Part shown: positions 1 to 64,000 of the stretch, one piece after another | How the letters are laid out: every line of letters begins with the position of its first letter | Numbering within the stretch: position 1 is the stretch's first letter | Assembly (NCBI GenBank): GCA_023255625.1 | Contig: JAHFLF010000001.1 | Span: 185,766 to 249,765 of the forward strand | From: Candidatus Harrisonbacteria bacterium | Lineage (GTDB): Bacteria > Patescibacteriota > Minisyncoccia > UBA6257 > 1-14-0-10-44-23 | Direction: 5' to 3' | Length of the DNA: 64,000 nucleotides | Notes under the pieces: generated by a model | Seen by the model: only the letters and a program-made list of their open reading frames with translations | Database searches by the model: none | What the model was told of the DNA's origin: nothing | Translations under genes and position numbers: made by a program

Positions 1-222
1 TTTTTGCTTTTGTGCCATTTGAAATAAGTTTTCTGGAGTCCTTCGTTCCACGCATCATAAGCTTTGAGATCGCGAAATCCTCGCGTGGGTATCGGGCAGC
101 CAAACTGCTCGAACCACCCCTTGAATGCTTTGATCCGTTCCTGAAACTTTTTATCCAGCAATATTTTTTGGACCTTGTAGTAGTTCGCGTCGTAAACAGG
201 ATCTACTTCCCCACGTGATGTC
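1..222 (-). CDS. Hypothetical protein, 5'-partial at window edge (N-terminal 74 aa visible: MTSRGEVDPVYDANYYKVQKILLDKKFQERIKAFKGWF...)
   Basis: Reverse-strand ATG at 220-222 opens a frame that runs off the window start without a stop. It is absent from the ORF track because it is truncated. It is preferred over the short + ORF 12..218. Confidence 0.3.
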
Positions 223-485
223 ATGGCTGTATTCTAGGCCTCCAGGTGAAGACGCGCAAGTTGTAGGTAATCTTTTTTGAAGGTATCATATACGCAACAA
301 CTTAATAGCAGTGTGACCTAACCTCTCCGAGCAATCGGGCAGCATGGTCTTAAGCCCTCAACAGTAAAAAGCTCCTAGTCAGAGCGCTGTTGAGGCCATA
401 TCGGGAAACTGGTATGGGTGCCGCAAGGCATCGCTGGCTGGGGGCTTTTTGTTCGTCAGCCAGCATAACGATTAAAAATATCATT

Positions 486-1205
486 ATGTTTGCACTCGTT
501 CTGATTTTGCTTTTCGTGGTGATCTGTTTGTTGGCAGCGGGCATTATGCGTCCCACCTCGCTGAACTGGGCGTTTAGGGGCAACAGTAGCCGAAAGAAGG
601 TGTTTTCTGTGTTCGGTCTGGGCGCAATAGTTCTGTTTATCATTTTGACCGTGATAACGCCGGGCAGTCAGGATAGCGCCGTCAGTGTCAGTTCGGCTCC
701 GGTTGCTTCGACACCTAGCAGCCCGGTTAGTCAGCCGGTCGCGCAAACTGATCAGCAGAAGCTGGAGGCCGTCGCGCGAGCTGCGTTGAGTGATAACGGC
801 GCCTTACAGGTTTCGTTCAAAGAGGCGGTTATTGAGAAGGACGACCCGATCCGGCCGAAGGGTTCAAGGTTTGTGACCGTTGATCTTAATACTGGTGATT
901 TTTTTAACAAGGACGAGTTCGTGCAAGATAGCAGCAAAGTTTCCTCTGCTATTTTCCAGAATGCCTTTCCGGTCAACGGCAGCTTCTATGATGTGCTGGT
1001 CCGCTATTTTGGTGCCACTAAAGATGCTTACGGCAACACCAAAGATGATCTCATCATGTCTTACACCATCGACCGGCCGACGGCCGCAAAAATCAACTGG
1101 CAAGGGTTTGATCGAGAGAGCCTGTGCTCGTTCCTAAAACAGGAAAGCTCCGCGCAAGGCGGCAATGCTTATGTTGGCTGCAACATGCTGGTGAATATTC
1201 AGTAA
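486..1205 (+). CDS. Hypothetical membrane-anchored protein (2 N-terminal TM helices, Ser/Pro/Val-rich linker, C-terminal soluble domain)
   Basis: ORF 390..1205. The internal Met at 486 (MFALVLILLFVVICLL...) starts the hydrophobic N-terminus. No recognisable family. Confidence 0.5.
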   Translation: MFALVLILLFVVICLLAAGIMRPTSLNWAFRGNSSRKKVFSVFGLGAIVLFIILTVITPGSQDSAVSVSSAPVASTPSSPVSQPVAQTDQQKLEAVARAALSDNGALQVSFKEAVIEKDDPIRPKGSRFVTVDLNTGDFFNKDEFVQDSSKVSSAIFQNAFPVNGSFYDVLVRYFGATKDAYGNTKDDLIMSYTIDRPTAAKINWQGFDRESLCSFLKQESSAQGGNAYVGCNMLVNIQ

Positions 1206-1247
1206 GCAGCTTGCGGTCTTTATAAGCTGAGTGGTAGTCTAGGTGGC

Positions 1248-1736
1248 ATGGATAACCCTATTAGGATAGAAACGCTTGAGAAGGTATTAGATCGTCAAAT
1301 TGCGTGGATTGAGTCCGCAAATACCCGCACCGCTACTGCGATCACTCTTGCAACTGCGATGCTTGGCGTTCTTGCAGCTCTTAGTCCGGCAAAGGGGCTA
1401 CCATGGACGTGGCTACAGTGTCTTTTTGTAGGTCTTTCAGTTTTGAGCCTACTCCTCTGCTTGCTGATGTGCGTACTCGCCGTGTTCCCGCGCACCAAGG
1501 GGCCGGAAGACTCAATGATTTTTTTCGGACCGATTGCTAGGCGTGATCGCAAAGACTTTATTGCGGCAGCTAAAACGCTTACTGCTGAGGAGTATTCGCT
1601 CGATCTTGCAGCACAGGTCCACATAAATGCTCAGATCGCAAAAACAAAGTTTCGTTGGGTGCATTGGGCGATGCGAGCCTTCTTTGTCAGTATTTTGCCG
1701 TGGGTAGTGGCGGTTTACTTCTTTTATCAGGGTTGA
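1248..1736 (+). CDS. Small 3-TM membrane protein; candidate membrane effector partner of the downstream cyclase (Pycsar-type TM effector-like)
   Basis: 162 aa. Hydrophobic segments ATAITLATAMLGVLAAL, LFVGLSVLSLLLCLLMCVLAVF and FFVSILPWVVAVYFF. Its TGA stop lies 5 nt before the cyclase ATG, on the same strand. SD-like taggtgg sits upstream. Confidence 0.6.
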   Translation: MDNPIRIETLEKVLDRQIAWIESANTRTATAITLATAMLGVLAALSPAKGLPWTWLQCLFVGLSVLSLLLCLLMCVLAVFPRTKGPEDSMIFFGPIARRDRKDFIAAAKTLTAEEYSLDLAAQVHINAQIAKTKFRWVHWAMRAFFVSILPWVVAVYFFYQG

Positions 1737-1741
1737 TTTTT

Positions 1742-2437
1742 ATGAGCTTAGCTGATGACCTACGCAAAGAAGTCAGGGATATCTTTCAGGCTCGGTGGTA
1801 TGAACGAGAGGGCAGAGATGTTCCAGATACGGAAAATATCACCCTCAGCAATGAGGCCGTAACTTTAGACGGCACCGTCCTATACGCCGATCTTGTTGCG
1901 TCAACTACGCTCGTCAATTCACGAAGTTCTAAGTTTGCGGCGGAGATTTACAAAGCTTTTTTATATTGCGCAGCGAAAGTCATCCGAGAGAGCGATGGTG
2001 AGATTACGGCCTACGATGGAGACCGTATTATGGCCGTGTTTATGGGCGGCTATAAAAATACCAATGCGGCAAAGGCAGCTCTCCGGATTAACTGGTGCAT
2101 GGATGAACTAGTTAACCCTTTGATGAGAGACCAGTATCCCGATAAGGCTACGGACTCGTATCGAGCAGTTGTCGGTATCGATACTGGCAAGCTGTTTGTC
2201 GCGAAGACAGGCATCCGCGGTTCGAATGACTTGGTTTGGGTCGGTCGCGCGGCAAACTATGCGGCAAAACTTTGCGATCGTCGTCTTGCCAATTACAACA
2301 CATGGATTACCGCTGACGTCTATAACAAATTGGACGGAGTCGCTAAGATGACTTCTGGCGAACACATGTGGCATACAGCTACATGGGAGGTAAGCGGGCA
2401 AACTATTTATGGCTCTACTTGGCGGTGGGCCGCATAA
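1742..2437 (+). CDS. Minimal stand-alone class III nucleotidyl (adenylyl/guanylyl/pyrimidine) cyclase domain protein, PycC-like
   Basis: Internal start MSLADDLRKEV at 1742 within ORF 1655..2437. Cyclase homology-domain motifs: TVLYADLVASTTL (metal Asp), YDGDRIMAVF (second Asp), GIDTGKLFVAKTG, DLVWVGRAANYAAKL (Asn/Arg transition-state residues). 232 aa with no regulatory domains. Confidence 0.7.
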   Translation: MSLADDLRKEVRDIFQARWYEREGRDVPDTENITLSNEAVTLDGTVLYADLVASTTLVNSRSSKFAAEIYKAFLYCAAKVIRESDGEITAYDGDRIMAVFMGGYKNTNAAKAALRINWCMDELVNPLMRDQYPDKATDSYRAVVGIDTGKLFVAKTGIRGSNDLVWVGRAANYAAKLCDRRLANYNTWITADVYNKLDGVAKMTSGEHMWHTATWEVSGQTIYGSTWRWAA

Positions 2438-2444
2438 TGCGGGT

Positions 2445-4439
2445 TCATTTCTTAGCCTCGCTGATGGCTTTCGTAGCTTTTTCTTTCGCCGTCTTCTGTG
2501 CCTCACTATCAATTTTTCTGTATTCGGGCAGTATCCAAACGAAGAGCGGTATCAAGCATTCGGCTACACCTAAGCTTAGTACGAAATATCCCAGGTTAGG
2601 ATTGTCGGCCATGATTGTTTTGATGCCGAAATATGTAAGCGCAGCTCCGATGATCAAAACAGCTAGACCTTTTGCAAATAACCACCATCGCCTTCTACGC
2701 TTCTCTTCGCAATAAATCTGATCGATTAACACCGTCATCACAGCTGCACTATAGCCAGCCTCTTTTTTAAGATCGCCGCCCATCTCCTCAACTCGTCCCT
2801 CAAGCCTCTTCATTTCATCGTCAGCAGTCATTTTTTTGCGCTGGAAAGTCCGCCGGATCTCCAGCTGAAGCTCACTGTCATTCTTTGATTTCCCTGCCAT
2901 TCTCAGGCGACGCATTTTTGCTGCGAATTGTTGGATATCTTCGGTACTCAGTTCTTTCGCCCTTTCGTCTAGATCTAAAAGTGCATCTAAGTCCTCGAGT
3001 GTATATACGCGATCGCTCGCGTGAAGGTCCTCTCTGATGATGGTGCCAAACAATGGAATAAAGTTTTCGGGCTTGTGACCTGGTCCACCAGATGAAATCG
3101 CCAGTATTTGAACAAGGGTATCGATGCCAATCCAGGCCGGAGGTTTCGCTCCAGCCCATCGGGCCGCGAGAGTTTGCATGGGCCCGTCGGAACTTATGAT
3201 CCAAGACTTTGTCCCTCTTCCGCGCAGACACTCCAACACACTATCTAAGGCGGCGTCGTGGATGGTCGAATGCTTTGATTTTTCGTAATGTCTTTGAGCT
3301 TTCCATTCAGCTGCAATTTCAGTCTGCTTTTTTGTGTTCTTTCGTCCAGCTTCAGCAGCAATAGCGACTTCTGGATCTTCCAGCCTTACTATTTTTTCAT
3401 CTCCGATTTTATCTGGAGCATATTGTATGGAGTCAAAAAACCTCGTGAAACTTTCTTTATCTACACAACCACGTGCGAGTGCCGTTTTCAGAAATGGATC
3501 TCTCGCGTCTTCAATGACATCTAGTGAATAGTTGCCAATAGCTCTTAGTGCTTCGCCCCTCTTCCTTGCCACGACTGACTCATATTCATCTTCGGTTTCT
3601 CTTGTAACGTAAAAAGCTGCCTCGATGTGTTTGATAGAAGCTGCAAGAGCAGAAAATGCAGATGCGAGCCGGCTCTTCTCTAGTGCTGCGACGAAAAGAA
3701 CATTCGTATCAAGTAAAAGGCTGGAGCTTTTGAACTCGCTTATTGAAAGAGGGTCTGGTCCCGTTGCTGCTGTAACGAGCCGAGCGGATAGCATCGCTTG
3801 AGCAAATGACCATATCTGTTGCTCGACAGCGATATCTTCATGGTCGCGCAAAAAACTGTTGAAGCCATCGATAAGGTGTGTCTGGTCTTTTTCTAAATGA
3901 TACTCGCCGATGGACGTTGTAATGATATTTTTTATCTGCTCTGCGTCCGGTAGTTTCGCGGCCTCGCGCTTTAGACGCTTGGCCCAAACCTCACCGAACT
4001 TGCCAAAAAATGCAGTTGCAGCATTTTTAAACCACGCTCTCAATGTCGCCCGATCTATCTTCGTACCAAAATGCTTATCGAGGACGTGATCAATCCGTCG
4101 TTCAGCATTACTCAGATCTATTTTTATTCGCTCCGACTCCTCGCTCTTTAGAAACCAGAACTTCCCTTGCTTGATGACGACGCCTTTGTCTTTCAAAAAC
4201 TCTAGCCCACCTTGCACGTCTTGGGGTATGAGATTTCTAACACCAACGATACGCGCGGCTTCCGCGCTGATTTCTGTAAGCCGAGCCTTCTTCTCTGGCT
4301 GAAGGAACAAGATCTTCGTAATGATCTCAGCAAACGCACGCGTTTTTAGTGACCGCGTACCGGCATCGTAGTACAAATGTGTGGGTACTAATAACTCACG
4401 TAGCGACTCAATTTCCAATGATTTTTGCGCGTCATTCAT
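2445..4439 (-). CDS. Large hypothetical protein: N-terminal winged-helix-like region, PIN-like nuclease domain, long charged coiled-coil, C-terminal 2-TM anchor
   Basis: 664 aa. SSLLLDTNVLFVAALEKS (PIN N-terminal Asp motif) and SWIISSDGPMQ (C-terminal PIN-like Asp). C-terminus WWLFAKGLAVLIIGAALTYFGIK...LSLGVAECLIPLFVWILP is hydrophobic. Convergent with the cyclase operon. Confidence 0.5.
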   Translation of the reverse strand: MNDAQKSLEIESLRELLVPTHLYYDAGTRSLKTRAFAEIITKILFLQPEKKARLTEISAEAARIVGVRNLIPQDVQGGLEFLKDKGVVIKQGKFWFLKSEESERIKIDLSNAERRIDHVLDKHFGTKIDRATLRAWFKNAATAFFGKFGEVWAKRLKREAAKLPDAEQIKNIITTSIGEYHLEKDQTHLIDGFNSFLRDHEDIAVEQQIWSFAQAMLSARLVTAATGPDPLSISEFKSSSLLLDTNVLFVAALEKSRLASAFSALAASIKHIEAAFYVTRETEDEYESVVARKRGEALRAIGNYSLDVIEDARDPFLKTALARGCVDKESFTRFFDSIQYAPDKIGDEKIVRLEDPEVAIAAEAGRKNTKKQTEIAAEWKAQRHYEKSKHSTIHDAALDSVLECLRGRGTKSWIISSDGPMQTLAARWAGAKPPAWIGIDTLVQILAISSGGPGHKPENFIPLFGTIIREDLHASDRVYTLEDLDALLDLDERAKELSTEDIQQFAAKMRRLRMAGKSKNDSELQLEIRRTFQRKKMTADDEMKRLEGRVEEMGGDLKKEAGYSAAVMTVLIDQIYCEEKRRRRWWLFAKGLAVLIIGAALTYFGIKTIMADNPNLGYFVLSLGVAECLIPLFVWILPEYRKIDSEAQKTAKEKATKAISEAKK

Positions 4440-4678
4440 AACTGTTTCAATAAACTAGCACTTTCCCCTAGTTTTGCATAGGATCTTTGATCGTCCGACA
4501 ATATAGCGAGCGACACTGGAGTGAAGATAGGCTCGGCTTGGTACCAAAACGCTACTTGAGCGCCGCCGCCTATTTACCCTAAAACAAAACTGGACGCCCG
4601 CTTTGGACGTCCAGTTCGTGATTTCCCTTATGAGTACTGCATTTCTGCCGTTCAACCGGCTGGGACTGAAGCGCTCGT

Positions 4679-5137
4679 TTAGCGCTTCGCCCACTGCGGA
4701 GCACGGCGGGCTTTCTTGAGTCCGTATTTCTTGCGTTCAACATGGCGCGGATCGCGGGTCATGTGGCCGTCGCGGCGCTGGGCTTTGCGAAGTTCCGGAT
4801 CATGCGCAACCAGCGCGCGGGCAATACCATTTCTGACTGCATCTGCCTGGCCCATCATGCCACCGCCATACACATGCGCTGAAACTCCAACCGCATCCTG
4901 CATCTGTGCTGTGATGAGCGGCGCCATAACCGTTGCCTGCTGGCGAAGAGTTGGGAAATACTTTTTAAAATCCTTGCCGTTGACCGTGATACCTGAATGC
5001 TTTGGAAAAATACGCACCTGGGCTGAAGCCGTTTTACGGCCGCCGATGCCCTGCTTATAGCGACCAGTAAATCCGCCGTGCTTAGCCGGTGCTGCGTGCT
5101 CTGCCTTTACTTCTGATTTTGTTTGTTTTGTAACCAT
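4679..5137 (-). CDS. rpsI: 30S ribosomal protein S9
   Basis: C-terminus ...HVERKKYGLKKARRAPQWAKR and a conserved S9 core (GRKTASAQVRI, GGGMMGQADAVRNGIARAL). Confidence 0.9.
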   Translation of the reverse strand: MVTKQTKSEVKAEHAAPAKHGGFTGRYKQGIGGRKTASAQVRIFPKHSGITVNGKDFKKYFPTLRQQATVMAPLITAQMQDAVGVSAHVYGGGMMGQADAVRNGIARALVAHDPELRKAQRRDGHMTRDPRHVERKKYGLKKARRAPQWAKR

Positions 5138-5146
5138 GGTATTCGT

Positions 5147-5246
5147 TAATTTTCAATTTCTAATTTTCAATTTTCAAACAATGATTTAATTTCTAAATTG
5201 ATACATTGGAAATTGTTTAGAAATTAGAAATTGAGAATTGAAAATT
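5147..5246. repeat. AT-rich palindromic intergenic element (family R2), copy 1
   Basis: aattttcaatttctaattttcaattttcaaacaatg...cattggaaattgtttagaaattagaaattgagaattgaaaatt. The two arms are reverse complements. Near-identical copies at 23912-23998 and 62656-62764. Confidence 0.7.
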
Positions 5247-5607
5247 ACCTCTCTATCTTAAGTCTATTCATCCTCACCTGCCGCAGTTTATTCTTCGGCA
5301 GCATGTTAAACACGGCATACTCAACAATGCGCTCCGGGGTGCGCTTACGCATCTCCTCTACCGGCTTTTCGCGCAAGTGGCCCTGGTAACTGGTGTGATG
5401 ATAATACATCTTATCTGTCTCTTTTTTACCGGAAAACTTTACCTTTGCCGCATTCTTCACAATCACGCGATTGCCGCCAGCAAGGCGCGGCTCATACGCG
5501 GCCGAGGTCTTGCCCTGCAGAATGGCAGAAATCTTCGTGGCTAAGCGGCCAACGATTTGGCCCTCTGCATCAATCACAAATTCTTTTATCTTTTCTTTTG
5601 TTTCCAT
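5245..5607 (-). CDS. rplM: 50S ribosomal protein L13
   Basis: VIDAEGQIVGRLATKISAILQGK...MYYHHTSYQG... is the L13 core. Start at the second Met (METKEK) is preferred; the ORF extends to 5634. Confidence 0.9.
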   Translation of the reverse strand: METKEKIKEFVIDAEGQIVGRLATKISAILQGKTSAAYEPRLAGGNRVIVKNAAKVKFSGKKETDKMYYHHTSYQGHLREKPVEEMRKRTPERIVEYAVFNMLPKNKLRQVRMNRLKIER

Positions 5608-5655
5608 ATTTCTATTCGCGATATTACTCTTCAATTCGCGTTATTAGCGATTACT

Positions 5656-5997
5656 CTATACGAATTCAATCGTCGCCATCTTAGTTCCATCGCGCATCCG
5701 CTGAACAGCATGCTTACTAATCCGCAGATAACCGCCGGTGCGATCCTTATACTTCGGTGCAATCTCATAAAAAAGTTTTTCAGCCGCCCCCTTCGGCAGA
5801 TTTGCCAGAAGCATACGCAGCTTGGCAACCTGGCCCGTTTTTGCATAACTAATATAGCGTTCAACCAAAGGCCGAATGTCTTTTGCCCGCGCCTCGGTTG
5901 TAACCATCTGCCCGTACATAATCAAACTGGTCGCAAGTTGTTTGCGAAAAGCTCGACGGCGTCCGGTGGTTCTGGCAAATTTTCTTTGGGAAACCAT
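5656..5997 (-). CDS. rplQ: 50S ribosomal protein L17
   Basis: RKFARTTGRRRAFRKQLATSLIMYGQMVTTEARAKDIRPLVERYIS... has L17 family features. Position after rpoA matches the alpha operon. Confidence 0.9.
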   Translation of the reverse strand: MVSQRKFARTTGRRRAFRKQLATSLIMYGQMVTTEARAKDIRPLVERYISYAKTGQVAKLRMLLANLPKGAAEKLFYEIAPKYKDRTGGYLRISKHAVQRMRDGTKMATIEFV

Positions 5998-6001
5998 AAA
6001 T

Positions 6002-6070
6002 TCAGTTAGTCAGTTAGTTGGTTAGTCAGTTAGTTGGCGGGATGATTTTCGGTTTTAGCTGACTAACTTT
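6002..6070. repeat. GTTAGTTRG micro-repeat hairpin (family R1), copy between rplQ and rpoA
   Basis: ttcagttagtcagttagttggttagtcagttagttggcgg...ttttagctgactaactttttt. Inverted arms gttagtcag / ctgactaac. Confidence 0.6.
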
Positions 6071-6071
6071 T

Positions 6072-6896
6072 TTACTCTTTCTTTTTGCTTTTCTTCTTCG
6101 GCTTTTTCTCAACCTCCGCTTCACTCTCACCTACGGCTGGAGCGGACTCGATTGCGGCTGCGCCACCAAGCTGATCAAAGGCCTTTGTAAAGTGTTCGGC
6201 AAGAATTGCCAGCGCCTGACGCAAAGCCATAGACGGAGACATGCCGCCGTCGGTCTCAATCACCAAACGGGCGCGGTTAAAGTCTGTCTGATCACCCACG
6301 CGCATATTCTCGGTGGTCATCGTAACCTTAGTCACCGGAGAAAATAAAGCATCAATCTGTATAACGCCGACGGCCACTGATCCGCCCTGCTTGACCGTTT
6401 CAACCGGAACATAACCAAAACCCTTTTCGATGGTCAGCTCGATTTCAAGCTCAACGCCTTTTTTGGTAATCGTCGCAATTTTTTGTTCTTTATTCACAAC
6501 AGAAACCCGGCCGCTCTCACTGATATCAGCCGCCGTAACCTCTCCCTCACCCTTTGCTTTAAGAGTTAGCGTTTCTGGCTCAGTGAAACCGGAATCACCC
6601 GGAAACTGGAAGCGCACATTCTTTAGATTCAACATAATCTCGACTACATCCTCCATAACTCCTTCGATAGTCGAAAACTCGTGCAAAACTCCCTTGATCT
6701 TCATCTGTGTTATAGCGGCTCCGGGCAAGGAAGAAAGCAGCACGCGACGCAGCGCATTGCCTATGGTCAAACCATAACCGCGATATAAACCGTCAATATC
6801 AAAAACCCCAACTTTCTCGTTTTCCGAAACCGTCACCACCTTCAAATTTTCTGCTAATGAAATTTTATCCATGAGTATATAATTACTATTTGACAA
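6072..6896 (-). CDS. rpoA: DNA-directed RNA polymerase alpha subunit
   Basis: GYGLTIGNALRRVLLSSLPGAAITQMKIKGVLHEFSTIEGV... is the alpha N-terminal-domain signature. Start may be the internal Met at 6872. Lys-rich C-terminal tail; short overall (274 aa). Confidence 0.9.
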   Translation of the reverse strand: MSNSNYILMDKISLAENLKVVTVSENEKVGVFDIDGLYRGYGLTIGNALRRVLLSSLPGAAITQMKIKGVLHEFSTIEGVMEDVVEIMLNLKNVRFQFPGDSGFTEPETLTLKAKGEGEVTAADISESGRVSVVNKEQKIATITKKGVELEIELTIEKGFGYVPVETVKQGGSVAVGVIQIDALFSPVTKVTMTTENMRVGDQTDFNRARLVIETDGGMSPSMALRQALAILAEHFTKAFDQLGGAAAIESAPAVGESEAEVEKKPKKKSKKKE

Positions 6897-7509
6897 TCTT
6901 TGAATAATAATCTACTACCAAGGAAATGTCAAAACCGGCATCAAGATCCTTCGGTAACATTTTCACTGTACCCTGCAAAGTTTGCGGATTAATCGTCAGC
7001 CAATTCGGCTGCTGAAGTTTAGCAAACCGCTCGGCAACATCCTTGAAAATCTGGAGATCTTTTGACTGCGGCCGGATCGTAACCGTGTCCCCTACTTTTA
7101 TGAGCATGGAGGGGGCAGATCCGCGGCGGCCATTCACGAAGATATGACCATGGCCAACTGCTTGGCGGGCGACGGAACGAGAAGGAGCAAAACCCATCCG
7201 GAAAACAACATTGTCCAGACGCCGCTCGAGCAAAGAAAGCATTTCCTGACCAGTCGGCAGCTTACTCTTATTGGCCTTGGCAAAGGTATTGCGCAGCTGT
7301 TTCTCGCGCAGACCATAGGTATATTTTATCTTCTGCTTCTCGGTCAGCTGCTTGCCAAATTCTGAACCGGCGCGGCGGCGTGAAGCCCCGTGCTGACCTG
7401 GTCGATTTGGCCGGCGGGTAATTGCAGATTTACCGGTCGCGCTACGGAACGGCTTTAAAAACAGGGGCATTCCGAGACGGCGTTCTTTTCTGGCTCTGGT
7501 ATCAAACAT
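6886..7509 (-). CDS. rpsD: 30S ribosomal protein S4
   Basis: RPGQHGASRRR...KQKIKYTYGLREKQLRNTF...LERRLDNVVFRMGFAPSRSVARQAVGHGHIFVNGRR. Confidence 0.9.
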   Translation of the reverse strand: MFDTRARKERRLGMPLFLKPFRSATGKSAITRRPNRPGQHGASRRRAGSEFGKQLTEKQKIKYTYGLREKQLRNTFAKANKSKLPTGQEMLSLLERRLDNVVFRMGFAPSRSVARQAVGHGHIFVNGRRGSAPSMLIKVGDTVTIRPQSKDLQIFKDVAERFAKLQQPNWLTINPQTLQGTVKMLPKDLDAGFDISLVVDYYSKIVK

Positions 7510-7512
7510 GGA

Positions 7513-7612
7513 ATTAGTTACAAGTTTTAAAGTTTATCAAGTTGTAAAGTTGGGGAATGCGTCATCTTGTTTTCCTTGATGAACTTGAAAAACTTGATGA
7601 ACTTTATGAACT
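7513..7612. repeat. Intercistronic repeat family R3 (AAGTTTATCAAGTT / TTGATGAACTTGAAAAACTTGATGAACTT), copy 1
   Basis: agttacaagttttaaagtttatcaagttgtaaagttgg...ttgatgaacttgaaaaacttgatgaacttt. Arms are partly reverse-complementary. Copies at 8069-8170 and 20666-20768. Confidence 0.65.
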
Positions 7613-7613
7613 C

Positions 7614-8066
7614 TTAAATTCTCCGGACTTTCCTCGGTTTAGGACCGTTATGCGGAATCGGAGTTACATCGTGGATAGATAATACATCAAACCCCTGATT
7701 CACAAAGGAGCGGACGCTGGAATCCCGACCGCCGCCGATGCCATTTAAGAAGATGCTAACTTTTTGCAGTCCGGCCTTGCGCAGCTTTTCAGTCAAAGCC
7801 GAGACAACCTTACTGGCAGCGAACGGAGTTGCTTTTTTTGGCCCGCGAAAACCCAGACTGCCGGCGGTGCTCCAGGCCACCAAATTTCCCTTCTCATCAG
7901 TAACTGAAATAATTGTGTTGTTGTAGCTGGCCTTAACATAGACATTACCCCGATCAAATTTCTTGGTAACGGATTTTGCCGAGGTTGCCGCAACAGCACC
8001 CTCGATGGCGCTGGCCTGCCCTATTGCCTCTGCGTCAGTTTGTGTGCCGACTTTTTTCTTACCCAT
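7614..8066 (-). CDS. rpsK: 30S ribosomal protein S11
   Basis: NVYVKASYNNTIISVTDEKGN...GFRGPKKATPFAA...GGGRDSSVRSFVNQGFDVLSIHDVTPIPHNGPKPRKVRRI. Confidence 0.9.
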   Translation of the reverse strand: MGKKKVGTQTDAEAIGQASAIEGAVAATSAKSVTKKFDRGNVYVKASYNNTIISVTDEKGNLVAWSTAGSLGFRGPKKATPFAASKVVSALTEKLRKAGLQKVSIFLNGIGGGRDSSVRSFVNQGFDVLSIHDVTPIPHNGPKPRKVRRI

Positions 8067-8068
8067 GG

Positions 8069-8170
8069 GTTTAGTTACAAGTTCTTCAAGTTTATCAAGT
8101 TATAAAGTTGGAACGATTTCATCCGGTTTTTCATTTGCTTGATGAACTTGAAAAACTTGATGAACTTTTT
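8069..8170. repeat. Intercistronic repeat family R3, copy 2
   Basis: gtttagttacaagttcttcaagtttatcaagttataaagttgg...cttgatgaacttgaaaaacttgatgaactttttac. Confidence 0.65.
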
Positions 8171-8171
8171 A

Positions 8172-8555
8172 CTACTTCAGGTCTACCTTTCGTTTACCGC
8201 TACCAGCCGTTTTACGAGTATTGCCCCGCACCGTACGCGAGTTGGTTTTGGTGCGCTGACCGTGAACCGGCAAACGGCGAGCGTGACGGCTGCCTCGGTA
8301 CGAGCCCATTTCTTTGAGCATAGCTATATTTTGTCGAACCACACTGCGCAGCTCTCCTTCAATCTTGAATTTCTTTTCAATATAATCCTTGATTTGGTTA
8401 ACTTCAGATGCATCTAAATCTTTGGCCTTCTTGCCAACCGGGATGCCAACCTGCTTGATAATCTCAATTGCCCGAGCCGGCCCAACGCCGTAAATATAGC
8501 GAAGAGCAACTTCGATTCGTTTATTGTCTGGAATTGTGATACCGGCGATACGCAT
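8172..8555 (-). CDS. rpsM: 30S ribosomal protein S13
   Basis: MRIAGITIPDNKRIEVALRYIYGVGPARAIEI...GSYRGSRHARRLPVHGQRTKTNSRT. Confidence 0.9.
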   Translation of the reverse strand: MRIAGITIPDNKRIEVALRYIYGVGPARAIEIIKQVGIPVGKKAKDLDASEVNQIKDYIEKKFKIEGELRSVVRQNIAMLKEMGSYRGSRHARRLPVHGQRTKTNSRTVRGNTRKTAGSGKRKVDLK

Positions 8556-8557
8556 GA

Positions 8558-8652
8558 TCAGTTGGTTAGTTACTTAGTTAGTTGGTTAGTTAGCAGATTC
8601 GGGGTTCTTGGTTTTTACAAACTAACTAGCTAACCAAGTAACCAATTAACTT
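8558..8652. repeat. GTTAGTTRG micro-repeat hairpin (family R1)
   Basis: cagttggttagttacttagttagttggttagttagc ... aaactaactagctaaccaagtaaccaattaac. Imperfect inverted arms. Confidence 0.6.
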
Positions 8653-8659
8653 ACCCGCC

Positions 8660-8773
8660 CTATCCTTGTCGTTGCTTATGCTTAGGAATACTGCAAATAA
8701 CAAAAATTCGTCCCTGCCGGCGGACGGTCTTACACTTCTGACAAACTTTTTTTACGGATGAACGAACCTTCAT
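8660..8773 (-). CDS. rpmJ: 50S ribosomal protein L36
   Basis: Hand-translated minus-strand ORF not in the ORF track (too short): [37 protein letters not shown]. Canonical L36 with C-x2-C...C-x4-H zinc ribbon, at the expected site between infA and rpsM. Confidence 0.8.
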
Positions 8774-8880
8774 GATGATTTAACTGGTTACTTAGTTAGC
8801 TGGTTAGTTTGTTAGTTAGCGGGTTCAGGTTTTTGGTTTTTACTAACTAACCAACTCACTAACTAACCAAGTAACTCCTA
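8771..8880. repeat. GTTAGTTRG micro-repeat hairpin (family R1)
   Basis: ggttacttagttagctggttagtttgttagttagcgggttcaggtttttggtttttactaactaaccaactcactaactaaccaagtaac. Long imperfect inverted repeat. Confidence 0.6.
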
Positions 8881-9096
8881 GAGCCGTCTCGTAATCCTGC
8901 CGCGCTCTTTATCGTATGGCGTAAATTCAATGAGCACCCGGTCCCCAAGGGTGATTTTGATGTGGTACATCTTCATCTTCCCCGAGAGATGGCCTAAGGC
9001 CAATGTGTTATCCGGTAATTTGACGCGAAACATGGCGCTCGGAAGGGCCTCTTGAACGATTCCCTCAACCGCGCGGACTGCTTTAGTATCTACCAT
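8878..9096 (-). CDS. infA: Translation initiation factor IF-1
   Basis: MVDTKAVRAVEGIVQEALPSAMFRVKLPDNTLALGHLSGKMKMYHIKITLGDRVLIEFTPYDKERGRITRRL has the S1-like IF-1 signature. Internal Met start at 9096 preferred over the ORF start at 9156. Confidence 0.85.
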   Translation of the reverse strand: MVDTKAVRAVEGIVQEALPSAMFRVKLPDNTLALGHLSGKMKMYHIKITLGDRVLIEFTPYDKERGRITRRL

Positions 9097-9238
9097 TGAT
9101 TGGGAAAGTATACTCGATGAGGAAAAATATGTCAACCAATCAGTAATCGCTAACACGCGAATACAGACAAATACACGAATAGAATCTTGGGTTCATTTGC
9201 GTATTAGTCTTGATTGGCATGTTCGCGATTACTGTTGA

Positions 9239-10948
9239 TTACTGAATTATCACGGCAATCTTATCTAAATCAGACGGCACGGTATGCACATAAAATGGCT
9301 TGAGCGTAACTTTGCCGCCGCTAATTCCTTCAATCGCAAACACGAGCGCATTGAGTTGTGTATCCGGTTGACCGGCCAGTTTCTGGGCGATGTCGACAGC
9401 AGAAACAATCCGCGACAGCGAGACATCGTACTTAATAGGAACTGACATTCGGCCGGAGCCAAGAGCAATCGTCTTTGGATTTAGGGTACCGTAAACTAGA
9501 GTATCGCTGTCTACCTTAAAATCTTTACCAATCGCGTTTTTTAAGCGCTGCGTCAGTAGTAGTCGTAAATCACTTTCTCGGAAAGCCAGAATGCTTAACT
9601 GTGCTTCAGTAACCACGCCGACAGTTCCGTCGCTAGCCGAGACCGATTCAACGACCTGCTTGAGTACCGTTACCTTGGTCGCGCCCGGCAAAACCTTAAA
9701 CTCCGCAGGCACGCTACCGGCTATTTTCTGCTGCAACTGCTCGGTAACAGTTTTTATCCCCTGTTCTTTCGCGGCAACAACATCTTTTTCAGTCGGCACA
9801 CTCGTCTCGCCAACAAACCCGCCGCTGGCGCCTTCTTTGAGCTCGCCGTAAAAACCATCATATTTGGGCGTTTTCAAAAATCCAGGAATCGTCAATTTGG
9901 CCGTCTGGCCCAAATTAGCTTCGGCGCCGGGTTTATCTGCAACTACGGGGACCGAAATTGTCGATGGTATAATCTTGCCATTTTCAATTTTTGCACCAGG
10001 AATAATTAACGGACTGGCAGTTCTAAAGATAATTCCCGCTGGAGTTACAAAACGAGTATTAGCAACAATGCTTTGCGGCTGCGAACTGTAACCGTTGTAA
10101 ACGGTTAAATTAGCCGTCGCCTTGATACTGACATATTTTTTACCGGTAGCCGGTACGCGTTTTGTAAAGCTATCTCGCACAACAAAAATCTGTCCCGGCG
10201 CACGGCTGCCAGATTCATCAATGCTCGTCAGGGCCTTATCAATGCCGATTGAACCATCGAAGCTCCAATTTTTTTTCTCGGTTACCACCGTTATCTCTGC
10301 GTGCGGTAAAACAGCGGCGGCCACATACGAGACGATTGCCAGTCCGACAATTATCGCGCCGGAAATTAAAAATAAAATTTTACGGCGGGAGCGCCGGTTT
10401 GGGCGGATTGGTTCACCTTGTGTCCGGCGCATAACATCGCTTTTAGTAGCTCTGGCCGGCGCGGCTTGAATGAAACTCACATCCGGCTCTGCACTATCCC
10501 CATCAGGAGTCAGCTCGTTCTCCGGTTCTGAATCACGCGAAACTCTCCGAGAAGCAGCCGGCTCTGCCCGACTCCGAGTCGCGCGACGCGGCCGCTCTTC
10601 ATTTTCTGGAACAACTTGGACGCGTACTGAACGACTCCGGCCGGCCCTCGGCTTCGCTGATTTTGTGCCAGTTGCCCCATCATCCCCAACCACCGCCTGC
10701 TCTATGATACCCAGGCCGGATCTGGCGGCGCGCTCGCGAATGCCAAGATCGGTAGTTTCAATAATGACCTCGCGTTTGAGAAGAGAGGCCTCGCGTTTAA
10801 GTAATTTAAAATTATTCAGCAGCTGGCCAAAAATTGCGCCGGGAGCAATCTCAAAAATAACCTGCTCGGACTCGGCGTCAATTAATTGCTCAACAACGAA
10901 GGCGACATCGTCGCTGCGTTTTACAGAAATATGAATTGGTTCAGCCAT
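9239..10948 (-). CDS. Hypothetical protein with Arg/Ser-rich disordered region, single TM anchor and large beta-rich extracytoplasmic domain
   Basis: 569 aa. RAGRSRSVRVQVVPENEERPRRATRSRAEP... is low complexity. ILFLISGAIIVGLAIVSYVAAAVL is a TM segment. No family recognised. Confidence 0.5.
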   Translation of the reverse strand: MAEPIHISVKRSDDVAFVVEQLIDAESEQVIFEIAPGAIFGQLLNNFKLLKREASLLKREVIIETTDLGIRERAARSGLGIIEQAVVGDDGATGTKSAKPRAGRSRSVRVQVVPENEERPRRATRSRAEPAASRRVSRDSEPENELTPDGDSAEPDVSFIQAAPARATKSDVMRRTQGEPIRPNRRSRRKILFLISGAIIVGLAIVSYVAAAVLPHAEITVVTEKKNWSFDGSIGIDKALTSIDESGSRAPGQIFVVRDSFTKRVPATGKKYVSIKATANLTVYNGYSSQPQSIVANTRFVTPAGIIFRTASPLIIPGAKIENGKIIPSTISVPVVADKPGAEANLGQTAKLTIPGFLKTPKYDGFYGELKEGASGGFVGETSVPTEKDVVAAKEQGIKTVTEQLQQKIAGSVPAEFKVLPGATKVTVLKQVVESVSASDGTVGVVTEAQLSILAFRESDLRLLLTQRLKNAIGKDFKVDSDTLVYGTLNPKTIALGSGRMSVPIKYDVSLSRIVSAVDIAQKLAGQPDTQLNALVFAIEGISGGKVTLKPFYVHTVPSDLDKIAVIIQ

Positions 10949-10969
10949 GTTAAAATTTTCGGCCCGGTC

Positions 10970-12112
10970 TTAGGAATGGACTACATCGTGCTGTGCGGCA
11001 ATCCAGCGAGCCCTTTGTCTGGCAGTTTTGCCAACCAATGACTCGTGTGAACCGGCGCAAACACGACGAACTAGAGCCAGCGCCGTATCGTATGACGGAA
11101 TCAAACCGCCGCGCGGCACGCTCCGATTATATTGTACCACAAGCCCGCGGGAGCCAGCCGGATTTTCGTCTGTCAGAATCGTATAATTTCCGGAAACGCC
11201 CAGCCGCTTCAATAATCGATCGTGATTAAGCAGCGCCGGCAGGGCGGTTACGCTATGCACGAAGACCGGCAAACCGCGCCGATTGCGATGCGCCTCTATT
11301 GTATGCATAAGCACAGAAAATTCTGCTTCAAGCGCCCGCTCTATCTGATTCGCAACTGCATCTGAACATTGCCCGGCGGCATACCGATCAATCAGCGCCG
11401 ATGCGACAGTAACCGGTAAACCAAAAGGTGCGACGACCCCGGCGAACATCCCACCGCTCCCCCACTGCACAGTATCGCGATAAGTGACGGCTCCGCCTAC
11501 GAGAGAATAGACTATAGTTTGCCGCTCACCGATCTCTAGAAACAACGCCTCGTCTTTGACTAAAGCCGCGGCGTATCCGGCCCAAAAACCGGTTCGCTCC
11601 GTCACAGACATTATTTTATCTGCAGAAAGCAGATTTAAAATTTCCTGCCACGGCTCGCTGCGAATAAAGGTTGCCCGCAAAAGACAATCAACAACATGGG
11701 AACGAAAACCAACCGGACTAATAACTCGGTGTCCATCTAGTTTAAGCTGCGCGACATCTATATCTGCTAGCCGGAGCTGCAATTCATTTACGCCGAGTAA
11801 TTTTGCGGCTAAACTGCGATCGCGCTGAAAAAGTTTCCAAACTCCGTGCCGCACTATATTTTCCAGTTCAGAAACTGTAATTTCCGCATTCCAGTCCGGC
11901 CTTGTCAGCGCAACACTCTGCTGGATAAGCACCGCATCCTTTGTATCAAATACAAGAATATATTGAGCATCTTCCAGAATGGTCTTGGCGGATAAAAATT
12001 GCTCAAGATCTCTGGCAAACCCACCGCCGGTTTCTGCGCTGCGTGTCATTTGGTTTTGTTTATCAACGGAGATAATTCCGTCAGCGCGGACGCTGATAAT
12101 CACATAGCGCAT
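10970..12112 (-). CDS. Hypothetical protein (possibly actin-like ATPase fold, PilM/FtsA-like); function unknown
   Basis: ORF 10970..12208. Internal Met (MRYVIISVRADGIISVDKQ) at 12112 preferred. Fold assignment is weak. Confidence 0.4.
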   Translation of the reverse strand: MRYVIISVRADGIISVDKQNQMTRSAETGGGFARDLEQFLSAKTILEDAQYILVFDTKDAVLIQQSVALTRPDWNAEITVSELENIVRHGVWKLFQRDRSLAAKLLGVNELQLRLADIDVAQLKLDGHRVISPVGFRSHVVDCLLRATFIRSEPWQEILNLLSADKIMSVTERTGFWAGYAAALVKDEALFLEIGERQTIVYSLVGGAVTYRDTVQWGSGGMFAGVVAPFGLPVTVASALIDRYAAGQCSDAVANQIERALEAEFSVLMHTIEAHRNRRGLPVFVHSVTALPALLNHDRLLKRLGVSGNYTILTDENPAGSRGLVVQYNRSVPRGGLIPSYDTALALVRRVCAGSHESLVGKTARQRARWIAAQHDVVHS

Positions 12113-12193
12113 GAAATTTGCATAAAACTCAAATACGACGAATCGCTGGCTCGAACCGGCGCTTGGCGCTTGTTTTTCGCAGGTTTCTTTCAT

Positions 12194-14227
12194 ATGATTA
12201 GTGTACATCAGTTCTTAATTAACAACGCCAAAATTCTCATGCTTGTAAAAATATCCAGAATTTTCATCTATGCCGCGCTCGTCACGCCTATCTTTTTAAA
12301 TCGCTCCCTTTTTTTCCCGTTCATTTCCGGAAAACAAATATTTTTCCGAGTTTGCGTTGAAGCGGCGCTTGGTTTTTTTCTTTTACATCTGGCTGTCATA
12401 CTTTTTAACCGCAACTCAACCCGCATCAAAACAACGCTGGCCGGACTCAAGCATCATCTGAGCCACCCGATTATAATTTGTCTGGCCATCTTTGCGTTCG
12501 GTTTTGTTATCTCTACCCTCTTCAGTCAAAGTCCGACTGCAGCGTTTTGGTCAAACTACGAACGCGGAGACGGCGCCTTCCAAATTCTCCATTATGTCCT
12601 CTTCGCCATCTTAATAAAAATCCTTTTCACCGAGGAGCGGTTGCTGGCACGGTTAATAATCACAAATATCGTAGTGAGTATTCCGGTTTGTTTTTATGCG
12701 CTAGCTCAAATGCTGGCTGATCCAAGTAACACCACTATCCTTTCCGCAGGCAGCCGAGTTTCCGGAACGCTTGGCAACCCCTCTTATTTGGCTGGCTATT
12801 TAATTTTTAACATATGTTTCATGGTCTACTTTCTGCTTCGCAGCAAAGATACTTTGGTACAAATAGGCCTTGGCTTATTAACCGCGTTGCAAATCTTTCT
12901 GATTATTAAAGCGCAGACGATTGGAGCGGCGCTGGGTATTTTTATCGGACTCGTAGTTTTTGCTATCCATCTAGCATTAACCACCAAAGATAAACGGATT
13001 AAGAAAATCGGCCTGTATGTTGGCGGCGCAGCCGTGGCCTTTACTCTAATTTTCTTTGCGACCAGGAGCGCTCCTTTCTGGCAGAAAGTCCCACTATTTG
13101 AACGCATTACAAATATCAGCCAGGCCTATGAGAATTTAAAACCGCGGCTCTGGGCCTGGAATAGTGCGGTATCCGGTTTTAAAGAAAAACCAATTATAGG
13201 ATGGGGTCTGGAAAACTTCCCTTATGCTTTTGATAAATATTACGATGCCCGTCATTTCGGCCGTGAATCATTCTTTGATCGCACGCACAATTTATTCCTG
13301 GAGTATCTGATTGGCGGCGGACTGCTCTCCTTTATACCTTGGCTGTTAGTCTTTTTCTTCTATTACCGAGGGTTGCGTAAACGGCCGACTTCAATTTGGA
13401 AAAGTATTCTCGTTGCCATGCCGGCTATTTATCTAGTGCAGGGATTCGTTTTATTTGATGTCTTGAGTATCTATCTTCCGCTTTTCCTGCTGCTCATTTT
13501 TGTCGTGAGCACAAATGATCCGCAAAAACACGAACCCCAAATTACCGGCAGAGAAAACCTAAAATTTTCGGGCTTGAATTATCTATCGACAGGACTTATC
13601 TCCATAGCAATTCTGACACTGATATATACCACAAGCTATCTGCCGCTACGCCGCAACCAGCTAATTATAACGGCGCTCGGCGGGGCGGCAGGTTTAATGA
13701 ACGAGGTCTCGAACCGAAATGACGGCAAGCTCACCAAAACCCCAGCAGAGGTTATCGAACTTTTCCATAACGCGATTGACTACCGTTCTCCGGTCGGCAG
13801 GAGTGAGGCGATTGAAATGTATCAAAAATTCGTCCTGGATCTGCTTACTGCCGTAAGCCAAATTCCGGATATAACCAAAAATGAAAACGCGAAGCGCGAC
13901 ACGGAAATGATTTTGGCCGATGTTAACGATTATGTTGATCAAAATGAAAATCTAACTCCCGGCGTTAAAACCCTTTTCATTAATGCCGGCTTGAATATCA
14001 AAATGGGCGTGCTCTTCAAAATGCCGAAAAACATAGAACGCGGCCGAAAAATTAGCGAGGAAAAATTAGCGATAGCACCGAATCGAATAGAGCTAATTAA
14101 TCTGCTTATACAGCTCGCCCAAGATACAAATGATAAAGTACTGCTGTCGAAATGGGCGCCGATTGCCGTATCGCTACGACCGGATTTGTACAAGATTACA
14201 CCGGCAACTACGACCAGTATTCGCTAG
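12194..14227 (+). CDS. O-antigen ligase/polymerase-like (Wzy_C-type) polytopic membrane protein with C-terminal soluble domain
   Basis: Start MISVHQFLINN at 12194 within ORF 11999..14227. About 10-12 hydrophobic helices, then a roughly 230-aa hydrophilic tail. Typical architecture of O-antigen ligase family proteins. Confidence 0.5.
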   Translation: MISVHQFLINNAKILMLVKISRIFIYAALVTPIFLNRSLFFPFISGKQIFFRVCVEAALGFFLLHLAVILFNRNSTRIKTTLAGLKHHLSHPIIICLAIFAFGFVISTLFSQSPTAAFWSNYERGDGAFQILHYVLFAILIKILFTEERLLARLIITNIVVSIPVCFYALAQMLADPSNTTILSAGSRVSGTLGNPSYLAGYLIFNICFMVYFLLRSKDTLVQIGLGLLTALQIFLIIKAQTIGAALGIFIGLVVFAIHLALTTKDKRIKKIGLYVGGAAVAFTLIFFATRSAPFWQKVPLFERITNISQAYENLKPRLWAWNSAVSGFKEKPIIGWGLENFPYAFDKYYDARHFGRESFFDRTHNLFLEYLIGGGLLSFIPWLLVFFFYYRGLRKRPTSIWKSILVAMPAIYLVQGFVLFDVLSIYLPLFLLLIFVVSTNDPQKHEPQITGRENLKFSGLNYLSTGLISIAILTLIYTTSYLPLRRNQLIITALGGAAGLMNEVSNRNDGKLTKTPAEVIELFHNAIDYRSPVGRSEAIEMYQKFVLDLLTAVSQIPDITKNENAKRDTEMILADVNDYVDQNENLTPGVKTLFINAGLNIKMGVLFKMPKNIERGRKISEEKLAIAPNRIELINLLIQLAQDTNDKVLLSKWAPIAVSLRPDLYKITPATTTSIR

Positions 14228-15006
14228 AGAATCCATCTGGTTAGTGAGCCGAGTAGGACGACAGATATAACCAAAATAAAAAATGAGTAACGCAGGAAAC
14301 GGCTGCGCAATGTCCCAAACAAGTATTGTTCGGTGATAGCCGTCGAAATAACCGTCAGTAAGGCAAGCGCTGCCGCCGTATAACCGATTGAAATTGGCAA
14401 AAGTCGCAGCACCCAGGCGATCTCGACAAACTGAATAGCAGTAATCCCGGCGGCAAATCTGATCAAGCGCAGGTCTTTTTGTCCGTGCGTAGTAAAATAC
14501 TCATGCGTAAGACCGTATAAAAAAAATGCGCCGATAATCGTCGCTCGGATCGGGTGCAAACCCGATTGTCCGGTGATAAATAATAAACTTGTTCCCCAAA
14601 CTAGTCCGGCGTGCAAAACCTGATACAACCGAAAATTACTTTTGAAAATCTTAGCCGCAACGCAGATATATAAATAGCAGAGAACGGTAAAAATAATCGC
14701 AAATAAATGCTCCGGCAAAACATGGTAAGGCGCCCATTGCGGAGTTATTAGTGTAAACCGCGAGGGCATAAGCAGCGCCAAACCGCAAAGCGTCACCCAG
14801 CCAATCAGCCCGGTAAATTTTCGCTGCACCGGTGTCACATAAATTATAAATGCCCAAACCAAAAAAATCAGTATTGAAAAACTTGAATACTCTGCTCGTT
14901 GCACATTCAGAATCAATAAACCAAAAACAACCGCCTTCAGCCCGGCGCGTACAGAGGGTTGGTTCAAAAAATTTCGTAATGTTTCCAAATATGACTTGGT
15001 TAGCAT
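14224..15006 (-). CDS. Hypothetical integral membrane protein (about 8 TM)
   Basis: 260 aa, hydrophobic throughout. No family recognised. Confidence 0.5.
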   Translation of the reverse strand: MLTKSYLETLRNFLNQPSVRAGLKAVVFGLLILNVQRAEYSSFSILIFLVWAFIIYVTPVQRKFTGLIGWVTLCGLALLMPSRFTLITPQWAPYHVLPEHLFAIIFTVLCYLYICVAAKIFKSNFRLYQVLHAGLVWGTSLLFITGQSGLHPIRATIIGAFFLYGLTHEYFTTHGQKDLRLIRFAAGITAIQFVEIAWVLRLLPISIGYTAAALALLTVISTAITEQYLFGTLRSRFLRYSFFILVISVVLLGSLTRWIL

Positions 15007-15078
15007 AAGAATTTAGAGCTTGTTAGCAAACAAGCTCTATTCTGCCACAGCATTCGAATGCTGCCAATGCGAAACGAG

Positions 15079-15146
15079 AAAAAGGTGGCTGTGTAATTTT
15101 TCGGCAAACGGGGTTCTATTGCCGAAAAATTACACAGCCACCTTTT
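15079..15146 (-). terminator. Intrinsic terminator (27-bp perfect stem hairpin with flanking T/A runs) downstream of clpB; potentially bidirectional
   Basis: aaaaggtggctgtgtaatttttcggcaa-acggggttctat-tgccgaaaaattacacagccacctttt. U-run follows on the minus strand (ttttctcgtttcg). Confidence 0.75.
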
Positions 15147-15172
15147 ATTCTTCTAAAAAATAGTTCGCGATA

Positions 15173-17887
15173 CTACGCGACTGAAATCACCGGGCGCTCA
15201 TTAGTAAACCCAATTTTCACTTTATCTCCATCTTTAATCTGGCCGCGGATTATTTTGTCTGCCATTGCGTCTAAAATCGTCTTTTGAATCAGCCGGGCAA
15301 TCGGCCGTGCGCCAAAATCCGGATCAAATCCGTGCTCAACGATGTACGCCCGGGCGCTGGCATCAATCGTTACAATGATATTGCGCTTGGCGAGCTTCTC
15401 CCGAATCTCGCCGAGCTGAATATCCACAATCCGCTCAATATCCTCACGGCGCAAACCGTTAAAGATGATAATCTCATCAATTCGATTTAGAAACTCCGGC
15501 TTAAAGTTTCCTTTGAGGGATTCCTTCACGCGATCCTTAAAACTATCCTCCTGCCGGTCTATCTCTTTCTTTGTGTTATTGCCGAAACCAAGAGTAGCCA
15601 TCTCTTTGAAATAATGGCTCCCGACATTGCTGGTCAGAATGATAATCGTGTTTTTGAAATTAACGGTTTTGCCGTGCGCGTCGGTCAGCCGCCCGTTATC
15701 CAAAATTTGCAGCAAAATATTAAACACCTCTGGGTGCGCTTTTTCAATCTCGTCAAAAAGAATCAAGCTGTACGGCCGATGCCGAATAGTTTCGGTCAGT
15801 TGCCCGCCCTCCTCAAACCCAACATAGCCGGGCGGAGAGCCGATCAGACGGCTGACGGCATGCTTTTCCATGTACTCGCTCATGTCCACGCGGACAATCG
15901 CCTTCTCGTCATTAAACATCAGCTGGGCTAGCGATCGAGCCAGTTCGGTCTTGCCAACTCCAGTTGGCCCTAGAAACATAAATGAACCGAGCGGCCGATC
16001 CTCGTGAGAAAGTCCGGCACGAGCCCGGCGCAGAGCACCGGCGACAGAGCCAACCGCCTGATCCTGGCCAATCACGCGCTGGTGCAGCACCTCCTCGAGC
16101 TTGAGCATTTTGTCGGTCTCGGTTTCCAGCATTTTGGTAATGGGAATGCCGGTCCAACGAGCCACAACTGCGGCAATATCCTCTTCATCAACAACCTCTT
16201 TGACAAAGGTCTCGCCGCTGGCTCGTTTCTTTTTCTTGGCCTCGCCGTCCTCGCTAAAATGCTTGCCTTCAAATGCTTTATACTCTTTCTCGGCCTGCGG
16301 CAATTCGCCATATAAAATCTGCGCGACTCTTTCCAGGTTGCCCTCGCGCTCTACCTTTTCAGCTTCTTTTTTCAGTTGATCAATCCGTTTTCGCAGATTG
16401 TGAAAATTTTCCAAAGTCATCGTCTCGCCATGCCAGGCGGCAGAGAGCTCATCATTTTTCTTTTTAAGTTCTGTTAGCTTATCTTCAATTTCTTTGAGTC
16501 GTTTTTCGCTATCGGAAATCACGCTCGCTGTCTTACTACGCCGACTGGTGGATGCGGCAGTTTTTTTAACCGGCACAACTTCGTTTTGCAATGCCTTTTT
16601 TTCAATTTCCAAACGAGTAATTTCGCGGCGGATCTTTTCGATCGCCGCCGGGGTGCTTTCAGTCTCCATTTTCAGCGCCGCCGCCGCCTCATCAATCAAA
16701 TCCACCGCCTTATCCGGCAAAAAACGATCAGTGATATAACGCGTGGAAAGATTAACCGCGGCGACAATCGCCCGGTCGCTAATCCGCAGCCCGTGATGAA
16801 TCTCGTATTTTTCTTTGAGCCCACGCAAAATTGAAATCGAATCTTCAATCGATGGCTCCTCCACCATAATCGGGGCAAAGCGCCTCTCTAGCGCCGGATC
16901 TTTTTCAATATGCCGCTGATACTCACGGGTGGTCGTGGCTCCGATCGCGTGCAGCTCGCCGCGAGCCAGAGCCGGCTTAAGCAAATTCGAGGCATCGATA
17001 GCACCTTCCGCCGCGCCGGCCCCGACGATCATGTGAATCTCATCGATAAATAAAATAATCCGACCAGAGGAATTTTGCAGCTCTTTTATAAAGGCCTTGA
17101 GCCGATCTTCAAATTCGCCGCGGAATTTAGTCCCGGCAATCAAACTACCCAAGTCCAGCGCCACCACCTCTTTCCCTTTGAGTGTCTCGGGAACTTCTCC
17201 GGAAATTATTTTTTGTGCGAGTCCCTCAACAATCGCCGTTTTCCCAACGCCCGGCTCACCGATTAAAACCGGATTATTTTTTGTCCGGCGAGAAAGCACC
17301 TGGATCACGCGGCGCAGCTCCTCTTCGCGACCGATAACCGGATCAAGCTTGCCCTCGCGCGCCTTATTAGTCAGATTCACCGCATATTTTTCCAAAACCT
17401 GAAATTTGCTCTCTGGAGTTTCATCAGTAACTCTGGTGCTGCCTCGCAGCTGCGCTAAAATTTTTACCAGCGCTTCGCGGCGGGCTCCAGCCCGCTCTAA
17501 AATTGCCCTAGCCGTCGAATCAACCTCGAGCATGGCCAGTAAAAGGTGCTCGCAGGAAATAAAATCATCCTTTTGTCCGGCGGCAATCTTAGCCGCTCTT
17601 TCTAATAGAGCCATCAGTTCCTGGGAAAGATATAACTGGCCGACACCGCCGCCAAAAATTTTCGGCATCTCCTGAAGCATCTTGCGCGCCTCTTCATCAA
17701 TAGGAGCCACCTGAACGCCGCTCTTCTCTAACATCGGCACAACTAAAGATTGCTGGTCATTAATTAAAGATGAAAGCAAATGCACGGCCTTAAACTCGCC
17801 ATGGTTATAGCTCGCGGCTAACTCCTGCGCGTTCTGAAGCGCCTCCTGGGCCTTGACTGTGAAACGGTTGAAATTTTTGTTGTTCAT
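15173..17887 (-). CDS. clpB: ATP-dependent chaperone ClpB (two AAA+ modules plus long coiled-coil M domain)
   Basis: 904 aa. Two Walker A motifs ([30 protein letters not shown]), Clp N-domain repeats, and a long coiled-coil between the NBDs. Confidence 0.9.
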
Positions 17888-17980
17888 AGAGTAATCGCTA
17901 ATATTCTAATAGCTAATAACGCTAATAAAAACTAAAGCGAATTCGCATTATTCGATATTCGCATATTAGCGAACACTCGG

Positions 17981-18008
17981 ATTATAGCAGATAAAATTGC
18001 TAATTCAA
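17981..18008 (-). promoter_or_regulatory. Sigma70-type promoter for clpB (TTGAAT-16-TATAAT on minus strand)
   Basis: Minus-strand reading: TTGAATtagcaattttatctgcTATAAT. A ~90-nt 5'UTR follows, containing GCTAAT/ATTAGC and ATTCGCAT dyads. Confidence 0.45.
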
Positions 18009-18023
18009 GCTACAAAAATTTGA

Positions 18024-19232
18024 CTACTTCCTCTCCGTAAGCGTTACGGGAATTTCCATCTCCTTCTCACCCCGTAAAATCTTTAAAGTGACAGTATCGC
18101 CAACACTGGCGCGTTGGATCAACGAGATAAGCGAATGGTCTTTATCAATCTCCACGCCATTGATAGCGGTAATTACATCTTCTGCTTGTATGCCGGCATT
18201 CGCCGCCGCTGAACCTGCGGCCACGGCTGGCCCATCCTCACCGCCGCGCACAAGCGCTCCCTCATTAACCTTGATACCGTCGCGCTTGGCAATCTCCTCG
18301 TTCAATAAAATGTAACGAACGCCTAAAAATGGTGCTGCGATCTTGCCGGTTTTCTTTACAGAATTAATATCGCGCTTAGCATTATTGATCGGTAGAGCAA
18401 ATCCAATACTATTTGCGCCGGAAACAACCGCCGTATTGATACCAATCACCTCGCCCTTCAAATTAATCAACGGGCCACCAGAGTTGCCCGGATTAATTGC
18501 CGCATCGGTTTGAATAACCCCTTCCAGCGTCTCCGTGTCAGAGCCGCGCGTCGAGGCAGTTATCGTCCTGGCCAGCCCCGAAACGATGCCGACTGAAACT
18601 GTATTGCGGAATTCGCCGAGCGAATTACCGATGGCAATCGCCGTCTGGCCTAGCCGGATCCCGTCTGAATCAGCCAGCGCCAACACCGGAAAATTTTTCC
18701 CTTCAATTTTTATTACTGCCAAATCCTGTACCGGATCACGCGCCAAAACCTTGGCGGTATATTTCTTGCCGTCATTAGTAAAAACTGTATAACTGGCCTC
18801 AATATCGGCGACGACATGTTTATTTGTAAGAATCAGTCCGTCTGCAGAAACTATGAAACCACTGCCGCCGCCAATATCCTGCATCCGCGTCCCTTTTTGG
18901 CAGGGCTGGCTGAATTGCATTCCGCCACCAAAAAAATCCTGGAATTCCGGCGGTAAATTACCGAACGGATTTGTCGGGCAATTTTCCAGAATCGGCACAT
19001 TTTTACTCACAGTAATCGAAACAATGGCCGGTGAAACCCGATCAACCGCATCGATAATCGCAGTTTCGTATCCTACGGCTGACTGATACTTAGCCGGCCC
19101 ACTTTGAATTGTGGCTGGAGTGGAGGTGGCGTTGTTACTCAAATTTCCTGGCAGAAAAGCGGCGATAGCAAATATAATAATGATCACAGCCCCGCCACTA
19201 ATATATAGAAGATATTTTTTAGGTATATTCAT
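18024..19232 (-). CDS. htrA: HtrA/DegP-family trypsin-like serine protease with C-terminal PDZ domain
   Basis: N-terminal TM, GSGFIVSADGLILTNKHVV, GNSGGPLINLKGEVIGINTAV catalytic-triad motifs, PDZ-like C-terminus. Confidence 0.85.
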   Translation of the reverse strand: MNIPKKYLLYISGGAVIIIIFAIAAFLPGNLSNNATSTPATIQSGPAKYQSAVGYETAIIDAVDRVSPAIVSITVSKNVPILENCPTNPFGNLPPEFQDFFGGGMQFSQPCQKGTRMQDIGGGSGFIVSADGLILTNKHVVADIEASYTVFTNDGKKYTAKVLARDPVQDLAVIKIEGKNFPVLALADSDGIRLGQTAIAIGNSLGEFRNTVSVGIVSGLARTITASTRGSDTETLEGVIQTDAAINPGNSGGPLINLKGEVIGINTAVVSGANSIGFALPINNAKRDINSVKKTGKIAAPFLGVRYILLNEEIAKRDGIKVNEGALVRGGEDGPAVAAGSAAANAGIQAEDVITAINGVEIDKDHSLISLIQRASVGDTVTLKILRGEKEMEIPVTLTERK

Positions 19233-19246
19233 AATGAAAAATCTCG

Positions 19247-19318
19247 GCGGCGGGCATTTTGGTTTTTGCAGCCATCCCGTAGGGTGGGCCCGGCTGCAAA
19301 AACCAAAATGCCCGCCGC
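19247..19318. repeat. Long perfect hairpin, family R4 copy A (27-bp stem, conserved 18-nt loop)
   Basis: gcggcgggcattttggtttttgcagcc-atcccgtagggtgggccc-ggctgcaaaaaccaaaatgcccgccgc. Directly 3' of the cysteine desulfurase gene. Confidence 0.8.
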
Positions 19319-19324
19319 ATCGTA

Positions 19325-20611
19325 CTATTGTTTTATAGATGATAACACGGTTAAGACCCGATCAATCTCTGCATCCGTTGTTAGCCGCCCCAAACTAAAA
19401 CGAATACTATTTTTAGCCCGGGTGCGGTCAAAGCCCATCGCAAGTAAAACATGCGAGGGGTCAATGGACCGGGCGGAACAGGCCGAGCCGGAAGAAACGG
19501 CTATACCTGCCAGGTCGAGCGCTACAAGCAGCTGCTCCCCTGACCGCCGAGGAATAAAAATATTAAGATTATTTGGAAGTCGACCTTGTGCGCCTCCGTT
19601 AAGTACTACACCGGGGAAAATAATTTTATTTCCTTTAAAAAGCTTGTCGCGTAATTTGGCGATTCTTTGAAATTCTTTTGAGCGCAGTGCCGATGCAATT
19701 TCCACGGCCTTAGCAAATCCGACAATCGCCGAGACATTCTCTGTACCGCTGCGAAGGCCGAATTCCTGACCACCGCCAGTCAGGATAGTGAGTAGTGAGT
19801 AGTGAGTAGTGAGTAGCTTTGAGGCAGGGACGCGACGGGCATACAAACATCCAATACCTTTTGGGCCATAAATTTTATGCGCAGAAAGCGTCATCAAATC
19901 AACTCCGAGCGCATCAACATTGCAGTCTAAATACTGAAAGGCCTGAACCGCATCAACATGAAGGAGAGGATAGTTACTTGGTTGCTTAGTTAGTTGGTTG
20001 GTTGGTTGAGAGGCGCGAAAATCGTTAACGATTTTCGCGATTTCTGCGATTGGCTGGACCGTCCCAACTTCATTGTTAGCGTACATAACTGAAACTAGTA
20101 CAGTCCGCTCGTTCAGCGCAGCTTTGAGTTTTTTTAGATCAACAATGCCTTCCCTTGAAACTGGAATAAGCACTACATCCACTCCGTCTTTTTCTAAATC
20201 ACGCGCCGTCTCTAGCACCGACTCATGTTCAATCGCGGAAATAATTAGGCGAGGTATGAATTTTCCATTCTTCATTCTTAATTGGTCATTCATCATTTGC
20301 TTTACGCTCCCGCGTAAAGCAAGATTATTCGCCTCTGTCGCACTCCCCGTAAAAATAATCTCGCTGTAGTGCGCACCGATAGCGCCGGCAATCGTCTGCC
20401 TTGGCTTAAATACCGCCGCACTCGCTGCTTGCCCAAATGAATGCAAAGACCCCGGATTTCCAAAGCTGGTTGCTTGGTTAGTTGGTTGCTTGGTTAGTTG
20501 GTTGGGAAACGATGCGCCAAACCACGGCAGCATGGCTTCAAGCACGCGCGGGTCAAGCGGAGTGGTGGACGCGTAATCAAGATAAATTCTTTTTTGCTTC
20601 ATAAAGCTCAT
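19325..20611 (-). CDS. Cysteine desulfurase (IscS/NifS family, PLP-dependent) carrying three in-frame repeat-derived insertions
   Basis: SAHKIYGPKGIG (PLP Lys), HVDAVQA, GGGQEFGLRSGT, SSGSACS. Extra segments PNQLTKQPTNQATS, SQPTNQLTKQPSNYP and LLTTHYSLLTIL are encoded by GGTTAGTTGG / AGTGAGT micro-repeats. Confidence 0.85.
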   Translation of the reverse strand: MSFMKQKRIYLDYASTTPLDPRVLEAMLPWFGASFPNQLTKQPTNQATSFGNPGSLHSFGQAASAAVFKPRQTIAGAIGAHYSEIIFTGSATEANNLALRGSVKQMMNDQLRMKNGKFIPRLIISAIEHESVLETARDLEKDGVDVVLIPVSREGIVDLKKLKAALNERTVLVSVMYANNEVGTVQPIAEIAKIVNDFRASQPTNQLTKQPSNYPLLHVDAVQAFQYLDCNVDALGVDLMTLSAHKIYGPKGIGCLYARRVPASKLLTTHYSLLTILTGGGQEFGLRSGTENVSAIVGFAKAVEIASALRSKEFQRIAKLRDKLFKGNKIIFPGVVLNGGAQGRLPNNLNIFIPRRSGEQLLVALDLAGIAVSSGSACSARSIDPSHVLLAMGFDRTRAKNSIRFSLGRLTTDAEIDRVLTVLSSIKQ

Positions 20612-20665
20612 AGTACGGCTAAAATCCTATTTGCAAAATACACTAAGTTGCATCATACTGCAACT

Positions 20666-20768
20666 ATTAAGTTTTTAAAGTTCATCAAGCAGAAAGTTAT
20701 CAAGCAAGAAATTTCCGCCCCTTCATTCCCACTTGAAAAACTTGATGAACTTTAAAACTTGATGAACT
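20666..20768. repeat. Repeat family R3, copy 3 (upstream of fur)
   Basis: aagtttttaaagttcatcaagcagaaagttatcaagcaag...cttgaaaaacttgatgaactttaaaacttgatgaactcc. Confidence 0.6.
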
Positions 20769-20772
20769 CCCC

Positions 20773-21198
20773 ATGAACCTAGCCACCACCATCCACATGC
20801 TCCAGGGCCGCGGATTCCGGATGACTACTGTCCGCCGATTTTTGCTGCAAACATTTAAAGATACAAAAGCTCCCCTTTCGGCTAACGACCTCATAGGAAT
20901 TCTCAAAAAAGCTCATCTGGAGTGTAACCGCACAACGGTCTACCGTGAGCTTACTTTTTTAGTTGAGCAGACACTCCTACGCGCGGTTGACTTTGGCGAC
21001 GGCGCAAAACGCTACGAGCTCGCCGGTGGCGAGCATCACCATCACTTTATTTGCAGTAACTGCAAAGCCGTCTCTGATGTCAACTTGAAAAATGATCTTG
21101 AGCAACAGGAGCGAATTTTAGAAAAAATTCTGGGCGCAACGATTGAAAGCCACTCTCTGGAATTTTTCGGGATTTGCAAAAACTGTGGGACGAAATAA
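20773..21198 (+). CDS. fur: Fur-family metal-responsive transcriptional regulator
   Basis: 141 aa. wHTH region RTTVYRELTFLVEQ. Metal-site residues GGEHHHHFICSNCKAV and CKNCG are characteristic of Fur/Zur/PerR. Confidence 0.8.
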   Translation: MNLATTIHMLQGRGFRMTTVRRFLLQTFKDTKAPLSANDLIGILKKAHLECNRTTVYRELTFLVEQTLLRAVDFGDGAKRYELAGGEHHHHFICSNCKAVSDVNLKNDLEQQERILEKILGATIESHSLEFFGICKNCGTK

Positions 21199-21202
21199 AG
21201 CC

Positions 21203-22345
21203 ATGAAGATACTCATTGTTGGCGGCGGGATTGGCGGGCTTGCACTTGCTGCATTTTTAGAAACATACAAGATTGAGTACGACCTCATTGAAAAAGCGCC
21301 GAACTGGCAGCAGCAGGGATTTTCAATTGGCCTGTGGAACAACGGCCGCATTATGCTAAAAAAATTGGGTCTTGCGCAGGAGTTTGACCGCCAGGCGACG
21401 CGTATAAAGCACTACATTATCGCAAACGGCGCAGGAAAATTACTCCGCCAGTATGATCTAGACTCTTTCTACAATCGCTACGGTACCAGCTACTCTCACA
21501 TTGATCGGCAAAGTCTGCACGAATTACTACTAGGTAAGATTGATGCTGCGCGTCTTGGCTTGAGCACAACAATTAAAGAGCTTACGCAAACACCTGATCG
21601 GGTGAGCGTAACTCTAAGCAATGGGAAAACCAAAGTATATGACCTTGTTGTTGGTTGCGATGGAGCAAAATCAGTGCTGCGCAGCTTTATCTCTCCCGGC
21701 ACGAAAACACTCTGCTACGAGGAGTGGCGGGCTTGGTACGGTTGGATAAGCAACACTCTGAAAACAAAGGCGACAGTATCAGAGTATATTGAACCTAGCC
21801 AATTTGCGGCGGTCTTTGATGACGGCGCTAAAACATTGCTGGTACTTATGGCGCCGGCCAGTCACGGAGTATGGGACGATACGGCTGGCCGGATTGCCCG
21901 ACTCAAAACCATTTTCAAAAATGAAGCCGCCATCATCCCGCAGGCATTTGAGAATCTCCACGATGAACAGATTATGCCGTTTGACCTATGCAGCGTAGAA
22001 ACAAAACGCTGGTTTGCCGGGCGCATAGCACTACTTGGCGATGCCGCACACGCCCTACCACCTCATGCTGGCCTCGGTGGAGGAATGGCGATGGAGGATG
22101 CGTATGTGCTTGCCGGAGAGCTGTCGCGGATAGATAAAGATTACTCGCTCCAGGCGGCGCTCGCCCGTTATGAATCTGTGCGCAAACCGCGAGTTGCTCT
22201 TGCCCGTACGCTTACAAACCGCATGCGTGGCTGGGCGATGATAAAATCCCCGCTTCTACGGAAAATTCTTAATAGCTGCATAGCGGTTGTACCGGAACGC
22301 TTTTTTATACAACCGTACCAGAAATTACTAGACCAGGAAATTTAG
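21203..22345 (+). CDS. FAD-dependent monooxygenase (UbiH/salicylate hydroxylase-like)
   Basis: MKILIVGGGIGGLALAAFL (GxGxxG Rossmann), DGAKSVLR, GRIALLGDAAHALPPHAGLGGGMAMEDAYVLA (FAD-binding fingerprint 2). Start at 21203 inside ORF 21143..22345. Confidence 0.8.
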   Translation: MKILIVGGGIGGLALAAFLETYKIEYDLIEKAPNWQQQGFSIGLWNNGRIMLKKLGLAQEFDRQATRIKHYIIANGAGKLLRQYDLDSFYNRYGTSYSHIDRQSLHELLLGKIDAARLGLSTTIKELTQTPDRVSVTLSNGKTKVYDLVVGCDGAKSVLRSFISPGTKTLCYEEWRAWYGWISNTLKTKATVSEYIEPSQFAAVFDDGAKTLLVLMAPASHGVWDDTAGRIARLKTIFKNEAAIIPQAFENLHDEQIMPFDLCSVETKRWFAGRIALLGDAAHALPPHAGLGGGMAMEDAYVLAGELSRIDKDYSLQAALARYESVRKPRVALARTLTNRMRGWAMIKSPLLRKILNSCIAVVPERFFIQPYQKLLDQEI

Positions 22346-22373
22346 AGCTTACCGGCAAACCCGCTCCGGCCGC

Positions 22374-22462
22374 GATCAAGGTTAATTTTTGAAAGGTCGC
22401 GAAGACTCGCCGCATGGAGTAGCTTCAGCTACTTTGAGGACGAGTCGACAATGACCTTTCAA
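22374..22462. terminator. Complex nested hairpin between convergent genes (terminator-like)
   Basis: ggttaatttttgaaaggtc ... gacctttcaaaaattaacc outer stem, with nested gactcg/cgagtc and agtagc/gctact stems. Confidence 0.5.
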
Positions 22463-22615
22463 AAATTAACCAGATCCCAAAGGGTTGCGGTTAGTTTCGC
22501 CGTCTGCGTTGTTGCGAGCAGTATGCCGAAGCTCAAGCTTCTGTCATACCGCTCGCGCCTAGCAGCCAGACGAAACTAGCAAGCAACGCGGCTCGGATGG
22601 GGTTTGCCGGTAAGC

Positions 22616-23197
22616 TCAGGAAAGGTGGGCATACTTGGCTGCTTTTCGTGGCAGCCAGTGTTTGCGATGCAGCACAACAATGAGCACCGCGATAAGCGCG
22701 GCAAATACGGTAATGGCCATAACAGGAATCGTCAGGAAACCGAAAAGGTTAATATACTTCGTGGCGCAGGAAACCAGAGAGATAAGAGTTGTGCACGGAA
22801 TAAGATCCGGCGCACTCCCGTTCTCAAGCAAAATCTGATACCCGCTGACTAAAAATCCGGCAACTGACATTGCGAGTGCTGTATATAAAAGACTCTTGTG
22901 CGGTTTATACAGATACCAGCCAAAAAGAATAATCTCCGGGTACATAAGAGCGCGCTCAATCCAACATAGAAAACAAGCTGGAAACTGCGCAACCTCTGAA
23001 AAAAATAAACTGCCGACGATTGAGCCACCCACAATGGTAAGAGCTACCAGCACGCCGTGCCGGCCCAACCGTTCATGGAGCCACTCGCGTAAATCAGCAC
23101 TGGAAATCGTTGCGATAATAAAAAACACCAGCAGAAGCTGCATGAGAGCGGTCATCGCACCAACAAAATATATAACGCCAATAACAAAAGAACTCAT
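22616..23197 (-). CDS. Disulfide bond formation protein B-like (DsbB/BdbC family) membrane protein
   Basis: Four TM helices. FPACFLCWIERALMYP matches the BdbC/DsbB first-loop CxxC region; a second Cys pair sits in the later loop. Start at internal Met (23197); the ORF extends to 23245. Confidence 0.55.
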   Translation of the reverse strand: MSSFVIGVIYFVGAMTALMQLLLVFFIIATISSADLREWLHERLGRHGVLVALTIVGGSIVGSLFFSEVAQFPACFLCWIERALMYPEIILFGWYLYKPHKSLLYTALAMSVAGFLVSGYQILLENGSAPDLIPCTTLISLVSCATKYINLFGFLTIPVMAITVFAALIAVLIVVLHRKHWLPRKAAKYAHLS

Positions 23198-23255
23198 GCA
23201 GGTATTGTACCGCGAGCCAGTTAATCTGCAAACTCTTGTTTGCATGATCTTTTAC

Positions 23256-23330
23256 GCCGCGCCTGAAATTGCATTTTACAGCCATTCGCTTGCGATGAGC
23301 CCGGCTGTAAAATGCAATTTCGGGCGCGGC
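23256..23330. repeat. Long hairpin, family R4 copy B (28-bp stem, conserved 19-nt loop)
   Basis: cgccgcgcctgaaattgcattttacagcc-attcgcttgcgatgagccc-ggctgtaaaatgcaatttcgggcgcggc. Confidence 0.8.
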
Positions 23331-23372
23331 CTCCCTCTTGCCTCTTGCGAACGAGGCGAGTAATCTTGGGGC

Positions 23373-23903
23373 ATGGCACCGAAAAAAATCACACAATCTA
23401 CTCTTCCCCAACCATTTCTCTTTAAAAACGGCCGCGGCGAACAACTGCACACCGATCAGGTAGTCCGCGAAATTGCCCGCTTTATGCTCCTACAACCACA
23501 GCGAGCATATAAGATCACTATTGGTTCAGACTCTGAACAGCTCGCCGACAAGCGTGCGGACTTTGTGACGGCCATCGTCGTGCACCGCGTTGGTAACGGC
23601 GGTATGTATTTTTGGCGACGTATTGTAGACAGCACAAAATTCCATACGCTGCGCGACAGAATTCTCCAAGAGGTGTTGCTTTCGCTGGAAATTTCGCAAC
23701 TCTTCATTGAAGAGGCAAAAATTGGCGGGCTTCCCCACTTTGATTTTGAAATCCACATTGATATTGGCGAACATGGCGCCACAAAAGTGATGATTCAGGA
23801 GCTCGTCGGCATGATCCGTGCAAATAATTTCACCGCAAAAACCAAACCCGACAGCTACGCCGCCAGTAAGGTGGCGGATAGGCATGGACTGAAGAATGAT
23901 TGA
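23373..23903 (+). CDS. YkuK/DUF458-family RNase H-like fold protein
   Basis: KITIGSDSEQ, ADFVTAIVVHRVGNGGMYFW, and C-terminal KPDSYAASKVADRHG match the YkuK-family pattern as recalled. No database check possible. Confidence 0.5.
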   Translation: MAPKKITQSTLPQPFLFKNGRGEQLHTDQVVREIARFMLLQPQRAYKITIGSDSEQLADKRADFVTAIVVHRVGNGGMYFWRRIVDSTKFHTLRDRILQEVLLSLEISQLFIEEAKIGGLPHFDFEIHIDIGEHGATKVMIQELVGMIRANNFTAKTKPDSYAASKVADRHGLKND

Positions 23904-23911
23904 GTACAGTC

Positions 23912-23998
23912 AAATTTTCAATTTCTAATTTTCAAACAATGATTTAATTTCAGAATTTCTAAATTGGAAATTGTTTAGAAATTGAAAATTGAAAATTA
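23912..23998. repeat. AT-rich palindromic element family R2, copy 2
   Basis: aattttcaatttctaattttcaaacaatgatttaatttcagaatttctaaattggaaattgtttagaaattgaaaattgaaaatt. Over 85 percent identical to copy 1. Confidence 0.7.
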
Positions 23999-24591
23999 AT
24001 GAACCAATGGACACTATTGTCCTCGACATCGAAACCAAAGACATGTACGGTGGGGCATCGGGAAAAATAATTTCCGACCTCTCGCCGTCTTTTGTTGGAA
24101 TTTATTCATATTCTGGAAATAAATATTCTGGCTATTTTGAAAGTGATTTCCCTGACCTAAAAAAACTGTTGAGCGAACCGGCACTCTTAGTCGGCTTTTC
24201 TTCAAATCGGTTTGACCTGCCGATTTTAAGCCGCGTACTGAATCTTGTTTTTGATAAGCATCCGAAAGTAGACCTTTGCGAAGAACTGGAAATACGCACC
24301 GGCCGGCGGGTTGGTCTGAATACGCTCGCCCTCATCAATCTGGGCAAAGGCAAAACCGGCGCCGGGCTGGATGCTCCACAACTTTTCGCCGAAGGAAAAC
24401 TTGAAGAGCTCAAAAGCTACTGTCTGAATGATGTGCAACTCACAAAAGAACTATATGACTTAATTCGTACAAAAAAAGAATTAAAAATCCCAAAGCAAGA
24501 AAGTGTCTTTTCAAATCAGCTCGGACTTTTTGAAAAAGATAAGCTAGAAAAAGTAAAAATAGATTTGGGGCCATTACTAACTTTCATATAA
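23989..24591 (+). CDS. DEDD-family 3'-5' exonuclease (DnaQ/RNase T/RNase D-like)
   Basis: TIVLDIETKD (Exo I DxE), FSSNRFDLPIL (Exo II), YCLNDVQLTKELY (Exo III Y-x3-D). Confidence 0.6.
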   Translation: MKINEPMDTIVLDIETKDMYGGASGKIISDLSPSFVGIYSYSGNKYSGYFESDFPDLKKLLSEPALLVGFSSNRFDLPILSRVLNLVFDKHPKVDLCEELEIRTGRRVGLNTLALINLGKGKTGAGLDAPQLFAEGKLEELKSYCLNDVQLTKELYDLIRTKKELKIPKQESVFSNQLGLFEKDKLEKVKIDLGPLLTFI

Positions 24592-24600
24592 TGAACCCTG

Positions 24601-24674
24601 CGCGGTGGCAATATGTTTTTGCCAGCCATTCGCTTGCGATGGGCCCGGCTGGAAAAAACATATTGCCACCGCGC
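24601..24674. repeat. Long hairpin, family R4 copy C
   Basis: cgcggtggcaatatgtttttgccagcc-attcgcttgcgatgggccc-ggctggaaaaaacatattgccaccgcg. Confidence 0.8.
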
Positions 24675-24726
24675 CCCCATTCGTACTCCTGCCTACCGGC
24701 AGGCAGGTTCGTAAAAAATTCGTAAT

Positions 24727-24804
24727 TCACGAGCCATCAGTTTGCATTTTGAAGCCATCCCGAAGGGTGAGCCCGGCTTCAAAATGCAAACTGATGGCTC
24801 GTGA
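24727..24804. repeat. Long hairpin, family R4 copy D (30-bp perfect stem)
   Basis: tcacgagccatcagtttgcattttgaagcc-atcccgaagggtgagccc-ggcttcaaaatgcaaactgatggctcgtga. Confidence 0.8.
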
Positions 24805-24884
24805 TTAAATCCGGGTATAAAAAAGCGGGGCCTCGACATGCGTCTTGGCCCCCATTCCCGGATTGTGCGCCGGGGCGCTGCGAG

Positions 24885-25058
24885 GAGCTAGTCCTCGCTC
24901 TCCCACCGCAGATGCGCGATTGCACTGCGCGGAGACCAGACGAGCAGGACCAGCCAGCCAAGGAACCCCATGAGCCAGTTATCGCCAGGCGTCATGTTGT
25001 ATCCGCCCGCTTGCTTCGCCGATCCCTCTGTCTCCACTCTCTTCTTGAACCACAACAT
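24885..25058 (-). CDS. Small hydrophobic protein (57 aa, one TM helix) in GC-rich island
   Basis: MLWFKKRVETEGSAKQAGGYNMTPGDNWLMGFLGWLVLLVWSPRSAIAHLRWESED. SD GGAGGAG 5 nt upstream, -35 TTGACA / -10 TACTAT promoter at 25136-25165. Intrinsic terminator at 24815-24850 (ggggcc...ggcccc + T-run). Confidence 0.35.
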
Positions 25059-25270
25059 GGTCTCCTCCACCCACCGCCACAAAACGGGCGGCAGAATTGA
25101 CCGTTCCCTCCCAGCGCACGCCGGGAAGACCAAAAATAGTATGTTCCTTTTTATTCGCTTGTCAAGCATCTAAAAAAATGGTCTTGGCTCTTTACTGCAC
25201 AATCCAAAAAAGTAGTATACTGATTTTGTCATGGGCTTAGACCTTTGTCCGAAGAACGGGAGGTGCGGGA

Positions 25271-25471
25271 ATGTTGAGGATGCAGAATGAATACTGCAGG
25301 AATTGTCTTTCAACCCAGCGGTTCCTGGACCTCGGCGCGAGTCTCGTGTGCGAGCGCTGCACGGCGCGCCTGTACAGAGTCGCGGATCGCCCAGCGCCGC
25401 ATCCAGAAGGCCAGATCGCCGCCGTGAGGGCGGTGCCGGAGAGCTTGCTTCGCGAACGCGAAGCTGGCTGA
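25271..25471 (+). CDS. Small Zn-ribbon-like protein (66 aa, CxxC-x17-CxxC) in GC-rich island
   Basis: MLRMQNEYCRNCLSTQRFLDLGASLVCERCTARLY... SD GGGAGGTG upstream. Terminator gcgagtccggc...gccggactcgc + T-run at 25470-25515. Divergent from the small TM gene. Confidence 0.4.
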   Translation: MLRMQNEYCRNCLSTQRFLDLGASLVCERCTARLYRVADRPAPHPEGQIAAVRAVPESLLREREAG

Positions 25472-25526
25472 CGAGCAGCGAGTCCGGCCTCCCGTGGGAA
25501 GCCGGACTCGCACTATTTTTATCTTT

Positions 25527-26342
25527 TTATACTTTTGCTAAAAGTTTTTTTATAACTTGTTTCGCCTCTTTCGGCCCGGGGACTTGAATGTAATCCACGC
25601 CGGTTTTGACAACGGCGTAATCATTACCGCCCGGCACAATCTGATCACCAATAAAAATCATATCTTTGATTGGGATATGTAAATGTTTTTGAATCTGTAA
25701 AATTCCGTACCCTTTATCAATCCCCTTCCGGACAACATCCACCGTACTGTACCCGCCGGCTTTTGCCTCAAGCTCCGGCAATTTCTTTTGCATCGCCGCG
25801 GCAATTTTTTCCCGCCAACCGGTTTTGCGAAATGCGAGCTTGATAGCGACTCCCCTCTTCGCGCCAAGTTGCTCCACGATATCCTGACCGACCGCCGTAA
25901 AAGCTATCTGCGTGCCGCGATCCTGGATCAATTCGCCATACACTTTTTTCGGATGCTGGTACCCTAACTCCTTAAAAACATCGTTAAATGTTTTAATAAT
26001 TTTCCGGCGAGTTTTAAGCGGCAACATATGCGCATATACACGCCGCCAGCCGCCCTGGCTGGCCGAGCCGGGCCCCTTACGATACTCATACATGCTGGTC
26101 GCGGTTGTTGGGAACAGCCATAGATTACGCATCAATGCAGGCGATAGATGTAAATGTTCTAAAAACTGATCCTGAAACTGCTCGTACCGGCCGCCGCTGA
26201 TCACAGCGATTTTTTTCTGGCCGAGGAGTTGCGTAAAAAGCCGCGCCATCTCTTTATCCGGCGATGCCTTGCTTTCCGTGAGCGTCCCGTCTAAATCAAA
26301 CACAATCAGTTTTTTGTTAAAAGTCAGTTTGTTCTCTGCCAT
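25527..26342 (-). CDS. HAD-superfamily hydrolase (Cof/IIB-like sugar phosphatase)
   Basis: LIVFDLDGTL (motif I DxD), VISGGR, FIGDQIVPGGNDYA (motif IV). Confidence 0.75.
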   Translation of the reverse strand: MAENKLTFNKKLIVFDLDGTLTESKASPDKEMARLFTQLLGQKKIAVISGGRYEQFQDQFLEHLHLSPALMRNLWLFPTTATSMYEYRKGPGSASQGGWRRVYAHMLPLKTRRKIIKTFNDVFKELGYQHPKKVYGELIQDRGTQIAFTAVGQDIVEQLGAKRGVAIKLAFRKTGWREKIAAAMQKKLPELEAKAGGYSTVDVVRKGIDKGYGILQIQKHLHIPIKDMIFIGDQIVPGGNDYAVVKTGVDYIQVPGPKEAKQVIKKLLAKV

Positions 26343-26389
26343 AGTGAAATGATATACTAAATCACACTAGTTAAACAACTACGCCCAGT

Positions 26390-28630
26390 ATGGCCAAATC
26401 TAAAAAAGACAAAAAGTCCAAGGGAAAGGATTTTGAAATTCCGAATCCGCTGGCCAGCGTCAGCGAGGCAACCAAAAAAAGCGTTGCTGGCATTCTGCTT
26501 GTCGGTGTCTCCATTATTCTTTTTCTGGCCGCCTTTAATTCGGCCGGCCCGGCCGGCACAGCGACCTTTAACCTACTCCACCGCTTTGTGGGTGTCGGCT
26601 ACTACCTTATCCCCATCATCGCCCTAACCGTCGGAATCCTCTTCTTAGTCAGCCATGAGAAAAAGTTTTTTGGTATTGTCTTTGCCGGCATGGCCGGATT
26701 TGTCCTTTCCTGCCTCGGGCTGATCGATGTACTCTTCCCGGCCGAAAAAGGATTGCCCGACTCGGCGGGCTGGCTTGGCCATCTTGTTGGGCTTCTGGAA
26801 ATCCCCTTTGGCTACGCCGCCTCAATCATTTTACTCATCACGCTGGTAGTTGTTTGCCTGATGATCACCCTGAATGCTTCAGTTAATTTGAAAAAATTGA
26901 AAAAACCGTGGAAGACAGAGATCGAAGAAGAGGAAAAAATTGAAGAGGAGGAGCTAATTATTACCGGTGCAGATGAGCAGCCAAAAAAACGCAAGCTCTT
27001 CGGCGGGCAAGACGATGAAGACGAGGAGAAAGATTTAAAAAAACCGATTAAGCCAGTTGCCGTACCTGCGGATGTTGAAGTGAAAGTTGCGGAGCAGCCG
27101 CTAATTAGTCTTGGCCGCGGCAAACTAAAAGAACACGCTAACTATATCGCTCCCCCGCTGGCCCTCCTTGCGGCAACGGTTGATAAACCAATGCCTGGCG
27201 ACTTAAAAGCCAACGCGAATATTATTAAACGCACACTGGAAAGTTTCGGCGTACCGGTGGAAATGGGCGAGGTCAACATCGGCCCAAAATTTACTCGCTA
27301 CACTTTGAAGCCGGCCGAGGGTGTTAAGCTCACCCGTATCACGGCGCTTCAACAAGATCTCGCGCTTGCTCTGGCCGCACCGAGCTTACGGCTTGAGGCA
27401 CCAATTCCCGGCAAGTCCTTAGTTGGCATTGAAATCCCAAACCGCACGGTCGCCACGGTTCATCTTGGCTCAATGCTGACCTATCCGGATTTTACGAGTG
27501 GCGGCCCACTTGTTTTTCCGATCGGCCGCGATGTTACCGGCGACGCGCTCTTTGGCAACATTGAAAAACTGCCGCACATCCTTATTGCCGGAACAACCGG
27601 CAGCGGTAAATCAATTTTCATCCACTCGGTTATCATTCCGCTGCTCTATAAAAATTCGCCGGAGCAACTTAAATTAATTTTGATTGACCCGAAACGGGTC
27701 GAGCTTTCAATTTATGAGGGCATCCCGCACCTCATCGCACCGGTCATTGTCGAGGCCAAAAAATCAATCGCCGTCTTCCGCTGGGCTGTTTCAGAAATGG
27801 ACAGGCGTTATGAAATTTTTATGAAAGCCGGCGTGCGCGACATCCGCAGTTACAACAAATCCAATAAAAATGACGCGCTACCATTTGTTGTTATCGTGAT
27901 TGACGAAATGGCCGACTTGATGAGCACCTTTGGCAAAGAAATTGAGGCCTACATTGTGCGCATTGCGCAGATGGCGCGCGCCACAGGTATTCATCTTGTT
28001 CTGGCCACCCAGCGGCCTTCAGTCAATGTTGTGACCGGACTGATTAAGGCGAACATCCAGGCCCGCGTCGCACTACAAGTCGCCAGCCAGATTGACTCGC
28101 GTACGATTATTGACACCGCCGGCGCCGAACGCCTGCTCGGTAAGGGCGATTTACTTTTTGTCTCAAATGATTTCAGCAAACCAAAAAGAATTCAAGCCCC
28201 ATTTGTCAGCGAAGAGGAGATCCGCGAGGTAGTGGCCTTCATTAAAGAACACAACGAAGTACTCACGCCCAGTGAGCCGACCGAAGAAAGCAAGGCGATC
28301 CAAAATTCTATGACTGAAACAAGCGGTCCCTCCTTCGCTAAAGCTTCGGAGGGCAAGGATATTTTTGATGACTATGGCGGCACAAACAGCGACAATGCAG
28401 AAGATGAACTGCTGACGCAGGCAATTCAAACGGTTAAAGAGGCGAAAAAGGCCTCGGCCTCCCTGCTCCAACGCCGACTTGGTGTTGGCTACGCTCGTGC
28501 CGCACGGCTCTTAGACATCATGGAATCAAAAGGACTTATCGGCCCGGGCGATGGCGCCAAACCCCGCGAGGTATTTATTGTTGACGAGGCAACTGACGGC
28601 GGCGTGCCACCGGAATTGCCAGTTGGATAA
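26390..28630 (+). CDS. ftsK: DNA translocase FtsK/SpoIIIE
   Basis: N-terminal TM helices, linker, Walker A GTTGSGKS, Walker B VVIVIDEMADLM, LVLATQRPS, C-terminal gamma wHTH domain (LLQRRLGVGYARAARLLDIMESKGLIGP). Confidence 0.9.
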   Translation: MAKSKKDKKSKGKDFEIPNPLASVSEATKKSVAGILLVGVSIILFLAAFNSAGPAGTATFNLLHRFVGVGYYLIPIIALTVGILFLVSHEKKFFGIVFAGMAGFVLSCLGLIDVLFPAEKGLPDSAGWLGHLVGLLEIPFGYAASIILLITLVVVCLMITLNASVNLKKLKKPWKTEIEEEEKIEEEELIITGADEQPKKRKLFGGQDDEDEEKDLKKPIKPVAVPADVEVKVAEQPLISLGRGKLKEHANYIAPPLALLAATVDKPMPGDLKANANIIKRTLESFGVPVEMGEVNIGPKFTRYTLKPAEGVKLTRITALQQDLALALAAPSLRLEAPIPGKSLVGIEIPNRTVATVHLGSMLTYPDFTSGGPLVFPIGRDVTGDALFGNIEKLPHILIAGTTGSGKSIFIHSVIIPLLYKNSPEQLKLILIDPKRVELSIYEGIPHLIAPVIVEAKKSIAVFRWAVSEMDRRYEIFMKAGVRDIRSYNKSNKNDALPFVVIVIDEMADLMSTFGKEIEAYIVRIAQMARATGIHLVLATQRPSVNVVTGLIKANIQARVALQVASQIDSRTIIDTAGAERLLGKGDLLFVSNDFSKPKRIQAPFVSEEEIREVVAFIKEHNEVLTPSEPTEESKAIQNSMTETSGPSFAKASEGKDIFDDYGGTNSDNAEDELLTQAIQTVKEAKKASASLLQRRLGVGYARAARLLDIMESKGLIGPGDGAKPREVFIVDEATDGGVPPELPVG

Positions 28631-28793
28631 AAAACACTCAAAGTTGTATAGTAGAAATGTAGGTCCCCTGCACGGAAAAATACCGAGGATCCGTAAAGGG
28701 CATGGCAACTCAAACCGGTGAAAGGAGTCGACCGACCAAAGAGCCGTGAGTTCGTTCTGACCTTGTTCTGACCAGTCCACACACGGAGGTTCG

Positions 28794-29018
28794 ATGCCCA
28801 TCGACGACGATCGTGATCGCGCTACCTGCCTAGTGCTCCTTGCCTATCGCGTGCTGCTTGCGTGTAGGAAAAAGGGGTACAGAGGTCCGCTACTCATGAC
28901 GGAATCGATGGACCGCGCCTGGTACTACCACCTGGGAGCGAAGCGGGCTCTCTTCGGAGAGTTCGAGTCAGCGGTGATGGAGGAAGTCTTCCAAGCACTG
29001 CATCTTCGCTACAAGTAG
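28794..29018 (+). CDS. Hypothetical small protein (74 aa) in GC-rich segment
   Basis: SD acggagg 6 nt upstream. Possible TTGGAT-18-TATAGT promoter at 28625-28653 gives a ~134-nt GC-rich leader. No similarity recognised. Confidence 0.3.
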   Translation: MPIDDDRDRATCLVLLAYRVLLACRKKGYRGPLLMTESMDRAWYYHLGAKRALFGEFESAVMEEVFQALHLRYK

Positions 29019-29164
29019 TATATCCGGGCGCACCGGCCCTGTGCGATATCGTGGAGCGCCACAACCGCCGATGGCAATCAGGCGCCAACCGCATAGCTGG
29101 TACTGGTCCACATTCCAGCCGGCGAACCCCTTGCGGGATTCGCCGGCACCAAACTCTACTTTAA

Positions 29165-29458
29165 ATGACAAAACGCAATTGGAATAACGATAAGACAAAT
29201 GAACTGGTCGGCGCGCTTCTCTCGTTAAAAAACGCGACCGACATGAAAAGTTTTTTACGCGATCTACTCACCGAGGATGAAATTATTGAATTTGGAAAAC
29301 GCTGGGAGGCGGCCCGCATGCTGGCTGCCGGCGTTCCCTACTCTGAAATAAGCAAAGCCGTTGGCCTCTCGTCCCGCACCGTGGCACGGGTGGCGCAGTG
29401 GTTTCACGCCGGCAAAGGCGGCTACAAACTCGCCATCGGCTCACTCAAAAGAAAATAA
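29165..29458 (+). CDS. TrpR-like YerC/YecD-family DNA-binding protein
   Basis: LLTEDEIIEFGKRWEAARMLAAGVPYSEISKAVGLSSRTVARVAQWFHAGKGGYK matches the YerC/YecD (TrpR-related) family pattern. Confidence 0.7.
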   Translation: MTKRNWNNDKTNELVGALLSLKNATDMKSFLRDLLTEDEIIEFGKRWEAARMLAAGVPYSEISKAVGLSSRTVARVAQWFHAGKGGYKLAIGSLKRK

Positions 29459-29496
29459 TCTCCTGCTTTACAATTCAGTTAAATTGTTAAGTACCC

Positions 29497-29528
29497 TTGA
29501 CGCTAGCACTTTACTATAGTAAAGTGCT
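29497..29528 (+). promoter_or_regulatory. Promoter-like -35 TTGACG overlapped by a perfect 24-bp palindrome AGCACTTTACTATAGTAAAGTGCT (CIRCE-like operator)
   Basis: Self-complementary 29505-29528. Half-sites TAGCACT / AGTGCTA with 9-nt spacer resemble CIRCE TTAGCACTC-N9-GAGTGCTAA. Confidence 0.5.
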
Positions 29529-29649
29529 ATTTATGACTGTTTTCACAACACAACTGCATCATCTGCATACCGATACCCTCCCCGGGAGTGGTTTGTGTTG
29601 ATTGAGTAGTTACGCTTACAAATAGCGCACACGAATAGAATCAACCCAA

Positions 29650-29700
29650 TCCCCTCCTGAAAACTCCGGCGCGTCGCCGGAAAACTGGGAGGGGTTTTGA
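29650..29700 (+). terminator. Leader-embedded intrinsic terminator/attenuator 25 nt upstream of the 29719 CDS
   Basis: cccctcc-tgaaaactccggcgcgtcgccggaaaactg-ggagggg-ttttgattt. An upstream ccctcccc (29572-29579) could form an alternative antiterminator. Confidence 0.5.
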
Positions 29701-29718
29701 TTTGGGAAAGGCAAGGCA

Positions 29719-30426
29719 ATGACTAAGGAACTTGTCCGAGTGAAGCTGCTCATCTTCGCCATCGCACCGAACGAAAAGGAGCGACGGACCGCTGCCGCAA
29801 GTCACACGGCCGAAGGGTATATGCGTGATGGCCCACAGATGCTCGGGATCTGTCTGGCAACCTTCGACCAACTGCCTCAGCTGCTCGCGGCCGTCCGGAA
29901 GACTGAAGAGTTCAGGCGCGATGCCGCGGGTCGGGCGGAAAGCGAGGCTGGCAGGATGTTCGCTGCTGCACTGCGCAACGAATCGGATCGGGAAGAGTTC
30001 TATGCTCACACCGTCGCCATCGGCATCATGATGAGTATCGCCGCAGCTTGTCAGGATGCGGGCATGCTCTTCACGCCGGAATTCCCGCGCTACAACCTCC
30101 GCGCTGCCTCAGATACCTACATTAAGACATCCATGAAGGTGGTCCCAGGGATCACGATCTGCATCGGCCCGCATTTCCAGAAGGAGCATCCCTACCTGGT
30201 CATGATCTACGACAAGCCGGGGCTGCTCTGGTGCGGCGAGGCGGCCAAGCTCCCGGAGATCAACTTCGAGACCAGCGCGTGCACACCCGACCCAACGGAT
30301 GTCGCGTGGACGGAGTCCTACTACACCATGTTCTGCTACCACACCGGCATGAAGACCAAATGGCGTAAGAAGGACTCGCCATTCACCAGTGTCGGTGGTC
30401 ACGGCGGATCCTACGGCGGGCACTAG
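29719..30426 (+). CDS. Hypothetical protein (235 aa), GC-rich island gene 1
   Basis: High-GC codon usage. Gly/His-rich C-terminus SVGGHGGSYGGH. No family recognised. Confidence 0.45.
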   Translation: MTKELVRVKLLIFAIAPNEKERRTAAASHTAEGYMRDGPQMLGICLATFDQLPQLLAAVRKTEEFRRDAAGRAESEAGRMFAAALRNESDREEFYAHTVAIGIMMSIAAACQDAGMLFTPEFPRYNLRAASDTYIKTSMKVVPGITICIGPHFQKEHPYLVMIYDKPGLLWCGEAAKLPEINFETSACTPDPTDVAWTESYYTMFCYHTGMKTKWRKKDSPFTSVGGHGGSYGGH

Positions 30427-30462
30427 GCAACATCAACCCATAACTGAACGAAGGAGAATCAG

Positions 30463-31710
30463 ATGAACAAGGCGCTTCTCGTCGTCTACCCGGGCGGGCT
30501 CGCTGGCGGCGGTACGCTCCAGCAGATCCGCGCCAGCTACACCGACCTCGCCGCTCTGGCGGCGAGTCTCGGCATGAGGTTCGAGACGGCCTGGGATCCG
30601 CGCTCGAATCTGCCTGCGCCTACATTTCCGCTGGTCCTGGGCAGTGCCGGCTACTACGCCCGGCATCAGGAGCTCAAGCAGTGGGCAGGCGAGGTGCGCA
30701 CACGGCTGCACGAACAAGGCGTGAGCGAGCTGACGGTGTATGGCTTCGGGTACACCAGCTTCATCCCCTACGCCTTCGAAGGATACGACGATGTTCGGGT
30801 GATCTGGGGAGACTGCTCCCCGCCTGACACCGATGTTCTCGGCGGCGATCTCTCGTCGCGCTTCTACGGCAAGGCCTACGAACGGACGCGCGGCCTCTGC
30901 TACGGCTGGCATGAGGGAGGGCCACTCACGCGCCGGCCACTGATGTATTCGTACTCCATGACCGCGCAACCGTTTGGCAAGGAGTATGTCGGGTCTCTGC
31001 TGGCGCAGCGTCTCACAACTCCCGAACCGCTCGGTGGCGAGGGGGCGATCAGGATTGTGCTCTCGGCTTCAGACATCTGGTCGCCGAATGCAATCGGTGT
31101 CTGGATGACCGAGCAGCAGCACCGTGACACCGTTCTCCGGACGGCGCTTCTCATGGACGCCATTCGAACCTGCGCGCAGCAACTCGGGCGCAAGGTTGTC
31201 CTCTACGCGCACCCGACTCTTCGCAAGGTCAATGTTCCGACGCGCAGCTTCTATCCCAACCAGAGCGGACTGGAGGGATTTGCGGAGGCCGGAGGCATCA
31301 CCCTGGTGGACACGCACACGAGCGCGTGGACACCGGAGCAGTATCGGGCGCTCTTGCGAAGCGCCAACCTGGTCGTAACTCGCGCGTCGCATTCGGTAAC
31401 CTCTGCCGAATGTGCAGCGATGGGAATCCCCCAGGCACTCTGCCCCATGCCGTCAATGGGGTACATGAACGAAGGAGAGTTCACCTCTGACATTCGGGAC
31501 CGCGGGCTGGCCATGGTCCTCGATCCTCTGTCGCGGGGGCTGTGGCGACAGATCGCCACGGCGCTGACCGACGACAATCTGCGGCGCGACACCACCCGCC
31601 GCGCCTGCGAAGAGTTCGACAGGATCAATGACCGCCAGAACTTCTTCAAGAATCTAGCAACCCTCATCGAAGTTTCCTGGAGAAATTCAGATGACTACGA
31701 AGTAGCATAG
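30463..31710 (+). CDS. GT-B fold glycosyltransferase-like protein (GT1/GT28-like), GC-rich island gene 2
   Basis: N-terminal ALLVVYPGGLAGGGTLQQI (Gly-rich loop after beta1). C-terminal SANLVVTRASHSVTSAECAAMGIPQALCPMP resembles the GT1/MurG donor-binding motif. SD gaaggag upstream. Confidence 0.5.
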   Translation: MNKALLVVYPGGLAGGGTLQQIRASYTDLAALAASLGMRFETAWDPRSNLPAPTFPLVLGSAGYYARHQELKQWAGEVRTRLHEQGVSELTVYGFGYTSFIPYAFEGYDDVRVIWGDCSPPDTDVLGGDLSSRFYGKAYERTRGLCYGWHEGGPLTRRPLMYSYSMTAQPFGKEYVGSLLAQRLTTPEPLGGEGAIRIVLSASDIWSPNAIGVWMTEQQHRDTVLRTALLMDAIRTCAQQLGRKVVLYAHPTLRKVNVPTRSFYPNQSGLEGFAEAGGITLVDTHTSAWTPEQYRALLRSANLVVTRASHSVTSAECAAMGIPQALCPMPSMGYMNEGEFTSDIRDRGLAMVLDPLSRGLWRQIATALTDDNLRRDTTRRACEEFDRINDRQNFFKNLATLIEVSWRNSDDYEVA

Positions 31711-31718
31711 CAACCTGA

Positions 31719-31747
31719 CCCGGGCGGCGCTTGCAAGCGCCGCCCGG
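31719..31747 (+). terminator. GC hairpin between GT and GH84 genes (ccgggcggcgc-ttgcaa-gcgccgcccgg)
   Basis: 11-bp perfect GC stem with no clear U-run. May be a processing site or weak terminator. Confidence 0.35.
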
Positions 31748-31769
31748 ACAGACACCATACTTATATACT

Positions 31770-33314
31770 ATGCAGAAAAAATTATTCGGAATCGTTGAAG
31801 GATTCTTTTCAAGCCCGCTGCCGCTCTGGTCAAATTCAGAGCGTATTTCGATTATTCAACTTCTCGCAGAACAACCTTCTTTGATTAACGCATATCTTTA
31901 TTGCCCTAAAAATGATGTCTACGTAACTTCGGAATGGGCAACTCTATATACTCAAAAAAATATTAAGCCCATTATAAAAGCAGCACGATTATGCTCACGC
32001 ACTAATATCAATTTCTACTACGGCCTCAACCCAACTCTTACAGATTTCTCAGAAAGATCATCAAAAAATACGGCACGAAAGATTATTAAAAAATTAGAAC
32101 AACTTAGAACATTAGGCATAGACTCGTTTTGTCTCCTATTTGATGACATACCCTTTGCCTATAATATTCTTGCTGACGAAAAATCAATACGGGACGCACA
32201 AGCAGGCGCGGCACAAGCCATCATTGCCAATGTAGTGTACGATTGGCTCGGTAATAAACCGGGGGCACTACTGGTCTGCTCATCAGAATATTTTTTTACA
32301 CGCAAAACAAAATTTCTTGAGGCATTTGACAGCACTCTTAAAAAAGATATTCCTGTGCTCTGGACGGGGTCAGGCGTGTATGAAAAAAATCTCGGAAGCA
32401 GTACTGTTGTCGCGGCTCAAAATTCTATTGCCGCAGAGAGGCCCCTCATATGGTGGAACAATTATCCGGTTAATGATTGCGAACACATTCCTGGAACATT
32501 CCACTTCGGTGCTTTTAACGGCCCACCCATAAAAGCCTTCCAAAAACTAGATGGCATTTTTGTTAATCCCATGCGAGAAGCCATGCTGAATATAGGAGTG
32601 CTCGCGACATTCAAACAATACCTGGAAAATCCTAGACAATATAATCGCGATAGAGCACTTAGGGTGGTATGTACAGAAAAATTTGGTAAAGCGGGCAGGG
32701 CTCTCTACCGGCTTGGATCTTCATTCGCAGATAAAAATACGGTTGATGCTGAACCAAGAGAATATGCTAAAAAAATCCTCGCTGTAAAAACTAATGAGCA
32801 GCTACGGATTGTATATGCATCTATCAACGCGGACCAAAAACTTATTGAGGCATATAAAAAGAACGACGCTGACTCTGCGTGGGGATCATTTTGCTTGTAC
32901 ATAGCAATGCTTTTAAAGCCGCGCATCAAAGCAGCTATGCAAGTAGCTCAAACTAACAAGGCGGGCTTTGAGAAAATAACAGAGCCGTTACTTAGATTTC
33001 CTGTTGTAACCGAAAAACGCTACCTTACTAAAATCTATAAAACAATCATGGATAGGCAGAGGATGATCTCTGCCTGGCAAAACTTCGGGAATGTAGCATT
33101 ATTAAATGCCATTTCAAACCTCGGTATCCTCTATGGGAAATATAACGGGAAAAATCGTCTCTCTATCAGCAGTTCCGATGAAGCAATGTTGCGAAAAAAT
33201 ATCAAAATTACTATCAGGAAACAAAAGGAACTTCTAGTTAAGTATTGTTTAGTCGCCGATAAAATTAAAAAAATAAAAACACTAATAAGATGGTGGAATA
33301 TGAATGGTTATTGA
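31770..33314 (+). CDS. Glycoside hydrolase family 84 protein (O-GlcNAcase / beta-N-acetylglucosaminidase NagJ-like)
   Basis: LFGIVEGFFSSPLPLW, YLYCPKNDVY, FYYGLNPTLT, FCLLFDDIP (catalytic Asp-Asp), LLVCSSEYFF, RPLIWWNNYPVNDC, DGIFVNPMREA are the GH84 catalytic-domain motifs, in order. ATG at 31770 preferred over the TTG at 31731. Confidence 0.7.
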   Translation: MQKKLFGIVEGFFSSPLPLWSNSERISIIQLLAEQPSLINAYLYCPKNDVYVTSEWATLYTQKNIKPIIKAARLCSRTNINFYYGLNPTLTDFSERSSKNTARKIIKKLEQLRTLGIDSFCLLFDDIPFAYNILADEKSIRDAQAGAAQAIIANVVYDWLGNKPGALLVCSSEYFFTRKTKFLEAFDSTLKKDIPVLWTGSGVYEKNLGSSTVVAAQNSIAAERPLIWWNNYPVNDCEHIPGTFHFGAFNGPPIKAFQKLDGIFVNPMREAMLNIGVLATFKQYLENPRQYNRDRALRVVCTEKFGKAGRALYRLGSSFADKNTVDAEPREYAKKILAVKTNEQLRIVYASINADQKLIEAYKKNDADSAWGSFCLYIAMLLKPRIKAAMQVAQTNKAGFEKITEPLLRFPVVTEKRYLTKIYKTIMDRQRMISAWQNFGNVALLNAISNLGILYGKYNGKNRLSISSSDEAMLRKNIKITIRKQKELLVKYCLVADKIKKIKTLIRWWNMNGY

Positions 33315-33317
33315 AAT

Positions 33318-34061
33318 TTAATCTTTCTTCTCTCCCTCCCTATTTTTCGCAATCTTATTCAGCAACTTATCCAAATCCCCATCCAGCACCGTCTCAATTT
33401 CATGCACTTTTGCATTAAATCGGTGGTCGGTAATCCGGTCATCTGGAAAATTGTAGGTACGGATTTTTTCTGACCGGTCGCCGGTGCCTACTACATCACT
33501 GCGACTGCCCGAAAACTGGCTAAGCTCTTTTTCGCGCTGCATAGCAAACAACTTAGCGCGCAGTACCGACATCGCCGTCTCGCGATTAGCGTGCTGGCTA
33601 CGCTCGGCGCGGCTGCTTACCACAATGCCGGTTGGCTTGTGTGTTACGCGCACGGCCGTTTCAACTTTGTTCACATTCTGGCCGCCCGGCCCGCCGGCCC
33701 GGCTAAAAGTTACTAAAATATCACTGTCATTGATGACAACCTCTTTTGGCTCAACCTCCGGAAGTATGGCAACGGTTGCAGTTGAGGTGTGTACTCTCCC
33801 CTGTCTCTCGGTAGCCGGAACACGCTGCACGCGGTGCGTACCGCTTTCTAACTTAAGCGCATCATACGCGCCTGTTCCGGTAATCCGCGCGGCAAAAAAC
33901 TTATACCCGCCATTACCCATGTCGTTTGAATCAAGCAATTGAAAAGCCCAGCCCTTATTCTGACTGTAGCGCTGATACATGCGCGCTAAATTACCGGCAA
34001 ACAGCCCGGCCTCGTCGCCGCCGACACCTGCTCGAATTTCTAAAATAACTTTGTTGGTCAT
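33318..34061 (-). CDS. prfA: Peptide chain release factor 1 homolog lacking the N-terminal domain 1
   Basis: 247 aa. [40 protein letters not shown] (PxT = PAT, RF1-type), [26 protein letters not shown] (GGQ). Starts where RF1 domain 2 begins; upstream 174 bp is non-coding. Confidence 0.75.
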
Positions 34062-34194
34062 ACCCTTTTAAAGTGGAGGCACTGGGTTTGACCCTAGACG
34101 GCCCTCTCGCAGGCCGAGGAGGCCGAGAGGAGTCGCTGCGCGAGCCGCGCGCAGATAGACGGGGCCGGTCTGGGGCAAAACCAGTGCCGAAACA

Positions 34195-34215
34195 TTGTGC
34201 TATAATACAATAAAG
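34195..34215. promoter_or_regulatory. Overlapping divergent promoters (extended -10 TGcTATAAT for + strand receiver gene; TTGCCT-17-TATTAT on minus strand for prfA-like gene)
   Basis: cattgtgctataatacaataaagcatgctgttaggcaacaaacATG. Minus-strand reading gives ttgcctaacagcatgctttattgtattat. Confidence 0.4.
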
Positions 34216-34235
34216 CATGCTGTTAGGCAACAAAC

Positions 34236-34634
34236 ATGAAAAATTTACTGCCACTTATATTGGTCGCTGACGAGGAAAAAGAATTCCGCGATCTGATCGT
34301 CGATGTACTACACACCAAAGGATTTCAAACTGCAACCGCAAGCAACGGCGAAGATGCCGTCGCCGCGGCCCGCAAATATCATCCGGCGCTTATTCTAATG
34401 GATGTGGATATGCCGAAAAAAAACGGGATTGAGGCCACGCTAGAACTACAGCAGGATCCGCACACTAAGAATATCAAAATCATGTATCTTTCTAATCTCG
34501 GCGACGCTTCCTGGGCGGCGGCGACCGAAACAAATCGAAAATTGGCAAAACAAATAGGGGCCGTTGATTATTTTAAAAAAGGCGGCAATTTAGATACGCT
34601 GATTGATCGCATCAGATTCCACTTGGCCTCCTGA
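34236..34634 (+). CDS. Stand-alone response regulator receiver domain protein (CheY-like)
   Basis: LILVADEE...LILMDVDMPKKNG...KIMYLSNLG... Conserved acidic pocket and phospho-acceptor Asp (ILMDVD). Confidence 0.75.
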   Translation: MKNLLPLILVADEEKEFRDLIVDVLHTKGFQTATASNGEDAVAAARKYHPALILMDVDMPKKNGIEATLELQQDPHTKNIKIMYLSNLGDASWAAATETNRKLAKQIGAVDYFKKGGNLDTLIDRIRFHLAS

Positions 34635-34654
34635 TATAAGATACCAATATACAA

Positions 34655-35071
34655 ATGGTACTAATGCAACGAATGAATACTAATCAGACAACTCAAAAAT
34701 CTGAACTTCTGTATCCTCAACTTTCATTTACTATTGTCGGTGTACTTTTTGACGCCCATAATGAGCTCGGGCCCTATGCCAGAGAAAAACAATACGGCGA
34801 TAGCATCGAGGCAAAATTTAAGTTTGCAAAAATACCCTATCGACGAGAATGCGCTATTGGAACATCCACAAATATAGCTGATTTTATTATCAATGATTTA
34901 ATATTGATTGAACTAAAAAGTAAGCGACTCCTGTTGCGAGAAGATTATGAACAAACACAGCGCTACTTGCAGGCAGGAAATTTACGCCTTGGCTTACTGG
35001 TGAATTTCCGGAATAAGTATTTGAAACCTGTTCGCGTTGTTAAAATAGATAGCCCTCATCGTAACTATTAG
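34655..35071 (+). CDS. GxxExxY-family protein (PD-(D/E)xK nuclease-like fold)
   Basis: ELGPYAREKQYGDSIEAKFKFAKIPYRRE...ADFIINDLILIELKSKRLL...YLQAGNLRLGLLVNFRNKYLKPVRVV matches the family pattern along its length. Confidence 0.65.
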   Translation: MVLMQRMNTNQTTQKSELLYPQLSFTIVGVLFDAHNELGPYAREKQYGDSIEAKFKFAKIPYRRECAIGTSTNIADFIINDLILIELKSKRLLLREDYEQTQRYLQAGNLRLGLLVNFRNKYLKPVRVVKIDSPHRNY

Positions 35072-35118
35072 TAATTATTGGTATCATTCGTTTAATTAGT
35101 AAATTAGTATCTTCCATC

Positions 35119-35520
35119 ATGCGTCAACAACCCCTCGTACTCCTAGCCGACGATAATGCTGATTTTAAAGAGATTATCTCTGCTAAACTTGTGCAGCAGG
35201 GTTTTGAAATTGCCGAGGCAAATGACGGAGAGGAGGCAATCGCGAAAGCAAAAGCTCTGAAACCGGATCTGATCGTCATGGACATTGATATGCCCCATGT
35301 AAACGGCACCGAGGCCGTGCTGGAAATTAAGGGCAATGCAGATACTAAAGATATTCCGATTATTTTTTTCTCAAGTTTGGAACACCCCTGGCCCGGCAAT
35401 GTTTCGGCCGACAAAACAGAGTTTGCCAAAGACCTTGGCGCGGTAACCTTCCTGAAAAAAAGTGAAGACTTGAATGTGATCGTGGAGACGATCAAGAAGT
35501 TGGCTAAACCCATTGGCTAA
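35119..35520 (+). CDS. Stand-alone response regulator receiver domain protein (paralog of 34236..34634)
   Basis: LVLLADDNADF...LIVMDIDMPHVNG...IIFFSSLE. Same architecture and length as the upstream receiver. Confidence 0.75.
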   Translation: MRQQPLVLLADDNADFKEIISAKLVQQGFEIAEANDGEEAIAKAKALKPDLIVMDIDMPHVNGTEAVLEIKGNADTKDIPIIFFSSLEHPWPGNVSADKTEFAKDLGAVTFLKKSEDLNVIVETIKKLAKPIG

Positions 35521-35702
35521 ACAACCGGGCCGAAGAAGTGTACGCCGGCTCCAAAAAGCAGGATGGCCAAAAGCCCGAGCATAATCGCGGAGAAATACTC
35601 TTCGTTTTCGTTCATGGCGGCAAAACCAACCCCGCCAATGATGAGTGACGCGGCAATACAAATGATGCCAAATATTTTGGAGACTACTCCAAGGATAACC
35701 AT
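35517..35702 (-). CDS. Small 2-TM membrane protein (61 aa)
   Basis: MVILGVVSKIFGIICIAASLIIGGVGFAAMNENEEYFSAIMLGLLAILLFGAGVHFFGPVV. Plausible but unsupported beyond hydrophobicity. Confidence 0.3.
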   Translation of the reverse strand: MVILGVVSKIFGIICIAASLIIGGVGFAAMNENEEYFSAIMLGLLAILLFGAGVHFFGPVV

Positions 35703-35756
35703 TTAGGTGCTATATCTAACTAATTTTAGTATAGCATTTTCCGGGCAGGATTAGCA

Positions 35757-36164
35757 TTATCGCGACTTTGGCCATGGATTTTCGGGAAGAGCGAAAACGA
35801 ATTCGCTTATCTCAAAAGCTGCAAGCTCATCTCCGACTTTAGTATTCCACTCTTTCCTAATCATATTAATAATTTCCTCGGGAGTTCCCGCGACATCTTT
35901 CATGATTGACTCTCCAATCTTAACTGTTCCTTTTTCATGCCAGCGCCCGACTCTCAACTTACTACTCTTGAGCAGAGGGAGAAGATATTCAAGAACCTTC
36001 TCGGGAGCTAGGGAATTTTTTGCTCTCATCTCCTCTATATTTTTATAATCAGTACTTTGGTCTATAAATTCTCCCAAAAAATCGTTCAATGTTAACCACT
36101 CCTTGGCTTCATGCAATTTATAGTGCGCATGTTTCTGAAATTTTGGAGTTAGCTCTTCAAACAT
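35757..36164 (-). CDS. Hypothetical protein (135 aa)
   Basis: ORF immediately downstream of the 1082-aa surface protein on the same strand. No family recognised. Confidence 0.45.
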   Translation of the reverse strand: MFEELTPKFQKHAHYKLHEAKEWLTLNDFLGEFIDQSTDYKNIEEMRAKNSLAPEKVLEYLLPLLKSSKLRVGRWHEKGTVKIGESIMKDVAGTPEEIINMIRKEWNTKVGDELAAFEISEFVFALPENPWPKSR

Positions 36165-36166
36165 AT

Positions 36167-39100
36167 TTACTGTAATTTGCCGAACTTAATTTCCATCCCA
36201 TCAAATAGCTTATTAGCTCCACTCTTGGCGACAACATCAATCGTCGCCTCAATAGATTTGAACGGCGCTTGGGCTACGGAAGAAGAAAAGCTACGCAAAT
36301 TTATATTAGTAAGACCATCGAGAGATTGTCGGACAATTAATCCTTCTTTCGAAGTCGGTAATTCTCTCCATCCGTTAGTCATCTTATTAAACCATGAAAG
36401 CCCTGTAGTGTAGTCACCCTCGATGACCTTGACCAAGTCTTTGCTGGCCAGTGGATTTGCAAGCGATTTTGCCGCTTTTACCGCAGATGTAACATCGGTA
36501 ATTTTTGCAACGGTCTTGGCAATTTCTGCGGCCTTTGCGGCAGCCGCCGCTGCCTGCTTTTCAATCGCTTTAAAATCCACCACAATTTTAGCGAACTGCT
36601 CATCTGCAGTCTTAATTACGGAATTGGCAGCATCCTTAACAATTGTTGAAGAAATAACTGCGGTATCCCAAGCCATCCAGGCGTTTATAGCCGTTGTGAC
36701 AGATGCCAAAGCCCACCGAAAATTATCAGCTCTTTCACCATTATTATCTTGGCCAATGAGCGTAATACTCAATTCATTTACAACGCCCACCGGAATGTCT
36801 ACTAGGAAGCCAATAATCGGAGTTCCCGGAGAAATAGAATTAGGGCTAATCGCCAATTGCTGCTGACTTATTTTCTTCTGAATATCAGCGATTTGCTGAA
36901 TAGCTGCTGCCTGCTCTTGACTTCCGCCGACAAGGCCTGCGTTGATCATTTGGACCGCAGCATCAGCCGTGCTCGCCCTACCAGATTTACTGATGAGTAC
37001 AAAAACATCAATAATTTTTTTCTCAAGAGTGGCTATCTGGCGTAGGTAAAGAAAAGTTTTCTCGAGAGATGATGGTGAGTTAATTTCCGAGAACAAAAGT
37101 TTAAGGTTGAATAGAGTGCCAGAGGCATCTTCTAAGAATTTTACGGTATCTTGGTTACTAACCAATTGGAGAATTGCTGTTTGCTGAAGCAACGCAGTGG
37201 CTATTGCTTGAGAATCGCGACCGATAGATTGCTTAAAGGTAGATTCCAGATCCACAAGCACCGGAAGGAGATATTTAGAATACTTGCTTCGTGCCTGCAA
37301 CCCCTCAACGCGAAGGGCAATGGCGGCCTGATTGATTAAAGCGATCTGCTCTGCAGTAATGGCGCGTTGTCCGTCTCGAACCATCATTAACAGATTGTCA
37401 GTTTGAACTTTCATCCGATCGATATCGCGAGGTAAGTTGGAAATCAAACTAGCCCTGATTCTATCCTGTGACCAACCAACTACTCCCGTTGACATTGATT
37501 TCAAAACAGGCGTAGCGGCAAGAATGAGTCGAACAAGGTATCTGTCGACCGCTTCTGAGACGAATGAGGTAGACGGAGTGCTCGTGCCAACAGCGCCGAT
37601 AGGGCCGGCAATTGTAGAGTGCGAATTATCTGTCGGCTCAAGCGGCGGTAGGAATAATAACGGAGAGGTGGTGGTTGAAGAAGCCGTCGGTGTTACCGGA
37701 GCAGTAACCGGTTTTGTGCTGGTTGCGACAACCGGAGCCGGTGCTGCAGTTGGCTGTGTAGTTGTCGGTGCAGCCGTAGTCGGGGTAGTAGATGTGGCAG
37801 CTGGTGCTGGGTCTGGGTTCGGAGCTGGCGCAACCGGATAACGAACATACTGGCTGTCATCGTAAAGTCCGGGCGTAGTCGCCCCCGATGGGGCATAACC
37901 AAGCGCCCTCTCAAGATCAGTAAATGAAACTACCGAGAAAAGTTCGCTCGCCGCGAAAACAATCGTTTGCGGAGCACCTGCTACTCCGCCCTGCGAAGCG
38001 GAAATAATACCGCCAACATAGCTCGGCGCCAGGAAATGATACTGGATTTGCGAAGACCGGCGATACTCCTCAGGAGTAGCGTCGCGAAAGCCGTGAGCTA
38101 GAGCTTCGTCGGTTGACCACGCGAGCCGAAGAATTCCATGGCCCGAATTCCAGGGAGAATTCATGTTGCCATTCACCGGCCCCCGCACCATCCCGTTGCA
38201 GGCAAGTTCCGCGAGCGGCGTAAACCGCTCGTCCCAACCCTGCGGATACACACCAGTGGCCCCGCCGTTCATCATCGGCTTGACTGCGCCACTTTTAAGC
38301 GATTGATAGATCGAGTCAAGTTTTCCGAATGTTAAACCATACTTGAAAGTCTGCTCCGGCGCAGGCGGTGAAATCGGAGTAATTGCTGCTTGGTCAAGCA
38401 TCTGCCGTACTTGTTCGTATGTTATAGATTCACCAAGATTATTTCCCAGGAGAGAAAGACATTCTGGTGCGAGTCCCGCAGTAGGAATACCTGGCCCGGA
38501 CTGAATAAAATTAAAGCTTTGCCCAGCCACAGTCGCGCCCGCACTACGACTTTCCAACGCAGTATGTTGAGGGAACACATAGGTCACTGTGCCACTGCCG
38601 CGCAGCCCATTCAGATACGGAGTACCAGTCCAGCTCGAATTAATGTTATGTGGCCACGGGCCAGGTTGGGCCGTACCAAACGTATTCCAAAAATTAGTAG
38701 CGGACCACTCGCACCCCGGTGACGTTGTCACGGTGATTTTTCTGCTGCCGCCGGACGGCCCAACCTGCAAGTCATCAGCCGACACATCATATGTACAAGG
38801 CATAACATTGACGGTGATCGACTTGGTCACCTTGTCGCCCACTGCGCTGGTAGCCGTAATCGTATAGGTTGTTGTACCGCTTGGTTTTGCATCATACCCG
38901 CCGCTCTCACCCACATTGCCAATCCCTTGATTAAGCGAGGTCACTTGCGCATTTGTCGTGGTCCACGAAAGCGTTGCGACTTCGCCTGGCCTGACCGTAG
39001 TTGGACTTACGGAAAGATCTGCACGAAGCACGCCGTCTGACTGAATCACCTTGATCTCTCGGTTGGCAATCGTCAGAATTGCAGTTCGTGAATACGAATT

Positions 39101-39415
39101 ATAATTTGCCTGTATATCAAAGCCGATCGTAGCACTACCCTTTCGCCCAAAGCCAATATTAAGCCACTGGGTGTTATACAACACCGTACCTTGAGTATCA
39201 ATCGACCAGTAGCAGTCTGGCTGCGTTGATACCGTAATCCAGTATGTCCCCATCTTCGGACCAACATTGATCGTGCTGGGACCGGAGACATCGTAACTGC
39301 ACGAAACAGCTGATGCCACCGGAATATTTAGCGCCAAGGGAGAAAACAAAAAGTTCAGAACAAAGAGGATGAAAAAGATATTTTTTAGATTTCGACTTTG
39401 GAGTGTATATTTCAT
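36167..39415 (-). CDS. Large secreted/cell-surface protein (signal peptide, repeated Cys-bracketed Ig/BACON-like beta domains, Pro/Thr-rich linker, C-terminal alpha-helical region)
   Basis: 1082 aa. N-terminal FFILFVLNFLFSPLALNIPVASA. Repeated C-x-Y-D-V-S...C-x-W-S modules. PAPNPDPAPAATSTTPTTAAPTTTQPTAAPAP linker. Confidence 0.6.
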   Translation of the reverse strand: MKYTLQSRNLKNIFFILFVLNFLFSPLALNIPVASAVSCSYDVSGPSTINVGPKMGTYWITVSTQPDCYWSIDTQGTVLYNTQWLNIGFGRKGSATIGFDIQANYNSYSRTAILTIANREIKVIQSDGVLRADLSVSPTTVRPGEVATLSWTTTNAQVTSLNQGIGNVGESGGYDAKPSGTTTYTITATSAVGDKVTKSITVNVMPCTYDVSADDLQVGPSGGSRKITVTTSPGCEWSATNFWNTFGTAQPGPWPHNINSSWTGTPYLNGLRGSGTVTYVFPQHTALESRSAGATVAGQSFNFIQSGPGIPTAGLAPECLSLLGNNLGESITYEQVRQMLDQAAITPISPPAPEQTFKYGLTFGKLDSIYQSLKSGAVKPMMNGGATGVYPQGWDERFTPLAELACNGMVRGPVNGNMNSPWNSGHGILRLAWSTDEALAHGFRDATPEEYRRSSQIQYHFLAPSYVGGIISASQGGVAGAPQTIVFAASELFSVVSFTDLERALGYAPSGATTPGLYDDSQYVRYPVAPAPNPDPAPAATSTTPTTAAPTTTQPTAAPAPVVATSTKPVTAPVTPTASSTTTSPLLFLPPLEPTDNSHSTIAGPIGAVGTSTPSTSFVSEAVDRYLVRLILAATPVLKSMSTGVVGWSQDRIRASLISNLPRDIDRMKVQTDNLLMMVRDGQRAITAEQIALINQAAIALRVEGLQARSKYSKYLLPVLVDLESTFKQSIGRDSQAIATALLQQTAILQLVSNQDTVKFLEDASGTLFNLKLLFSEINSPSSLEKTFLYLRQIATLEKKIIDVFVLISKSGRASTADAAVQMINAGLVGGSQEQAAAIQQIADIQKKISQQQLAISPNSISPGTPIIGFLVDIPVGVVNELSITLIGQDNNGERADNFRWALASVTTAINAWMAWDTAVISSTIVKDAANSVIKTADEQFAKIVVDFKAIEKQAAAAAAKAAEIAKTVAKITDVTSAVKAAKSLANPLASKDLVKVIEGDYTTGLSWFNKMTNGWRELPTSKEGLIVRQSLDGLTNINLRSFSSSVAQAPFKSIEATIDVVAKSGANKLFDGMEIKFGKLQ

Positions 39416-39469
39416 AGTATTGATTAATATTTGTTTACGAGCTACGGGTACAAATCTATCGATCGTTGT

Positions 39470-39715
39470 CTATGGGGGTGGCGACTCGCCGAACACCTTA
39501 ATGATTTCGACCTCATGATTGTTGCCCGCTGCGTGATAAGAAACATGCTCCCCTTCCCCCCGACCAGAAAGCGCCTGGCCTAAGGGCGAGCCGAATGAAA
39601 TAACACCGCGCTCGGGCGCGGTGTTATGTAAACTGATCAAAAACGTTTTAGTGGATCCATCTTGGAACCGAACAGTGGCAATCGAATTAAGTCCGATTTT
39701 TTCAGAGCTAACCAT
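39470..39715 (-). CDS. GreA/GreB C-terminal (FKBP-like) domain-only protein
   Basis: ATVRFQDGSTKTFLI...PERGVISFGSPLGQALSGRGEGEHVSY...EVEIIKV aligns with the GreA C-domain (ISVNSPIARGLIGK...EFEVIKV). The N-terminal coiled-coil domain is absent. Confidence 0.55.
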   Translation of the reverse strand: MVSSEKIGLNSIATVRFQDGSTKTFLISLHNTAPERGVISFGSPLGQALSGRGEGEHVSYHAAGNNHEVEIIKVFGESPPP

Positions 39716-39748
39716 ATGCCATCAATCGTAATCTATACCCTGGATGTT

Positions 39749-39823
39749 GTCAATAATTGACAACAATATCCTGTGGATAACCCTTTTGTTTTCGCTTGAC
39801 AACCTTATATTTGTCAATTATTA
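39749..39823 (+). promoter_or_regulatory. Sigma70 consensus promoter TTGACA-17-TATTAT with flanking palindromic operators (TTGTCAATAATTGACAA and TTGTCAATTATTATCAACAA) upstream of the TrmB-like regulator
   Basis: -35 at 39795-39800, -10 at 39818-39823. Perfect 17-nt palindrome at 39749-39765. Second related site overlaps the -10. Confidence 0.55.
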
Positions 39824-39831
39824 TCAACAAT

Positions 39832-40332
39832 ATGGAAAGACTAAAAAACCTGCTGAAAAAATCCGGCTTCTCGGAAAAAGAGATTGAGGTCTATCTTGCT
39901 TTAATCGAAAAAGGAACCTCGGTGGCCAGCGATATTGCCCAGCAGGCCGATATTAATCGCAGCACGACTTATGTTATCCTCGATTCCCTGCTAAAGCGGG
40001 GCCTAGTTACTGAAACCGAGCGCCGAGGGGTCAAACTTTTTAGCAGCAACGAGCCGGAAAAGCTGATGAAGTATTTTGAACAGGCCTCGCGCCGGTATGC
40101 TGAATTTGCTGAAGAAGCACGAACTCTAATCCCGGCAATCACCGCAAAAATGCAATCGCGGGCTCAACAGGAGAATATTGCAACTCACCCGGAAAATGTC
40201 TACGAACATGCGCTTGACTCGCTCGAAACTATTCGCGCACAGGTCCAGCAAACTGGCACTACGGACAAAATAAAAAATCCAAACCATAACCGGAATAAAT
40301 TACACCCAGAGGTGGCTAAAGGATCAATTTAA
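39832..40332 (+). CDS. TrmB-family HTH transcriptional regulator
   Basis: MERLKNLLKKSGFSEKEIEVYLALIEKGTSVASDIAQQADINRSTTYVILDSLLKRGLV is the TrmB N-terminal wHTH pattern. Start at 39832 within ORF 39796..40332. Confidence 0.6.
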   Translation: MERLKNLLKKSGFSEKEIEVYLALIEKGTSVASDIAQQADINRSTTYVILDSLLKRGLVTETERRGVKLFSSNEPEKLMKYFEQASRRYAEFAEEARTLIPAITAKMQSRAQQENIATHPENVYEHALDSLETIRAQVQQTGTTDKIKNPNHNRNKLHPEVAKGSI

Positions 40333-40333
40333 A

Positions 40334-41959
40334 ATGACGCTTACGATTACTGCGCTAAGTTTTCTCCTACTCTCTTCAGGACTGGCCTGCTGCGGCTGGC
40401 GATTTCTCGCTGCGCTTCGGCAAGCCAAAAACTCAACCGGACTGCACACTATCGGCCGGCTATTATCTGCATTATTCTTCCTATCGGCAACCTACAATGG
40501 CATCATCGGTCTTGGTTCTCTCTTCTTTTCAAAAAGCCCTAACGGGCTTTTTATTATTGCCATACTCGCACACCTTTTACTGACCGCTCTCGCTCTAGTT
40601 AGTGTCTTTACGGTTTATTACATCTTCTGGCCGAAAGATTCAGCGCGACTACTGCTCGGCACACTTGGAATGACTGGCAGCGCCGGTACATTATTTTATC
40701 TGACCGCGAAGCTCCGACCGTTTGTAACAACTGAACATAGCATAAACTGGAATCTGTCTCCGGGTCTTGCTCTTCTCACCTTCTGCCTGCTGACAATCAG
40801 TCTCTTGGCAACTTTATACATTTTTGCGCAGCTTTTCCGGAAAACAAATTCGCGCAGTTTAAAAACACTTTCTCTAATCTTTTCTGCACTCTCCTGCGCC
40901 AGCGTGTTATATGCAATTATCAAGCTGGCGACCTCTTTAGAAAATAATTTATTCTTCGGCCCGCTGATTGATTGGGCTCCCTGGCTGCTTGGGGCAAGTT
41001 TCCTAGTCTTAGTTGTGAGACGCCCCGCCATGCGCGCCACCATGATCATTTTCTTAGTCTTCCTTGGCTGGTGGGCAAGTTTCTATTTTGGATCAAATGA
41101 TCCGACCGTGAATAATGCAAACATTTACATATCAGCATGGTTCAATGTTTATACTCTGCTCGCACTCTGGGGCGTCTGGTGCGGATTTAAAATTGCAAAA
41201 AAACAAGGAGGATTTAGAAATGACTTTGGCAAAAGCATTGGGCTCTTTACGCTGGGGTTACTCTGCCAAGTTTTTGGACAAGTCACTTTCGGGCTTTACA
41301 ACAATGTCCTGAATGTCGCCCTCCCTTATCCATCACTGGCCGATCTTGCTTACATAGCCAGTCCAATCATCTATCTTTTGGCGCTCGTCCAATTCGGCCG
41401 CGCAGCGGGAATAAATTGGAATCTAAAATTAATGCGCGGCAAAATCTCGGCGACCGGCTTCTTTATCGGCCTGCTTAGCGTGTATTGGGCAGTACTGTTA
41501 TGGCAGGGCTATGCTTTTGACTTACAGCAACCGATTAAAATTATTCTGGACTTAGCGTATCCGCTGCTCGAAACACTTTTCCTGGCGGTGGGAATACTTG
41601 TGTATAGATCATACAGAAAAACTAAAATTAGCAGCCCGCTAACCAAAATTCGTTTTGTTCTAATCCTGGCGGCGCTGGGCATGCAATACTTGGCCGACGC
41701 ATTCTTCAGTTTTCTGGTGCAATCAAATAAATGGTCGGGAAACTCTTTCGGTGATCTGCCTTATTTTCTGGCGTATTTCCTGATGACGGTGGCCATTATT
41801 CACCTTGGCGACAACAAAAAACCTGTGCCGGCACAAGTTTCTCAAACAGAGGAGTTATCTCCTGGTTTCTATGTAAATCCAGGGAGAGCAACCGGATTTA
41901 ATCCGTTTTCCAATATCCTAGATTTTTTAAAATCTGTCCGAATAACTGAAAAAGCATGA
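40334..41959 (+). CDS. Hypothetical polytopic membrane protein (541 aa)
   Basis: About 14 hydrophobic helices. The N-terminus is paralogous to the downstream 242-aa protein. Confidence 0.55.
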   Translation: MTLTITALSFLLLSSGLACCGWRFLAALRQAKNSTGLHTIGRLLSALFFLSATYNGIIGLGSLFFSKSPNGLFIIAILAHLLLTALALVSVFTVYYIFWPKDSARLLLGTLGMTGSAGTLFYLTAKLRPFVTTEHSINWNLSPGLALLTFCLLTISLLATLYIFAQLFRKTNSRSLKTLSLIFSALSCASVLYAIIKLATSLENNLFFGPLIDWAPWLLGASFLVLVVRRPAMRATMIIFLVFLGWWASFYFGSNDPTVNNANIYISAWFNVYTLLALWGVWCGFKIAKKQGGFRNDFGKSIGLFTLGLLCQVFGQVTFGLYNNVLNVALPYPSLADLAYIASPIIYLLALVQFGRAAGINWNLKLMRGKISATGFFIGLLSVYWAVLLWQGYAFDLQQPIKIILDLAYPLLETLFLAVGILVYRSYRKTKISSPLTKIRFVLILAALGMQYLADAFFSFLVQSNKWSGNSFGDLPYFLAYFLMTVAIIHLGDNKKPVPAQVSQTEELSPGFYVNPGRATGFNPFSNILDFLKSVRITEKA

Positions 41960-42684
41960 TCCTCACCACTACCTCCACCGCCTTTCTGACACTCTCGGCT
42001 GGTTTGGCTTTTTGCGGCTGGCGTTTTCTGCGATGCTACCGGCAAACCGTAAAAAGCGCTAAAGGTAAAAAAATCGGCTCGCTGCTCGGCTACCTGTTTA
42101 TCGGTGCTGCTTTGCAAAATGCAATCATGGGCTTTGGCCTGCTTATTTTTGCGGAAAACTCGGCAGCGATGGCTCTGGTTCTGTTGCTTTGCAACATTGA
42201 GCTAACCCTCGTCGCCTTACTTGGCGTCTATGCCGCATATTATATATTTTCTCCGAAGGCATCTCCGTATCCGCTCATGACCGTCTCTGGGATAGTCGGC
42301 ATAATTGCATTTGTCGCGGCGATGGTTAATCCCCCAAACCCGTTTCTGACCCCTGCAAACGGCATTGATCTGAACATGAGCTTCCCTCTGGCGCTAGCAA
42401 CTTTTTATCTATTACTAATCAGCATCGGCGCAAACGGCTATATTTTTTCGCGACTTTATCTGACTGTAGCTGAACGAAAAACAAAACGGCTGGCCGGAAT
42501 ACTGGCGATTTTAGCGATAGCCGGAATCATCAATGTATTTATTCGGCTTGTGCTACTATCTGACTATTCGGCGGTCGGCCGAACGCAATCGCTAGACAGC
42601 GGGATAGCGCTCGTTGGTATCGGGTTTATTTTTGCGCTGGTCATCGCGCCAAAAATCCGCGACTGGTTTCCCAAAAAAATCTAA
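41956..42684 (+). CDS. Hypothetical membrane protein, paralog of the N-terminal part of 40334..41959
   Basis: MILTTTSTAFLTLSAGLAFCGWRFLRCYRQ vs MTLTITALSFLLLSSGLACCGWRFLAALRQ. Overlaps the upstream stop by 4 nt. Confidence 0.5.
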   Translation: MILTTTSTAFLTLSAGLAFCGWRFLRCYRQTVKSAKGKKIGSLLGYLFIGAALQNAIMGFGLLIFAENSAAMALVLLLCNIELTLVALLGVYAAYYIFSPKASPYPLMTVSGIVGIIAFVAAMVNPPNPFLTPANGIDLNMSFPLALATFYLLLISIGANGYIFSRLYLTVAERKTKRLAGILAILAIAGIINVFIRLVLLSDYSAVGRTQSLDSGIALVGIGFIFALVIAPKIRDWFPKKI

Positions 42685-42691
42685 AACCCAT

Positions 42692-42874
42692 CTAGAAAAT
42701 CTCCCTGTATTCGGTGCATTTATTACCGTCTTTATCTGTGTATTCCATCAGTTCGTAATCGCCAAACTCGCTGCGTTTACCCAAATGCCGCCAGTTGCGG
42801 CGCCGGAAAATTAAATGCATAAGTCCGCGCCGAAAATTCTTGACTGTTTTTGACAATTTTGAGGATAAATTCAT
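42692..42874 (-). CDS. Small hypothetical protein (60 aa) immediately downstream of a terminator-ended structured RNA
   Basis: MNLSSKLSKTVKNFRRGLMHLIFRRRNWRHLGKRSEFGDYELMEYTDKDGNKCTEYREIF. ATG lies 8 nt after the terminator U-run; the longer ORF (to 42916) is rejected. Confidence 0.3.
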   Translation of the reverse strand: MNLSSKLSKTVKNFRRGLMHLIFRRRNWRHLGKRSEFGDYELMEYTDKDGNKCTEYREIF

Positions 42875-42884
42875 AGAACAAAAA

Positions 42885-43095
42885 ATACTCCGCGGGGAGT
42901 ATTGGTAAAACGACAATTATCTCCCCTTTCGGGACCGAATTAGCACTTACTGCGGTTTTGCCGCAGAGTTGCTGGTGGTTAAGGGCCGGTTGCCCATGCC
43001 CAGTCGTGAGTTTCGCTCTACGCCGGGACCTGCCACGCTCTTGATAACTTATTTAGTTGTGTTTTCATTATATAATATATCGGTAAAAACGCAAT
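42885..43095 (-). ncRNA. Candidate structured non-coding RNA or riboswitch-type leader (about 185 nt; own promoter and intrinsic terminator)
   Basis: Minus-strand TTGCGT-16-TATAAT promoter (43067-43094), GC-rich core (rc of 42935-43060, contains cccGAAAggg GNRA hairpin and cugcggCAAAAccgcag), terminator tactccCCGCggagta + UUUUUU at 42885-42905. No match to RNase P/SRP/tmRNA motifs. Confidence 0.35.
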
Positions 43096-43147
43096 ACTCG
43101 CATGTACGCTATCTTTATGTTGACAAAACAATGTTATCATAATTAAT

Positions 43148-43753
43148 ATGTTTGCTATCTCGCTGGGCATCCTGTCCGGACTTTTACAAATTTACGGATA
43201 CATATTCTATGCTCGCAAGACAATTCTCGGCCACATTAAACCAAATACCGCCAGCTGGGGATTATGGGCTTTCGGCGCAGTCCTTGAGTCCGGCTCCTAC
43301 ATCTTCGCCACGGGCGACTGGGCAAAAAATATCCTGCCGGCCGCCTGCGCTTTATCGGCGATCGCCTTTTTCTTTCTGGCGCTCTATAAGGGCCATTTCC
43401 GAAAGCTAGATTCATTCGAGTACTTAATTATCACCCTCGATCTTATAGCAATTTTAATCTGGTGGTACACTGAATCTGCGCTCTACGCCAACATTTATAT
43501 AGTTCTGACTGCGGTTATTTCCTTTATTCCGATTTTCCGACATGCCTGGAAGAACCCCGAGCAAGAAGATGCTGGCCCGTGGTTTATCTGGACCTGGGCC
43601 TATGCCCTGCTGACGGTAATAGTTATTTTAAACTTTACCATCTGGCAAGAATTGATTTTCCCGGTAACTTATATTTTCCTTTCGCTAACCCTAGCAATCT
43701 TATCTTTAGATAGCAGAATCCCGAAAACATTTTCATTCAGACGACTTCAATAA
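43148..43753 (+). CDS. Hypothetical integral membrane protein (6 TM)
   Basis: 201 aa, hydrophobic. No family recognised. Confidence 0.5.
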   Translation: MFAISLGILSGLLQIYGYIFYARKTILGHIKPNTASWGLWAFGAVLESGSYIFATGDWAKNILPAACALSAIAFFFLALYKGHFRKLDSFEYLIITLDLIAILIWWYTESALYANIYIVLTAVISFIPIFRHAWKNPEQEDAGPWFIWTWAYALLTVIVILNFTIWQELIFPVTYIFLSLTLAILSLDSRIPKTFSFRRLQ

Positions 43754-43757
43754 TTTT

Positions 43758-44261
43758 ATGAAAAAACCTGTTCTATCAAATGGTTACAAGAAAATACTCC
43801 CACAAAAAAGCCGCATCGAAGGTACCGGCATTCATGCAACAAAATCTTTTAAAAGAGGCGAAACGATTTTTATATTCAACGGGGATCCTATCCACTGGGT
43901 TGTGAAGGATCAAAAAACATCTTTGGCAGGCCCCAATTGGGTCGGCTTTAAAAAAGATACCTGGATCGTAGTCAAAGCTCCGGGTATTTATCTAAATCAC
44001 TCCTGTAAACCAAATGCGGGCATCCAAGGAGCAAAAAAAATTGTCGCCCTTCGCCGAATCAAGGCCGGCGAAGAAGTTACGATTGATTACTCTATTACTG
44101 AAGAAGATCCGCTCTGGTATATGAATTGCCTGTGTGGCGAACCGGACTGCCGCAAAAAAATCCGATCTATACAAAGTCTCCCAATTGCCGCCTTCAAACG
44201 CTATCTCCCGTTCGTGCCTACATATTTTAAAAAGGTTTATTTGAAGTATACTGAAAGATAA
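43758..44261 (+). CDS. SET-domain protein (putative protein-lysine methyltransferase)
   Basis: GIYLNHSCKPNAGIQGAKKIVALRRIKAGEEVTIDY (SET motifs NHSC and ELxxDY-like) and CLCGEPDCRKKI (post-SET Cys cluster). Confidence 0.7.
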   Translation: MKKPVLSNGYKKILPQKSRIEGTGIHATKSFKRGETIFIFNGDPIHWVVKDQKTSLAGPNWVGFKKDTWIVVKAPGIYLNHSCKPNAGIQGAKKIVALRRIKAGEEVTIDYSITEEDPLWYMNCLCGEPDCRKKIRSIQSLPIAAFKRYLPFVPTYFKKVYLKYTER

Positions 44262-44436
44262 TGATTACTAAATCCTCAAAATTATTCTTTTTAGCACTCT
44301 TAATCCTCGTCTTATTTTCTGTAGCGCTTACTTTTTATAAAAAAGTTGTTCTCCACGATTTTAATTATCTTACTCCAGAAGAAGTAAAGCCTTCTACAGA
44401 ATCCCTGATATTCAACAACGAATAAAATTAATTTTT

Positions 44437-46113
44437 ATGGAAACGATTCAAGCGCTGATCGCCGCCTGCCAGTGGGATACCTCCCAATTTTTCATAATTT
44501 CCAAAAATGTTTTCGATCCTTTTATTTACTACTCTCACCTTTTACCGCTTGGCTTATCCATAATTTTAGGCGGATTCGTTTTTATAAAAAATCCGAAGTT
44601 GATGACATCCAAAATTCTTTTTTTTATAACAGTAATTTTTTCTATTTGGGTATTTTGCGATTTGGTTACCTGGGCAACAGAAAAACCGCCCATAACAATG
44701 TTTTCTTGGTCAATTTTAGTCATAATTGAACCGCTGATTTATGCTGCATGTCTTTATTTTGTCCAAATTTTTATAAACGGGAAAGACACGGAACTTTGGA
44801 ATAAAATACTGATTGGCATTCTACTGCTGCCAACTTTCCTTCTGGCCCCAACCGGCTTATCTTTGCCAGCATATGACCTGACAAATTGCGATCGCAGCGC
44901 CATCGAAGGACCGCTTGCGCAGTATGGTTATATTATTGAAATTCTCTTCACGCTCTGGATAGTAGTCATCGCCATGGAAGCATTCAAAAAGACAAAGGAT
45001 CGGGAGTCGCGTCAAAAAATCGTACTCGTAACAACCGGTATACTTTTGTTTCTGCTTACATTCTCTTGGGGTAATATTGTCGGCGCTCTTAGCTCATCCA
45101 CTGATTGGCGCCTCCCCCAATGGGGTTTATTCGGTATGCCACTTTTTATAACTCTTTTGGGATATTTAATCGTCAAATTCAAAACTTTCAATATTAAGGT
45201 TTTGGCTACTGAAGCTCTGATCTGGTCTCTTTGGATTATGATCGGCTCAATCCTGCTCATTGCAAAAACTACTCCAACAAAAATTGTTACCGGCGTTACC
45301 GAAATCCTGGCTATTATCTTCGGTATCATGCTGATCCGCAGCGTCCGCCGCGAAGTTAAACAGCGCGAACAGCTGGAGGTGCTGACCCAGGAACTGGAAA
45401 AGAAAAATATTAAGCTCAAAGAACTTGACGAGCAGAAGAGTCAGTTTCTATCCTTCGCCAGCCACGACTTAAAATCACCGATGAATATTATCAAGCAGTT
45501 TTCTGCCCTGATAATTGATAAAACTTATGCCGCGCCGGAAAAAATCATGGAGACGGTTGTAAAAATAAGAAATAATGCCGAACGAGGCATCCGATTGGTT
45601 GATGACTTTTTGGATATTCGTAAGATCGAGGAGGGCAAAATGGAATATAATTTCGAGAAGAAAAACTTGGTCGTGGTTGTTCGCGAACTAGTTGAAGAGT
45701 TCCGCGTGCTGGCAATGGAGCAAAAGAAAATCGATGTCAGTTTTACCAGCAATCAGCAGAAAATTCCGGCGATGCTTGATGTGAATCGGTTTAATCAGGT
45801 CATTCAAAACCTCCTTTCCAATTCCCTGAAATATACTGAAGCCGGCACTATTCAGGTTGATATTGTCGAGGAACAAAATTCTGCATTAATTACTGTAAAA
45901 GATACCGGCATTGGAATTAGCAGCGAGGTTCTGCCAACTCTTTTTGAACAATTCCGCCGGGCCCCGGGAGTCGCGAAAAAAATCCAAGGCGTTGGTTTGG
46001 GACTATATATTTCCAAACAGATTGTACTTGGTCATGGCGGAGAAATTTGGGTTAGTTCCGAGGGGGCCGGGCATGGATCTACATTTTCCGTCAGAATTAA
46101 AAAAGCGGCCTGA
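44437..46113 (+). CDS. Membrane-bound sensor histidine kinase (multi-TM sensor, HisKA, HATPase_c)
   Basis: About 8 TM helices, coiled-coil, H-box LSFASHDLKSPMN, N/G-boxes LLSNSLKYT, DTGIGIS, GVGLGLYISKQIV. Confidence 0.8.
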   Translation: METIQALIAACQWDTSQFFIISKNVFDPFIYYSHLLPLGLSIILGGFVFIKNPKLMTSKILFFITVIFSIWVFCDLVTWATEKPPITMFSWSILVIIEPLIYAACLYFVQIFINGKDTELWNKILIGILLLPTFLLAPTGLSLPAYDLTNCDRSAIEGPLAQYGYIIEILFTLWIVVIAMEAFKKTKDRESRQKIVLVTTGILLFLLTFSWGNIVGALSSSTDWRLPQWGLFGMPLFITLLGYLIVKFKTFNIKVLATEALIWSLWIMIGSILLIAKTTPTKIVTGVTEILAIIFGIMLIRSVRREVKQREQLEVLTQELEKKNIKLKELDEQKSQFLSFASHDLKSPMNIIKQFSALIIDKTYAAPEKIMETVVKIRNNAERGIRLVDDFLDIRKIEEGKMEYNFEKKNLVVVVRELVEEFRVLAMEQKKIDVSFTSNQQKIPAMLDVNRFNQVIQNLLSNSLKYTEAGTIQVDIVEEQNSALITVKDTGIGISSEVLPTLFEQFRRAPGVAKKIQGVGLGLYISKQIVLGHGGEIWVSSEGAGHGSTFSVRIKKAA

Positions 46114-46124
46114 ATCAGCACCCG

Positions 46125-46215
46125 TCGACTTCGGTATGACGCGGCGCTGCAGCTCATAGGGAGCACTAAAAGGTATCCGTGCTCATCTTGAGCGGCAGTG
46201 CCGCGTCATGCAAGC
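46125..46215 (+). terminator. Large nested inverted repeat between kinase and receiver genes (terminator/processing structure)
   Basis: atgacgcggcgctgcagctcat...(gagcac/gtgctc inner hairpin)...atcttgagcggcagtgccgcgtcat. Followed by extended -10 TGcTATAAT at ~46228-46240. Confidence 0.45.
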
Positions 46216-46261
46216 GCTTTCTTAAATAGCCGGTTGTGCTATAATCTGCGGAAACAAGGAT

Positions 46262-46645
46262 ATGCCAACTGATGAAAAGAAAAAAATCCTGCTTGCCGAG
46301 GATGATGAATTTCTCTCCACCTTGCTTAAAACCCGACTTGAACGCGAGGGCTTTGTAATCACGATCGTCAGAAGCGGCGATGAGGTCATCCCCACTCTGA
46401 AACTAGTGAAGCCGGATCTGATGTTGCTAGACATTATTTTGCCCGGAAAAAGCGGCCACGAAATTTTGGATAATCTGATCAAGGCAGAGACAAAAATTCC
46501 GCCCTTCATGGTTCTTTCCAATCTTGGCCAGGAAGAAGATATAAAAAGGGCGACACAATTCGGGGCTATTGAATATTTTGTAAAATCCCATACAGCGCTC
46601 GATGACCTGGTAAAGAAAATTGCGGAGTTTTTGAAAAAATCCTAA
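46262..46645 (+). CDS. Stand-alone response regulator receiver domain protein
   Basis: KILLAEDDEFL...LMLLDIILPGKSG...FMVLSNLG. Third receiver-only protein in the window. Confidence 0.75.
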   Translation: MPTDEKKKILLAEDDEFLSTLLKTRLEREGFVITIVRSGDEVIPTLKLVKPDLMLLDIILPGKSGHEILDNLIKAETKIPPFMVLSNLGQEEDIKRATQFGAIEYFVKSHTALDDLVKKIAEFLKKS

Positions 46646-46812
46646 ATTGGGCTTGGATATAAGTTATCCACAAGCTGGGCAATCTACAGCGATTGGTATT
46701 TAGGGTATTATTATGTCAGTTGAAATGCGGTACTTATCTTGTTCGCTATTTAAAAAGCGCAAGAAGTTTCGTAATTATTAAAAATAGGTCTTAATTAAAA
46801 ACATTTATTTAT

Positions 46813-47418
46813 ATGCAGACGCAGAATAAAAAAGGGTTCACTTTGATCGAGTTGCTCATCGTGATCGGAATTCTCGCAGTTTTGGCCACTGTAACAGTCT
46901 TAGTCTTAAACCCGGCTGAACTCTTCCGGCAGGCCCGCGACAGTCAGCGACTCTCGGATTTGGGATCGCTGAAAGGTGCTCTGGCTCTTTATTTGACAAC
47001 TGCCAGCACTCCTGACCTTTCTGGAGGTACTTTCAGCTGTGCCACAAATTTTGGCGCGGACAAAGCTGCTCTTGCCTCAACCGCTTTTGCAGGTGGTGCG
47101 GCTTCAGCATATACACTCAAGACCAGCGCAGCTACAACCTCGATTACTGGCACCGGCTGGGTTCCGGTTGACTTCAATGGTATGAATGGCGGCTCTCCAT
47201 TATCTGTTTTGCCGCGCGATCCGAATGTTGGTGATGCAACCACCTACTACGCTTATGCCTGCAGCGAAATATCTGGGGCGACCAACTTGACATTTGAACT
47301 GAATGCCAAAATGGAGTCCACTCGTTACACAACCGCTCCTGACGATGTAATTACCACTGACGGTGGCAACCAGGCGGCTCGCTACGAAACCGGCACTTAT
47401 CCGGCTTTGGCCCTTTAA
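46813..47418 (+). CDS. Type IV pilin (prepilin-type N-terminal cleavage/methylation domain)
   Basis: MQTQNKKGFTLIELLIVIGILAVLATVTVLVL has the class III signal with G-F-T-L-I-E. 201 aa. Tandem paralog follows. Confidence 0.8.
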   Translation: MQTQNKKGFTLIELLIVIGILAVLATVTVLVLNPAELFRQARDSQRLSDLGSLKGALALYLTTASTPDLSGGTFSCATNFGADKAALASTAFAGGAASAYTLKTSAATTSITGTGWVPVDFNGMNGGSPLSVLPRDPNVGDATTYYAYACSEISGATNLTFELNAKMESTRYTTAPDDVITTDGGNQAARYETGTYPALAL

Positions 47419-47459
47419 ATCTGCTGATTTCCCTAATTAACGGTTATATTATCTAAATT

Positions 47460-48065
47460 ATGCAGACGCAGAATAAAAAAGGGTTCACTTTGATCGAGTT
47501 GCTCATCGTGATCGGAATTCTCGCAGTTTTGGCCACTGTAACAGTCTTAGTCTTAAACCCGGCTGAACTCTTCCGGCAGGCCCGCGACAGTCAGCGACTC
47601 TCGGATTTGGGATCGCTGAAAAGCGCCTTGGCTCTTTATTTAACCACTGCCAGCACTCCTGACCTCTCTGGCGGAACTTTTAGCTGCGCCACAAATTTTG
47701 GCTCTGACAAGGCCGCTTCTGCCGCCACGGCATTTGCAGGAGGTGCGGCTTCAGCATATACACTCAAGACCAGCTCTGGCACTTCTACGATCACTGGAAC
47801 TGGCTGGGTACCAGTCAACTTCAGCGGAATGACTGTTGGATCCCCTTTGTCTGTCCTGCCAACCGATCCGAATGTCAGTGATGCAACCACCTACTACGCT
47901 TATGCCTGCAGCGAAATATCTGGAGCGACCAATTTTACATTCGAACTGAATGCCAAGATGGAGTCTACCCGTTACACAACCGCTCCGGACGATGTAATTA
48001 CGACTGACGGTGGTAACCAGGCGTTGCGCTACGAGACAGGTACTTATCCGGCCTTGGCTCTGTAA
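47460..48065 (+). CDS. Type IV pilin, tandem paralog (about 90 percent identical; first ~160 nt identical)
   Basis: Same N-terminal 55 aa. Divergence is concentrated in the C-terminal globular region. Confidence 0.8.
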   Translation: MQTQNKKGFTLIELLIVIGILAVLATVTVLVLNPAELFRQARDSQRLSDLGSLKSALALYLTTASTPDLSGGTFSCATNFGSDKAASAATAFAGGAASAYTLKTSSGTSTITGTGWVPVNFSGMTVGSPLSVLPTDPNVSDATTYYAYACSEISGATNFTFELNAKMESTRYTTAPDDVITTDGGNQALRYETGTYPALAL

Positions 48066-48073
48066 CATTTCGG

Positions 48074-48664
48074 ATGACGAAGTCCATTCTCGACATCGTC
48101 ACTCTGATACTGCTTTGTTCCCTAATGGGGGCGCACTACCTGCGTCCCCTTTTGGTTAAAAAACGCGCCGCATTAAATGCCGCCATCATTGGTTCGATTT
48201 TTCTTACTCTGTTTATTTTAATCGCAACTGACTACGGAAAAATATACTACAGCCCGCCGCCACTGCGTTATTTGCTACCCCCATATATTCCAGTCTCCTC
48301 ATATCTTTCCACTGTCTGGCTGCGAATTCTTGCGCCATACACATTTTCTTTAGTTCTTAGCTGCCTGGTTTATCTAATACTTACCCGAATAAAATTCTTT
48401 ACTGATCGGCTCTTTGAGCATGAAGCATTTTTTATCGCCACGGCAATCTTTTTAATGCGCCATCCTTACTGGATTGCTTATCTTCCGTCTCTGTTACTGT
48501 TAGGGGTCTTAGCTGGCTGCTACGGAACCATCCGGCATGGCAAAACATACCGTTTTTCCCTTTATCATCTCTGGCTGCCGAGCGCTATCTTGGCAGTACT
48601 GCTTTTTCCAATTTTGCAGACTATTCCTTTTTTTAATACGCTCGGCTTCCCGAATCTGTACTAG
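48074..48664 (+). CDS. Hypothetical membrane protein (6 TM) within the pilus locus; prepilin-peptidase-like role possible but not supported by motifs
   Basis: 196 aa, hydrophobic. Positioned between the pilins and pilB. Confidence 0.4.
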   Translation: MTKSILDIVTLILLCSLMGAHYLRPLLVKKRAALNAAIIGSIFLTLFILIATDYGKIYYSPPPLRYLLPPYIPVSSYLSTVWLRILAPYTFSLVLSCLVYLILTRIKFFTDRLFEHEAFFIATAIFLMRHPYWIAYLPSLLLLGVLAGCYGTIRHGKTYRFSLYHLWLPSAILAVLLFPILQTIPFFNTLGFPNLY

Positions 48665-48784
48665 GATAAAGGGATTAGAGGGATTAGCCGTGGTATACTT
48701 TCAAAAAGCCGTTCTTTAATCTATAGCGCTAGAAGCTTCTAGCAACTTCTAGCCGCTTCTATCACATCTAATCCCTCTATCCCC
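48664..48784. repeat. Repeat family R5 (CTAGAAGC/GCTTCTAGCAACTTCTA palindromic units), copy 1, with embedded extended -10 TGGTATACT
   Basis: gggattagagggattagc...gctagaagcttctagcaacttctagccgcttcta...ctaatccctctatcccc. Outer inverted repeat plus a 16-nt perfect palindrome gctagaagcttctagc. Confidence 0.6.
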
Positions 48785-50494
48785 ATGGTTGAACTCCCGC
48801 TAGAAAGACTGAAAAAAATACTCATCGAAGATGGCATCGTCACCGATGCGCGCTTTGAAGAATTAGTCGGAGACTCGATGCGAATCGGCCAGGGAGTTGC
48901 GTCGCTACTCATCAGTAAAAATATAATTACTGATGAGTACTACATGAACCTGCTTTCCAGGTTTTATGGCGTACCGATAGCCACGCTAGACCCGGGCAGC
49001 GCCAACGAAGAGTCATTAAGGATGCTCACTGAAGATTTTGCCAGAGAGAAAAAGGTGGCTATTTTCAAGAAAGAGCCAAATGGCTCGCTGGATGTAGCAA
49101 TGGAGGACCCGAGCGACCTGACCACTATTGAATATCTGCAGACTAAATTCCAGCAAAAAGTAATCCCCTTCCTGGTCTCCTCGGCCAGTCTGGCCAGAAT
49201 CTTTGCCTTTTACGGCAAAGAGCAGGTTGAAGGATTTCGAAAAATAATTCAAGACAATATCGGTGCCTCGCTGCAATTAACGGGCAAGAAAGCGGCCGAG
49301 GCGGCCGTTCAGGTGCCAATTATTGCGATTACCGACAATATCATCTCTTATGCTGTCTCTCTGCGCGCTTCAGACATTCACATTGAAGCCCTGGAAAGAG
49401 AAATTCTGATCCGATACCGCGTTGACGGAATTTTACACGAAATAATCCGTATCCAAAAAGAAATCCATCCGGCCATTGTTGCCCGTTTTAAAATTCTCGC
49501 GGGTATGAAACTAGACGAGCACACGAATCCGCAGGACGGAAGATTCCGCTACAAGATTGGCACAGAAAATGTCGACATCCGTGTTTCCATTCTCCCGACC
49601 TTATACGGCGAAAAGGTTGAGTTGCGTTTGCTGACCAGCGCCGGGCACATTCTTTCCTTCGAAGAACTGGGAATGTCGCCGGAGATCATTAAGTCGCTCA
49701 CTGATAATGTTACAAAAAGTTACGGAATCGTCCTTGTTACGGGGCCAACCGGATCCGGTAAAAGCACCACATTGTATTCAATCTTGAATCTAATCAATCG
49801 GCCGGAGGTAAATGTTATTACGGTTGAAGACCCTGTCGAATATGATATTAAATATGTTAATCAAACCCAGATCAACGAGCAGGCCGGCACCACCTTCGCC
49901 TCGGCGCTGCGGGCAATTTTGCGGCAAGACCCAAATGTCATCATGGTTGGTGAAATCCGAGACGAAGAAACCGCCGAGATCTCTGTGCATGCGGCTCTGA
50001 CCGGCCACATGGTTCTCTCTTCGCTACACACCAACGATGCGCCGACAGCAATCCCCCGCATGTTCGATATGCATGTCGCTCCATTTCTCCTTTCTGCTGT
50101 CTTAAACGCAGTCCTCGCCCAACGACTCGTACGCAGAATTTGCTATGACTGCTTGTATTCATACCCAACCCCGATTGAAATCAAAAGAGTGATTGAGGGA
50201 GAGATAAAAGATTTGGGACTAGCCCTTGATGTACAAGTCCCAAAAACTCTTTTTAAGGGCAAAGGATGCCCAAATTGCGGACACACCGGCTATCGTGGTC
50301 GAATGGGTATTTACGAACTCTTAAAAATTACCGAAGAATTACGAACTTATATTGTCGGCGACAACTTTACGCTAGAAAAACTTCGGCAACTGGCCCGTTC
50401 CGGCGGCATGCAAACCATGTTCGAAGATGGTCTGCTCAAAGCCGGGCAGGGTAAAACAACGATTGAGGAGGTGCTTCGCGTGATTCGTGAATAA
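48785..50494 (+). CDS. pilB: Type IV pilus assembly ATPase PilB (GspE family)
   Basis: N-terminal GSPII_E domain, Walker A VTGPTGSGKSTT, Asp box, Walker B IMVGEIRDEETA, His box LSSLHTND, tetracysteine CYDCL...CPNCG. Confidence 0.9.
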   Translation: MVELPLERLKKILIEDGIVTDARFEELVGDSMRIGQGVASLLISKNIITDEYYMNLLSRFYGVPIATLDPGSANEESLRMLTEDFAREKKVAIFKKEPNGSLDVAMEDPSDLTTIEYLQTKFQQKVIPFLVSSASLARIFAFYGKEQVEGFRKIIQDNIGASLQLTGKKAAEAAVQVPIIAITDNIISYAVSLRASDIHIEALEREILIRYRVDGILHEIIRIQKEIHPAIVARFKILAGMKLDEHTNPQDGRFRYKIGTENVDIRVSILPTLYGEKVELRLLTSAGHILSFEELGMSPEIIKSLTDNVTKSYGIVLVTGPTGSGKSTTLYSILNLINRPEVNVITVEDPVEYDIKYVNQTQINEQAGTTFASALRAILRQDPNVIMVGEIRDEETAEISVHAALTGHMVLSSLHTNDAPTAIPRMFDMHVAPFLLSAVLNAVLAQRLVRRICYDCLYSYPTPIEIKRVIEGEIKDLGLALDVQVPKTLFKGKGCPNCGHTGYRGRMGIYELLKITEELRTYIVGDNFTLEKLRQLARSGGMQTMFEDGLLKAGQGKTTIEEVLRVIRE

Positions 50495-50614
50495 TCGAGA
50501 GCTACGAATAACGAATCATTTCGCGAAAGTACGAATTGACTACTTGAATTATCTGATATACTTAGCAGTAGGTTTTGTTCGTACTTTCGTAAAACATTCG
50601 TAATTCGTAGATCT

Positions 50615-51826
50615 ATGCTATTCCACTACACTGCCACTACAGCCGATAACCACACTATCGAAGGCAACCAGGAGGCGCAAAGCACCGCCGAACTGCTCGC
50701 ACTTCTATCCAGCCGCAACCTGAAACCAATTACCGTCAAACAGGTAAAAGAGGCGGAGCGGCGCAGCAATCACAGTGGGCTTTTGCATACTGCTATCACG
50801 GTCAACGATAAAATCTTTTTGACAAAATACCTGTCGATCATGCTCAAGGTCGGCATTGATCTTTTCCAGGCGATCAATATTTTGATTAGCGATTTTAAAC
50901 AACCCGGACTGCGCGCGTTACTGACTGAAACCAGAGAGAGCTTGGAGGCCGGCCGACCTTTCTATAGCACCTTTGCAAATTATCCCCGGTACTTTTCAAA
51001 TGTCTTCGTAAACTTAGTTAAAGCCGGAGAGGCCTCCGGAAATTTGGACAATGTCTTTGACACGCTCTCATTAAACTTCGCCAAAGAAAAAGAACTCCGG
51101 GGTAAAATCCGGGCCGCGCTAGTTTATCCAATGATGCTTTTCGCTCTCTCTATCTTGATTCTTTTAGGACTTGTAACTTTCGCACTGCCTAAACTGGCCA
51201 ATGTGTTTACCGGTAGCGGTTTTAACCCTCCGGCATTTAGTCGAATTGTTTTCGGCGTCGGCGGATTTGTTAATTCTTATATCTGGGTGATTTTGGGCGG
51301 GGGTATCTTAATCGTCATCGGTCTCATCGTTGCCAGTCGCACATCCTCTGGACTAGCCATGCTGAATCGCATACTGCTCGCAACGCCAATCATCAAAAAT
51401 ATAAAATACAATTTGGCGATTCAAAGGTTTGCCAGCACTCTTTCTTCGCTTCTAAAAGCCGGCGTGCCGATTCTCGAGGCGCTGCGGATTACTGCGGATA
51501 CAGTCGGACATCCGGACTTGCAAGCAAGTTTAGAGCGGATTGCAAATCAGGGACTGGCGCACGGCTTAACGCTGGGCGATGCATTCCGTAGGGAAACCTC
51601 TTTTCCGGCCGTTGTTACCAACCTGGTTGCCATCTCTGAAAAAGCCGGCCACCTGGATGAAATTTTAGAAACTCTCTCTCGTTTCTATGAAAGCGAAATT
51701 GATTCTGCAATTAAAAACTCGATAACTTTTATCGAGCCAATCCTGCTGCTCATCATTGGTGTCGTAATTGGAACAATCGCCCTCGCCATCATCGTGCCAA
51801 TCTATCAGCTCGTCGGCAAGTTCTAA
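50615..51826 (+). CDS. pilC: Type IV pilus inner-membrane platform protein PilC (GspF family)
   Basis: Two GspF repeats (LSIMLKVGIDLFQAINIL... and LSSLLKAGVPILEALRITADTVG...), 3 TM segments. Confidence 0.85.
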   Translation: MLFHYTATTADNHTIEGNQEAQSTAELLALLSSRNLKPITVKQVKEAERRSNHSGLLHTAITVNDKIFLTKYLSIMLKVGIDLFQAINILISDFKQPGLRALLTETRESLEAGRPFYSTFANYPRYFSNVFVNLVKAGEASGNLDNVFDTLSLNFAKEKELRGKIRAALVYPMMLFALSILILLGLVTFALPKLANVFTGSGFNPPAFSRIVFGVGGFVNSYIWVILGGGILIVIGLIVASRTSSGLAMLNRILLATPIIKNIKYNLAIQRFASTLSSLLKAGVPILEALRITADTVGHPDLQASLERIANQGLAHGLTLGDAFRRETSFPAVVTNLVAISEKAGHLDEILETLSRFYESEIDSAIKNSITFIEPILLLIIGVVIGTIALAIIVPIYQLVGKF

Positions 51827-51840
51827 CCGTATTCGCCAAC

Positions 51841-52407
51841 ATGCGAGTTCAAACCGAGACACTAAAAAAACGACATTGTTTTTATTCGCGTATTTGCGTA
51901 AATTCGCATGTTCGCGATTACTGCCGAGGATTCAGTCTAATCGAGATGCTGATCGTCATCGGCATCATCGCAATAGTTGGAACCGGCGGTGCGCTATACC
52001 TGGGCAATAATGATCCGGGCATTCGGCTTGAGAGAACAACCAGCCGAGTTGTAACTTTTATTCGAAATGCCCAGCAAAAGGCAACAAATCAGGAAGAAAA
52101 TGTTCGCTGGGGCGTCTATGTTGATAACCTGGACTCAAGCCAGCCGACATTGTCCATTTTCAAAGTTGTTGAAGAACTTGCTGCTGATCCTGACCACGAC
52201 GGAATTGATGGACTCTCGATGGAGCGGATCATCCTCTCCGGCAACCTACAGCTGCTGACACCTGCGAGCGGAACATCTTCAGATATTCTTTTTGCAAAAG
52301 GAACTGGTCTGCCGGAAACCCCAAGAACAATTGTGATTGCAACTGCTGACAGCCAAATCCAAAAAACAATCAGTATTGACGGAAACGGCCGCATCGACAG
52401 CCAATAA
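51841..52407 (+). CDS. Prepilin-type N-terminal domain protein (minor pilin/pseudopilin-like); start uncertain
   Basis: GFSLIEMLIVIGIIAIVGTGGALYL is the class III signal core. The unusually long leader if ATG 51841 is used suggests an unrecognised downstream start. Confidence 0.55.
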   Translation: MRVQTETLKKRHCFYSRICVNSHVRDYCRGFSLIEMLIVIGIIAIVGTGGALYLGNNDPGIRLERTTSRVVTFIRNAQQKATNQEENVRWGVYVDNLDSSQPTLSIFKVVEELAADPDHDGIDGLSMERIILSGNLQLLTPASGTSSDILFAKGTGLPETPRTIVIATADSQIQKTISIDGNGRIDSQ

Positions 52408-52446
52408 TAACTCCCGACTTGCCAAGCTATAGGGTATACTTATGCC

Positions 52447-53958
52447 ATGGACCGCTTCTCTCATCGTGGTCAATCGCTTATTGAACTGGTCGTTGCCATC
52501 GGCATCGGCATTCTTTTAATTGTTGGCGCTATAGGCGCGCTCACTGTTTCATTACGGCTGGAGAGCCAGAGCTCTCACAGCCAGCCGGCTCTGGAACTCG
52601 CCGGTGAACTATCGCAGCGGCTGCACACTATCGCAAATAATGACTGGCATGCCCTGGATGGAATTGCAACCAGCAGCCAATCAGTAACCAATCAATATAA
52701 AATCTCGACCACCACCACTTTTTATGCGATTGCGCCCGGCTACACTAATGTAACCCTAAATGCGATCACCTATCGGCAATATTTCCTGCTAGAAGATGTA
52801 TTTCGAGATGCCAGCGATAGCTTGGTGAGCTCGGGCGGAATTTTCGATCCCTCAACTCGCAAAGTAACCCTCGTAGCAGAGTGGGACGAGTATGGCCAAA
52901 CGAGCGATGTCCGCTTTGTCTCGTATCTTACCAGAATTCGTAATCGCCTTTGGACGCAGACTAACTGGGCGGGCGGCCCTGGCTTAAACGGCCCCAGCCC
53001 CAACCCAGGCCCGAATTTCGCCAGCGAAACCAATATTAAATATGATTCTGCGGGTGAGATAACAATCAACGATTTAACTGCAAATCTGGCCGCCACTAGT
53101 GGCAACGGCATTGACCCTGTCTATCGCTATGCCCGCAATGATGTTATCGGTTGGCTAGACTTCGGCGCCTACAACAATGTAACTTTTGCGCCAAATTCCT
53201 CGGCAACATACTATGGCTCAAGTTCAGTTGGTTATATTGCCCTCGACTGCGCCACATCTCCCGGGGGCAACATTTGTGAAATCTCACCCTTTGGCGTTAA
53301 AGAAAATGGTAGTGGAATTCTTTCCGGATTTGGCTGGAATGATACAATCGGCTGGATCAGCTTCAATTGTGATCACACCGGAGATGTTATCAGCCAAAAC
53401 AACTGCGCGAGTCAGGGTGGCTTTGACTATAATGTCAGCATTGACCAGACAACCGGATTTTTCTATGGCTGGGCCTGGAACGATGCAGTGGGCTGGATCA
53501 GCTTCAATTGCGATCATAAGACCGACGGTACCTTACAACCGGAAAATCTGAACATTTGCTCGACTAGCCGTGGCGGAACCAATCAATCTGATTATGCCGT
53601 AAAAACCGGCGCCTCTACTGTTTCAACTGCCAATCTTGTCTCAACGATTTTAGATACAACTAGAGCGCCCGGTGTCTCAATAAATTCCTTGACTTGGAAT
53701 GGCACTCAACCGGTGGGTACAAATGTCCTATTCCAGATAGCCACCGGCAATGATGCGGGGAATATGCCAGGATTTGTCGGCCCGGATGGAACGGCCAATA
53801 CCTTTTACCGGCCAATCGCCCCCGGACTCCTAATGAAAATTAATAAAGCAAATCATCCGGACGCACAATATTTGCGCTACATGATCTTTCTTGAATCAGA
53901 CCCTTCGCAAACCAATGCGCCGACGGTTCAAGATATACAAATAAACTATACGCTCTGA
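52447..53958 (+). CDS. Large minor pilin-like protein (prepilin N-terminus plus about 450-aa beta-rich domain with GWISFNCDH repeats)
   Basis: GQSLIELVVAIGIGILLIVGAIGAL. Internal repeats IGWISFNCDHTGD / VGWISFNCDHKTD. Confidence 0.6.
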   Translation: MDRFSHRGQSLIELVVAIGIGILLIVGAIGALTVSLRLESQSSHSQPALELAGELSQRLHTIANNDWHALDGIATSSQSVTNQYKISTTTTFYAIAPGYTNVTLNAITYRQYFLLEDVFRDASDSLVSSGGIFDPSTRKVTLVAEWDEYGQTSDVRFVSYLTRIRNRLWTQTNWAGGPGLNGPSPNPGPNFASETNIKYDSAGEITINDLTANLAATSGNGIDPVYRYARNDVIGWLDFGAYNNVTFAPNSSATYYGSSSVGYIALDCATSPGGNICEISPFGVKENGSGILSGFGWNDTIGWISFNCDHTGDVISQNNCASQGGFDYNVSIDQTTGFFYGWAWNDAVGWISFNCDHKTDGTLQPENLNICSTSRGGTNQSDYAVKTGASTVSTANLVSTILDTTRAPGVSINSLTWNGTQPVGTNVLFQIATGNDAGNMPGFVGPDGTANTFYRPIAPGLLMKINKANHPDAQYLRYMIFLESDPSQTNAPTVQDIQINYTL

Positions 53959-54434
53959 TGAAAACTATAAACTGTAAACTGAAAACTACAAATTCTGTGC
54001 GCCGCAGGCGAACCACCGGCATTGCAGCACTGCCGGTCATGCTGCTGCTTGGTGGTATCATTATCGAAGCGGCCATCGCTGGGGCCTTTATCCTCTACTA
54101 TGTGAACAGCGGCGTCTACGGCACAAAATTAGCCACCCAATCTTCGATCTTGGCCCACGCAGCCGTGGACGATGCTATTTTCCGAATAATATTAAATCCA
54201 AATTGTGGCAACGATACCAGCTGCCTGGGCACCGGAACACCTTTTACATTTACTGCCGGCGGTGGCAATGCGCAGGTTACGATCGAAAAAGATACGCCGT
54301 CTAGCGGATTGACCCAAATTACCGCCACCGCAGAAACATTGGGCAAAGAGCACCGAGTTGTTGCAATCGTTACAACCAGCAGCACGGCGCCACTGGTAAC
54401 GATTCGTTCAATCATCGATCAACCAGAACAATGA
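53958..54434 (+). CDS. Hypothetical pilus-associated protein (N-terminal TM/pilin-like hydrophobic segment)
   Basis: TGIAALPVMLLLGGIIIEAAIAGAFILYYV. Located in the pilus operon; pilX-like role is inference only. Confidence 0.4.
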   Translation: MKTINCKLKTTNSVRRRRTTGIAALPVMLLLGGIIIEAAIAGAFILYYVNSGVYGTKLATQSSILAHAAVDDAIFRIILNPNCGNDTSCLGTGTPFTFTAGGGNAQVTIEKDTPSSGLTQITATAETLGKEHRVVAIVTTSSTAPLVTIRSIIDQPEQ

Positions 54435-55972
54435 GCACTCAACCTTCAAAATTGGTCAACTGGCTCTCAAGATTGCGCACCATCTTAACCGCGCCGACTC
54501 CCATCGGCGGGCTGGAAATTTCAACTACCTCGCTCAAATACCTGCTGCTGCGTAATAATTCAATCGTCCAGGCATCGCTCCGATTGCCGCCGGGTATCAT
54601 TGAGGCCGGAAAAATTAAAAATACGCTCCTTCTTGAGCAGGCCCTAAGAGATCTGCATGCGCAAATTTTACCTCTTTCAAAACCAATCAGCGTTGTCCTT
54701 TGCCTTCCCCAAAGTACGACATATACTCAAGCATTCACGGTTCCGATAATTGCCAGCGGCCAGATGGTAGAATCCGTCATGCTCAATTTGCAGATGATCT
54801 CTCCGACTAATATCGAGGATTCTTTTTATGATTATCAGGAGGTTCAGGAGCGCAGTGATACCGGACAATTTGAACTGCTCGGTGCTTTCGCGCAAAAATC
54901 GGTAGTCCAGGAATATGCAAACGCGCTGAAAAATGCCAACTTTATACCGGTTGTTGTCTGCTTCCCGGCGCTGGCAATCGCCCGACTGATTCGTCTCCGT
55001 TGGGGCGGCCTGGCCACGACCGAGGATTATCTGGTTTTGTATGTAAGCAGCGAAGGAGTTTTAACTTTGATTTTGAAAAATGGAAACCTTAGCTTTGACC
55101 GGTTCACCCCCTGGCACGAAATCACTAAAGAAGGTTCGGTGGAATCCCTGACATTTTCACAAATCAAAGAATTCATCGCTGAAGACATGCGTCGGGTTTT
55201 AAACTTTTATCTGGGCCGAACCGGCAAACAGCTCACAAATGCAATTTTAATTTCACCCGTCTTTAATTATGAACTGATTACCCTTCTGCAGGAGCGGCTC
55301 AATATTACCCTACACAACCTAGCAATCGCCGAGCTACCAAAACTCCAACCGAGTTGGTTCTCGGTGCTCGGATCAGCCACCCGAGGGTCAATGCCCAGAA
55401 GTAAAGACACGGAAATCAGTCTGACTCCGGAAAACTCGCAAACCGAATATCTGGAACAGCGTATCGTAGACTTTATCAAGCTCTGGCGCAATATTATTGC
55501 CAGCACTCTCGTTTTCGTATTAGCCGCTTTCACATTCACCAATATTATCTTTGATCGGCAACAAAATTATCTGGAGCGCCGGCTGCAAACCGAGTTCAAT
55601 ACTCCGGCTCTGACCGGCAATACCGCCGTTCAGGAAAAAATCCAAAATTTTAATCAGCAAGTCGATATCATCAGTCAAACGCAGCAGAGTGAAAATAACT
55701 TAACGCCGCTTCTGGAAATTATGCAGAAAACTGCCGGCAAAGATATTGTGATTAAAAAAATGTCTGTTGACCCCAACTTGAACTTCATCATAAACGGCAA
55801 TGCCAAGGCAGACGATCTGGCTTTTGCCTTTCTTAACCGCATACTCAATCTATCATTTGTACAATCCGCTGATCTACCGATCAAAAAAGTGGTCAGCGTA
55901 GGAGAAAACAGTGTTTTCTTTGATGATCTGCGCGGCGTATTTAAAGAAATGCCGACTGGAACTATCAAATAA
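54431..55972 (+). CDS. Type IV pilus assembly PilM-like (actin-fold) fused to PilN-like (TM plus periplasmic) module
   Basis: 513 aa. N-terminal ~330 aa resembles the PilM/FtsA fold, then a TM segment (IIASTLVFVLAAFTFTNII) and a ~170-aa C-terminal domain. Assigned by position after pilB/pilC and by architecture. Confidence 0.5.
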   Translation: MSTQPSKLVNWLSRLRTILTAPTPIGGLEISTTSLKYLLLRNNSIVQASLRLPPGIIEAGKIKNTLLLEQALRDLHAQILPLSKPISVVLCLPQSTTYTQAFTVPIIASGQMVESVMLNLQMISPTNIEDSFYDYQEVQERSDTGQFELLGAFAQKSVVQEYANALKNANFIPVVVCFPALAIARLIRLRWGGLATTEDYLVLYVSSEGVLTLILKNGNLSFDRFTPWHEITKEGSVESLTFSQIKEFIAEDMRRVLNFYLGRTGKQLTNAILISPVFNYELITLLQERLNITLHNLAIAELPKLQPSWFSVLGSATRGSMPRSKDTEISLTPENSQTEYLEQRIVDFIKLWRNIIASTLVFVLAAFTFTNIIFDRQQNYLERRLQTEFNTPALTGNTAVQEKIQNFNQQVDIISQTQQSENNLTPLLEIMQKTAGKDIVIKKMSVDPNLNFIINGNAKADDLAFAFLNRILNLSFVQSADLPIKKVVSVGENSVFFDDLRGVFKEMPTGTIK

Positions 55973-56480
55973 TTTGTATTTCTTTCCACGCCCGCTGCGC
56001 TACAGCAACAAACTGCTGTTCATCCTGCGCGTTCCACTGTTTGAGCACAAAATCTCCGGATTTCGCGCGAACCGCTTCATTGGGATTACGGATACCTACG
56101 CGTAAACGCAAAAAGCCCTCTGTGCCAAAATGGCTGACTAGACTCTCAATTCCTTTATGACCGGCGCTACCGCCGCCTTTAACTAATTTATACGAACCGA
56201 CCGGCAAATCACTATCATCATGCACTACAACTGCGTCGTCTAAAGATAAGTTGTGATACTTGAGCCAGCTCTTAGCCACTGCTCCGGACTCATTCATAAA
56301 TCCTACTGGCTCATACAACTGAATCTGCCCTGCCCCCTCCTCTGCAACCAGCCGGGCAATAACTGCGGACACAAAAACGCCGACATTGTGATATGTCTTT
56401 TTGTACTCTTCGCCCATATTTCCCAGCGCAATTAGTGCTTTAATCATTTTGCTTGTTTGTTCCATCATATTATAGTACAA
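55965..56480 (-). CDS. pth: Peptidyl-tRNA hydrolase
   Basis: ALIALGNMGEEYKKTYHNVGVFV...GHKGIESL. Pth signatures with catalytic His in HNVG. Confidence 0.85.
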   Translation of the reverse strand: MYYNMMEQTSKMIKALIALGNMGEEYKKTYHNVGVFVSAVIARLVAEEGAGQIQLYEPVGFMNESGAVAKSWLKYHNLSLDDAVVVHDDSDLPVGSYKLVKGGGSAGHKGIESLVSHFGTEGFLRLRVGIRNPNEAVRAKSGDFVLKQWNAQDEQQFVAVAQRAWKEIQII

Positions 56481-56496
56481 TCTTACGCATTAGCGT

Positions 56497-57060
56497 ATGC
56501 CAATGCCAGATTCAGTCAAGCGTTTTCTCCGCCATAGCTGGGATAATCTCCAGATTATAGTCATTGCGCTGGCTGCGGCCTTTTTTGTCCGTTATTTTAT
56601 CGCTCAACCCTTCCTGGTCTCTGGCGCGAGTATGGAACCGAGCTTCCATGACGGCAATTTCCTGATCGTAGATGAGCTGACTTATCGCCTTAAAGAGCCG
56701 GAGCGGGGTGATGTAATCGTCTTTAAATACCCGGGCAATGAGAAAGAATACTTTATTAAAAGAATTATCGGCATTCCTGGAGAGACAATTGTAACTAGCG
56801 GTGATGTTATCACTATTACTGCTCAAGATGGAACAATGACAACACTCGTCGAGCCATATATCAAGCCAGACCTGCGAATAGCCGAGAATAAATCTGTAAC
56901 ATTATCAGAGAAAGAATATTTTGTAATGGGCGACAACCGGGGCAACAGTTTCGACTCCCGCAGTTGGGGCCCGCTCAACCAAAAAGAGATTACTGGGCTA
57001 GTCCGTCTGCGCGTCTTCCCCTTTAATGAGTTCGGCATAACCCCTGATGTAACCTACTAA
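56497..57060 (+). CDS. lepB: Signal peptidase I
   Basis: VSGASMEPSF (catalytic Ser box), KRIIGIPGE (Lys box), VMGDNRGNSFDSRSWG (box E). Confidence 0.85.
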   Translation: MPMPDSVKRFLRHSWDNLQIIVIALAAAFFVRYFIAQPFLVSGASMEPSFHDGNFLIVDELTYRLKEPERGDVIVFKYPGNEKEYFIKRIIGIPGETIVTSGDVITITAQDGTMTTLVEPYIKPDLRIAENKSVTLSEKEYFVMGDNRGNSFDSRSWGPLNQKEITGLVRLRVFPFNEFGITPDVTY

Positions 57061-57067
57061 TCTTCAC

Positions 57068-58390
57068 ATGCAAACCAAACCAAAAAATAAGAAACCAGCC
57101 GGCGAAGCATCGACCACTTTTCAATCGGTCAAAGGCATGCACGATGTGCTGCCGGCGGAGTCCTGTGTTCAAGAAAAGATCTACCGTCTGGCCAGAGAAA
57201 TTCTTGAATTCTACAATTTTAACAGCATAGCCACCCCGCTGGTTGAATATCTTGGACTATATAATCGCACCACCGGCGAGGCCACCGATATTGTTGAAAA
57301 GCAAATGTTCACTCTAAAGACTAAGGGCGGCGAAACCCTGGCGCTACGCCCGGAATTCACGCCGGGGATTGGCCGTGCCTATATCCAGCACGGAATGAGC
57401 CACTACCCGCACCCGGTTAAACTTTTTACAATCGGGCCGCTTTTCCGCTATGAGCAACCCCAGGCCGGCCGTTTTCGCCAGTTTAACCAAATCGATGCTG
57501 AAATTTTCAGTACAGAAAATGATGCAATTTATGATGCACAGGGTATCTTGGCCTGCTACCGCATCTTGGATGAACTGAAAATAAAAAATCTGATCATTAA
57601 TATCAATACTATTGGTTGCATAACTTGCCGGCCAAATTACCGGAAAGCGCTCGTTAGTTACTATAAAAATAAAGAGAAGCAGCTTTGCACAGATTGCAAA
57701 CGCCGTTTGCCGGTAAATCCGCTGCGACTTTTGGATTGCAAGGAGCCGATTTGCCAACCCCTAAAAGAACAAGCCCCGAACACGCTCGACTATGTCTGCG
57801 CTACCTGTAAAAAACACTTTAAGGAAGTTTTAGAATATCTGGATAATTTAGCTCTCCCATATGCTCTCAATCCCTATCTGGTTCGGGGTCTAGATTATTA
57901 TTCCAAAACGGTTTTCGAAATAAATACTCAACCCGCAGAGGGAGAAGAAAAAATCGACTTTGCTCTTGGCGGCGGCGGCCGCTATGACTACCTTATTGAA
58001 GAACTCGGCGGCCGACCAACTTCGGCCTTTGGCTGGGCGCTTGGCGTTGAACGGATTATCGATGTCCTGCACACCCGGAATATCCTCCCCTCCTCCCGAC
58101 CGAAAGAAAAAGTATTCTTAATCCACATCGGCGACCTGGCTAAGAGAAAATCACTCTGCTTAATCGAAACCCTGCGCCACGCTCACATAAATGTAATTGA
58201 ATCTCTTGGTAAGGAATCGTTGGCAGCACAGTTGCGCGCGGCCGACAAAGCAGATGCGCCACTCGCCCTGATTTTTGGTCAAAAGGAGGCCTATGAAGAA
58301 TCGATAATTATTCGCGACATGAAAACTGGTGCGCAGGAGATGGTGCCACTGACTAAGCTGCCGGAAATGATTAAGAGGAAACTCAACTAG
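57068..58390 (+). CDS. hisS: Histidine--tRNA ligase
   Basis: Class II aaRS motifs: GMHDVLP, FTIGPLFRYEQPQAGRFRQFNQIDAEIF (motif 2), GGGRYDYL (motif 3). C-terminal anticodon-binding domain. Confidence 0.9.
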   Translation: MQTKPKNKKPAGEASTTFQSVKGMHDVLPAESCVQEKIYRLAREILEFYNFNSIATPLVEYLGLYNRTTGEATDIVEKQMFTLKTKGGETLALRPEFTPGIGRAYIQHGMSHYPHPVKLFTIGPLFRYEQPQAGRFRQFNQIDAEIFSTENDAIYDAQGILACYRILDELKIKNLIININTIGCITCRPNYRKALVSYYKNKEKQLCTDCKRRLPVNPLRLLDCKEPICQPLKEQAPNTLDYVCATCKKHFKEVLEYLDNLALPYALNPYLVRGLDYYSKTVFEINTQPAEGEEKIDFALGGGGRYDYLIEELGGRPTSAFGWALGVERIIDVLHTRNILPSSRPKEKVFLIHIGDLAKRKSLCLIETLRHAHINVIESLGKESLAAQLRAADKADAPLALIFGQKEAYEESIIIRDMKTGAQEMVPLTKLPEMIKRKLN

Positions 58391-58495
58391 ATGATACTAG
58401 AAGCTGCTAGATGCTACTAAAGATGCTGCTAGTAGAATAAAATTCTAATTCGTATCCCCTAGCAGCATCTAAAACTTCTAGCAACTTCTATGGAT
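58391..58495. repeat. Repeat family R5, copy 2 (nested palindromes gatgctgctag/ctagcagcatc, tagaataaaattcta)
   Basis: ctagatgatactagaagctgctagatgctactaaagatgctgctagtagaataaaattctaattcgtatcccctagcagcatctaaaacttctagcaacttcta. Shares the 15-mer cttctagcaacttcta with copy 1. Confidence 0.6.
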
Positions 58496-58906
58496 TGCCT
58501 CTTCTGCTCTATCATCGCCAAAAATATTCCTAGTAAGATCGTCTACGAAGACGATCAAACACTCGCCTTTTTAGATATCCAGCCACTCGCCGCCGGCCAC
58601 ACCGTGATTGTGCCAAAGCATCACGCAGACCGCATCGCTGCTCTACCAGAAGAATTCGCCGGCCCGCTCGGATTGACGGTCAGGCGAGTTTCTGATATCT
58701 TACATAAATCGCTGGCACCGGAGGGATTTACTATTGGTATCAATGATGGGGTTGGCGCTCACCAAGGAGTCGGCCACCTGCATATCCATGTTATCCCCCG
58801 CTGGCTCGCTGATCAAGGCGGCAATCTGCACAGCATCATCAAAAACCCGCCAACCATGTCTCTCGACGAAGTCGCAAAAAAACTAGCAGCTTCTAGCAGC
58901 ATCTAA
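58490..58906 (+). CDS. HIT-family (histidine triad) nucleotide hydrolase
   Basis: CLFCSII...AAGHTVIVPKHH...GVGHLHIHVIPR (HxHxHxx motif). Confidence 0.85.
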   Translation: MDCLFCSIIAKNIPSKIVYEDDQTLAFLDIQPLAAGHTVIVPKHHADRIAALPEEFAGPLGLTVRRVSDILHKSLAPEGFTIGINDGVGAHQGVGHLHIHVIPRWLADQGGNLHSIIKNPPTMSLDEVAKKLAASSSI

Positions 58907-58935
58907 TACCTCTAATTACTAATTCCTCTACCCCT
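58873..58935. repeat. Repeat family R5, copy 3
   Basis: aactagcagcttctagcagcatctaatacctctaattactaattcctctacccc. Overlaps the 3' end of the HIT gene. Confidence 0.5.
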
Positions 58936-59160
58936 ATGCTCTCTGTCCGAAAACGAGAAAGTGAATCCGCCACCTCGCTCATGTACCGTTTCAACAAACG
59001 GATGAAACAAAGCGGTGTGGTCAAGGAGGTGCGCAAGCGCCGCTTTACCGACCGTCCGGTGTCTAAACTCAAACGAAAGCAATCAGCAGTGCACCGCGAA
59101 GTTATGAAAAAAGATTTCCTGCATAAGAAAAAAATGGGTCTGACCAGTCCCCTGCGATAA
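58936..59160 (+). CDS. rpsU: 30S ribosomal protein S21
   Basis: 74 aa, highly basic. RKRESE...YRFNKRMKQSGVVKEVRKRRFTDRPVSKLKRKQSAVHRE. Pattern typical of S21. Confidence 0.7.
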   Translation: MLSVRKRESESATSLMYRFNKRMKQSGVVKEVRKRRFTDRPVSKLKRKQSAVHREVMKKDFLHKKKMGLTSPLR

Positions 59161-59269
59161 TACTATGATTACCAAATTTACAAACATCTGCAGCCGTCGT
59201 GCGGCCTCACAATTCGAGGTCGTCTTCGAGTGTTTGTAATACTGATTTACTAAATCTACGAACTTTCCA

Positions 59270-59302
59270 AAGCGGCCTCGAGTACAGGCCGCTTTGCGTT
59301 TA
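59270..59302 (+). terminator. Intrinsic terminator after rpsU (agcggcct-cgagtaca-ggccgct + ttgcgttt)
   Basis: 7-bp GC-rich stem followed by a T-rich run. Confidence 0.5.
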
Positions 59303-59364
59303 TCGGAGAAGCTAGCGTAGAAGAATAAAAAAACAAGGTTCGCCCTGCGGGGCAAGGAGGAGAG

Positions 59365-59823
59365 ATGTCGAAGCAAACACTGACTGTCGTAACCGAGCTC
59401 AAGCTCGGCAGAGTAACCAGGGCGCATGTGGCGTCCGTCGAGCAACTCCGCGCGAATCGCGAAGAGGCCTGCAGCTACTCTCGCCTGCTCATGCCGAGGC
59501 AGATCAGATGGTCGCTCGGGACAATCCAAATCGTCTGCGCTACCGCCGAAGAAGTTCAGGGTATCGGCGTTGGTGTCTGGGAGGCGGTCGCGGCGGCGAC
59601 ACTGCTCGATCAGAAGGAGGATCTCCTAGAAGTTTACTTCTGCCCGCCAAAGGCGGAGTGGGAGGAGATCACCTTCATGCCCCTGGATCAGTGCGACAAG
59701 CGTGCTGTCGTATCCTTGGTCACAATATATCGTCGAGAACCGCGCAGGAACCGACGATGCCTATATCTACGCCCCTCTGTACCACGACTGCGCAAGGAAC
59801 AACTCTTCGCGGTTCGTATCTGA
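59365..59823 (+). CDS. Hypothetical protein (152 aa) in GC-rich insertion between rpsU and argH
   Basis: Perfect SD aaggaggagag before the ATG. GC-rich codon usage. No family recognised. Confidence 0.45.
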   Translation: MSKQTLTVVTELKLGRVTRAHVASVEQLRANREEACSYSRLLMPRQIRWSLGTIQIVCATAEEVQGIGVGVWEAVAAATLLDQKEDLLEVYFCPPKAEWEEITFMPLDQCDKRAVVSLVTIYRREPRRNRRCLYLRPSVPRLRKEQLFAVRI

Positions 59824-59898
59824 CCGGGCAAGAACACGCACCATTGGAGTCGGCCGCTGAGGCGACCGACTCCAAGGAAAGATAAATTAATAACATCT

Positions 59899-61212
59899 AT
59901 GAAAAAACTCTGGCAGAAAAATTGGCAACTCAATAAAGCAGTAGAAATTTTTGAAACGCAAGACGACATCGCCCTTGATAGCTTTATTGCTCCTTTTGAT
60001 ATCTTAGCTTCAATTGCCCACGCAAAGATGCTTTCCAAAATCGGAATTATCACTCAAATAGAATATAAAAAACTGTGTGCTGGCTTAACAGAAATCCAGA
60101 CTCTTGTTGACACCGGAAAGTTTAAGCTAAAAATTGGCGATGAAGACATACATACAAAAATTGAAAACTTTTTAACGAAACGCTATGGCACGGCCGGCAA
60201 GAAAATTCATACCGGTAGGTCTAGAAATGATCAAGTGCTAACGGCATTACGACTGTTCATGATAGACGCCTTACTTGATATACATACACAAACCTTGGAT
60301 CTTGCCGCTGCATTTGTAAAAATTGCTAAAAAATACGAATTTGTGCCAATGCCCGGCTACACCCATATGCAAAGAGCGATGCCTTCATCTGTTGGTGTCT
60401 GGCTCGGCAGCTTCACAGAATCACTCCTCGATGACGCAAGCGCAATTAGCGCGGCTATTACCCTTATTAATCAATCCCCGCTCGGCTCTGCCGCGGGCTA
60501 CGGTGTGCCGCTTAAACTGAATAGAGAGATGACCGCAAGGTTGCTGGGCTTCGATCGAATACAAGCAAATGTGCTCTACTGCCAAAACTCAAGAGGCAAA
60601 CTCGAAGCGGTTGCGCTCGCAGCGCTCGTGAACATATTAAGCACCGTCAACCGGTTCGCAAACGACCTCCTACTCTTTACTACAAAAGAATTTGATTTTT
60701 TCTCGCTGAACGATAGTCTTTTTTCTGGCAGCAGCATCATGCCGCAAAAACGGAATCTTGATCTCGCGGAGCTTCTGCGTGCAAGTGTCAAAAAAGTTTT
60801 GGCAAATTACACGCTTGTCGCCAACCTCCCGCTTGATCTCATGTCAGGATATAATCGAGATTTGCAGGATTGCAAAAAACCAATCATCGAGAGCATGATC
60901 ACTACTAAGCAATCTCTTAAAATGATGCAACTGCTTATCCATTCTCTAAAACCTAATCAAAAGAAGCTCACAGGTGCATGTTCAAAAGAAATATTCGCAA
61001 CGCATGCAGCGCTCAAATTAGTTAAGCGCGGTTCATCGTTCAGAGATGCATATCGTATAGTCGCTGGCGGGATTGAAAACCTGGACAGTATCAATGTCGA
61101 AATGATTCTACGCGAGAGCACACACACGGGCGCAACAGGAAATCTGCAGCTTGGGAAACTTGCTCAGAAAATAAGGGAAAAACAAAAAATATTGCTACGC
61201 AATAACAAATAA
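59899..61212 (+). CDS. argH: Argininosuccinate lyase (fumarate-lyase superfamily)
   Basis: TGRSRNDQVLTALRL and GSSIMPQKRNLDLAEL (lyase signature, with Gln as in ArgH rather than the His of PurB). Confidence 0.8.
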   Translation: MKKLWQKNWQLNKAVEIFETQDDIALDSFIAPFDILASIAHAKMLSKIGIITQIEYKKLCAGLTEIQTLVDTGKFKLKIGDEDIHTKIENFLTKRYGTAGKKIHTGRSRNDQVLTALRLFMIDALLDIHTQTLDLAAAFVKIAKKYEFVPMPGYTHMQRAMPSSVGVWLGSFTESLLDDASAISAAITLINQSPLGSAAGYGVPLKLNREMTARLLGFDRIQANVLYCQNSRGKLEAVALAALVNILSTVNRFANDLLLFTTKEFDFFSLNDSLFSGSSIMPQKRNLDLAELLRASVKKVLANYTLVANLPLDLMSGYNRDLQDCKKPIIESMITTKQSLKMMQLLIHSLKPNQKKLTGACSKEIFATHAALKLVKRGSSFRDAYRIVAGGIENLDSINVEMILRESTHTGATGNLQLGKLAQKIREKQKILLRNNK

Positions 61213-61226
61213 CGTACAATATCATC

Positions 61227-61706
61227 ATGGAAACACCAAGCAAATTACCAGCCATCGTTAAGGTGAACTTGCAGCAAGCTAATGCTATCTTCCAAGAATA
61301 TACACACGAGCCGGTACTTAATTACGAGACGGCTGCAAAAGTTTCTGCGCGGCTCGGCATCACCGGAACCGAAAGTAAATGTCTTTTTGCGAAGACGAAA
61401 TCAAATCGCTATTTCATGCTTGTGACAACCCAAGAAACTCGGGCAGATTGGAAAGCACTCAAGCAGCTCACCGGCGAATCATTATCGATGTGTTCTGGCG
61501 ACGAGCTGCTGTCGGTAACGGGATATGTTCCCGGCTGTGCAGGACCCTTCGCTCTTCCTGCGAGCGTAATCGTTATTGCTGATTCAAAGATATTTACTCT
61601 AGAAAAGTATGTCTTTTCCGGCGGCATACCGGAAATAACGCTAGTCATTTCCGGGGCGGATCTCAAGAAAGCAATTGATATTATTCCGAGGCATCTTATT
61701 CTATAA
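61227..61706 (+). CDS. ybaK: YbaK/ProX-type aminoacyl-tRNA deacylase (Cys-tRNA(Pro) editing domain)
   Basis: TGTESKCLFAKTKSNRYFMLVTT...SGDELLSVTGYVPGCAGPFAL. YbaK family pattern with a conserved Lys. Confidence 0.7.
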   Translation: METPSKLPAIVKVNLQQANAIFQEYTHEPVLNYETAAKVSARLGITGTESKCLFAKTKSNRYFMLVTTQETRADWKALKQLTGESLSMCSGDELLSVTGYVPGCAGPFALPASVIVIADSKIFTLEKYVFSGGIPEITLVISGADLKKAIDIIPRHLIL

Positions 61707-61817
61707 GTAGACAGAGCATGCCTGAATTGGTATCATTCGCATTATTCAGTAATCACTAACACACTAATCAATACCGAATGCGCGAATGAATCTATTAGCA
61801 TATTAGCTTCAATTCGT

Positions 61818-62291
61818 ATGTTCGCGAATACTGTTATGACATTCAAAGAACAACTGATGACTGATATTAAGACCGCTATGAAGGCGGGAAATCATGAAGA
61901 ATTAACCACCTTACGCGGGCTTTCTTCGGTTATTAAAAATACAGAAATTGCCAAACAGATGAAACAGGGCGCATCGGCAACTATCACTGATGAGGAAATC
62001 ATGAATGTTCTTTTAACTGAAGCTAAAAAGAGAAAAGACGCCATCGCCGCTTTTATGACTGGCGGCCGACCGGAACTGGCCGAAGCAGAACAAAAAGAGT
62101 TGCTAGTTGTCGGCCGGTATCTGCCAAAGCAAATGTCAGCAGAGGAAACAGCAGCAGCAGTGGAGACAATTATTGCTGCTGCAGGTGCGAAAGACTTCCC
62201 GGGTGCGATGAAGGCAGTGATGGCCGAGCTCCGTGGCAAAGCAGATACCGGTGCGATCGCGGAGCAGATCAAAAAGAAATTCGGAAAATGA
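61818..62291 (+). CDS. GatB/YqeY-domain protein
   Basis: LMTDIKTAMKAGNHEELTTLRGLSSVIKN...ERRKDAIAAF...QLLVVGRYLPKQMSAEE. True start may be the Met at 61836. Confidence 0.7.
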   Translation: MFANTVMTFKEQLMTDIKTAMKAGNHEELTTLRGLSSVIKNTEIAKQMKQGASATITDEEIMNVLLTEAKKRKDAIAAFMTGGRPELAEAEQKELLVVGRYLPKQMSAEETAAAVETIIAAAGAKDFPGAMKAVMAELRGKADTGAIAEQIKKKFGK

Positions 62292-62665
62292 TCTCTGTTG
62301 CTGTTCTTGATGTGTCGGCTAAAAGGTACGAGAAAAAAATTACACATGCAGCCCACGAGCTTGTCATTCTTTTATCTATTACAAGAAAGCATGTTGATAT
62401 CCTGCTCGTTGGCGACAAGCAGATGCAAAAAAATGTTCTGGCCTTTCCGGCCGATCCTGGCTTCCCCCGCCCAGACCTAACTGAACCATCGCTTGGCGAG
62501 ATTCATCTAAACCCAACATATATTCAAGCGCATAATGAAGACTTATTACTCATGCTCACACATGGATTTCTACATCTGCTTGGCTACGATCACGAGAACA
62601 GCCGTGATAGAATAGTGATGGAGAAAAAGGAGCGAGAACTTCTCGCGAAACTGGCTAATTTCTAA
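62288..62665 (+). CDS. ybeY: rRNA maturation endoribonuclease YbeY
   Basis: LTHGFLHLLGYDHE is the H-x3-H-x5-H zinc motif. Confidence 0.8.
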   Translation: MISVAVLDVSAKRYEKKITHAAHELVILLSITRKHVDILLVGDKQMQKNVLAFPADPGFPRPDLTEPSLGEIHLNPTYIQAHNEDLLLMLTHGFLHLLGYDHENSRDRIVMEKKERELLAKLANF

Positions 62666-62764
62666 TTTAAAATTTCTAATTCCTAAACAATTTCTAATGT
62701 TTTAATTTTGAAATTTAAGCATTGAGATATTGTTTGAAAATTGAAAATTAGAAATTGAAAATTA
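62656..62764. repeat. AT-rich palindromic element family R2, copy 3 (diverged)
   Basis: aatttctaatttaaaatttctaattcctaaacaatttctaatg...cattgagatattgtttgaaaattgaaaattagaaattgaaaatt. Confidence 0.6.
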
Positions 62765-62776
62765 CTCTGCTACCCC

Positions 62777-64000
62777 ATGACCTATCGCATCGGCCTCGAC
62801 ATCGGCAGTCATACTATCCGGCTCGCGCTCGCGACTGTTGAGCGCGACGGCCTTGTTACACTAACGCATCTTTTACAAAGCCCTTCTGCTGGTATGCGCC
62901 GCGGCGTAGTTGATAACCCAACGCAGCTAACCCAAGCTCTTTCTGTACCAATTGGCACGATAAAAAATATCGCCCGCAGCTCACTTAAACATATCTCTCT
63001 GGCAGTAGCCAGTCCGGATTTCCGGGTTCAGCTAAGCCGTGGTGTAGTCGCTGTCTCGCGGGCAGATGACGAAATTCAGACTGATGACATGCAGCGAGCA
63101 CTACAATCGGCTCGTGCTATAACCACGCAACAAAATCGCATGATTATCGACTCGACAATCAAAGAATTTGTCGTCGATGGCATTAATAATATTATGGATC
63201 CAATCGGCATGCTCGGAAAACGATTGGAGGTTGTTTTAATGCTCATCGATGCATTTGCCCCAGCGCTAAAATCAATGCAGCGCACAGTAGAAACGCTCGG
63301 TGGCGGAGTCGAAAATCTGATCATCAGCCCACTCTCCGCCAGCCATGCCGTGCTTTCCCGCGATCAAAAAGAGCACGGCGTTCTTTTGGTTGATATTGGC
63401 TATGCCAAGACCGGCGTCGCTATTTATGAAGAGGGTCGGCTGGCGCATGTTGCAGTTCTACCGGTCGGTAGTGGCGCGGTCACAAACGACCTGGCAATTG
63501 GCCTGCGCATACCTATAGATATAGCCGAAACTATCAAACTTTCTTACGGATCGGCCCTCGCAAAAGAGGTCTCCTCGCGTGATGCTATTGAACTTGGCAA
63601 AATAGACCCGCGTGTTAAAGGTACGGTAACGCGCAAGTTCATTGCCGAGATTATCGAGGACAGACTTGCCGAAATCTTTGAACTCGTGAATAATGAGGTC
63701 AAACGGGCTCATAAACTAAGTCGAATCCCGGCAGGTATCTTGCTGACGGGCGGCGGGGCCAAAATGCCCGCTATAACTGAATTAGCCCGCCAGGAGCTCC
63801 GGTTGTCAGCCCAAGTGGGTATTCCATCTCTTTCCAGCATCACTAGCCCGAATACTGATCTGACTATCGCAGCAGAGGATCCGGCCTGCGCCACGGTTTT
63901 GGGGCTGCTCACATACCCAGGCCAAGAAGGAAAGCCGGAGCAGGGATCCAAATATATTTCCCTTGGTGGCTCAACTTTAAAAAGAGTGCTCAACTACTTC
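62777..64000 (+). CDS. ftsA: Cell division protein FtsA (3'-partial, runs off window)
   Basis: IGLDIGSHTIRLAL (phosphate-1), VLLVDIGYAKTGVAIY, ILLTGGGAKMPAITELA (adenosine motif). Not in the ORF track because there is no stop before the window end. Confidence 0.8.
   Translation, partial: MTYRIGLDIGSHTIRLALATVERDGLVTLTHLLQSPSAGMRRGVVDNPTQLTQALSVPIGTIKNIARSSLKHISLAVASPDFRVQLSRGVVAVSRADDEIQTDDMQRALQSARAITTQQNRMIIDSTIKEFVVDGINNIMDPIGMLGKRLEVVLMLIDAFAPALKSMQRTVETLGGGVENLIISPLSASHAVLSRDQKEHGVLLVDIGYAKTGVAIYEEGRLAHVAVLPVGSGAVTNDLAIGLRIPIDIAETIKLSYGSALAKEVSSRDAIELGKIDPRVKGTVTRKFIAEIIEDRLAEIFELVNNEVKRAHKLSRIPAGILLTGGGAKMPAITELARQELRLSAQVGIPSLSSITSPNTDLTIAAEDPACATVLGLLTYPGQEGKPEQGSKYISLGGSTLKRVLNYF

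Follow-up and report, generated by a model that had tools for sequence, protein, structure and literature searches.

A SAM-I riboswitch variant with an extra helix in P2 probably controls a small-protein gene in a Candidatus Harrisonbacteria bacterium

SAM-I (S-box) riboswitches (RF00162), among them those of T. tengcongensis metF and B. subtilis yitJ, are built on a P1–P4 junction with conserved core strings and a pseudoknot between the P2b loop and J3/4, and act as OFF switches whose terminator and antiterminator use the 3′ strand of P1/P4. A k-turn in P2 has been described as conserved in the class (PMC2258182), and exchange experiments have put a kinking element of unrelated structure, the pk-turn, in its place with SAM binding kept (PMC3672288, PMC4316175). 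A related elaboration is the k-junction of the TPP riboswitch, in which an extra helix is placed on the non-bulged strand (Wang, Daldrop, Huang & Lilley 2014, PMC4005666). SAM-IV (RF00634) and SAM-I/IV (RF01725), of clan CL00012, join a SAM-I-like binding core to an altered periphery, with a changed P4 and a different pseudoknot. In a literature search of incomplete coverage, we found no description of a natural three-way junction in SAM-I P2 or of a SAM riboswitch from CPR/Patescibacteria.

Here we analyse a 64-kb stretch of DNA (the window; positions below are counted from its first letter) from a Candidatus Harrisonbacteria bacterium, in which a GC-rich RNA on the minus strand precedes a 60-aa ORF. 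This RNA is very probably a SAM-I riboswitch that switches off transcription of the 60-aa gene. It resembles the described SAM-I riboswitches in its P1–P4 junction, core strings and P2b–J3/4 pseudoknot, and would follow the same OFF logic. Unlike them, it has a three-way junction with a 29-nt helix (the T helix) in place of the k-turn, scores below the Rfam gathering cut-off, and stands before a gene for a 60-aa protein instead of a methionine or SAM gene. Like SAM-IV and SAM-I/IV, it couples a SAM-I-like core with an altered periphery, but whereas P4 and the pseudoknot differ in those classes, P3, P4 and the pseudoknot are canonical here and only P2 is changed.

Read directly from the minus strand, the locus (43094..42880) runs from a promoter-like site through the GC-rich structured RNA to an intrinsic terminator, after which comes the 60-aa ORF. 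The promoter-like site (43067..43094, −) consists of a −35 element TTGCGT (43094–43089), a 16-nt spacer and a −10 element TATAAT (43072–43067), as the first-pass annotation of this DNA had proposed. The −10 element is a perfect consensus; the −35 element agrees with TTGACA at just three of six positions, so the site did not appear in the list of a consensus scan. As a consensus match, it is treated here as a putative promoter, from which transcription would start near 43060. The A/U-rich start and GC-rich structured core described in the same annotation are likewise present, and the 186-nt RNA folds better than its dinucleotide shuffles (MFE z = −2.78). The terminator of that annotation was recovered by the consensus scan (42880..42903, −): an 8-bp stem, AAUACUCC-CCGC-GGAGUAUU (42903..42884), is followed by U6 (42885–42880). 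The ORF also stands as annotated (ATG at 42874, stop at 42692), with the correction that the U-run ends 5 nt, not 8 nt, before the ATG. The 3′ arm of the terminator carries the sole Shine-Dalgarno-like sequence, GGAG (42891–42888), which lies 13 nt before the ATG, a long gap for such an element.

Across the whole 64-kb window, a search with Rfam at gathering thresholds returned nothing at the riboswitch site; its sole match was a LOOT RNA elsewhere (RF03000, 315–432, +, 79.4 bits, E 2.6e-13). The window yielded no genes for tRNA or rRNA. The Rfam/Infernal scan that had been suggested as a check did return a match when E-value reporting was applied to a 551-nt region: RF00162 aligned over its full length (model 1–108, at 43050..42914) with 34.5 bits and E 4.8e-6, below its gathering cut-off of 44.4 bits, and was the best-scoring member of its clan at the site by cmscan. 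The score falls short of the cut-off because a 43-nt insertion in P2 replaces seven model positions. A leave-one-out covariance model (R2), made from 25 other CPR aptamers with a T helix and with the window sequence excluded, scored the window aptamer at 63.7 bits (E 1.9e-14 over 69 kb), and this SAM-I aptamer was the only such match in the 64-kb window. Other identities were considered and set aside. SAM-IV and SAM-I/IV were rejected on the presence of P4 and a SAM-I-type pseudoknot and on RF00162 being the best clan match; 6S RNA, SRP RNA, RNase P RNA and tmRNA gave no Rfam signal, in agreement with the earlier reading that motifs of the last three are absent, and its remark on a 6S-like length proved irrelevant. 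A weak sucC RNA match inside the ORF (E 4.6) was judged to be chance.

The aptamer as delimited with RF00162 and R2 spans 42913..43051 (−) and comprises P1–P4, the pseudoknot and, within P2, the T helix. The 5′ strand of P1, AGUUAUC (43043..43049), pairs with GAUAAUU (42921–42915), and that of P2a, GUGG (43033..43036), with CCAC (42978–42975). The T helix (42999..43027) is a 29-nt hairpin, CCCGGCGU-A-GAG-CGAAA-CUC-ACG-A-CUGGG, that separates P2a from P2b on the 5′ strand of P2. Folds of the P2 region give P2b as the hairpin GGGC-AACCG-GCCC (42983..42995), from whose loop ACCG (42990–42987) forms the pseudoknot with CGGU of J3/4 (42937–42934); this ACCG/CGGU pairing is the window's own compensated version. 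J2/3 and P3 follow (42942..42973), as AGCAAC, the hairpin CUGCGG-CAAAA-CCGCAG and AAGUGCU, with the GCAAC and GUGC core strings intact, and P4 is the hairpin CCC-GAAA-GGG (42924..42933), on which the Rfam alignment, folding and pairing across the family agree. The three hairpins that the first-pass annotation had named are therefore real, being P3, P2b and P4. The core strings UUAUCAAGAG, GCAAC, GUGCUAAUUC and AGAUAA are all intact, and the strings of the four-way junction (AUCAAGAG, GCAAC, GUGCYAAUUC and AGAUAA) are all present. In the T. tengcongensis structure, the positions that contact SAM are the U's of P1 (UUAUC), the G of AAGAG, the C, A and C of GCAAC, the UG of GUGC and the AU of AGAU; every one of them is retained in the window aptamer. 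We infer that this aptamer binds SAM.

P2 itself departs from the SAM-I norm. Its 3′ strand reads CCC-UUAA-CCAC and its 5′ strand GUGG-CAG-[T helix], with no GA on either strand. The k-turn signature, which is GA in the 5′ and NNNGA in the 3′ strand, is missing, and with it the 3-nt bulge and tandem G·A pairs between P2a and P2b. Most of the 43-nt insertion that cmscan reports is the T helix, in agreement with minimum free energy folds; the helix turns the kinked P2 into a three-way junction at the usual k-turn site. This junction presumably bends P2 so that the P2b loop can reach J3/4, a three-dimensional role that we predict for the T helix. [quoted passage not shown]

By position, the T helix agrees with the definition of a k-junction (PMC4005666): the k-turn of SAM-I carries its bulge on the 3′ strand of P2, opposite the 5′, non-bulged strand that bears the T helix. 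Unlike the TPP k-junction, however, the window and most of the T-helix class do not, by sequence, have the tandem G·A pairs. The trans sugar-Hoogsteen pairs 1b·1n and 2b·2n are missing from the window, whose junction was for this reason rejected as a k-junction. GA occurs on both strands in 7 of about 50 distinct T-helix aptamers (L010, L026, L040, L060, L093, L095 and L098), which look like k-junction candidates, while the junction of the window and of the majority of the class probably achieves the same bend by other means.

SAM-I cores with an over-long P2 were sought in one genome per species, which yielded 64 loci, and similarly in metagenome contigs, which added 30; a narrow DNA pattern, meant to pick up close kin of the window aptamer, had no match in the metagenome collection. 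Isolated folding of the P2 segment yielded the P2a/T/P2b junction in every insertion variant. About 25 distinct T-helix aptamers came from CPR/Patescibacteria MAGs (Saccharibacteria, Paceibacterota, Falkowbacteria, Colwellbacteria and Microgenomates) and about 27 from Ruminiclostridium/Oscillospiraceae, so that the three-way-junction P2 is seen in about 50 other aptamers of CPR and Clostridia, with support from covariation. When 25 CPR aptamers were aligned with MAFFT alone, RNAalifold recovered P1, P2a, the T helix, P2b and P3. Covariation among relatives had been named beforehand as a test of the structure, and it is borne out over 88 distinct aptamers. With a covariance model (R1), 91 aptamers were aligned, and pairs were counted on the 88 distinct ones with the pseudoknot added: 92.2% of cells were paired, against 75.6% in shuffles and 35–46% when partners were slid, and the covariation score was 0.371 against 0.133 in shuffles, a value reached by none of 500 shuffles. 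P1 pairs were 92.7% paired; covariation was found in all four P2a pairs and in three of the four pseudoknot pairs, and all four basal pairs of the T helix showed compensatory changes, in 16–21 cells each. Two features of the alignment bear on these counts. It sets the window P2b 1 nt off register, since the hairpin has 13 nt and not 12, and seven Gastranaerophilales aptamers, which carry their hairpin in J1/2, are forced onto its T-helix columns; these seven were left out of the T-helix count.

Of 18 insertion variants tested, 9 reached the RF00162 gathering score and 9 fell below it. The T-helix class thus straddles the Rfam annotation threshold.

Among the CPR T-helix aptamers, metK was the most usual downstream gene, found at 11 distinct loci (with Pfam confirmation for L041). 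Elsewhere in the class, the aptamer precedes genes for a homocysteine S-methyltransferase (L096), a SpoU methylase (L040) and a weak SAM hydroxide adenosyltransferase-like protein (L098). These associations bear on the ligand. An altered P2 could in principle reshape the binding pocket, and the target gene in the window is uncharacterised, so the variant might sense another molecule, such as SAH or a further SAM-related metabolite. We give this idea hardly any credence, as the nucleotides that contact SAM in the T. tengcongensis structure are all retained and the class lies upstream of metK and homocysteine S-methyltransferase, a classic SAM regulon. The retained contact positions, together with the CPR loci upstream of metK, make it highly likely that the T-helix class senses SAM.

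Several further arrangements were seen in the survey. In two CPR loci (L025, 2517–4181, −; L113, 1380–3023, +), a T-helix riboswitch directly precedes proteins of about 550 aa with major-vault-protein domains (MVP_shoulder, Vault repeats and SPFH/Band 7), which are unexpected as the products of a SAM-regulated gene. At L101 (23–1643, +), the riboswitch is followed by a 52-aa zinc-ribbon ORF and then by a queuine tRNA-ribosyltransferase gene (TGT, PF01702). Proteins of 122–125 aa with no Pfam match stand behind T-helix riboswitches at L014 (6070–6444, +) and L085 (1213–1578, +) and may be a second family of uncharacterised SAM-regulated CPR proteins; at the former locus, the opposite strand also carries a DUF3800-V RNA, some 240 nt upstream of the aptamer. 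At L086 (9443–10630) and L103 (2754–3722), the T-helix aptamer and its terminator are followed, about 15–60 nt on, by a second, bidirectional-looking terminator, and then by some 0.7–1 kb with no convincing gene before rny (RNase Y). The gap at L103 holds a Cys-rich 98-aa ORF with a good Shine-Dalgarno sequence, and Rfam gave no further match in the gap before rny at L086.

Extra hairpins also occur at other sites in the aptamer. Three loci (L032, 7445–7596; L094, 1539–1672; L108, 1481–1617) carry one in the 3′ strand of P2, after P2b, and the last two of these lie upstream of metK. Nine loci (L023, L027, L028, L038, L053, L084, L088, L097 and L111), from Gastranaerophilales and related bacteria, combine a normal k-turn with an extra hairpin in J1/2, between P1 and P2; the downstream gene, checked at L088 and L097, is metK at both.

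In the window, the aptamer is joined to an expression platform of the SAM-I kind, which has two competing folds, antiterminator and terminator, and uses the 3′ strand of P1. An antiterminator (42894..42926, −) can form by pairing of GGGGAG (42926–42921), which is the 3′ strand of P4 plus the start of the 3′ strand of P1, with CUCCCC (42899–42894), the 5′ arm of the terminator. According to ViennaRNA, the antiterminator (−15.0 kcal/mol) and the combination of P4 and terminator (−14.9 kcal/mol) are near-isoenergetic, and a nascent RNA that ends before the 3′ arm of the terminator adopts the antiterminator fold. We propose that, at high SAM, the four-way-junction aptamer with its pseudoknot would bind SAM and lock P1 and P4, thereby sequestering GGGGAG and leaving CUCCCC to pair with GGGAG in the 8-bp terminator followed by U6. 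Transcription would then stop 5 nt before the start codon, and the same hairpin would bury the sole SD-like GGAG, so that translation would be masked as well. At low SAM, the GGGGAG–CUCCCC antiterminator would allow the polymerase to read through, and the small protein would be made.

Under this scheme, a terminated leader RNA of about 175 nt would be made at high SAM. This RNA could itself be the functional product, a trans-acting sRNA beside which the ORF is incidental, which is how the SAM riboswitches SreA and SreB of Listeria are reportedly used, and the discrete promoter-to-terminator unit and the expected accumulation of the terminated RNA at high SAM would suit such a role. An antiterminator would be pointless for a constitutive sRNA, however, and the ORF is conserved together with the riboswitch in a second genome, as set out below, so that we regard an sRNA function as very improbable. 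Of the two readings that the first-pass annotation had offered, neither of which named a ligand class, the one in which a riboswitch and its OFF terminator precede the ORF is thus upheld by the SAM-I aptamer, the competing folds and the unit kept in a second genome, while the independent sRNA is not needed by the evidence.

The regulated gene, the 60-aa ORF MNLSSKLSKTVKNFRRGLMHLIFRRRNWRHLGKRSEFGDYELMEYTDKDGNKCTEYREIF (42692..42874, −), has no known link to SAM or methionine. It gave no match in Pfam or NCBIfam, and a word-indexed search of 5.8 billion proteins found only the ORF itself. An exhaustive phmmer search of 1.84 billion representatives returned a single small homolog, P0034 (58 aa, E 9e-5), which in pairwise comparison (E 3e-13) is 42% identical over 43 residues and ends in the same way at the C-terminus. 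The other phmmer matches were to '..YEVTDSDGNK..' repeats in large surface proteins and were discounted as motif-level similarity; no homologs of the small protein were found in the fetched loci, viral contigs or PDB sequences. The 60-aa ORF and P0034 make up a new two-member family of small proteins. An AlphaFold model of the small protein is weak (pLDDT 62) and suggests an N-terminal basic helix and three strands, and a Foldseek search of the PDB with this model gave no match at E < 1.

The contig of P0034 (L114) carries a SAM-I riboswitch and terminator directly upstream of the P0034 gene. Its aptamer scores above the gathering cut-off with RF00162 (51.0 bits; 50.9 bits with R1) and has a standard k-turn P2 with no T helix; over their 3′ halves, this aptamer and that of the window hardly differ. 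The L114 leader has the same arrangement of antiterminator and terminator, with a U-run that abuts the ATG. Compared across the two loci, the riboswitch and the small gene are a conserved, orthologous unit, for which L114 is the one other contig. This conservation argues for the 60-aa ORF as a genuine, SAM-controlled gene, and we predict that it is translated and that the protein would be needed when SAM is scarce. Since the orthologous L114 leader has a standard k-turn P2, the comparison also argues that the T helix is a lineage-specific insertion.

The window locus lies in a region of variable synteny, and a tblastn search downstream of the riboswitch found no metK or metK remnant in the window. 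Together with the score below gathering and the loss of the k-turn signature, this could point to a decaying relic, a former metK-type riboswitch cut off from its gene by rearrangement and no longer able to bind SAM. Decay would hardly be expected to leave the core strings, the compensated ACCG/CGGU pseudoknot, P1, the terminator and the antiterminator all intact, however, and the loss of the k-turn with gain of a T helix is a recurrent, covarying architecture shared by the majority of some 50 aptamers, many of which precede metK; the model of that class gives the window aptamer the 63.7 bits stated above. A relic is thus extremely improbable, and we retain the reading of a working SAM-I switch on the small gene.

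On the other side of the small ORF, the stop codon of a convergent 242-aa gene (41956–42684, +) lies 7 nt from its end, and the next minus-strand terminator lies at about 39619, some 3 kb on. At L114, a convergent gene begins 6 nt past the small ORF. Given this spacing and the ~3 kb of the window with no such terminator, any read-through transcript must overlap the convergent gene and would be antisense to it, and the riboswitch might chiefly gate antisense RNA or transcriptional interference, with low-SAM read-through into the convergent 242-aa and 541-aa genes. In the ubiG operon of Clostridium acetobutylicum, an S-box is said to control an antisense RNA. The convergent genes of the two loci are not homologous, though, while the small ORF is conserved as a protein with an identical C-terminal end, and searches near homologs of the 242-aa gene in other genomes found no riboswitch. 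We therefore consider it unlikely that antisense control is the main function; as the two convergent genes are unrelated, it would be a side effect at most of a switch that serves the small gene.

The surrounding genes were as follows. Behind a TrmB-type regulator, the plus-strand region 40334–42684 encodes two paralogous membrane proteins, of 541 aa (40334–41959) and 242 aa, whose N-termini are alike. In the closest relative (the P0018 contig), a 243-aa homolog is followed by a co-directional S-adenosylmethionine decarboxylase gene (PF02675). Upstream of the riboswitch, a plus-strand cluster (43148–46113) encodes a 201-aa membrane protein with no Pfam match, a SET-domain protein (PF00856), an ORF of about 50–62 aa and a histidine kinase. 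This cluster starts divergently, 54 nt from the −35 element of the riboswitch, and recurs in at least six related contigs (L002, L005, L006, L009, L078 and L082) with differing upstream neighbours. No riboswitch was found next to homologs of the 201-aa gene in the relatives.

Taken together, these results describe a known riboswitch class in an architectural variant for which we found no description in literature that was incompletely covered. The broadest reading is that T-helix aptamers are an undescribed SAM-I subclass, common in CPR/Patescibacteria and in some Clostridia, in which a three-way junction has taken the place of the k-turn or, in a few members, is an elaboration of it, that Rfam misses about half of those checked, and that the window copy controls an unrecognised family of 58–60-aa proteins, with a basic N-terminal helix and a small β-sheet, made only when SAM is scarce. 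For this reading as a whole, we put the chances for and against at about equal.

As about half of the insertion variants checked score below Rfam gathering, the annotation of SAM regulons is incomplete in CPR bacteria and in some Clostridia, and a dedicated covariance model recovers the insertion variants at 60–120 bits. The T-helix class is also a natural experiment on how a k-turn can give way to, or be built up into, a three-way junction with the long-range pseudoknot and ligand pocket preserved. Native riboswitches are being sought as genetic tools in Patescibacteria (PMC11665869). A small protein that is predicted to be induced by SAM starvation, and that is kept together with its riboswitch, would offer a handle on SAM economy in ultrasmall, host-dependent bacteria.
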